The notes beneath the pieces are model-generated. The model saw only the letters and a program-made list of their open reading frames with translations. It was not told the DNA's origin and did no database searches. Below, in pieces: positions 1 to 33,186 of a DNA stretch of 33,186 bases. The stretch covers positions 1 through 33,186 of the forward strand of contig CANRCI010000003.1 in assembly GCA_947629075.1 (NCBI GenBank), read 5' to 3'. Position numbers and translations under genes: made by a program. The stretch's first letter is position 1, and each line of letters starts with the position of its first letter. This stretch comes from an uncultured Bacilli bacterium. GTDB lineage: Bacteria > Bacillota_I > Bacilli_A > RF39 > UBA660.

Positions 1-2596
1 GTTTAACAATAAAGTTCATGTATTTACCTAAATCATTTTCAAAAACTACTTCTTTAACATTTAATTCTTCTTTAATTAAATCAGTTAAATCTTTAATTAG
101 AGGTTCATTTTTACCATCTAAAATAATTTCACTAATTGGTTGTCTTACTTTTATTTTTACTTCTTCTCTCGCATTTCTTCCTAGAGAAATTAAGTCTCTT
201 ACTAAGTCCATACGCATTTCTATTTTTTCATTAAATTTAGTCTCGTCACATTCAGGATAAGTTGCTAAATGGACACTTTCTTCACCCGTTAAATTAGTAT
301 ATATTTCTTCAACTGTAAATGGTGAGATTGGAGCGATTAATTTACAAAGTCCAATTAAAACTTCATAAGTAGTTTGGTAAACGGCTTTTTTATTATTATC
401 TAATTTACTAGCCCAAAATCTTCTTCGATTACGTCTTATGTACCAGTTAGATAAATCTTCATTTAAAAAGTTATTTAAAGCTTTACAAACTTTGTTTAAA
501 TCGTACTCGTCCATCGCTTTAGTAACATATTGAACTAACTTATTATACTTAGATAGTAACCATTTATCTATTTCTTCTAAATCTTGATAATCTACATGGA
601 ATTCTTTTGGATCTAAATTATCCGTATTGGCATATAGTTGAAAGAAAGTATAAGTATTTTTTAAAGTGCTGAAGAATTTAGAATTAACTTCTTTGATACC
701 TTCTTCGTCAAATTTTAAAGGTGTCCATACTGGCGACGCATTTAACATATAAAATCTAGTCGCATCAGCTCCATATTTTTCTAAAATACCAAATGGTTCC
801 ACTGCATTACCTTTACTTTTATGCATTTTTTGACCATATTTATCAAGGATTAAGTCATTAACTAAAACGTTTTTATATGGTGAACATCCCATAACAAATG
901 TAGAAATAACTAACAATGAATAGAACCAACCTCTCGTTTGGTCAATTCCTTCAGATATGAAATCAGCTGGAAATTGATTTTCAAATAATTCTTTATTTTC
1001 AAAAGGATAATGGTATTGAGCAAAAGGCATTGCACCTGAATCAAACCAACAATCTAGTACATCAGGAATACGCGTCATAGTTTTACCACACTTTGGACAT
1101 TTCAAATGAATTTCATCGATATATGGTTTATGTAAATCGAAATCATCTCCGATTTCTTCAATAGCCATTTCTTTTAACTCTTTGATTGATCCGACCATAT
1201 GAGTATGACCACATTCACATTTCCAATAAGGAATTGGACTTCCCCAATATCTACTACGTGAAACGTTCCAATCACGTGCATTAGCTAACCAATTGGCAAA
1301 TCTTTTTTCTCCGACATAAGATGGATACCAATTAACTTTTGAGTTAGCTTCAACTAATTTATCAGTCATTTCACTAACTTTTATATAGTAACTTGGCATT
1401 GAATAATAGATAAGAGGTGTATCACAACGCCAACAATGAGGATATTCGTGATATATCTTTTGGCGTTTAAATAACTTGTCATTCTCTTTCAAGTAAGCAA
1501 CTACTTCTTCATTGACATCGTGAACAAATTTTCCTTTCCATAATCCACCTGTATAACATCCATCTTTTCCAACTGGATTTAAAGATGGTAAGTCATATTT
1601 TTTACCGACTAAGGCATCATCAGCACCAAAGAATGGCGCAATATGAACGATACCAGTACCATCTTCCATTGTTACATAGTCATCACAAGTAACATAAAAA
1701 GCTTTCTTATCTACTTCAAATGATGGAATTAACTGTTCATACTCTTGATACTCTAAATCTTTTCCTTTATAAGTTTCAAGTACTTTTACCCCATCACCTA
1801 AAACTTGATCGATTAGGGAAGTTGCTAAAATAAATTTTATTCCTTTAGATTCGACTAATGAGTATTCAGCTTCAGGATTTACACACAAGGCTACATTGGC
1901 GATTAAAGTCCATGGTGTTGTCGTCCAAACCAAGAAATAAACATCTTCATCTTTTTTCTTGAACGGAACATAAACAGTAATAGCACTATCCGTTTGATAG
2001 TTTTGAGCTACTTCGTGAGTTGCAAGACCAGTTCCACAATGTGGACAATATGGAACAACTCTAGTACCTTCATAGAACATTCCCTTTTCAAACATCTCTT
2101 TTAATATCCACCATTCGGTTTCTATATACTCATTTTTATATGTTAAATACGGATTTTCTATATCGAAAAATTGTCCCATCTTAGTAGTTAGATCAGTAAA
2201 AGCCGATTCGTTTTCGCGAACACTCTTACGACATTCTTCATTAAATTTAGCTACACCTAATTTTTCAATTTCTTTTTTAGAAGAAATACCTAATTTTTTC
2301 TCAACGTGATTTTCAATTGGTAAACCGTGAGTATCCCATCCAATTTTTCTGATAACTTTTTTACCATTCATAACGTGATATTTAGTCATTGCATCTTTTA
2401 GATTTTTGGCAACCATGTGATGTAATCCAGGAAATCCATTAGCAAATGCTGGTCCATCATAAAAGACATAAGTTTCATCATTTTTATGCATTTCAACTTG
2501 AGTATCATGCATCTTATTCATACTTCCCCATGACTTTGAGATTTCTTCTTCTACTTCACTTACTGGTCTTTTATCTAATTCCTTAAACTTTCTCAT
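1..2596 (-). CDS. ileS: Isoleucyl-tRNA synthetase, type 2 (IleRS2); 3' end lies outside the window
   Basis: Not in the ORF track; translated by hand from ATG 2596 (RBS AAGGAGG): MRKFKELDKRP...FYDGPAFANGFPGLHH...GWDTHGLPIE...PYCPHCGTGLATHEVAQ...WTTTPWTL...GTGIVHIAP...HEYPHCWRCDTPLIYY...WNVSRSRYWGSP...EGIDQTRGWFYSL...KMHKSKGN. An Ile T-box lies upstream. Confidence 0.97.
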   Translation of the reverse strand, partial: MRKFKELDKRPVSEVEEEISKSWGSMNKMHDTQVEMHKNDETYVFYDGPAFANGFPGLHHMVAKNLKDAMTKYHVMNGKKVIRKIGWDTHGLPIENHVEKKLGISSKKEIEKLGVAKFNEECRKSVRENESAFTDLTTKMGQFFDIENPYLTYKNEYIETEWWILKEMFEKGMFYEGTRVVPYCPHCGTGLATHEVAQNYQTDSAITVYVPFKKKDEDVYFLVWTTTPWTLIANVALCVNPEAEYSLVESKGIKFILATSLIDQVLGDGVKVLETYKGKDLEYQEYEQLIPSFEVDKKAFYVTCDDYVTMEDGTGIVHIAPFFGADDALVGKKYDLPSLNPVGKDGCYTGGLWKGKFVHDVNEEVVAYLKENDKLFKRQKIYHEYPHCWRCDTPLIYYSMPSYYIKVSEMTDKLVEANSKVNWYPSYVGEKRFANWLANARDWNVSRSRYWGSPIPYWKCECGHTHMVGSIKELKEMAIEEIGDDFDLHKPYIDEIHLKCPKCGKTMTRIPDVLDCWFDSGAMPFAQYHYPFENKELFENQFPADFISEGIDQTRGWFYSLLVISTFVMGCSPYKNVLVNDLILDKYGQKMHKSKGNAVEPFGILEKYGADATRFYMLNASPVWTPLKFDEEGIKEVNSKFFSTLKNTYTFFQLYANTDNLDPKEFHVDYQDLEEIDKWLLSKYNKLVQYVTKAMDEYDLNKVCKALNNFLNEDLSNWYIRRNRRRFWASKLDNNKKAVYQTTYEVLIGLCKLIAPISPFTVEEIYTNLTGEESVHLATYPECDETKFNEKIEMRMDLVRDLISLGRNAREEVKIKVRQPISEIILDGKNEPLIKDLTDLIKEELNVKEVVFENDLGKYMNFIVK

Positions 2597-2631
2597 AATT
2601 ATCCTCCTTCACAATTTATGACTTATGAAAA

Positions 2632-2850
2632 CAAAAAAATCACATCCATAAGGACGTGATTTACGTGGTACCACCTTAATTTGTAGATTGATCTACCTTA
2701 AAACTATAACGCATTACCGTTTCTATCTTATCCATAGAACACAACTTGAAAGTGATCTGAATAAAACCTTTTCTATCCTCTCGCACCAAGTGAGGACTCT
2801 CTTTTAGAAAATTAGTTTTACTCCGTCTTTCGCACTTGTTTTCATCTAAA
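2632..2850 (-). promoter_or_regulatory. T-box riboswitch (Ile, AUC specifier) with terminator/antiterminator
   Basis: Minus strand: stem I has AGAGA and GGTGCGA motifs and specifier ATC at 2756-2754. T-box sequence is AAGGTGGTACCACG, followed by hairpin ATCACGTCC-TTAT-GGATGTGAT and a T-tract just upstream of ileS. Confidence 0.93.
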
Positions 2851-2859
2851 CTAGTTATA

Positions 2860-2888
2860 AATATAACATAAACAGATTAATTTTTCAA
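2860..2888 (-). promoter_or_regulatory. SigA-type promoter of the ileS leader
   Basis: TTGAAA-N17-TATATT with an extended TG, directly upstream of the T-box. Confidence 0.6.
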
Positions 2889-2892
2889 TAAC

Positions 2893-2919
2893 AAAATAAA
2901 AAAGCTAGAAAACTAGCTT
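2893..2919 (-). terminator. Intrinsic terminator
   Basis: AAGCTAG/CTAGCTT stem followed by a T-rich tract on the minus strand, at the stop of the 2918 ORF. Confidence 0.65.
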
Positions 2920-3283
2920 ATTCACCTAACTGATCAAAATAGAAATAGAAATTGTCTGATATATCTTTTTTAGCTCTTTCAGTACAATCATTCCACAATA
3001 GAACTAAATACATAAAGAAACAGAACAACAACACTATTATCAAGCAAACAAGTGCCGTCTTTCTTTTCTCATGATTCTTAGCTTTTGTTTCAGCAGCTTT
3101 CTTAGCAGCCGCACTTCTCTTAGCGTCAACTGGTTTATCAGCTTTTTTTGTAGTAGAACTTTTCTTTGCAGTTACAGCTTTGGTTGTAGTTGATTTCTTA
3201 CTAGCAGGGGTTTTAGTAGTTGTCTTCTTTGGTTTAGCAGTTCCTTTTTTGCTAGAAGTAGTTTTCTTTTTTGTTTCAGCCAC
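2918..3283 (-). CDS. Lys/Thr/Ala-rich (histone H1-like, low-complexity) protein with a C-terminal transmembrane helix
   Basis: KKTT/KKST/KKA repeats over about 75 aa, then ALVCLIIVLLFCFFMYLVLLW. GTG 3283 follows AAGGAAG and is preferred over the ORF-track start at 3304. Confidence 0.8.
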   Translation of the reverse strand: MAETKKKTTSSKKGTAKPKKTTTKTPASKKSTTTKAVTAKKSSTTKKADKPVDAKRSAAAKKAAETKAKNHEKRKTALVCLIIVLLFCFFMYLVLLWNDCTERAKKDISDNFYFYFDQLGE

Positions 3284-3396
3284 AATAGTACACTTCCTTT
3301 CCAACTATCACTTTATTATATAAATATAATATCACATTTCGACATTTTTTTACAATATTATTTTTATAAATGTGTAAATATATAGATGGTGATGAT

Positions 3397-3894
3397 ATGT
3401 ATTATTTAAAAATATATTTTTTCTATTCGATATTAGGACACTTAGTTGAGAGTATTGTCAACCCAAAAGTACCTAGTGGTATTCTCTACGGATATTGGAG
3501 TCCAATATATGGAATTGGAGTAATGTTAATTCTTTTAATCTATCACATGATCAGAAAAAGAACCCTATCTAGACAAAAGAGAATTGTTTATCTCTTCATT
3601 CTAGCGGCAGTCATCATTTCTTCAATCGAAGCTATAGGTGGAGAATTAATTGAACTATTCTGTGGCCGTGTATTTTGGAACTATGAAAATCAACTATTTC
3701 ATTTCGGTAAATATACATCGTTAAGAATGGGAATAATCTGGGGTATTTCTAGTGTCTTGTTAGTATACGTTATCCACCCATTTCTAAAACCGTTAATCAG
3801 AAAAATCCCGGATACTTTAATTGTCGTTTTAGCTTCTCTATTAGTTGTCGATTTTCTAATAACAATTCTCCATTTAAAAGGTTTAATATTATAA
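3397..3894 (+). CDS. CmpB/TMEM229-like (putative ABC transporter permease family) membrane protein
   Basis: Motifs FFYSILGHLVES, G.LYG..SPIYGIG, FWNY, IWG; 4-5 TM segments. ATG 3397 follows GGTGA. Confidence 0.75.
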   Translation: MYYLKIYFFYSILGHLVESIVNPKVPSGILYGYWSPIYGIGVMLILLIYHMIRKRTLSRQKRIVYLFILAAVIISSIEAIGGELIELFCGRVFWNYENQLFHFGKYTSLRMGIIWGISSVLLVYVIHPFLKPLIRKIPDTLIVVLASLLVVDFLITILHLKGLIL

Positions 3895-3895
3895 A

Positions 3896-3919
3896 AAGAA
3901 GCATCTTAAAATGCTTCTT
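3896..3919. terminator. Probable bidirectional terminator between convergent genes
   Basis: AAGAAGCAT-N6-ATGCTTCTT inverted repeat. Confidence 0.55.
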
Positions 3920-5051
3920 CAAATATCTTTTTAATATCTTCTTTGGTTACATCTCTTGGATTACCAGGAGTACAAGGATCGTTTAACGCTTTTTCACTCA
4001 ACATATCGATATCGTCTCTATTACCACCAATTTCTGAGATGTGTTGTGGAATATCTAATCTAATCGCCAAATCTCTTACTTTTGCTACGACGTTGTCGAT
4101 AACTTCATCATCAGTACCGGAAATATCAGCTCCAAAAAGTTTTCCCATTACCTTAAACTTACCGACACAAGATGGACCATTAAATTTCATGACGTATGGA
4201 AGAAGTAAAGCATTAGCTACTCCGTGAGGTGTATCGTACACTGCCCCTAATTGATGAGCCATAGAGTGAACAATTCCTAAACCGACATTGCTAAATCCCA
4301 TACCAGCAATGTATTGGGCAACTCCCATATTCTCAAGTGCGTCTTCATCTTTGTTACAAGCTTTTTCCAAGTTATCATAAATCATTTTCATCGCTTGGAT
4401 GTGGAACATATCAGTCATACTCCAAGCTGCTTTAGTGATGTATCCTTCAATCGCATGCGTTAATGCATCTAGTCCAGTTGATGCTGCAACACTTCGTGGC
4501 AATGTTGCCATTAAATCAGTATCGATAATGGCTAAAACAGGAATGTCATTAGGATCGACACAAACCATCTTAACAACTTTTTCTTCATCAGTAATAACAT
4601 AGTTAATAGTAACTTCTGCAGCTGTTCCATGAGTAGTTGGAAGAGCTATCAACGGAAGAGCTTTATTTTTAGTATCAGCTACTCCTACTAAACTTACTAC
4701 ATCATTAAATTCCGGATTAGTCTTAATAATACTTATAGCTTTAGCAGTATCAATTACACTACCACCACCAACCGCAATGATGTAATCAGCCTCTATATCT
4801 TCGCAAAGCTTCAACCCTTCTTTAACATTGCTAACTGTTGGATTAGGTTTAACATTTGTAAATAATTCATACTTGATATCATTTTCGTCTAAAACGTCTA
4901 AAACCATTTTAGTAACGCCACAATTCATTAGACTTTCATCACTTACTAATAACGCTTTTTTATAATGTCTTTTATTTATTTCTTCAGGTAATATACTTCT
5001 CGCATTCTTACCAAAGTAAGAAGTTTCATTCAATATAATTCTATTTGCCAT
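3906..5051 (-). CDS. fucO: Iron-containing alcohol dehydrogenase, lactaldehyde reductase-like
   Basis: N-terminus MANRIILNETSYFG; motifs GGGSVIDTAK, PTT.GTAAEVTINYVITD, DALTHAIEGY, VHSMAHQLGAVYDTPHG (metal ligands intact). Confidence 0.88.
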   Translation of the reverse strand: MANRIILNETSYFGKNARSILPEEINKRHYKKALLVSDESLMNCGVTKMVLDVLDENDIKYELFTNVKPNPTVSNVKEGLKLCEDIEADYIIAVGGGSVIDTAKAISIIKTNPEFNDVVSLVGVADTKNKALPLIALPTTHGTAAEVTINYVITDEEKVVKMVCVDPNDIPVLAIIDTDLMATLPRSVAASTGLDALTHAIEGYITKAAWSMTDMFHIQAMKMIYDNLEKACNKDEDALENMGVAQYIAGMGFSNVGLGIVHSMAHQLGAVYDTPHGVANALLLPYVMKFNGPSCVGKFKVMGKLFGADISGTDDEVIDNVVAKVRDLAIRLDIPQHISEIGGNRDDIDMLSEKALNDPCTPGNPRDVTKEDIKKIFEEAF

Positions 5052-5071
5052 ATCTTTTCTCCTCTATCTCA

Positions 5072-6508
5072 TTATTTATAAACATCTTTTAAAACAGTCG
5101 TCTTGATTGTCGACATATCTTCAAGTGTCTTTGACACTCCTTCAGTTGAAAATCCAGAATACTTCCATCCACCGAAAGGCATTTCATGAGAACGATACAT
5201 CGGACTTCCATTGATAACGACTGTACCACAATCTAGATATTTGCTAATTTTAAATGCCGTTTTAATATTTTTAGTAAAAACTGAAGCTCCCAAACCGTAA
5301 GGTGAAGAATTGACTATCTCGATGGCATCAATCGTATTTTTAAATGTTATTACTGGAAAGATCGGTCCATTTATCTCCAATGTTGAAAGAATTCTTTTGT
5401 CATCGGTAAAATCAGTTATTACTGTCGGTTCATAAAAATTCTTTCTTCTCTTTCCACCACACATTACGACAGCACCATTATCTACTAATTTCTTGACTTG
5501 TTTTTCTACTTTAATGGCATTTTTTTCGTCTATTAGACATGTCATATCAGTATCGTTTTCAAATGGTGAAGCAATCTTTAGTTTGTCTATTTCTCTAATT
5601 AGACGATTCAAAAATTCAGATTTAATGCTCTCATGAACTAAAATTCTTTTACAAGCCGTAGCTGATTGACCAGAATTGATTATTCTACTCTTTATTATCT
5701 CATCAACTGCTAAATTGATATCCGCATCACTGCAGACAATCGCAGCATTATTACCACCTAATTCGAGATGAACTTTAGTTAAATTGTTACTAGCTTGTTG
5801 CATCACTTTCATACCAGTTACGGTTGAACCCGAAAAAGTGATTAAATTTATATCTGGATGACTAGCCAAAGCTTTACCACTAACCTCTCCAGTTCCGTGG
5901 ATCAGTTGGATAACACTAGTCTCAACTCCAGCACTTCTAAGTAAATAAACTAATTTTGTAATAGTAAGTGGAACTCGGTGTGACGGTTTAACAATAACCG
6001 TATTTCCCATTATTAAAGCAGCTGGAATCTTGTGAGCAAAAGTTAAAATTGGACAATCAGATGGTAAAATAGCAGCGACAATTCCAAGGGGATAACGACT
6101 AGTTATTTCTAACGTATTATTAGATTTAGTACTTATGCCACTAGGTATACTATCTTCATACATATGACGACTTTTTTCCACAAAAGCTGTGGAAATTTCT
6201 ATTAAGGCATCGAACTCCTCACGTGCTTCACGAATTGGTTTACCACTCTCTCTTATATAAAGTCTCACTAACTCTTCTTTTCTCTTAATGACCAAATTTT
6301 TAAATTTAATTAGGATGTCTCCTCGTTCATAAATCGTTTTATTACGCCATCCATCAAGTGCTTGATAGGCATTGCTAACAGCTTCGTTAACATCATCAAA
6401 ATTTGAGTTAGGGATTCTATCGATTAACAAATTTTTATAGGGATTTATTACTTCAATAGTATCTTTACTATACGAATCCTTCCATTCGTTACCAATTAAA
6501 TTCTTCAT
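5072..6508 (-). CDS. Aldehyde dehydrogenase-fold protein with substituted catalytic residues
   Basis: Motifs ESGKP, GNTVIVKPS, FSGST..G, LELGG, YGLGASVFT, PFGG.K.SG. The GQxC motif reads GQSA and PWNFP reads PSDCP. Confidence 0.9.
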   Translation of the reverse strand: MKNLIGNEWKDSYSKDTIEVINPYKNLLIDRIPNSNFDDVNEAVSNAYQALDGWRNKTIYERGDILIKFKNLVIKRKEELVRLYIRESGKPIREAREEFDALIEISTAFVEKSRHMYEDSIPSGISTKSNNTLEITSRYPLGIVAAILPSDCPILTFAHKIPAALIMGNTVIVKPSHRVPLTITKLVYLLRSAGVETSVIQLIHGTGEVSGKALASHPDINLITFSGSTVTGMKVMQQASNNLTKVHLELGGNNAAIVCSDADINLAVDEIIKSRIINSGQSATACKRILVHESIKSEFLNRLIREIDKLKIASPFENDTDMTCLIDEKNAIKVEKQVKKLVDNGAVVMCGGKRRKNFYEPTVITDFTDDKRILSTLEINGPIFPVITFKNTIDAIEIVNSSPYGLGASVFTKNIKTAFKISKYLDCGTVVINGSPMYRSHEMPFGGWKYSGFSTEGVSKTLEDMSTIKTTVLKDVYK

Positions 6509-6554
6509 TATATCGCCCCTTTATTCTAATAATTATTATAACATTATTAATAAG

Positions 6555-6583
6555 AAAAAAAAAGAATGTATTGATACATTCTT
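6555..6583 (-). terminator. Intrinsic terminator
   Basis: AAGAATGTA/TACATTCTT stem plus a long T-tract on the minus strand, after the 6590 ORF. Confidence 0.7.
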
Positions 6584-6589
6584 ATATTT

Positions 6590-9019
6590 TTATGTACTCA
6601 AATCTACGTTATCCCACTCTTCATCTAGTATTAACCAATTGAGAGCGCGATGACGTTCTAAGACGATTTCAGAATTGATTATATCACTGATATCTTTAGA
6701 ATTAATTCTAGAATCGATACAATACCAATCATAACGATAAGTTAAATCAGCCAGATCTAGTATTTCATTTATATCACGAGGAGTACATTTAGTAATGAAT
6801 TCACTATAATTCTTGTTGGAAGATATTATTGATGTAAGAGCTTGAGAATCGACTACATCATGAGGATAAGGAATTCTATCAACTAAATTCAAACTCCATA
6901 AAAGGATCAATAATCCTTCGAATTGCCATGATATCTGTACAGCTAAAGATTTATCCATCGTATCGAATAACCTTTTTTCATTAGGAGTTAGATATGCTGT
7001 AACACGGTATGTTGCTAGTAACTTATTAAAGAACTTTTTAGAATCTTTAAGTTGTTTTTTCTTTTTTAAACGAATGACATCACAAGCAAAATTACAACTC
7101 AAACACAACGCAATGGCACGCTTAGCTACTTCATCAACCGTTCGCTTATGACAACTGTAACTACTTTCAATTAGTGGTAATTCCTCTAGATAAGATATTC
7201 CTTGTGATTTAAGTATCTCAATACTGTTTAGTTTTCTCTTTAAGGCTTCTTTAAACGATTCATCACTTTCAATTAAACTTACAGTAGCAAGAGCGTAATC
7301 AGCATAAGCAAGATTCATATTACTCAAAACGGAAGATACAGCAATTAAGTATCCTTCAATGTAAGAGACTTTATATATTCGCTCATTATCTAAGACATAA
7401 GTCCTAATAGTACGATCGTTTAACGTCTTTTCATTATAACTCTTTATACCCGTCTGGGAAGAGATAACATTTTTACTCATCCAATCATTTACTTTAATTT
7501 CGTATTCATTATTATTAACACATCTAAAGATAAATACACGATAATTGATATCATCTTTTTCTAAAACATCGAAAACATTGAATTCTCGATCGATTTTAGA
7601 ATCGTTTTCTTTTGGAAAATTAAATTTAAAAATTGGACAGTTCTCAATTATGTGATAGAAAACTTTTACATCACTACTACTAATTTTATTGTAATCTTGT
7701 TCGTGAGTATCGATTATTTCATCTTTTTTATCTTTCTTAGATTTGGTCTTTTTTTTCTTTTTGGCTTCTTTTTCCTCTTCATCAAAAGTTGTAATTTCTG
7801 GATTGACATCTATTTTTACTGGTTTAGGTTTTGACATATCTAAAACATCAGCAATATCCATTTGCATCTTCAGAAGAGAGTCTTCCTCTAACTCTGGTTT
7901 TGGTGTATCATCAACAATATTTATAATTGGTTCCTCTACTTCTTCAATAACCGATATTTTTTCCTCAACTGGTTTGAATTCAGAAGATCCATCTATATTT
8001 TTAAAATCTAATTTATAAGGGAAAATGTCATAATCAGATAGATCGTTTTCAATCTTACCATCGATTAAGTCAAATATTTCCACAAAGATCATCTGTAGAG
8101 TATGTTCATCGAGATTATCTTTACTCAAATCGATTAAAAGGTAATTGTCATCAACCCTAGTAAGAATCAAATCTTTTTTATTAAATGGTAGATTACCATG
8201 GTCCATGATCGATAGATTAGCCAAATTAGAACTGATACAATTCTTAACACGATTTGCTAAATTATACGATTTTTCAATAATTCTTAAATCGCTATTGAGA
8301 ATCTCAAAATATATTTCATCATTAATAATTGATAGATGAGCATCTTTATATTCATATTTAAAATAGAATTTTGGAACTTTAATATTTCGATAACTACTTT
8401 CCTGTTCAATCATTTTTTGAGCAGTATTTTTAACAATTTCTGGTTTAGCTTTAGTATCTATCACTGTCTTTTTCTCTGGTATTTCTTCAGTTGGAATATC
8501 GATTTTAGTTTTCTGTGGTGGATTGACTGGCTTAAATACTTGTAGCGAATTTAAAATTTCATTCATAATTATTACATTTTTATCTTTTCGCAACTGTTTT
8601 GCATTAAATACTCTATCTGCCGTATCTAAGTTAATGGTGAAGTTAATAATCATACCATTTATTAAAACGAAGGACTGTAATAATTTCTTAAAATCTTTTT
8701 CTAATACTACTTGTTTTACATCTAATTCTTTAATTAAATAATCTTCATCAAAGATGACTTTAACATCATCTGGTAATCGCTTGATATTAGCGTGATAATT
8801 TGAATCAAAATTCTTATCACTGGCAAAACCAACAAACATAATACTTAAGGTTGTAAGGTTGTCGATGTTGAACAAATATAATGTATTACTGTTGATATTT
8901 AATTTTTTATATTCACTTCTTTTTACTTGAATCCATTTTGGTGATGCTTTGAACTTAAATCCAATATTTTTAGATCTAATATCAACGTATACTTCTTTTT
9001 CTTCTTTCTTTCTATTCAT
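6590..9019 (-). CDS. Large protein with a C-terminal DUF4272-like domain
   Basis: The C-terminal ~215 aa contain EGLLILLWSL, EILDLADLTYRYDWYCIDSR and IVLERHRALNWL...WDNVDLST. The N-terminal ~590 aa are unassigned. ATG 9019 overlaps the upstream stop (ORF-track start 9028). Confidence 0.75.
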   Translation of the reverse strand: MNRKKEEKEVYVDIRSKNIGFKFKASPKWIQVKRSEYKKLNINSNTLYLFNIDNLTTLSIMFVGFASDKNFDSNYHANIKRLPDDVKVIFDEDYLIKELDVKQVVLEKDFKKLLQSFVLINGMIINFTINLDTADRVFNAKQLRKDKNVIIMNEILNSLQVFKPVNPPQKTKIDIPTEEIPEKKTVIDTKAKPEIVKNTAQKMIEQESSYRNIKVPKFYFKYEYKDAHLSIINDEIYFEILNSDLRIIEKSYNLANRVKNCISSNLANLSIMDHGNLPFNKKDLILTRVDDNYLLIDLSKDNLDEHTLQMIFVEIFDLIDGKIENDLSDYDIFPYKLDFKNIDGSSEFKPVEEKISVIEEVEEPIINIVDDTPKPELEEDSLLKMQMDIADVLDMSKPKPVKIDVNPEITTFDEEEKEAKKKKKTKSKKDKKDEIIDTHEQDYNKISSSDVKVFYHIIENCPIFKFNFPKENDSKIDREFNVFDVLEKDDINYRVFIFRCVNNNEYEIKVNDWMSKNVISSQTGIKSYNEKTLNDRTIRTYVLDNERIYKVSYIEGYLIAVSSVLSNMNLAYADYALATVSLIESDESFKEALKRKLNSIEILKSQGISYLEELPLIESSYSCHKRTVDEVAKRAIALCLSCNFACDVIRLKKKKQLKDSKKFFNKLLATYRVTAYLTPNEKRLFDTMDKSLAVQISWQFEGLLILLWSLNLVDRIPYPHDVVDSQALTSIISSNKNYSEFITKCTPRDINEILDLADLTYRYDWYCIDSRINSKDISDIINSEIVLERHRALNWLILDEEWDNVDLST

Positions 9020-11435
9020 AGCTATCACCCATCCTTATATCTTCTAATTCAAAATATTCTGAATATATTGGGTATTTCAATTCACCAACGCGGTACTTTT
9101 CACGGAGATTAGTTTCGTATTCGCGGAAGTTAGCATACTCTTTGATACCCCTTCTACAAATTTTAGAGATAAGAAGTGCTAAATCTTCTTCACTAACACC
9201 GATTAAGATAGCCTTTTCAATCTTGTATTTAGCATTTTCTCCAACATATGGATTATGTTTATAAACCAAAGATAGATATTGTAAACACAATTCCAAATTC
9301 TTGGTTCCTTCTTTATCCAAATCTTTAAACAGATTGTATTCGTTAAGAATTTTCTTTAAATAATCGTAAAAAGCACTTTCTTGTAATTTTTCATTTAAAT
9401 CTTCTAGATAGTTTTTTAAGAAAGCATCTTTGGCAAAATAGTTATGAGATCCAAAAATATATCTTGGATAATCTAACCAATTGGAATCAACTAACCCTCT
9501 AACAAAGTTAATTTTTTCTAAAAAGTCTTTCTTATCTTCATATGAAGGAAGAGTATCTTTCTGTTTATAGGCATCTTGTAGGACATAATCAGTTACGAAT
9601 TCTTCGTATTTTTCTTTATCATTTTTAATTATTTTATATAATTTATCAAGTGTATCATAATCTTGTTTCTTCATGACTAAATTCAAGAACAACATAATTG
9701 TCTTTTGTAATTCATATTTTTCTAAGTTACCTAGTTGTGGATAATATTTTGTTTTAGATACCAAAGATAAAATGTTATGGTAATCCAATTCACGTAACTC
9801 ACGCTCGAAGGTTGCCTGATTCATTCTGATCGTCCATGTTTCCATCGCGTCATTTTTATGTAATTTAAAAGTATACTCATCATTTAAACCGATAACTATA
9901 TGACTTTCCTTACGTAACTTAGTACCGTTTTCCATATATATATTCGGAGCAGATTTAACAATTAAATCGACACGGTTATGAGTTAAATCGTGAACTAAAA
10001 ACTTAATTTTATCTATTTTTATCTCTTTACCAGGAATTAGACTATAATCATTCAATTCGATTTCAGGGACTTGAATAATGCCAAATGAATCATTTAATTC
10101 ATAATATGGCAAGTGTTCAACAACTAATTTCTGATGATCATTTAAATTTACAACAAAGTTTTCAAAAGTATTGGTAATAGAACTCAATATATCACTTGGA
10201 TAGTAAACAGCTTCTTTCTCGTCAGTTTTTTCTGTGGCTACTTCAATGTCCTCTTCTTCAAAGGTTTTAACTTTTTGGACAACAGGTTGTAATTTTGGTT
10301 TAAAGATGATAATCTTACCATCTTCTTCAGGAACAACTTCTTCTTCATTTAACTTTTCAATTTCCTGTTCAATTAAATTCATTAACTCATCTAATTGCTT
10401 GCGATCGAGATTGTTATCTTTTACTTGGACATTAGGTAGTTTTTGACTATTATTAGATAAATCTAAGAATTCAATCTCTCTGTCAGATTGTTCAATTTTC
10501 TCTAACTTGGCATTTATTTCATCAGTCAACTTTTCTAATTCTTCATTATCTAGAACTTTGTCAACATTTGGATTCTCTGACTCGTAATGAGTCTCTTCAT
10601 CTTTTACTTCTTCTTTTTCTATTTCATCAGATGATTCTTTAACAATGCCCGCACTCAATCTTTCAATTTGACGATCGATATTATCCAAAACTTTATCGAC
10701 ATCAACTTTTTCCTCTTCGACTGGAACCTCAAGCTTTTCTTCTTTAACCGGAATTTCTTCAAATAAGTTTTCTTCATTCGTAGATTGGGTATCTTCTTCT
10801 ACTTTTTCTGAAGTAACTTCTATAGTCTTATCCTCCTCTGGAACATAACCAAACACCTCATCTAGAGAGACAAAACTATTTCCATCATGATCCATAAATT
10901 TATTTTCAAACGGACTAAAAGTAATGTAATCTTCACCTTTAAAAAGAGGAATTAACCCTTTCTTTTTAAATTTTTTACCTTCGATTATTTCTCGATGTGA
11001 TAAAAAATTAACTTGTTTATCAGTAATAAAACATCCATTTGAAGTATAAGATAAAAGCTTCTTCAAATCTTCTTTGACAACGATTCCATAAAAATTCTCT
11101 ACTTGTTCAACATAATAGTTATTAATAGCAATATCTGTTAAGGCATCGTGAACTTCACTATAAGTTAGATTTAAAAGCTCATCTTTAATACGCTTAATCA
11201 ATTCGATATCATCAGTCTTTATATCTTCTTCGACTAGAATAGCAAAAGAAGTACTAGTATCATCAAATTCACTACTTACAAACCAAGATTTTATTTTTTC
11301 TAACTTTTCACTAGGGATTACAAAGTCTGTTGTGCAATTATCCGTCTCAAAAACTAATACACGTCTTTCTTTTGTTACATAAATCTTTTCATTTTCTAAT
11401 TGAATCAACAATAAAAAGTTCTTACTACCGTCCAT
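9012..11435 (-). CDS. Large acidic hypothetical protein with a possible degenerate SMI1/KNR4 (SUKH)-like segment
   Basis: 807-aa ORF with RBS GGGAGG. Residues ~104-195 read VEQVENFYGIVVKEDLKKLLSYTSNG...FLS..EI...GLIPLF...SLDEVF, followed by a Glu-rich linker. Confidence 0.6.
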   Translation of the reverse strand: MDGSKNFLLLIQLENEKIYVTKERRVLVFETDNCTTDFVIPSEKLEKIKSWFVSSEFDDTSTSFAILVEEDIKTDDIELIKRIKDELLNLTYSEVHDALTDIAINNYYVEQVENFYGIVVKEDLKKLLSYTSNGCFITDKQVNFLSHREIIEGKKFKKKGLIPLFKGEDYITFSPFENKFMDHDGNSFVSLDEVFGYVPEEDKTIEVTSEKVEEDTQSTNEENLFEEIPVKEEKLEVPVEEEKVDVDKVLDNIDRQIERLSAGIVKESSDEIEKEEVKDEETHYESENPNVDKVLDNEELEKLTDEINAKLEKIEQSDREIEFLDLSNNSQKLPNVQVKDNNLDRKQLDELMNLIEQEIEKLNEEEVVPEEDGKIIIFKPKLQPVVQKVKTFEEEDIEVATEKTDEKEAVYYPSDILSSITNTFENFVVNLNDHQKLVVEHLPYYELNDSFGIIQVPEIELNDYSLIPGKEIKIDKIKFLVHDLTHNRVDLIVKSAPNIYMENGTKLRKESHIVIGLNDEYTFKLHKNDAMETWTIRMNQATFERELRELDYHNILSLVSKTKYYPQLGNLEKYELQKTIMLFLNLVMKKQDYDTLDKLYKIIKNDKEKYEEFVTDYVLQDAYKQKDTLPSYEDKKDFLEKINFVRGLVDSNWLDYPRYIFGSHNYFAKDAFLKNYLEDLNEKLQESAFYDYLKKILNEYNLFKDLDKEGTKNLELCLQYLSLVYKHNPYVGENAKYKIEKAILIGVSEEDLALLISKICRRGIKEYANFREYETNLREKYRVGELKYPIYSEYFELEDIRMGDSYE

Positions 11436-11573
11436 TTTATGTCCTCCCTTTTTATTCTCCCCTATTTTCAGATATAATAATTATACAATAACATTAGCAA
11501 ATTTTCTATAGATTATTAAAACAAATTCAAAAAAATTAAAATTATCGATTATTAAAAGAGAACTAAATAAATA

Positions 11574-12200
11574 TTAGTTCTCTTTCTTAGTAAACATCTC
11601 TTTCCCAACACCACATATTGGACACTTGAAGTCATCGGGAAGTTCTCCTTCATAGACATAACCACAAACGCTGCAGACATATGAAGTTGATGATTTCTTT
11701 TCTTCAATGTAGGTTGGAGCACTCTTTGGAGCTGTTCCCTTAATGACATCGTGATAGTATTTATAAGTCATCGGTTCATTATCAGTTAATTTGGCACAGG
11801 CTTTAACACGAGCTTTAAAAATATCATGCGTCTCACAATCGATAACTTCTAATAATTCACAGATAAAATATCCACAAGTATCCTCTTTTAAGACTGGTAC
11901 ATTTTCGATTTCTTCATAACTAGTATCGTTAAATTTATCAAAATCTCTTGAAGAGTGGAAACCGAAGCGACCAATAAGTTCGGAATTAGTCTTTTCTGAT
12001 AAAACATTAACGGCAAAACGTTTGCTTTTCTTAATCATTTCATCAGTATAATTTTCTTTATTGACACTTATTGTAATAATCGGATTTTCACTAGTTATCT
12101 GGGTAAAAGTATTAATGGTACAACCACTCTTAACCCCTTCAAAACTAGTAGTAACAATATACATGCCATAAGATACATCTCTAAACAAATTCTTATCCAT
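11574..12200 (-). CDS. Flavin reductase-like domain fused to rubredoxin (high-molecular-weight rubredoxin type)
   Basis: Motifs [39 protein letters not shown]. The C-terminus has CSVCGYVY...CPICGV. Confidence 0.9.
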
Positions 12201-12208
12201 AAAATCTC

Positions 12209-12853
12209 CTATTCATTACACTCTGTGCACATATTCAAAGCTACAAAAACTTCGTCCATGTATTTAGTCAAAGTAGCCTTTAAATCAGTAACTTCATCTT
12301 TCGTCCAGTATTCTTCTGGGCTCTCTTTACCTTTGGTATCTTTTGATGTTTCATAATCGTTACCAATTATTTTTCCATCAACTACAAAGGCAGCATTAGG
12401 AACGTAAATTCTCGGATTTCCTTCTGGATCATATTGTAACTTATCTTTTAATAGTTCAACAATTTTTTTATAAGTATCCGTATTCTTTTCACGATCTTCT
12501 CTAATGTTGTAATAATATATTTTATCAACACCTAGCTCTCTTGCTACTTCGTCGAGATATGGTGCATACGCTTGACACCATTCACATTCTGGAAAACCTA
12601 AGAATACAACCCCAGTACCATTTTCCAAAATTTTAATAATTTCGTCACTTTTCTTATAGACGTACACATTGTTATCAGCCACTTTAGTATACTCTTTTTT
12701 GAACTTTTTAGCTTCTTCACTAATTTCTTCTTTATTATTACCAGTATCTCTTTCTTTCGATTGGTTAGATAAGTAATAAATACCACCAACCACTGATAAT
12801 CCTACTAGCAAAATTCCAATTATAATTATGATTATTCCCGTCTTCTTTTTCAT
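12209..12853 (-). CDS. Membrane-anchored thioredoxin-fold protein
   Basis: N-terminal TM helix, FPECEWC (CxxC) and a YVP cis-Pro-like motif. ATG 12853 follows AGGAG. Confidence 0.75.
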
Positions 12854-12893
12854 TTTAATTCTCCTAACTTCTAAATCATTATAGCACAATTTA

Positions 12894-13760
12894 TTATAAC
12901 TTTGCCCATAACATTTTATTATCTTTAAAAATATAACCTATCTCACCATTGGCATTCAGATATGAAAGAAATGCTTTGATCGTATCACCAATTAAGTAAT
13001 ACTGATTTAAATTCATAACCGATTCATAGTGATCAAATAAATATTTAATAATTTCTTCTAGCGTTTTAGGTTCAATACAATATTCACAAATCAAGTTACT
13101 TATCTCATTTATCTTACTGCGGTTAATGGCAATCTTTTCACTGATATCGGATGTTGCTTCACCGTGGGACGGAATGAAAAGTTTACCCTTTAAAGTAGCT
13201 AGAAAATCGAGAGTATTTAAATATTCTTGAACATCATAAATGTAAAACATATGGTATTTATATATAGTATCTATATCTGCTAAAGCATCACCAATAAAAT
13301 AGATGTCATCATCAGTTTTAATACCAATCATATCAAAGCAATGTCCCTTTAAGTCGATTTTTTCTAAACCATTAGGTAATTGTAAGTCTTGACAATTAGA
13401 TGGTTTAGCCATTAAAAATTTATTTCGCAATTCCTTAAGTGGACTTGCTCCATATAATAGACTCGCTTCTAAAAGTGGATGATTAATAATATCTTTTTCA
13501 ATTCCTTCTGAGTAAATCTTACAATTGGTTCGCTTCTCAATTACTTCATTACCACCACAATGATCAGCATGTGAATGAGTATTGATAATTCCTAAAACAT
13601 TCCAATTTTGTTCATCAATAATTTTTAATATTTTCTTACCAGCATCCTTATCATTACCGGAATCGATTAAATAAACATTTTTATCATCAACTAGGTAGAT
13701 ACCAATATTAGTCCTATTTTTTATATAATAAGTTTTATCAGTTAATTTTATAAGTTCCAT
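12894..13760 (-). CDS. MBL-fold metallo-hydrolase
   Basis: Motifs LIDSG, THSHADHCGG, GH, GDA and PSHG. Confidence 0.9.
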   Translation of the reverse strand: MELIKLTDKTYYIKNRTNIGIYLVDDKNVYLIDSGNDKDAGKKILKIIDEQNWNVLGIINTHSHADHCGGNEVIEKRTNCKIYSEGIEKDIINHPLLEASLLYGASPLKELRNKFLMAKPSNCQDLQLPNGLEKIDLKGHCFDMIGIKTDDDIYFIGDALADIDTIYKYHMFYIYDVQEYLNTLDFLATLKGKLFIPSHGEATSDISEKIAINRSKINEISNLICEYCIEPKTLEEIIKYLFDHYESVMNLNQYYLIGDTIKAFLSYLNANGEIGYIFKDNKMLWAKL

Positions 13761-13812
13761 AAATACCTCTTTATATTTATATATTACACTTTTAATCTTT
13801 TAAAGGCAATTA

Positions 13813-13836
13813 AAAAGCTATCAGATGATAGCTTTT
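13813..13836 (-). terminator. Intrinsic terminator
   Basis: AAAAGCTATC-AGAT-GATAGCTTTT perfect inverted repeat after the DUF2207 gene. Confidence 0.7.
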
Positions 13837-13842
13837 ATCTTT

Positions 13843-16002
13843 TTACCAGGAGCTTCCTCCTCCACCACCGGAACCGCCACCGGAGAATCCACCGCCGGAA
13901 AATCCGCCACTAGATCCGCTGAATGATGTAAAGTCATGAGAAGAATTATCACTTGAAGGAGCAACTGCCATAACTGTCTGAACACTACTCATTGTATCGT
14001 TCATAAATCTGTCAAATCGATAATAACTAAACGGATCGTTAGAATAGTACCAATCTGGTGGCTCAATGGCAATACCTTCAAATTTCTTAACCCATTTATT
14101 AGATATTCCTAAAGCATACGTATATGGCAATATATCGTAAAAATATGTTGGATTTTCTGCCACTAATGCTTCTAGGCGATCTTTCTCAGCCGTCTCTAAA
14201 AAGTTGGCAAAACCGCGTACTCTACCAAGTATCCTACTTCCATATTCAGTTCGCTGTGGCATAATACCTGCAAAAATTCCTATAATTAGCATTGAAATAA
14301 TACCAACTACACTGACAATAAAGTACTGACCACCAATGTATTGATAAGCTAAATCAGATCCAAAGCTTCCCCACCTAATAACTAAGATTCCTAAAAGAAG
14401 GTAATACCAAAATTTACTAAACTTGGTTGACAAATTATTACTTGCACTAATTATAAACATAAAAATTAGTAACAGAGTTGTCATATACAACATGCTTGGG
14501 AAACTATCCGGTAAATAAAATATGGCTTGTCGTGCTAAGGTTATAAAGAATATCACAACCATGAATATGAAAGCTAATGTTCTTTTAGAACTAGACTTTT
14601 TATTGTATATTTTATACTTCATATCAGTTTTTTCATTAGATTCAATAATATTAATCGTCTGATAAAAATTATATTTTAATTCATCCAAAACGATTGATTC
14701 ACCAACTTCTCTACTGACAAACAAATTGTCAAAAAAAGTCTTTTCGTTTTTGTTATCACCATCGTATTCTTTAAGTTTGGTAAAACGTATCTGTAAACTT
14801 TCGTTATTTTTTATTTTCTTCAATTCTTTTTTATTAAATTCATAACCAACTGGTTTATCTAACATTTCCCAGAATTTTTTTATATCTTTTAAATTTCTTG
14901 TTTGATAAGCTGCATCAAAAATGCTTTCTTCCTTGATTTTTTGGTCTAACTTATTCAACTCTTCTTTTACTACCTTTGAATATTCGGCAGTCATGACCGG
15001 ATGATCTTCATCGATACCAGAATCATCTATTTTAATATATCCTTTATCAGCTAAATATATAAGTAATGATAAAACTGCTGACGTGTTAGCACTGTTGTGA
15101 TAGATATAGCCAACATCCAAACTGTTAAGTCCCTCTGGTGGATAAAATTCAACTGTTTCTACTATATCGGAATCACGTCCATGTTTATGCCATAGATAAA
15201 CGGTAAAACCAGCTAGTGCAATCGAAATGATTATTGAAAGATAATCGAAAATTCCTAAATGAAATCCAGCTCCGACAAAGTAACCATCTTCTAATTCTAC
15301 TCTAGCTGTTAGAGCGTAACCTGGCAATAAAATTCCATTATATTTACCAGTTACGACTAAATCATTCACTTCATAAACGACATTCTGGGTATTGATCGTA
15401 CCATAACTACCATAAGAAAATCCTAGCTTTGATTCATCGAAGTCTTTGGGAAACGCAATCTCAAAAGTAACATTACCTATTGGAACATCCCACTCATCTC
15501 CGATGATATTATAATAAAATTCGTCGATATCACTCAAAGGATCATTACCAATATTATAAGTATAACTTATTTCATAATTCTTTAGACCAGTTATTGTCTT
15601 ATTGGCATTTCCAATCTGTAAAGTTAGATAGTCATCTGCAAAAGATTTTGTACTTTTTTCATTTACTCGAACGTTGGTAATTCTTGCACGATTGGAATTT
15701 TCCACTGTGGATAACCTCTCGACATTATTTGAAAGTGGTATTGTTCTAATAATACCGTGTTTAGGTTCAAAAAAGTAAGCACTAATCTTTTCAGTAATGT
15801 CATAAGTATTATTTTCGTTTATTTTAATTTTTACGTCATATGCATCGATTACATATTCATATGAAAAATCATTATAAACTTCACTAGGCTTACTAGAACT
15901 AATCGATTTATCATCAACTGCCCAAACCCTATTTGGTAAAATAATTATTACTAATAATAACGCAAAAAGAAAAGAACAAGATTTTTTTAAAATTCTTTTC
16001 AT
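13843..16002 (-). CDS. DUF2207-family membrane protein
   Basis: Signal peptide, HGIIRTIP, YYNIIG..WDVPI, VEFYPPEG, a TM bundle, ILPYTYALG..KW and a Gly/Ser tail ending GGGGGSSW; lies downstream of lemA. Confidence 0.9.
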   Translation of the reverse strand: MKRILKKSCSFLFALLLVIIILPNRVWAVDDKSISSSKPSEVYNDFSYEYVIDAYDVKIKINENNTYDITEKISAYFFEPKHGIIRTIPLSNNVERLSTVENSNRARITNVRVNEKSTKSFADDYLTLQIGNANKTITGLKNYEISYTYNIGNDPLSDIDEFYYNIIGDEWDVPIGNVTFEIAFPKDFDESKLGFSYGSYGTINTQNVVYEVNDLVVTGKYNGILLPGYALTARVELEDGYFVGAGFHLGIFDYLSIIISIALAGFTVYLWHKHGRDSDIVETVEFYPPEGLNSLDVGYIYHNSANTSAVLSLLIYLADKGYIKIDDSGIDEDHPVMTAEYSKVVKEELNKLDQKIKEESIFDAAYQTRNLKDIKKFWEMLDKPVGYEFNKKELKKIKNNESLQIRFTKLKEYDGDNKNEKTFFDNLFVSREVGESIVLDELKYNFYQTINIIESNEKTDMKYKIYNKKSSSKRTLAFIFMVVIFFITLARQAIFYLPDSFPSMLYMTTLLLIFMFIISASNNLSTKFSKFWYYLLLGILVIRWGSFGSDLAYQYIGGQYFIVSVVGIISMLIIGIFAGIMPQRTEYGSRILGRVRGFANFLETAEKDRLEALVAENPTYFYDILPYTYALGISNKWVKKFEGIAIEPPDWYYSNDPFSYYRFDRFMNDTMSSVQTVMAVAPSSDNSSHDFTSFSGSSGGFSGGGFSGGGSGGGGGSSW

Positions 16003-16015
16003 CTTTTCCTCCTAA

Positions 16016-16579
16016 TTAAAACTTAACTTCAACATTATTACGCTCATTAGCTTGAGCTTCAAACATTGGATAATTTTTAAATCCAAACATACCTGCAACG
16101 ATATTACTAGGAAACATTTGAACTTTATCATTCATATTTCTTACTGTTCCATTGTAATATTTTCTAGCGTTAGCAATATCTTCTTCAATTTTAGATAACT
16201 CATCACTTAAATCCATGAAGTTTTGATTAGCTTTTAAATCTGGATAATTTTCAGCAAGAGCCATCAATTTAGTAATACCTTGACTTAATTTGTTATTCAT
16301 ATCAATCTTATCATTGATACTAGCACCATCATAAGCACTATTTCGCAATTCAACAACTTCTTTTAGGGTACTTTTTTCATGTTTAGCATAACCTTTTACA
16401 GTTTCAACTAAATTAGGAATCAAATCCCATCTCTTTTTTAGATATACATCCATTGTTGAAAAACCTTCCTCAACACGGTTTCTCATTCTCACTAAACTGT
16501 TATACGTTCCTAAAACATAAAAAACTAAAATTGCTAATATTACGACAACAATTGCAATAACTATATAAATAGTATTCAT
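16016..16579 (-). CDS. lemA: LemA family protein
   Basis: N-terminal TM; YNSLV..RN, KRWDLIPNLVETVKGYAKHE, AENYPDLKANQNF, ARKYYN, FPSNIVA. Confidence 0.95.
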   Translation of the reverse strand: MNTIYIVIAIVVVILAILVFYVLGTYNSLVRMRNRVEEGFSTMDVYLKKRWDLIPNLVETVKGYAKHEKSTLKEVVELRNSAYDGASINDKIDMNNKLSQGITKLMALAENYPDLKANQNFMDLSDELSKIEEDIANARKYYNGTVRNMNDKVQMFPSNIVAGMFGFKNYPMFEAQANERNNVEVKF

Positions 16580-16744
16580 AATATCCTCCTCTACTAATAT
16601 TCTGAAAAAATTATACCATAAATAAGATTTGTTTTAAATATATTGTTGAGTATTTTTTACTTTTTTAAGTGCCATATTTTATCTCTTAAATTCGTTTTGT
16701 TCGAAGGTTTTAAAACCCATTATTATCATTATGATAATAGTTAT

Positions 16745-16868
16745 AAAAAAATGACACTCAATCGCTAGAATAAGTGCCTAAACAAAATTATTTGGGGTAG
16801 ACATTCAACTTGCAAAAACTGAACATTCCCTTTTTTTATTTTATGTAAGTTTCCTTGACAAATACTTT
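16745..16868 (-). ncRNA. Candidate small structured RNA (unassigned)
   Basis: Three successive hairpins, the last followed by T7. The second and third stems need G-U pairs that form only on the minus strand. Confidence 0.35.
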
Positions 16869-16878
16869 CATAACATAA

Positions 16879-16901
16879 AAGCGACTTTTAAAAAGTCGCT
16901 T
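16879..16901 (-). terminator. Intrinsic terminator
   Basis: AAGCGACTTT/AAAGTCGCTT inverted repeat after the 16916 ORF. Confidence 0.7.
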
Positions 16902-16915
16902 CACTTATTATCTAT

Positions 16916-18106
16916 TTACTTAATTAATAATAGTTTTTTGGTTGTTAAACCTACTAAACTGATTAAACTCATTATTGCCATAGCAATGTAAGCAACAATG
17001 CCATCTCCAGTTTGTGGATTTTCAACATTTTCATCATCTGAAGCTTGTGAATTATCAACAGTTGTATCATCTGAAGTATCTTGGTTATTTAGTTCAGCTT
17101 CCATTTTTTCAGCTTCAGCTTTAGTCATAACAGCGTTGTTTGGACCAACTACTAGATTACCTAGATATGCTTCAGCAGGTTTAGTACCTGTAAAGACTGC
17201 TCCTGCTTTGATTTGAATCTCATCACTAGGATTTTCTTCATTCTCGTAAGCTAGAACTGGGTTTTCATTAGTAGCATTAATTTTAGCACCAGAACTGATT
17301 ACAGCTTTTCCTGTTCCTTTAGTATAACCAGGAGTTTTGTTATCGACGATAACTGCTACACCACCTGGAAATTGTACATCGGCATCACCGATTTGAACGG
17401 GATCAGTTCCTGTTGTTGTAATAGTACCACCAGCTAAATTAACTTCTCCAGCACGAGAAACTATACCAACATAACCAGTAAGATTACCATTAGTGATATT
17501 CAATGTACCAGATTGTGGCATATAAACAACTGCTCCACCAGTAGATTCAATTGTACCACCAGAAATGTTGATAGTTGAATTACCAGAATGTGCACCATTA
17601 CCACTAATAGCGTTTTGAGTAGCTGTGATAGTACCACCTTCAAAATTTAATTTTCCATTGTCACCCCAAAGAGCAACACCAGTATCAGCAATGAAGGTAC
17701 CACCCTTAACTGTAAGAGTACCATTTCCATCTATTGCTAGAGCTTGAGTTATTGAACTTCCCTTACCTGAATAAACAACTTTACCTGTACCTACGCTATC
17801 CTTGATTACTAAAGATCCACCATTGCTAACGGTGATAACAGTATTCCCTTCCTCGTTAGTACGAGTAATTGAACCACCATTTAAATCTAGTGTGATGTTC
17901 TTATTATTTACATCAATCATAGCAGTAGTAGTAATTTTGGCATCTTTTGCTAGCGTAATAGTCTCACAACTATTGATTGCTGCAGTTAGCTCTGTATCAT
18001 TTGCAATGCCAGTACACTTTGGTTCATCAGCATATACATTTGGCATAAAAGCCATACTAACAACAAAAGCAGATACTATACCAAGTAGTAAATTTTTCTT
18101 TTTCAT
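16916..18106 (-). CDS. Secreted, cell-wall-anchored beta-helix/adhesin-like protein with an NPQTG sorting signal
   Basis: Signal peptide ending VYA-D; Gly/Thr/Asn-rich motifs ITLDLNG, ISGGTI, GTLNITNG; acidic linker; then ENPQTGD, a hydrophobic helix and KK. ATG 18106 follows AAAGGA. Confidence 0.8.
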   Translation of the reverse strand: MKKKNLLLGIVSAFVVSMAFMPNVYADEPKCTGIANDTELTAAINSCETITLAKDAKITTTAMIDVNNKNITLDLNGGSITRTNEEGNTVITVSNGGSLVIKDSVGTGKVVYSGKGSSITQALAIDGNGTLTVKGGTFIADTGVALWGDNGKLNFEGGTITATQNAISGNGAHSGNSTINISGGTIESTGGAVVYMPQSGTLNITNGNLTGYVGIVSRAGEVNLAGGTITTTGTDPVQIGDADVQFPGGVAVIVDNKTPGYTKGTGKAVISSGAKINATNENPVLAYENEENPSDEIQIKAGAVFTGTKPAEAYLGNLVVGPNNAVMTKAEAEKMEAELNNQDTSDDTTVDNSQASDDENVENPQTGDGIVAYIAMAIMSLISLVGLTTKKLLLIK

Positions 18107-18259
18107 ATTGTATTTGTTCCTTTCCATTTTATAAATTTGTATTATTAAGATTTTTTCCTCAATGATATTATATATATCAAGTGTTTTAAGGCTTTTTTTA
18201 TTTTACGCCATTTACTTACTGAAATACCAAATCGCAAAATCATCTCAATAATTGCCATC

Positions 18260-18289
18260 TATAATAATGTTTTTAATAGAAAAAGTCAA
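18260..18289 (-). promoter_or_regulatory. SigA-type promoter for the surface protein gene
   Basis: TTGACT-N17-TATTAT on the minus strand. Confidence 0.45.
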
Positions 18290-18355
18290 TACCACTTGCC
18301 TAAAATCAAAAAATCAACCTTATATATCATATTTTTTAGTATATATTCTAATATA

Positions 18356-18385
18356 AAAACAGGTATTATTTTTGATACCTGTTTT
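18356..18385 (-). terminator. Intrinsic terminator
   Basis: AAAACAGGTAT/ATACCTGTTTT inverted repeat. Confidence 0.65.
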
Positions 18386-18406
18386 CTTTTATAAACTATT
18401 TAATTA

Positions 18407-19474
18407 TTAAATTTTTTCATATGTTGCTATATACTTACCTGAAAGAACGCCTGAACCTAACTCATTTGAAACAGCTTTTCTTGAAGATATTAATTCCCAA
18501 CCTACAAATCTATAACCATATTTAGGGGCTGGAGCAGTTACTGTATAGCTAGTAATATCAGCACGTCTACCTATTAATAAAGTAGAAACTTGAGCACCTG
18601 TTCTAGAATTAGTAAATCCTTCACATTTGTTTAAATCACATTCTACTTCAACAAACCAAATGTGTCCACTATCACCACAGTAACTTTCTGTACAATGGAT
18701 TGGCAAACTTTTCTTTGTACTATAGAAATGGAATTCAACTTTTTTCTTTTCAGCTTCTTTTTTTATTTCTTCTTCTTGTTCTTTAGTCTTTTTGTTTATT
18801 TTATCTAAAAGTTCTGGATAATCATTAAGATCATACTTAGGTCCTTGTTCTTCTGATTCTTCTTTTGGCTTTGTAGTTGTATTATTTTTAGTACTAGCTT
18901 GTGATTTATTACTAGTTACATTTGAACTAGATTTAGTAGATTCAGATTCTTTGGTCGATTTAGTAGAAACTGTTTGATTTTGTTTATTTTCATTTTCTTT
19001 TACTTCAGCAGCTTTTTCTTCAATATTTTGTTTATTTTGTTCTTTTTCTTCTACTATTTTACTGGCTGTCTCTACTTTCTTTTCAGCTGATTTTTTTGCT
19101 TCTTCAGCTTTCTCGATTTTTGTTGTTGTAGCATCTATTTTTGCTTGTGCTATTTTTCTTTCTTCAGGTGTTTTGGCTTTCTTTAGTTCAAGGATAGCTT
19201 CTTCTTTCTCTTTAGATGCTTTACTAATCGTTTCTTCTGCTTTTGTTACTTCTTGTTCAGCCTTTTCTTTATCTTCTTTAGCTTCTTTTAATTCTTCTTC
19301 AGCTTGTTCCATTTCTTGATTTATATTTTTTGAATAAGAACTCTTTTGAGTAACTTTAGCAGTATTAATTAGTTGATTATCATACTTAATGTAATTTTTG
19401 GCTAAAACACCTGCACCAGTTACCGCACCAATTGATAGAAAACCTATCATCGTCTTAATTAAAATTTTATTCAT
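18407..19474 (-). CDS. Exported or membrane-anchored coiled-coil protein with a small C-terminal beta domain (InlB B-repeat-like motif)
   Basis: Hydrophobic N-terminus, E/K/A coiled coil, S/T/K linker, and a four-Cys C-terminal domain ending APAPKYGYRFVGWE...YIATYEKI. RBS AAGGAGG. Confidence 0.7.
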   Translation of the reverse strand: MNKILIKTMIGFLSIGAVTGAGVLAKNYIKYDNQLINTAKVTQKSSYSKNINQEMEQAEEELKEAKEDKEKAEQEVTKAEETISKASKEKEEAILELKKAKTPEERKIAQAKIDATTTKIEKAEEAKKSAEKKVETASKIVEEKEQNKQNIEEKAAEVKENENKQNQTVSTKSTKESESTKSSSNVTSNKSQASTKNNTTTKPKEESEEQGPKYDLNDYPELLDKINKKTKEQEEEIKKEAEKKKVEFHFYSTKKSLPIHCTESYCGDSGHIWFVEVECDLNKCEGFTNSRTGAQVSTLLIGRRADITSYTVTAPAPKYGYRFVGWELISSRKAVSNELGSGVLSGKYIATYEKI

Positions 19475-19674
19475 AATTAACCCTCCTTAATTATTATATG
19501 TTGCAGCAATAATGCTTTTCCCCGTTGTTGCCCACATTATACACCTTTTTTGATAAAAAGTAAAGAGGCTTTTGAATTATAATTACTTAAAGACTTAAAT
19601 GCAACTTTAAAATGATAAAACACACCGATTAACTTCAGTTTTTTAAGGTGATTTTAGAAAGAAAGATAAACAAC

Positions 19675-19703
19675 AAAAAAGTCCATAACTCAATGTTATG
19701 AAC
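19675..19703 (-). terminator. Terminator downstream of the tRNA
   Basis: GTTCATAAC-ATTGA-GTTATGGAC followed by TTTTTT on the minus strand. Confidence 0.7.
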
Positions 19704-19742
19704 CTATATTTTTAAATCGCACGGTGCGACTTTCAAACTATA

Positions 19743-19828
19743 TGGTGCAGGAGATGGGACTTGAACCCACACGGTATTGCTACCAAAGGTGTTTGAGACC
19801 TTCGCGTCTACCATTCCGCCACTCCTGC
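19743..19828 (-). tRNA. tRNA-Leu (CAA), CCA end encoded
   Basis: GCAGGAG acceptor stem, GGCGGAATGGTAGACGC D-arm, AAGGT-CTCAAAC-ACCTT anticodon arm, long variable arm, GTTCAAGTC T-loop, ACCA end. Confidence 0.97.
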
Positions 19829-19874
19829 GTCGTAAAAGATTATATCACAAAACGATAATATTTTACAACATAAT

Positions 19875-20483
19875 TTAAATTATATCTAATTCTTCTGTTT
19901 CTTTGATGTCATCATGTATCTCTAAATTCTCTGTATATTTAGAATGATAAAGGTCAGTATCATCTTCATTTTCAACGATTTTTTCAAACTTTGGTAGATC
20001 ATCCTTACTAGCAAGTCCAAAGTAATCTAAAAATTCACTAGTCGTTTTATAGAGAATTGGTCTTCCTGGTAAATCACTTCGTCCACTCTCTTTTACTAAA
20101 CCCTTGGCAACTAGTTTTTTAATCATCTCACGAGATGACACTCCTCTTATCTCATCGACCATAAGTCTCGTCACTGGTTCGTTGTAAGCGATAATGGCAA
20201 GTGTCTCTAAAGCAGCTTGACTCAAGGTATTAGACTCTGGCGTTTCAATTAATTTCTGATAAAAATCTTTATGTTCTTTTTTAGTAGTAAGTTTAAATCT
20301 ATCACCTAAAAAATTAATTCTTATTCCATAGCTATCACTTTCATAACGTTCTTTCAGTGCTATTACTAATTGTTTAGCTTGATCGTTATCTATTTCTAAG
20401 ATCTCTTCTATTTGGTTGATAGTTAATCCTTCATCACCAACGACAAATAAAAGACCTTCTAATACTCCTTCTAAATTCATCAT
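19875..20483 (-). CDS. scpB: SMC-Scp complex subunit ScpB
   Basis: Motifs LEGLLFVVGDEGL, LSQAALETLAIIAYNEPVTR, GRPILYKTT..FLDYFGL. Confidence 0.97.
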   Translation of the reverse strand: MMNLEGVLEGLLFVVGDEGLTINQIEEILEIDNDQAKQLVIALKERYESDSYGIRINFLGDRFKLTTKKEHKDFYQKLIETPESNTLSQAALETLAIIAYNEPVTRLMVDEIRGVSSREMIKKLVAKGLVKESGRSDLPGRPILYKTTSEFLDYFGLASKDDLPKFEKIVENEDDTDLYHSKYTENLEIHDDIKETEELDII

Positions 20484-21193
20484 ATCGCCTCACAAACTAT
20501 ATCTTCAAAATTATTATCTTGATGAATGCTTATTTCTCTAGTTTTAGCCATTTCTAAAATAGCCAAAAAAGTTACAACTAAATATTCTCTTGTCATAACA
20601 TCAAAAAGTTCAAAGAATCTAACACGTTTCTTACTACTTATCAATTTCTTTATCGATTTTCTTCTCTCTTCGACAGTTATCTCACGCTTAGTTATTTTAG
20701 TATTTAATGGCCTATTCTGTTCTTGTCTCTTTAAGAATTTTTTAAAAGCATCAACTAAGTCATCTAATGAGACATCGGATGTATTGACAAATTTAATGTC
20801 CGGTTCTAACTCTTTTAGATTTTCTGGAGATTTAGTATAAATTAACATTCTCTCTTTTTCAAGTGATTTGAAATCTTCAGTCAAGTCTTTATAATGTTGA
20901 TATTCGATTAATCGGTTTACCAATTGTTCTCGAGGATCTTCTTCTGATTCCTCTTCTTCTTCATGTCTTGGAAGTAACATTTTAGATTTTAATTCGATCA
21001 ATTCACTGGCCATTACTAAGTATGAACTAGCTATATCTAAATTCATTTCTTTCATAGCGTTTATATAATCTAAGTATTGATTGGTTATCACTTCTATCTT
21101 TAAATCAAAGATATCCATTTTCGATTCTTTAATTAGATGAAGTAATAAATCTAATGGGCCCTCAAACTGGTCGATTTTTAATGTGTATTCCAT
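20480..21193 (-). CDS. scpA: Segregation/condensation protein ScpA (kleisin)
   Basis: Motifs FEGPLDLLLHLI, YLVMASELIELKSKMLLP, VVTFLAILEM. Confidence 0.97.
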   Translation of the reverse strand: MEYTLKIDQFEGPLDLLLHLIKESKMDIFDLKIEVITNQYLDYINAMKEMNLDIASSYLVMASELIELKSKMLLPRHEEEEESEEDPREQLVNRLIEYQHYKDLTEDFKSLEKERMLIYTKSPENLKELEPDIKFVNTSDVSLDDLVDAFKKFLKRQEQNRPLNTKITKREITVEERRKSIKKLISSKKRVRFFELFDVMTREYLVVTFLAILEMAKTREISIHQDNNFEDIVCEAI

Positions 21194-21285
21194 ATCATCA
21201 CTTCCATTATAATAATACCATAACTTTATTTGACAAGCAAAATATTAATCGGAATTTAAGTTTTGTTAGGAAAAAATAGCTAAAC

Positions 21286-21309
21286 AAAAAAAGAAGCCAG
21301 ATAGCTTCT
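21286..21309 (-). terminator. Terminator after the spoVA operon
   Basis: AGAAGC/GCTTCT stem plus a T-tract on the minus strand. Confidence 0.55.
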
Positions 21310-21658
21310 AATTTTTTGGTCTAAATATAAGTGTAAAGATAAATGTAAAGAGAATAGCTGCCGTTATTCCACTTGCTGTTAGGTCGAACATTCCCATCAT
21401 GAGACCGATAAAACCGAACTCGTTAGCTTTAGCTAACGCCCCATGAATTAGGGAATGACCAAAACTTGTAATCGGTACTAAAGCTCCACCACCTACATAA
21501 GCGATAATGGTATCATACCAACTAAAGCAATCGAGAAAAGCTCCTAAAACGACAAACATACTAGTAATATGACCAGGAGTTAATTTGGTATTATCTAAAA
21601 TTATTTGACCCAACAGACATAGTGCACCGCTGAATAAAAATGAATATAGATATATCAC
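21308..21658 (-). CDS. spoVAE: Stage V sporulation protein AE (SpoVAEb-type)
   Basis: Motifs CLLGQIILD.TKLTPGH, GGGALVPITSFGHSL, AGITAAILF...FRPK. GTG start overlaps the spoVAD stop. Confidence 0.93.
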   Translation of the reverse strand: MIYLYSFLFSGALCLLGQIILDNTKLTPGHITSMFVVLGAFLDCFSWYDTIIAYVGGGALVPITSFGHSLIHGALAKANEFGFIGLMMGMFDLTASGITAAILFTFIFTLIFRPKN

Positions 21659-22650
21659 TATACCACCTCCAAACTAATCGCATGGGCAATTGAGTTTATC
21701 GGTTCGTGTTGGTAGACAAAAGTTGGGGAAAATAGTGCTCCGGTTGCTACAATCAATACTCTTTTTAACTGATGTCTTTCCATCAGAGGAAATATGTGTG
21801 AATAATTTACTAAAGCAGTACAAGCTGGACCACTTCCACCAGCCATTACTTCTTCTTGCATTTCTAAATCGTAAAGCATTGTACCAGTATCATCATAATT
21901 ATTACTGATATCTATTTTGTATTCACTGTGCAAGTAATCGATAAGTATTTCTTTACCATATCTTCCTAAATCACCAGTTAAAATCAAATCGTAATAAGAA
22001 GCATCTCTCTTTTTATCTTTTAAGTGTTGATAAATTGTATCTCCTGCTGCTACTGCCATAACAGCTCCCATATTAAAGGGATCAGTTTGATTCATATCCA
22101 TAACTTTACCAATTGTTGACGATTCAACTTTAATTTTACTTTTAGTCGAAGTTAGATAACAACTCGCCCCACCCGTTGCGGTAAAAGTAGCTGTCTTAGG
22201 TTTAGGAGCTCCATATTCAGTAGGATTTCTAAACTGTTTTTCACTAGACATGTTGTGAGAAGAAACTGACACGATACTATTTTTTATCTTACCACTATCT
22301 ATTAGAGATGATGCTAAAATCAATCCCTCAACACTAGTTGCACAAGCTGCATATATTCCTAGAAAAGGAAATTCATACTTTAATGCTGCATAACTAGATG
22401 AAGTAATCTGATTTAGAAGATCACCTGCTATAAACATATCAATGTTTTTCTTATCTTTATTGATTTTGTTTAATAAGATATCAATACTATCCTGCATAAG
22501 TTTAACTTCCGCTTTTTCCCAAGTCTTTTCACCATTATATAAATCTGTATAATAACGATCAAACTTACTACCTAGTGGTCCATCTTTTTCATATGGTCCT
22601 ACGACAGTTGAATAATTATTTATATACACATTATTATAATTAAAAGTCAT
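21658..22650 (-). CDS. spoVAD: Stage V sporulation protein AD (DPA-binding, thiolase-like fold)
   Basis: Motifs GPLG..FD, TWEKAE, AGDLLNQ, EKQFRNPTEYG, NMGAVMA.AA, YDLILTGDLG, GGSG.AC. Confidence 0.96.
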   Translation of the reverse strand: MTFNYNNVYINNYSTVVGPYEKDGPLGSKFDRYYTDLYNGEKTWEKAEVKLMQDSIDILLNKINKDKKNIDMFIAGDLLNQITSSSYAALKYEFPFLGIYAACATSVEGLILASSLIDSGKIKNSIVSVSSHNMSSEKQFRNPTEYGAPKPKTATFTATGGASCYLTSTKSKIKVESSTIGKVMDMNQTDPFNMGAVMAVAAGDTIYQHLKDKKRDASYYDLILTGDLGRYGKEILIDYLHSEYKIDISNNYDDTGTMLYDLEMQEEVMAGGSGPACTALVNYSHIFPLMERHQLKRVLIVATGALFSPTFVYQHEPINSIAHAISLEVV

Positions 22651-23093
22651 TATACCCCTCCTAATAACAAGTATCTAATCATCCCGAAGAACCATGCCGA
22701 AACTACACCATAGAGGATAACTGATCCAGCTAATTTAAATATATTACTTCCAATACCATATATTGGTCCTTCTTTTCTATATTCCATACCACTACTCATC
22801 ATCGAATGAGCGAATCCCGTAATAGGAATAATGAATCCACATTTACCGAATGATACCCATTTATCAAAGAAACCTAAAGCTGTAAACAGGCACGATACAA
22901 ATATTAGAGTTACACTCATAAAGACAGTTGCGTCTTTAGTTGATATATCGAATATATAAGTGTAAAACTCAATTAGGAGTTGTCCTAAAACGCCAATCAT
23001 TCCACCGATCACAAATGCTATAAAAGCATTTTTTAATCTGGGTTCTGTAGGTTTATGGCGATCAACAATTTTTTGATATTCTCTTTTTTCCAT
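22650..23093 (-). CDS. spoVAC: Stage V sporulation protein AC
   Basis: Motifs AFVIGG.IG..GQ, IPITGFAHSM.S..MEYRKEG, FKLAGSVILYG. Confidence 0.95.
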   Translation of the reverse strand: MEKREYQKIVDRHKPTEPRLKNAFIAFVIGGMIGVLGQLLIEFYTYIFDISTKDATVFMSVTLIFVSCLFTALGFFDKWVSFGKCGFIIPITGFAHSMMSSGMEYRKEGPIYGIGSNIFKLAGSVILYGVVSAWFFGMIRYLLLGGV

Positions 23094-23107
23094 ATTATCA
23101 CCACTAA

Positions 23108-23136
23108 TATTGTGATAACTTTTCTATTTTTTATAC
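23108..23136 (-). promoter_or_regulatory. Forespore SigG/SigF-type promoter for spoVA
   Basis: GTATA-N17-CACAATA on the minus strand, within the 44-nt sigF-spoVAC gap. Confidence 0.55.
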
Positions 23137-23137
23137 A

Positions 23138-23797
23138 CTACGATAATAATTTATTTTTTATTTTGTTTTTTATTTTAGTTTCCCGTCTCGATACTTGAAC
23201 TTGATTGATATTTAATTTTTTACTGACTTCACTCTGACTTAAATCATCGTAATAGCGATATTTGATCAAATCTTGTTCTTCTTGTGGTAATGAATCAATT
23301 GCATCTTTTAACATTATTACTTCTTCGTCAAATCCTTTTTCTTCATATTTAATCGAGTCGTATAAATTCATCGTCTTATTTTCATCATCACTCAATTCGT
23401 AATCGAGACTTTTAACATAATCACTAGCTTTAATGGCATCATCAACTTCTTCAATACTTTTACCTAGAGCAAGAGCAATTTCCTCATTAGTTGGTTCACT
23501 CAAAAATTCCTGTTGCAGTTTCTCTTTCATCCTGCGAATATCTCTTCCCAGTTTCAAAGTATCTTTCCCAATCTTTAAAAGTCGGTTTTCCCGAACGTAT
23601 TTTAAGGCTTCACCCATTATGTACAATCTAGCAAAAGTAGAAAACTTGGTATTATATTCTTCTTTATAATTTTCTTTAGCTTTTAAAAGAGCCATGAGCC
23701 CTACTTGTACTAAATCTTCATAATCATTATTGTATGCATATTTATAGACAATACTTGATACATATTTTCGATAACTCTCTATTTCTTCGTTAGTCAT
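23138..23797 (-). CDS. sigF: Forespore sigma factor SigF (N-terminally short)
   Basis: Motifs EDLVQVG..ALLKA, KFSTFA..YIMGE, EPT.EEIA, RYY.DLSQSEV...L.INQVQVSR (QVQ as in SigF). Located between the spoIIAA-like gene and spoVAC; RBS AGGAGG. Confidence 0.85.
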   Translation of the reverse strand: MTNEEIESYRKYVSSIVYKYAYNNDYEDLVQVGLMALLKAKENYKEEYNTKFSTFARLYIMGEALKYVRENRLLKIGKDTLKLGRDIRRMKEKLQQEFLSEPTNEEIALALGKSIEEVDDAIKASDYVKSLDYELSDDENKTMNLYDSIKYEEKGFDEEVIMLKDAIDSLPQEEQDLIKYRYYDDLSQSEVSKKLNINQVQVSRRETKIKNKIKNKLLS

Positions 23798-23805
23798 TTT
23801 CCCTC

Positions 23806-24000
23806 CTATATCAAATAGCTAAAATAATTACTATCTAATCCACTACAACAATTTCTATCGATAAATATTACATTGATACCACCAATTCTTACTACTTCTG
23901 TTAACGACTTTCTAATCTCTAAAAGATTATTCTTATTTACTCTTCCCTCTATCCTTAAAAACATTACCCCTTTCTTATACTCATATTCTAAATTTATCAT
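23806..24000 (-). CDS. spoIIAA: Truncated SpoIIAA-like (N-terminal half of a STAS domain)
   Basis: LRIEGRVN aligns with IRLTGELD and IFIDRNCCSGLDS with IVLNLEDLSFMDS; stops 7 aa after the DS. Start is ATG 24000 or GTG 24009. May be a decaying pseudogene. Confidence 0.65.
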   Translation of the reverse strand: MINLEYEYKKGVMFLRIEGRVNKNNLLEIRKSLTEVVRIGGINVIFIDRNCCSGLDSNYFSYLI

Positions 24001-24048
24001 TACAACCACGTCCCTAATATAAAATGTTAAAAAACTCTTTTATAGTTT

Positions 24049-24081
24049 TTCGACAAAAGAAATTAATTTTTTCTTTCGACA
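24049..24081 (-). promoter_or_regulatory. Tandem Spo0A boxes
   Basis: TTTGTCGAAA occurs twice on the minus strand (TTCGACA at 24049-24055 and 24075-24081), upstream of the spoIIA operon, a canonical Spo0A target. Confidence 0.8.
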
Positions 24082-24140
24082 AAGTGTCTACCTATATTAT
24101 TACAATCGATAATTAAATTTACTCAAAAAAAAGAAATAAA

Positions 24141-26408
24141 TTATTTTTTATTTCTCTTTTTATTATTTCGTTTTTTACCGTTAGTTTTTTTCTTACCCGT
24201 CTTCTTTTTCTCAATTGTAAGTTCGCGGTAACTAGCAAAGATAATTAAGAATAGTCCTATTACTAATAAGAAAATAGATATTGGGGTTTTTTCTAACCAA
24301 TTATATATATTATATAGAATGTTAACTATTACTAAAGCAATACCTAGTAGGAATAGTTTGTCGTATTTTTTGTTTACAAAACCGAAGAAAGCTACTCCAA
24401 TCGATAGAACAATGGCATAAATAGATAAGTAAAGACTTTGATCAAACATGACAATTAATACGGAAATTAGTGAGCCTGCTACAGCAATATATTGACGATA
24501 GTCTTTGTTCTTGACAAATTTATTAATGACAAATGTTAGATATAAAACTAAAACGGAAAGGAAAAAAGTATTCCATATTTCTGAGTTATAAGCATCGATT
24601 AATGAATAGATAGGTATGGCGATTGCAACTAAAGTTATGTTTTTCTTAGTCTTATCGTCATCGTGATAAAAGACTGATATCATATATAACAATAGAGCAA
24701 TGACATTAGCAACGATATAATTATCATTAGTACTCTCAATGAAGTGTTGATCGATAGCATAACTTCCTAAATAAATCGTAAACAGTAAAATAGCAAAAGC
24801 CACATTAGTAAGTTTAGGATCATCTTTTTTATATATTCCTACTACGTAATAATAACCGATAATAGTTAATATAACTAATAGAATTGCATAAATATTTCCA
24901 AAAGTCGCTACTTTTATGACTGATATCAAAGCTAGAACCAAACTTATATATTTATACATATTGATAAGTTTTTTATTTTTAAATACGCCATAAAGAATAA
25001 CGCTGATTAAGAATAAGATACCGATTAACAATTCATAAAGATCAAATGCAAAATAATTATTGAAGAATAGTAAGAATCCTAAAACGAACATAAATACTTT
25101 AACAGGATGGATATAAGCTTCAAAAGCATACTCATCTAAAGATTCAAAACTCATACATGCCAGACACATAAACATCGATACTACTGAGATAATAATTGGT
25201 AACCAAGTAGGATTGTGTAGTGATAATATAAAAGCAAATAAAGTTAGTATGTCAGCTGTTATAAGTGATGACGTTATCAGTAATTTTCGCTTGTACAATA
25301 GTGCTACTAGATATACGAAAACAGCATAAACCGTTATTCCTAAAGCCCAAAGTTCAATCGAAAAGTTTAACGTTAAAAACAATGGTATGACAAACAAGAA
25401 AGACGCTAGTGGTGCAAAATAATTTAAATCACTATCTTCATTCTTTTTAACCCAACTGTATATCTCATAAACGAATAAAATGGTAAGTATTAATACAGAT
25501 AAATAGTTGTCAAAAAAGAATTGAAAAGTAACAAAACATAACATTGAAATAAGAGTTATTATCTTAGAGAAAGCATAGAGAATTTTACTTCTAAACTTCT
25601 CACTGTAATAAGTAAATTTACCAAGTAAAATAAACAATGGTGCAATGGTAAACAACGTATCTTCAACACTCAAAGCTAAAAAGCGATCCATTTGGAAAAT
25701 AGCAAGTAGTAATAATGTGTACAATATGTATAAAATGTTATCTTTTTCAAAATTGCAATAAGATATGAATGTTAAAAAAGCTGCTAAAAGATAGAAAGAA
25801 ACGTAATAAAAACTGCGACCAGCTCCTAAAAGAGAAAACCAATTGCCAAATATTCCGGCATATCCAGCTGATAGAAAAGCAAACAAGATAAAGATCATTC
25901 CTAATGTCCAAGATACATAAGCACTAGATTTAATTCCTACTCTATTTTTACTAAATCGATATATCGCAAACAGAATAATACTACCTAAAATAAAAATAAA
26001 TATTCGCGATAAATAGTTAACTCTAGCCCAAGACGATGTAGCAAATAAAAACCCAGCTACACTTATTAAAACAATTCCTAATTTTAAGAACATGTCCAAC
26101 TTCTTTATTTCAGGATCTACTTGTTCTTTTTTTACTTTCTTTTTCTTTTTTTCAATATCCGATACAGCCCAAACAGTTAAAATTGATCCCACAATATTAA
26201 AGAGCAACAATACAATAGCAACGCCATACAAAACATTTTCTTTTTTTATCAAAGTCGCATAATTTTCAGAACTAAAATATAATAAAAAGATTGAAACTCC
26301 CGATAAAACAATAGATGGAATAGATACTAAACCAAACAACCCGACTGAAATGAACAAAGCTAAGATGTTACTAATCAAAACAACATCTAGCTTGGACTTT
26401 ACGCTCAC
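24141..26408 (-). CDS. Large polytopic membrane protein (about 20 or more TM segments) of unknown function
   Basis: Continuous hydrophobic segments, FLFATSSW motif and a Lys-rich C-tail. GTG 26408 follows GAGGTG (ORF-track start 26417). Confidence 0.75.
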   Translation of the reverse strand: MSVKSKLDVVLISNILALFISVGLFGLVSIPSIVLSGVSIFLLYFSSENYATLIKKENVLYGVAIVLLLFNIVGSILTVWAVSDIEKKKKKVKKEQVDPEIKKLDMFLKLGIVLISVAGFLFATSSWARVNYLSRIFIFILGSIILFAIYRFSKNRVGIKSSAYVSWTLGMIFILFAFLSAGYAGIFGNWFSLLGAGRSFYYVSFYLLAAFLTFISYCNFEKDNILYILYTLLLLAIFQMDRFLALSVEDTLFTIAPLFILLGKFTYYSEKFRSKILYAFSKIITLISMLCFVTFQFFFDNYLSVLILTILFVYEIYSWVKKNEDSDLNYFAPLASFLFVIPLFLTLNFSIELWALGITVYAVFVYLVALLYKRKLLITSSLITADILTLFAFILSLHNPTWLPIIISVVSMFMCLACMSFESLDEYAFEAYIHPVKVFMFVLGFLLFFNNYFAFDLYELLIGILFLISVILYGVFKNKKLINMYKYISLVLALISVIKVATFGNIYAILLVILTIIGYYYVVGIYKKDDPKLTNVAFAILLFTIYLGSYAIDQHFIESTNDNYIVANVIALLLYMISVFYHDDDKTKKNITLVAIAIPIYSLIDAYNSEIWNTFFLSVLVLYLTFVINKFVKNKDYRQYIAVAGSLISVLIVMFDQSLYLSIYAIVLSIGVAFFGFVNKKYDKLFLLGIALVIVNILYNIYNWLEKTPISIFLLVIGLFLIIFASYRELTIEKKKTGKKKTNGKKRNNKKRNKK

Positions 26409-26465
26409 TATACTCACCTCTATTATAATTTTAACATAAATGAGACAAATAAAAAAGATACTAAA

Positions 26466-27608
26466 TTAAAATGGATATAAAGTATCTTTTAACACTCTTA
26501 AAAACAGATTAAAAATATTTATTTTATTTACATCTTCTCTGGTGACAATGTTTATTTCATCCACTACTTCGTCATTTAATTTAATATACATTTTACCGAC
26601 AACATCACCTTTTTTTAATGGCAATTTGACTTCATTAATTTTTTTGTCCAAATCGTATTTTAAACTTTGTTCACTTATTTTTTTTAAAATGGTCGCATCT
26701 TTTTCAAGATAGAGATTGGTCTTTCTGGTATCACCTTTTTCGAATTGAATGGTATCGATTACTTCATCTTTCGATTTTAATAGATCAATTTGGTAATTAT
26801 TAAAACCATAATCTAAAAGAGCCATTGTCTCATTGTTTCGTACCTTTCCTTCTTTTTCTCCTAAAACAATGGCGATCAACCTAGTATCATTTCTTTTAGC
26901 AGTTACAGCCATACAATAACCAGCAGCGTCGGTAAATCCTGTCTTTAAGCCATCAGCTCCAGCATAAAATCTTATCAACTTATTGGTATTGACTAGCCAA
27001 AATTTGTTATTGGAATCTACTCTTAAGTAATCTTCATAAATAGAAGTATATTTTAGAACCGTTTCATGTTTTAACAATTCTCTAGCAATTACTGCCATAT
27101 CATAAGCAGTCGAATAATGTCCTTCTTCATCAAGACCAGTTGCATTTTTAAATACCGTATCTTTAAGTCCCAAATCCTTTACTTTTTTATTCATCATTTC
27201 GACGAACTTCTCTTCAGTTCCAGCAATTCTTTCAGCCATTGCTACTGTTGCATCATTGGCACTAGCCATAACAATACCTTTAAAAAGTTCTTCAACCGTC
27301 ATAACTTCACCAGTCTCTAAGTATATTTGACTACCACCCATACCAGATGCATTTTTAGACGCCGTTACTTTATCGCTCCAAGACAATTCACCAGCTTCGA
27401 TATATTCCAGAATTATTATTTGACCAACCATCTTAGTCATCGAAGCCACTGCCAATTTTTCATTGCGATTTTTTTCGTAAATTATTTTACCAGTTGACGC
27501 CTCCATAAGAAGAGAACTTTTAGCATTAGGAGTTGGATCTTCACTAGCGTAAACCCTTGGAATTAAAAGAAATAACGCCATCATTGCAATCAAAAACTTC
27601 TTTTTCAT
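26466..27608 (-). CDS. dacF: Serine D-Ala-D-Ala carboxypeptidase (S11), DacF-type
   Basis: SxxK (ASMTK), SxN (SAN) and KTG motifs; MGGSQIYL, FWLVNTNKLIRFY. Syntenic between pdp and spoIIA. ATG 27608 follows GAGGTG. Confidence 0.88.
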   Translation of the reverse strand: MKKKFLIAMMALFLLIPRVYASEDPTPNAKSSLLMEASTGKIIYEKNRNEKLAVASMTKMVGQIIILEYIEAGELSWSDKVTASKNASGMGGSQIYLETGEVMTVEELFKGIVMASANDATVAMAERIAGTEEKFVEMMNKKVKDLGLKDTVFKNATGLDEEGHYSTAYDMAVIARELLKHETVLKYTSIYEDYLRVDSNNKFWLVNTNKLIRFYAGADGLKTGFTDAAGYCMAVTAKRNDTRLIAIVLGEKEGKVRNNETMALLDYGFNNYQIDLLKSKDEVIDTIQFEKGDTRKTNLYLEKDATILKKISEQSLKYDLDKKINEVKLPLKKGDVVGKMYIKLNDEVVDEINIVTREDVNKINIFNLFLRVLKDTLYPF

Positions 27609-27691
27609 CAATTCACCTCTCATTAATAAATATGTCAAAATATGTTTATATATTATCTTTTTTTGAGTATAATTATCTTGAGGTAGAGATA

Positions 27692-28549
27692 ATGAAAAAA
27701 TTTATATTGAGCATATTTTGTATCCTAGTTATTGTATTCGGAGGATTGCTTTCTTACAAGATGTTTTTTACTGATAATGAAGAAAAGAGTACCAATAACC
27801 CAGACAATAATAGTAAAATTGAAAAAAGTAGTGATGAATGGGAAAAAATAGATATATATAAAGAAGAAAATAGAGATAGGTACATAAATTATAAAGATAA
27901 AAATAAAGAACTATCGAATGAACGAGTTGTGCTTCTCGTAAACATTGGGATTGATCAAGATTTTTATACGAACGTCAAACCTGCTTTGAGAAAAGATACT
28001 AATTTAGTCCTTACTAATAAGTTTTATTCTTTAGAAAAAGATTACGTACCGAAGAACTTGGAAACTATCGATTCAAAATATCAAGTTGGTGGAAAAATGC
28101 TTACCCACGATGCGAGAGTTGCCTTTGAAAAGATGGCTCAAGCAGCCCGCGATGATGGATACAACATAAGAGCAGTTTCGACATATCGCAGTTACAACTA
28201 TCAGAATAATTTGTACAACAACTATGTCAATCGTGATGGTAAAGAACAAGCTGATACCTATTCTGCCCGTCCGGGATATTCCGAACATCAAACAGGACTA
28301 GCTGCCGACATCGATAACAATAACACTAGTTACACTTCATTTGGACTTACTAAAGAGTTTACCTGGATGAAAGAAAATGCTTATAAGTACGGATTTATTT
28401 TGCGATATACATCTGAAAATGAATACATCACTGGTTATAAGAACGAACCATGGCATTATCGCTATGTCGGTGTCGATGTTGCAACTAAAATGATGAAAGA
28501 AAACATCTCGAGTTATGAAGAGTATTATTTCAAGTATTTGGACAAATAA
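27692..28549 (+). CDS. M15B Zn D,D-carboxypeptidase (VanY-like), membrane-anchored
   Basis: Motifs S.YRSY..Q, YSARPGYSEHQTGLAAD, KYGFILRY, EPWHYRYVG; N-terminal TM. ATG 27692 follows GAGG. Confidence 0.9.
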   Translation: MKKFILSIFCILVIVFGGLLSYKMFFTDNEEKSTNNPDNNSKIEKSSDEWEKIDIYKEENRDRYINYKDKNKELSNERVVLLVNIGIDQDFYTNVKPALRKDTNLVLTNKFYSLEKDYVPKNLETIDSKYQVGGKMLTHDARVAFEKMAQAARDDGYNIRAVSTYRSYNYQNNLYNNYVNRDGKEQADTYSARPGYSEHQTGLAADIDNNNTSYTSFGLTKEFTWMKENAYKYGFILRYTSENEYITGYKNEPWHYRYVGVDVATKMMKENISSYEEYYFKYLDK

Positions 28550-28581
28550 AAAGAATTTAGCCAAAAACTAAATTCTTTTTT
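28549..28581. terminator. Bidirectional intrinsic terminator
   Basis: AAAAGAATTTAG-N7-CTAAATTCTTTT between convergent genes. Confidence 0.75.
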
Positions 28582-29807
28582 TATTCAATAGTAAATGCTT
28601 CTAGTGGATCGTCATATTCTTCTTTAGCTCCGATATACAAAGTACAGATGACGTCTCCCTCTTTTACTTCATCACCAACTAATTTATTTAGATAAACTCC
28701 AACGGTAGGATCGATTTCATCTTCTAGTTTAGTTCGCCCTGCTCCTAATTGGTTAGCAATTGTACCGATTTTTAAAGCATCGATGGCAGTTATTACTCCA
28801 CCTTTAGGACTCTTTATTTCTATTGTCTTGTCACTTACTTTTAACTGTTCTATATCGCCATCTTGTTCTTTTACAAATTCCAAGAATTTCTGATATGCCT
28901 TACCACTGGACATTGCTTCTCCCGCTTCTTTAATAGCTTCTTCTTCAGAAATGTTTTTAGCCATCATTAAGATATCTACGATAATTTTAGAACATAACTT
29001 AGTTAGATTATTTCCTTCTTTTCCTTGTAGAACATTGATTGCTTCTAAAACTTCAAGACTATTTCCAACACTATTTCCGAGTGGTGTATCCATATCACTA
29101 ATCTCAGCTCTTACTTCTTTTTTATAACGATAACCGATTCTTTCAACGATATCCTTAAATCGCAATGCTTCATCGTGACTTTTAATAAATGCACCCTTTC
29201 CCAATTTAATGTCGATAAATATCTTATCAGCTCCACTAGCTATTTTTTTACTCATGACACTGGACGCTATTAAAGGGATTGAATCAACTGTTCCCGTTAC
29301 ATCTCTTAAGGCATAAACTTTTTTATCAAGTGGTGTTAACTCATCACTACTCTCACAGATACTAAATCCAACACGATTAGTTTTATCGATAAATTCATCT
29401 AGTGTTAGATTAGTTTTAAATCCAGGAATACTTTCCAATTTATCAATTGTACCACCAGTTACTCCTAGACCACGGCCACTCATTTTAGCAACTTTTAAAC
29501 CACAACTAGCAAGAACAGGAGCTACCACTAAAGTCGTCTTATCCCCAATACCACCAGTTGAATGTTTTTCAACCTTAATGCCATCAATCTTACTCAAATC
29601 CAATTTAGTCCCACTGTCAATAAAAGTATCAGTCAAATGGAATATTTCCATATCTGTCATATCTTTTAAACATATAGCCATAAGTAAACTACTCATTTGA
29701 TAATCTGGTATTTCACCATTTAAGTAACCATTAAAAAAGTATTTAATTTCGCTGCTCGTTAATTCTTGACCAGCTTTCTTTTTATTAATTATACTAACTG
29801 CATCCAT
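28581..29807 (-). CDS. pdp: Pyrimidine-nucleoside (thymidine) phosphorylase
   Basis: Motifs KHSTGGIGDK, KMSGRGLG.TGGTIDKLESIPG, YALRDVTGTVDSIPLIASSVMSKKIA, LGAGR. Confidence 0.95.
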   Translation of the reverse strand: MDAVSIINKKKAGQELTSSEIKYFFNGYLNGEIPDYQMSSLLMAICLKDMTDMEIFHLTDTFIDSGTKLDLSKIDGIKVEKHSTGGIGDKTTLVVAPVLASCGLKVAKMSGRGLGVTGGTIDKLESIPGFKTNLTLDEFIDKTNRVGFSICESSDELTPLDKKVYALRDVTGTVDSIPLIASSVMSKKIASGADKIFIDIKLGKGAFIKSHDEALRFKDIVERIGYRYKKEVRAEISDMDTPLGNSVGNSLEVLEAINVLQGKEGNNLTKLCSKIIVDILMMAKNISEEEAIKEAGEAMSSGKAYQKFLEFVKEQDGDIEQLKVSDKTIEIKSPKGGVITAIDALKIGTIANQLGAGRTKLEDEIDPTVGVYLNKLVGDEVKEGDVICTLYIGAKEEYDDPLEAFTIE

Positions 29808-29818
29808 AAAACAATCAC

Positions 29819-30391
29819 CTATTTTCTATAATCTATTTTTTCTACTTGTCTTGCTCTTGCCAAAGCGAGACTGTTTTCTTTGACATCATCTGTTATTGTC
29901 GAACCAGCTCCCACCAAAGAATTTTTCTTCAATGTAACTGGTGCAATGATACTCGAATTACTACCGACAAAGACTTTACTTTCAATTGTCGTATCGTATT
30001 TTTGACTATCCAGTGGATTATAGTTGGCCATTACTACTCCTGCTCCAATATTCACCATATCATCCATCTTGGTATTACCAATATATGAAAGATGTTTAAT
30101 TTTATTTTGATCATTGATAATGCTATCTTTAATTTCAACAAAATTACCAATTATATTTTTATCACCGATAACTGTATTACTATGAATATGAGCAAATGGT
30201 CCAATTGTATTATCATTTCCAATTTTACTATCGACTATAACAGTATTGGATTCAATAACATTGTTTTCACCAATAACAGTTTTACCTCTAATAGTCACAT
30301 TGGGATATATTATTGTACCTTTACCGATTACGACATCATTTCCTATGTAAGTAGTATTTTCATCAATAATCTCAACATCATCAAAAACCAT
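29819..30391 (-). CDS. Stand-alone GlmU C-terminal acetyltransferase (left-handed beta-helix) domain
   Basis: Hexapeptide repeats; IGPFAH, IGNFVEIK, HLSYIG, NIGAG...ANY, FVGSNS..IAPV, GAGSTIT.DV...LA.ARARQ. No uridyltransferase domain. Start is ATG 30391 or GTG 30400. Confidence 0.85.
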   Translation of the reverse strand: MVFDDVEIIDENTTYIGNDVVIGKGTIIYPNVTIRGKTVIGENNVIESNTVIVDSKIGNDNTIGPFAHIHSNTVIGDKNIIGNFVEIKDSIINDQNKIKHLSYIGNTKMDDMVNIGAGVVMANYNPLDSQKYDTTIESKVFVGSNSSIIAPVTLKKNSLVGAGSTITDDVKENSLALARARQVEKIDYRK

Positions 30392-30465
30392 AACCTTCAC
30401 CTATTATTAATTATAACAAATTTTTTCATAATAAAACACAAAAAGAATTCATAATGAATCCTTTA

Positions 30466-30747
30466 CTACATTTCTGGTAGATATATCTCTTCTAAAAGCG
30501 ATAAATTAGAACTGATCATATCGATTAAATTTTCGCCATATCTTTCTTTTAAACCATTATATCGCTCGACAAAATTAGGATATTCAACAGAAAACAGTAC
30601 TAGACAATTCTCTATAAGTTCTTCGATAAAAGAACAGTTTTCATCCAATAAGAAAGCAATTATTTTTTTTATATTTTCAACATCTAGGCTAGATATAAAA
30701 CTTTCTTCGTATTTACTTAATAGTTCTTCGACTATCTGCTCGGCCAT
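30466..30747 (-). CDS. Small acidic helical hypothetical protein
   Basis: 93-96 aa ORF overlapping the end of the upstream repeat gene; ATG 30747 follows AAAGGA; a hairpin follows the stop. Confidence 0.65.
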   Translation of the reverse strand: MAEQIVEELLSKYEESFISSLDVENIKKIIAFLLDENCSFIEELIENCLVLFSVEYPNFVERYNGLKERYGENLIDMISSNLSLLEEIYLPEM

Positions 30748-31834
30748 TTTTATCATTTCCTTTTTTATATTTTACCAATTTTTTTAAATCAATACCGTAT
30801 TGTGCTTTCAATCCCTCATTTGAAGTATTGATTATCGGATTTATTTTCCTATCTTTAAAGAAAGGAATTTGATTATCATCCATATATTCAAATAAAGCTC
30901 TTCTCTCATTTGCGTTGAACTGGATAGCAGTTGGGGTTACAAAGTTATCTATACCATACTCTTTGTAGAGTTCAAAAATATTAACTATCGTTTCTAGTTT
31001 TACTCTAAAAATGATTGAGGTAAACAGATGACTGTAACCATCTGCCCAGTATGATAGATTTATTTTCTTACGAATACTTTCAGGTTTGTCTTTCCAAATA
31101 CCTGGTTTAAGAAGGTGCTGGTATTGTTTGTTTTTCCACTCGGGCATCGATAAAATGTTAAATACTTTTTCTTTACTATTACCCCAGATACTACCAGTAA
31201 GTAGATTTTTAAACACCGGATCGTCCCAAACTGATTGTGCTTTTAATATTTCATCCTTTTCCCAACTTTTCTTCATATGCAGTATTTCTACTACATCGCG
31301 GTAGTTACTTTTCCAAATATTTTTTGTCAATAACGGTCTAAATTTAGGATCTTGCCATTCTGGTAGGGATAAAATTTTTTTTACTTCTTCATAACTACAA
31401 CGCCAGATATTAGAACTCAATACCTCTTCAAAATCAGAATCTTCCCATTCTTTCATATGAAGGATTCCATTGACGTCTTCATAATTACTATTCCAAATAT
31501 TGGGTGTCAAAAGCTTTTTAAAACGAAACTCATCCCACTCCTTCATATCCACAATTTTAGAAATATTTTCATAATTGCTATTCCAGATAGTCGGAGTTAA
31601 TAAATTTTTAAACTTTGCATCTTTTAACTTTGCAATCGATAAAACATTTTTTATCTCTTCGTAACTACTGTTCCATATATTACTACTAAGTAAAGCGTTA
31701 AAAGGTTCCTCTTGCAATTCGGACATTGCCATTATTTTAGTTATTTCATCGATACTTCTTTCAAAAAAACGATCATTGATTAAATCGGTTCGGCCATTCA
31801 AAGCTCTAATTTTTTCATCTCTCAACTGATCCAT
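30713..31834 (-). CDS. Trp-rich 30-aa tandem repeat protein
   Basis: Consensus LLTxxIWxSxYExxxxILxMxEWxDxxFxx, with Trp at residues 54, 84, 114, 144, 174, 217 and 247. Confidence 0.85.
   Translation of the reverse strand: MDQLRDEKIRALNGRTDLINDRFFERSIDEITKIMAMSELQEEPFNALLSSNIWNSSYEEIKNVLSIAKLKDAKFKNLLTPTIWNSNYENISKIVDMKEWDEFRFKKLLTPNIWNSNYEDVNGILHMKEWEDSDFEEVLSSNIWRCSYEEVKKILSLPEWQDPKFRPLLTKNIWKSNYRDVVEILHMKKSWEKDEILKAQSVWDDPVFKNLLTGSIWGNSKEKVFNILSMPEWKNKQYQHLLKPGIWKDKPESIRKKINLSYWADGYSHLFTSIIFRVKLETIVNIFELYKEYGIDNFVTPTAIQFNANERRALFEYMDDNQIPFFKDRKINPIINTSNEGLKAQYGIDLKKLVKYKKGNDKNGRADSRRTIK
31004..31783 (-). repeat. Degenerate 90-nt coding tandem repeats (7 clear and about 2 degenerate units)
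   Basis: Recurring TTCRTAAYTRCT(A/G)TTCCANATA-like motif at 90-nt spacing on the plus strand, with one 39-nt insertion. Confidence 0.85.
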
Positions 31835-31852
31835 ACTATCACCTACACTAAA

Positions 31853-31881
31853 ATTTTACTTTGTTTAATTAGTGATGTCAA
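31853..31881 (-). promoter_or_regulatory. SigA promoter of the repeat-protein operon
   Basis: TTGACA-N17-TAAAAT. Confidence 0.7.
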
Positions 31882-31909
31882 TTGTAAAAAAAATAAAAAG
31901 AGATAAACA

Positions 31910-32266
31910 TTATCTCAATTTTTTCTCTAATAATTCTATTCCTCTTTTAGGGTTAACCATTATCATTTCGTATAAGTGATGATGGTTTCTTATTTCTTTA
32001 ATAAATTCTATTTCGGAATTGGACATTTTGATAGTATAACTATCATGATTATCACTGATAACATATTTATCATTACCTAGGAAATAATCGATGTTGACGT
32101 TGAAGATATTTGATAAATCTAACAAGGTTTCAAGCGACGGAATTCTTGTCCCCTTTTCATAGCAACAAACACTGACCTTCGTTACATTTAACAAATTACC
32201 TAGTTGTTGCTGCGTCATATTTTGATTTTTTCTCAATTCTTTTATACGTTTACCAAGTAAAATCAT
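31910..32266 (-). CDS. XRE/Cro-C1 family HTH transcriptional regulator
   Basis: LGKRIKELRK...MTQQQLG..LNVTKVSVCCYEKGTRIPSLETL. Confidence 0.92.
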   Translation of the reverse strand: MILLGKRIKELRKNQNMTQQQLGNLLNVTKVSVCCYEKGTRIPSLETLLDLSNIFNVNIDYFLGNDKYVISDNHDSYTIKMSNSEIEFIKEIRNHHHLYEMIMVNPKRGIELLEKKLR

Positions 32267-32351
32267 ATAAACACTTCCTAGTAATTTTGATAAACCAATT
32301 ATAAATAAACGAAATTTGCTTTTGTTTGAAGTTAACTAAAAAGAAACAATT

Positions 32352-32678
32352 CTAGTTATTTTTGCTACTTAAAAACGTAACTTTTTCAGCGATTACTTCT
32401 AAAACGCTTTTCTTTTTATCATCTTCTTCAACTACTCTACTCTGTAAACGTCCACGAATGCCAACGATATCTCCTTTATTGCAATACTCCCTAGTATTTT
32501 TAGCAACCGCATCCCAGAGAATACATTCAATAAAATCAGTATCGTATTCACCATTCATATTTTTAAAGCTCCTTGGTACCGCCAGTGTAAGATAAGATAG
32601 TGTTTTGTTATTAGTATCATTGTTATAGAGCTCTGGTTTTTTAACCACTCTTCCTACTAAAACAATTTGATTCAACAT
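32352..32678 (-). CDS. ssb: Single-stranded DNA-binding protein, short SsbB-like form
   Basis: MLNQIVLVGR...TLAVPR.FKN..GEYDTDFI.C.LW...KG..VGIRGRLQSR; ends right after the OB fold. Confidence 0.9.
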   Translation of the reverse strand: MLNQIVLVGRVVKKPELYNNDTNNKTLSYLTLAVPRSFKNMNGEYDTDFIECILWDAVAKNTREYCNKGDIVGIRGRLQSRVVEEDDKKKSVLEVIAEKVTFLSSKNN

Positions 32679-32714
32679 ATTATTCCTCCTTTCAGAGAGG
32701 TACTATAACACATT

Positions 32715-32742
32715 AAAAAAAGCACCTCAAATGGTGCTTTTT
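32715..32742 (-). terminator. Probable terminator downstream of sufB
   Basis: AAAAAGCACC/GGTGCTTTTT stem with T7 on the minus strand. Confidence 0.65.
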
Positions 32743-32840
32743 CCAAATTAAATAACTTAATTTTTATAAAATATTTTTTTCTATATAAGAAATTTTGAAA
32801 GTTAATAATTATTGTGTATAAAATATTTAAAACTTAAGTT

Positions 32841-33186
32841 TTATAAATTATTTTTTAATAGTTGATTTAATTCAACAGCATACTCCATTGGCAATTCTTC
32901 ACGAAATTTCTCAATGAATCCTAGAATGATTAATTCAATAGCTTTTTCCCTAGGGAGACCACGGCTCATCAGATAAAACAATTTTTCTTCACTTACCTTT
33001 GAGACGGTTGCTTCATGTTCTAGTGAACTAGTAGTGTTTCTCACAATATTAGTAGGATAAGTATCGCTTTTTGACAACTCATCCAATATCAGAGTATCAC
33101 ATTTAACCATAGCTTCACTACCAACAGCTTTTTCTTTAATATCTACTTTACCGCGGTAATTGCTCTGGCCACCGTCACGGGCAATA
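32841..33186 (-). CDS. sufB: Fe-S cluster assembly protein SufB, 3' part (5' end outside the window)
   Basis: ...NYRGKV...CDTLILD..S.SDTYP...[21 protein letters not shown]...[13 protein letters not shown]. Confidence 0.95.

Follow-up and report, generated by a model that had tools for sequence, protein, structure and literature searches.

A half-length STAS gene abuts sigF

The window, the whole 33,186-nt stretch analysed here, comes from an uncultured gut member of the class Bacilli with a reduced genome and carries its dacF–spoIIA–spoVA region (assembly of 1.18 Mb with 31% G+C, in 100 contigs, 92.6% complete). Along the minus strand, two TGTCGAA heptamers precede half of a SpoIIAA-type STAS ORF (hereafter the stump), followed after 8 nt by a gene for a SigF-like sigma factor and by spoVAC, spoVAD and spoVAE (Table 1). 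The DacF-like gene occupies the same position, 5′ of spoIIA, as dacF in B. subtilis. Terminator-like sites, one of them 3′ of spoVAE, numbered 3 in the 3.1 kb scanned, compared to 0.8 expected.

Table 1. Features of the dacF–spoIIA–spoVA region, in window coordinates
Feature	Position	Strand	Basis
DacF-like D-Ala-D-Ala carboxypeptidase	26466..27638	-	PF00768, 261.8 bits; PF07943
758-aa polytopic membrane ORF, between the dacF-like gene and the stump	24141..26417	-	no Pfam family
Spo0A-box-like heptamer TGTCGAA, distal	24075..24081	-	exact match
Spo0A-box-like heptamer TGTCGAA, proximal	24049..24055	-	exact match; 49-55 nt 5′ of ATG 24000
Truncated SpoIIAA-type STAS ORF, 64 aa from ATG	23806..24000	-	PF01740, family STAS profile, structure model; TAG stop included
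8-nt spacer	23798..23805	-	read from the sequence; AGGAGGG ribosome site overlaps the TAG stop
SigF-like sporulation sigma factor, 219 aa	23138..23797	-	Sigma70 regions 2, 3 and 4; homologs at the same place in relatives
spoVAC	22650..23093	-	TIGR02838, 160 bits, below cut-off of 164; PF03862
spoVAD	21658..22650	-	PF07451, 407 bits; NF006160, 414.8 bits, cut-off 402
spoVAE (SpoVAEB type)	21308..21658	-	TIGR02839, 138.1 bits, cut-off 131.1
Terminator-like hairpin with T run, 3′ of spoVAE	21292..21309	-	terminator scan

Both heptamers, already noticed in a reading of this DNA made from the sequence alone, are exact and lie on the coding strand; we take TGTCGAA to be the Spo0A box. The heptamer is not enriched across the window (6 found versus 3.28 expected, with 14 of 100 shuffles reaching 6). 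Its place is nevertheless conserved: of 29 family loci, 24 have a box of the TGNCGAA type 47-64 nt 5′ of the STAS start, and 6 have a second one at -81 to -96. With boxes upstream and Spo0A itself encoded in the genome (281.8 bits, cut-off 200), the promoter is predicted to bind, and to be activated by, Spo0A.

The sigF frame proved to be as intact as the sequence-only reading had stated, with regions 2, 3 and 4 (PF04542, PF04539 and PF04545) all scoring over their cut-offs. Its best NCBIfam matches, to the SigB/F/G subfamily (154.8 bits) and to the SigF equivalog TIGR02885 (146 bits against a cut-off of 321.45), were both below cut-off. The position of the gene, 5′ of spoVAC/AD/AE, is that of sigF, and the genome encodes SigE (contig C45), SigK (C1) and SigG, which is split over two contig ends (C17/C91), separately, along with a SigH-like factor. 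We refer to the product as SigF-like; any forespore-specific activity and a SigF regulon are putative. SpoIIR-like (128.7 bits) and SpoIIGA-like (110.5 bits) proteins, the latter encoded next to sigE, were also found, both under cut-off.

The stump is the N-terminal half of a STAS domain

The stump frame, which ends at a TAG stop (23808-23806), encodes 67 aa from a GTG at 24009 or 64 aa from the ATG at 24000, the form present in the protein database. It matched the Pfam STAS family PF01740 over positions 3-55 of 106 (E = 0.0033; 17.6 bits, below the cut-off of 22.6) and a profile built from the STAS proteins of relatives over positions 2-65 of 113 (62 bits, E = 1.9e-17). Because both matches cover N-terminal positions, the stump is a real N-terminal half of a STAS domain, as had been suggested, although it does not extend to a complete fold through helix 4. 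In the structure model, the predicted order is strand-strand-helix-strand followed by the start of a helix, with only strands 6-12, 15-23 and 47-51 and helices 26-43 and 60-66 present. The SpoIIAA family TIGR02886 scored 13.9 bits, far below its cut-off of 114.75; a full-length relative (L013) scored 34.6 bits and is also below it.

The frame ends 7 residues past an Asp-Ser pair that had been taken for the preserved phosphorylation site. This holds only in part. The alignment to the solved B. subtilis SpoIIAA places the phospho-acceptor Ser58 two residues past the conserved Asp, and the stump, which reads D-S-N-Y, has a serine at the position of Ser57 but an asparagine at that of Ser58. The family-conserved N-terminal residues G14, F17, R19 and G22 (67-aa numbering; motif KG..F.R..G) are retained in the open frame, while the Cys-Cys pair of the stump is not conserved in relatives.

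The stump directly precedes sigF, as a spoIIAA gene would, and the 8 nt between them (GAGGGAAA) leave no space for spoIIAB; the strong ribosome site AGGAGGG spans the stump stop, and sigF starts with the ATG at 23797, in line with the earlier description of the junction. A stump–SigF fusion through read-through of the TAG is ruled out by the difference in frame (11 nt from stop to ATG), and an extension of the stump under genetic code 4 by the identity of its stop codon, TAG.

The family STAS profile identified a single match in this genome (positions 2-74), and searches of the genome yielded neither another STAS gene nor a C-terminal STAS fragment. No close relative of the 64-aa form was found among 1.84 billion representatives: the exhaustive protein search returned the stump itself and six weak matches of 79-112 aa, and a word-indexed search only the window's own protein. 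Thus, the half-size form is known from one contig only, in a genus represented by a single genome.

SpoIIAB and SpoIIE are absent throughout the order

The absence of the partner switch, first suspected from the locus alone, extends to the genome, where no SpoIIAB, SpoIIE PP2C domain or full spoIIAA was detected. Nothing exceeded the cut-offs for SpoIIAB with TIGR01925, PF13581 or our own profile; the best matches to TIGR01925 (36.8 bits) fell within histidine-kinase-sized frames of 354-472 aa, the best to PF13581 reached 20.1 bits, and our profile, with filters off, recovered only the same three histidine-kinase-sized frames.

None of 41 genomes of relatives from the family and order contained SpoIIAB over cut-off, compared to 4 of 15 genomes from other families of the same class, and a search of 121 order genomes, each with a completeness of 90% or more, gave no SpoIIAB at E ≤ 1e-15. 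Similarly, searches for the SpoIIE domain PF07228 were negative in all 61 family genomes and in a sister-family genome. All four SpoIIAB-bearing class relatives, one with a genome of only 0.9 Mb, encode a SpoIIE frame of 740-775 aa and carry FMDSSG in SpoIIAA. As a positive control, 44 loci out of 80 showed the STAS–SpoIIAB–SigF arrangement, these belonging to named Bacillus, Paenibacillus, Clostridia and others; none of 36 loci of the clade of metagenome-assembled genomes (MAGs) did. The partners that a SpoIIAA would need, SpoIIAB to bind and SpoIIE for dephosphorylation, are encoded neither in this genome nor in the family and order samples.

These absences are not strain decay, and since that of SpoIIAB is order-wide, control of SigF must differ from that in Bacillus and Clostridium, as the sequence-only reading had anticipated. 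The gap as such is not new: PMC10868615 (Microb Genom 2024) states that spoIIAB and spoIIE are missing from RF39, and the order of this genome matches the gene content published there. The half-size SpoIIAA, in contrast, is peculiar to this one genome and is a separate matter from the order-wide absence of SpoIIAB and SpoIIE. A full operon in close relatives, which would have spoken for recent strain-level decay, is there in part: relatives have a whole spoIIAA but lack spoIIAB as well.

Relatives retain a serine-less SpoIIAA

In 28 of 29 family loci from other genera, a STAS ORF of 103-128 aa abuts or overlaps sigF. The profile of these proteins matches the solved SpoIIAA structures 1AUZ, 1TH8 and 1TID (E ~8e-19, positions 2-107) and, more weakly, RsbS (6JHK, E = 9e-6; 6QCM, E = 0.0012). 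Of 48 distinct clade sequences, no more than 6 have serine or threonine in the Ser58 column, with Lys in 11, Tyr in 10 and Asn in 7. Two residues of the C-terminal half, C80 and E104, are nearly invariant across 51 sequences. Values of dN/dS were 0.09-0.34 for full-length STAS genes (8 distinct pairs) and 0.11-0.34 for sigF, indicating that the former are under purifying selection in most genera. Conservation of the STAS gene under such selection without SpoIIAB or SpoIIE indicates that its product performs some phosphorylation-independent job.

Retention is not universal. The family STAS profile matched 52 of 61 genomes, and 6 of the 9 negatives also had no match at the level of SigF. No STAS gene precedes sigF in two genomes (G017 and G021) and in ~10 of 36 clade loci, and eroded forms were found in two others, with 95 aa (G008) and a diverged C-terminus (G019). 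The nearest sub-clade contains STAS forms of 98-101, 81 and 79 aa; the short STAS of a metagenome locus (L148) has 79/82 aa. The first 60 residues of the recurring short forms of 79-82 aa are well conserved, with 22 columns invariant among four sequences.

A separate STAS-like paralog of 72-82 aa is located beside yqfC/yqfD-like genes in four family genomes; no paralog of this type was found in the genome studied here.

The SigF ORFs of the SpoIIAB-less clade are ~35 aa shorter at the N-terminus (median of 215 versus 251.5 aa). Among 85 SigF columns that are conserved in 43 SpoIIAB-bearing sequences, 32 differ in 63 SpoIIAB-less ones; confounded by lineage, this count is not taken as a sign of released constraint.

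A probable vestige in an order with an ancestral loss of the switch

We consider it probable that the partner switch was lost ancestrally, that a non-phosphorylatable SpoIIAA was retained, here probably as a vestigial stump, and that SigF is set mainly by Spo0A-driven synthesis. The comparisons show that the common ancestor of the order lost the kinase/anti-sigma factor SpoIIAB and the phosphatase SpoIIE, along with the phospho-acceptor serine of SpoIIAA, and that the STAS gene remained in place next to sigF, with the conserved promoter region and its Spo0A boxes in front. In this genome, the 3′ ~46 codons of the gene appear to be gone, and what remains breaks off in helix 2. This stump is most likely a vestige, preserved as the carrier of a promoter-proximal leader and of the sigF ribosome site, and one of presumably several independent erosions or losses of STAS in the order. 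With no anti-sigma factor, SigF activity would follow synthesis driven by Spo0A~P, and any forespore restriction would need a source outside the SpoIIE/SpoIIAA/SpoIIAB switch; the downstream relay from SigF through SpoIIR and SpoIIGA to SigE is still encoded. In B. subtilis, losing SpoIIAB is harmful, which speaks against control by synthesis alone.

Alternatively, the 64-aa protein could be a working minimal SpoIIAA, in which the N-terminal sheet and helix 1 hold the phosphorylation-independent function and the C-terminal half is dispensable in the sub-clade; we regard this as possible but rather unlikely. The selection on full-length STAS genes in the absence of SpoIIAB and SpoIIE points to the existence of a non-canonical function, the nearest relatives have progressively shorter forms with conserved first 60 residues, and the yqfC/yqfD-associated paralog illustrates that short forms can persist. 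The stump itself, besides the open frame with its KG..F.R..G motif, has a dN/dS below 1, although the 0.42-0.61 against its nearest relatives, next to 0.27 between those relatives (estimates near saturation), is itself a sign of decay. On the other hand, the near-invariant C80 and E104 imply that the C-terminal half matters in whole proteins, several lineages have dispensed with the gene altogether, and the 64-aa form occurs on one contig only. The ribosome site of the stump, GGGACGTGG compared to GAGGTGAT in most relatives, is weakened, and when STAS N-half identity was related to SigF identity, the stump had the largest negative residual (-0.125, rank 1 of 29). Three other loci (L027, L019 and L018) are nearly as diverged, with residuals of -0.120 to -0.100, and the first rank of the stump is therefore not an outlier. 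The single contig, the full-length STAS of relatives, the divergence and the weakened ribosome site fit decay better than the repurposing of a mini-SpoIIAA proposed earlier.

A broader variant, which we put forward only tentatively, is that across the order the STAS protein has been rewired to regulate SigF, or some other step early in sporulation, without phosphorylation, replacing SpoIIAB and SpoIIE, and that its N-terminal half suffices in this sub-clade. Complex prediction for the full-length STAS–SigF pair of the closest genus gave 0.00 and 0.18 with two alignments (mark 0.32), which argues neither for nor against binding.

It is less plausible that the whole sporulation pathway of the organism is a decaying relic in which the missing switch needs no replacement. 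The apparent loss of both SigF and STAS in 6 of 61 family genomes is consistent with ongoing loss of sporulation in the family, and several sporulation proteins of this genome score under curated cut-offs. However, Spo0A, the SigH-like factor, SigF, SigE, SigG, SigK, the SpoIIGA-like and SpoIIR-like proteins, SpoVAC/AD/AE and the DacF-like protein are all encoded by open frames, SigF is under purifying selection in relatives, and the low scores are in keeping with PMC10868615, which notes that these orders evolve fast.

It appears very unlikely that the organism has a normal STAS gene of ~110 aa, truncated here only through faulty assembly or sequencing of a low-coverage metagenome bin. The junction was compared with independent contigs from a single rabbit-gut sample (three runs), which is probably the source. 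These are short (151-525 nt, word depth of 2-4 per run) and cover 23646-23801 and 23871-24153, with none bridging 23802-23870, and the genus offers no second genome for comparison. Yet wherever these contigs lie on the stretch, they match it without a difference, insertion, deletion or joint. At the join, the stop is clean, the ribosome site is proper and the sigF start lines up with those of relatives, and an informal look at the join revealed no collapse-promoting repeat. Finally, it is extremely improbable that SpoIIAB and SpoIIE are present but were missed, in the unassembled 7% of a genome in which sigG itself is split over two contig ends or through divergence beyond the reach of the profiles, given that the same profiles detect both proteins in all four class relatives tested but neither in the order (SpoIIAB) or family (SpoIIE), that 28 of 29 loci have STAS and sigF abutting, with no room in the canonical slot, and that the phospho-acceptor is gone.

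Relation to known systems

Textbooks describe cell-specific SigF activation, brought about by SpoIIE, SpoIIAA and SpoIIAB, as the step with which endospore development begins. The region resembles the spoIIAA-spoIIAB-sigF operon of B. subtilis and Clostridia in its dacF-like gene 5′ and spoVA 3′, its Spo0A-box-like sites, and the order of STAS first and sigF last; the relatives' STAS proteins match solved SpoIIAA, and the components of the relay from SigF through SpoIIR and SpoIIGA to SigE are encoded. It differs in having no SpoIIAB, no SpoIIE, no phospho-acceptor serine, an N-terminally shorter SigF and, in this genome, a SpoIIAA of 64 aa. A STAS fold without the SpoIIAA-type serine cycle, together with the weaker RsbS profile matches, is reminiscent of RsbS/RsbR-type scaffolds. 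Such proteins work with a GHKL kinase partner, RsbT, whereas a small GHKL protein is not encoded in this genome.

According to a survey of cultured spore-formers (preprint 10.1101/2022.02.25.481979), the genes for SpoIIE, SpoIIAA and SpoIIAB are highly conserved in every firmicute lineage. Here, a large gut order has Spo0A, four sporulation sigma factors, the SigE relay and a STAS protein, yet no kinase, phosphatase or phospho-serine, which makes it a natural experiment on how much of the SigF switch is needed; the window adds that the remaining STAS gene can even be halved. What is new is the anatomy, namely a retained, selected, serine-less SpoIIAA, a shortened SigF and conserved Spo0A boxes. 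The selected STAS, the lost serine, the closed STAS–sigF junction and the truncation go beyond the RF39 gene set of PMC10868615, the available main text of which contains 0 occurrences each of spoIIAA, sigF and anti-sigma, and a limited literature search turned up no study of SpoIIAA or SigF in RF39.

The 758-aa membrane ORF

The 758-aa ORF was considered as a SpoIIE remnant and rejected, as it shows no likeness to the SpoIIE of genome G030 (BLASTP E = 4.3); its atlas matches are unnamed clusters. A role as a conserved partner was rejected in view of the rarity of its homologs, which only two of the 60 other genomes of the family have, away from STAS and sigF there, notwithstanding the metagenome locus L148, in which a homolog (29% over 626 aa) lies 5′ of the short STAS gene of 79/82 aa.

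The sigF locus of the window

The window is an entire contig of the 1.18-Mb assembly G000 (100 contigs, 92.6% complete, 30.9% G+C). The small ORF on its minus strand matches STAS profiles, and the adjoining gene encodes a sigma factor whose top-scoring NCBIfam models are the SigB/F/G subfamily (154.8 bits) and the SigF equivalog (146 bits), both below the curated cut-offs; therefore, the layout described in the sequence-only reading, with its STAS half, sigF and upstream boxes, is correct.

Features of the sigF locus and its surroundings in the window
Feature	Coordinates	Strand	Remarks
DacF-like carboxypeptidase gene	26466-27638	-	first in transcription order
758-aa polytopic membrane ORF	24141-26417	-	no known family; between dacF-like gene and STAS stump
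Two exact TGTCGAA heptamers	24075-81, 24049-55	-	in 140-nt spacer 5' of small ORF
Small STAS ORF	ATG 24000 (or GTG 24009) to TAG 23806	-	STAS profile matches
8-nt gap		-	between small ORF and sigma factor gene; carries AGGAGGG
Sigma factor gene, 219 aa	23797-23138	-	regions 2, 3 and 4 present
spoVAC, spoVAD, spoVAE		-	3' of sigma factor gene
Terminator-like hairpin	21309-21292	-	after spoVAE
scpB and scpA	19875-21193	-	directly 3' of spoVAE; ordinary neighbours
VanY-type carboxypeptidase	27557-28549	+	ordinary neighbour
Pyrimidine-nucleoside phosphorylase	28581-29807	-	ordinary neighbour
DUF2207 membrane protein	13843-16002	-	ordinary neighbour
Three ORFs of 355-403 aa	18407-19474, 16916-18127, 30713-31834		without Pfam family

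Absence of the partner switch

The SpoIIAB-SpoIIE-SpoIIAA partner switch is not encoded in G000. Across the whole genome, the SpoIIAB model TIGR01925 reached at best 36.8 bits, within three 354-472 aa frames of histidine-kinase size, PF13581 reached 20.1 bits, and our own 48-sequence SpoIIAB profile, run with filters off on all six frames, returned only those three kinase-sized frames. Neither a SpoIIE domain nor a STAS match besides the small ORF was found in G000, and its one PP2C_2 phosphatase, encoded by a frame of 247 aa, is presumably the usual PrpC-type enzyme. The observation that half a SpoIIAA precedes sigF without SpoIIAB is thereby confirmed. SpoIIAB was also over the cut-off in none of the 25 family genomes sampled and absent at E ≤ 1e-15 from all 121 genomes of the order, each at least 90% complete, and no SpoIIE domain was detected in 61 family genomes or in the one sister-family genome. 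Recent strain-level decay, which the sequence-only reading had allowed for, does not account for the missing switch.

The detection profiles work, because the same components were recovered in relatives from the class: SpoIIAB (152-190 bits) is present in 4 of 15 genomes from its other families, all four of which, including one of only 0.9 Mb, carry the SpoIIE domain, within a frame of 740-775 aa, and an FMDSSG SpoIIAA followed by SpoIIAB and then sigF. The order STAS-SpoIIAB-SigF occurs in 44 of 80 loci taken from named genome records (Bacillus, Paenibacillus, Clostridium, Lachnospiraceae and others). No SpoIIAB is present in the other 36, which originate from the guts of rabbits, mice, humans and ruminants and whose titles include uncultured Bacilli, Tenericutes, Mollicutes, Mycoplasmatota and Erysipelotrichaceae.

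Spo0A (281.8 bits, over the cut-off) and conserved Spo0A-type boxes are present in G000, which also encodes SigE, SigK and a SigH-like sigma factor. Its sigG is divided between two contig ends (G000:C17:3-350 and G000:C91:2731-2931), so that the gene contains an assembly break. The SigF-to-SigE relay genes are present as a SpoIIGA-like gene adjoining sigE and a SpoIIR-like gene, both below cut-off.

At the gene-content level, the order-wide missing switch is already published. The pattern of G000 (no spoIIAB or spoIIE; spoIIGA, yqfD-like and spoVAD present) fits RF39, from which we infer the order placement, and is unlike ML615J-28 and RFN20, as these are described in the available portion of PMC10868615, the main text of which, in that portion, has no mention of spoIIAA, sigF or an anti-sigma factor. 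Excerpts of a survey of cultured spore-formers (preprint 10.1101/2022.02.25.481979) describe spoIIAA, spoIIAB and spoIIE as highly conserved in every firmicute lineage, and those of PMC13492147 report both SpoIIAA and SpoIIAB in Turicibacter.

A serine-less SpoIIAA in relatives

In the other genera of the family, a STAS of 103-128 aa (ORF call) abuts or overlaps sigF as the preceding ORF in 28 of 29 loci; locus L032 has no STAS before sigF, and L031 has 285 nt between its STAS gene and sigF. The family STAS profile, with SpoIIAA of B. subtilis and G. stearothermophilus as best solved relatives (E about 8e-19), matches in 52 of 61 genomes. Six of the nine genomes without a match (G007, G020, G061, G063, G065 and G073; 0.7-1.1 Mb) also have no SigF-level match and have probably stopped sporulating, which suggests independent losses of the pathway within the family. 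Of 48 distinct STAS sequences, 39 retain the conserved Asp and 31 the Gly59 position, and only 6 have S or T at the Ser58 position (K in 11, Y in 10, N in 7). Nei-Gojobori dN/dS for eight distinct full-length STAS pairs is 0.09-0.34 (dS 0.7-1.4), the same range as for SigF (0.11-0.34), and 24 of 29 loci have a Spo0A-type box 47-64 nt 5' of the STAS start. The kinase, the phosphatase and the acceptor serine were thus lost together, and selection continued to act on the STAS protein, which points to a phosphorylation-independent role. Such an order-wide serine-less SpoIIAA, retained under selection beside a shortened SigF, is new and worth pursuing.

Clade SigF ORFs have a median length of 215 aa (n = 35), versus 251.5 aa beside SpoIIAB (n = 44), and their start corresponds to about position 31 in a Bacillus SigF; SigF of the SpoIIAB-less clade is without about the first 30 residues of the Bacillus type. 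Across the SigF ORFs of L013-L041 and L054-L133, 32 of the 85 columns that SpoIIAB-bearing SigFs conserve are different in this clade, most of them at reference positions 41-115, along with E149 and K240; the comparison is confounded by lineage. The STAS is eroded elsewhere as well (95 aa in G008, a diverged C-terminus in G019), and none precedes sigF in G017, G021 and about 10 of 36 clade loci. Four family genomes have a second short STAS-like family (72-82 aa), for which the match to the SpoIIAA-type profile is limited to positions 2-70, next to yqfC/yabP-like and yqfD-like sporulation genes at L134 (G001:C43), L135 (G075:C3), L136 (G054:C25) and L139 (G014:C14); this paralog was not found in G000. 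In many relatives, a Tyr/Asn/Lys-rich ORF of 314-365 aa, in several cases with a hydrophobic signal-like N-terminus, lies just 5' of the STAS-sigF pair (L018, L020, L024, L028, L029, L034-L036, L038, L065, L067, L123).

The half-size STAS ORF

The small ORF covers positions 3-55 of 106 of Pfam STAS (E 0.0033, under the cut-off) and 2-65 of 113 of the relatives' profile (62 bits); it ends inside helix 2, and C80 and E104, two of five nearly invariant family positions, fall in the missing part. No fragment of the C-terminal half was found elsewhere in G000, and when 1.84 billion representative proteins were searched exhaustively, only the stump itself came out below E 1e-10. The half-size form is confined to G000, the sole genome of its genus. 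A phospho-site equivalent had been claimed for its D-S pair, and a Ser does follow the Asp, but aligning the family profile to the solved B. subtilis SpoIIAA places Ser58 two residues past the conserved Asp, a position taken by Asn in D-S-N-Y; as judged from this alignment, the stump is not phosphorylatable at the canonical site.

Several signs indicate decay. Relative to the prediction from SigF identity, the N-half of the stump is the most diverged of 29 (mean residual -0.125), with three others close to it (-0.120 to -0.100); its dN/dS against the nearest relatives is 0.42-0.61, compared with 0.27 between those relatives (64 codons, dS near saturation); and its ribosome site is GGGACGTGG, versus GAGGTGAT in most relatives. 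The erosion or loss of the gene in other lineages, described above, points the same way. Other features speak against pure decay: the reading frame is uninterrupted and retains the conserved N-terminal motif. The exhaustive search also gave six weak matches, among them a sub-clade with lengths of 98-100, 81 and 79 aa in which the first 60 residues are well conserved. Metagenome locus L147 has a 101-aa STAS form followed by a SigF 50% identical to that of the window, and L148 has a 79/82-aa form whose 3' neighbour is a convergent gene, not sigF. Shortening is thus a trend in the sub-clade of G000, of which the window is the extreme.

A strong ribosome site of its own precedes sigF. SigF activity probably follows Spo0A~P-driven synthesis and would track it with no anti-sigma hold, the stump being a vestige that would survive as a promoter-proximal leader and ribosome-site carrier. 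A less likely reading is that the phosphorylation-independent job proposed for the longer forms persists in the stump. An assembly artefact is very improbable and is entertained because no independent contig bridges the deletion junction. The earlier interpretation is partly supported: the switch is indeed missing, and throughout the order, although this is already published at the level of gene content, but the mini-SpoIIAA, a truncation in one genome, is more likely a mark of decay than of repurposing.

The short STAS of L148 is preceded by a homolog (L148:35-1933) of the 758-aa membrane ORF of the window (29% over 626 aa). This ORF is unlike SpoIIE, and its homologs are rare, occurring in 2 of 60 other family genomes.
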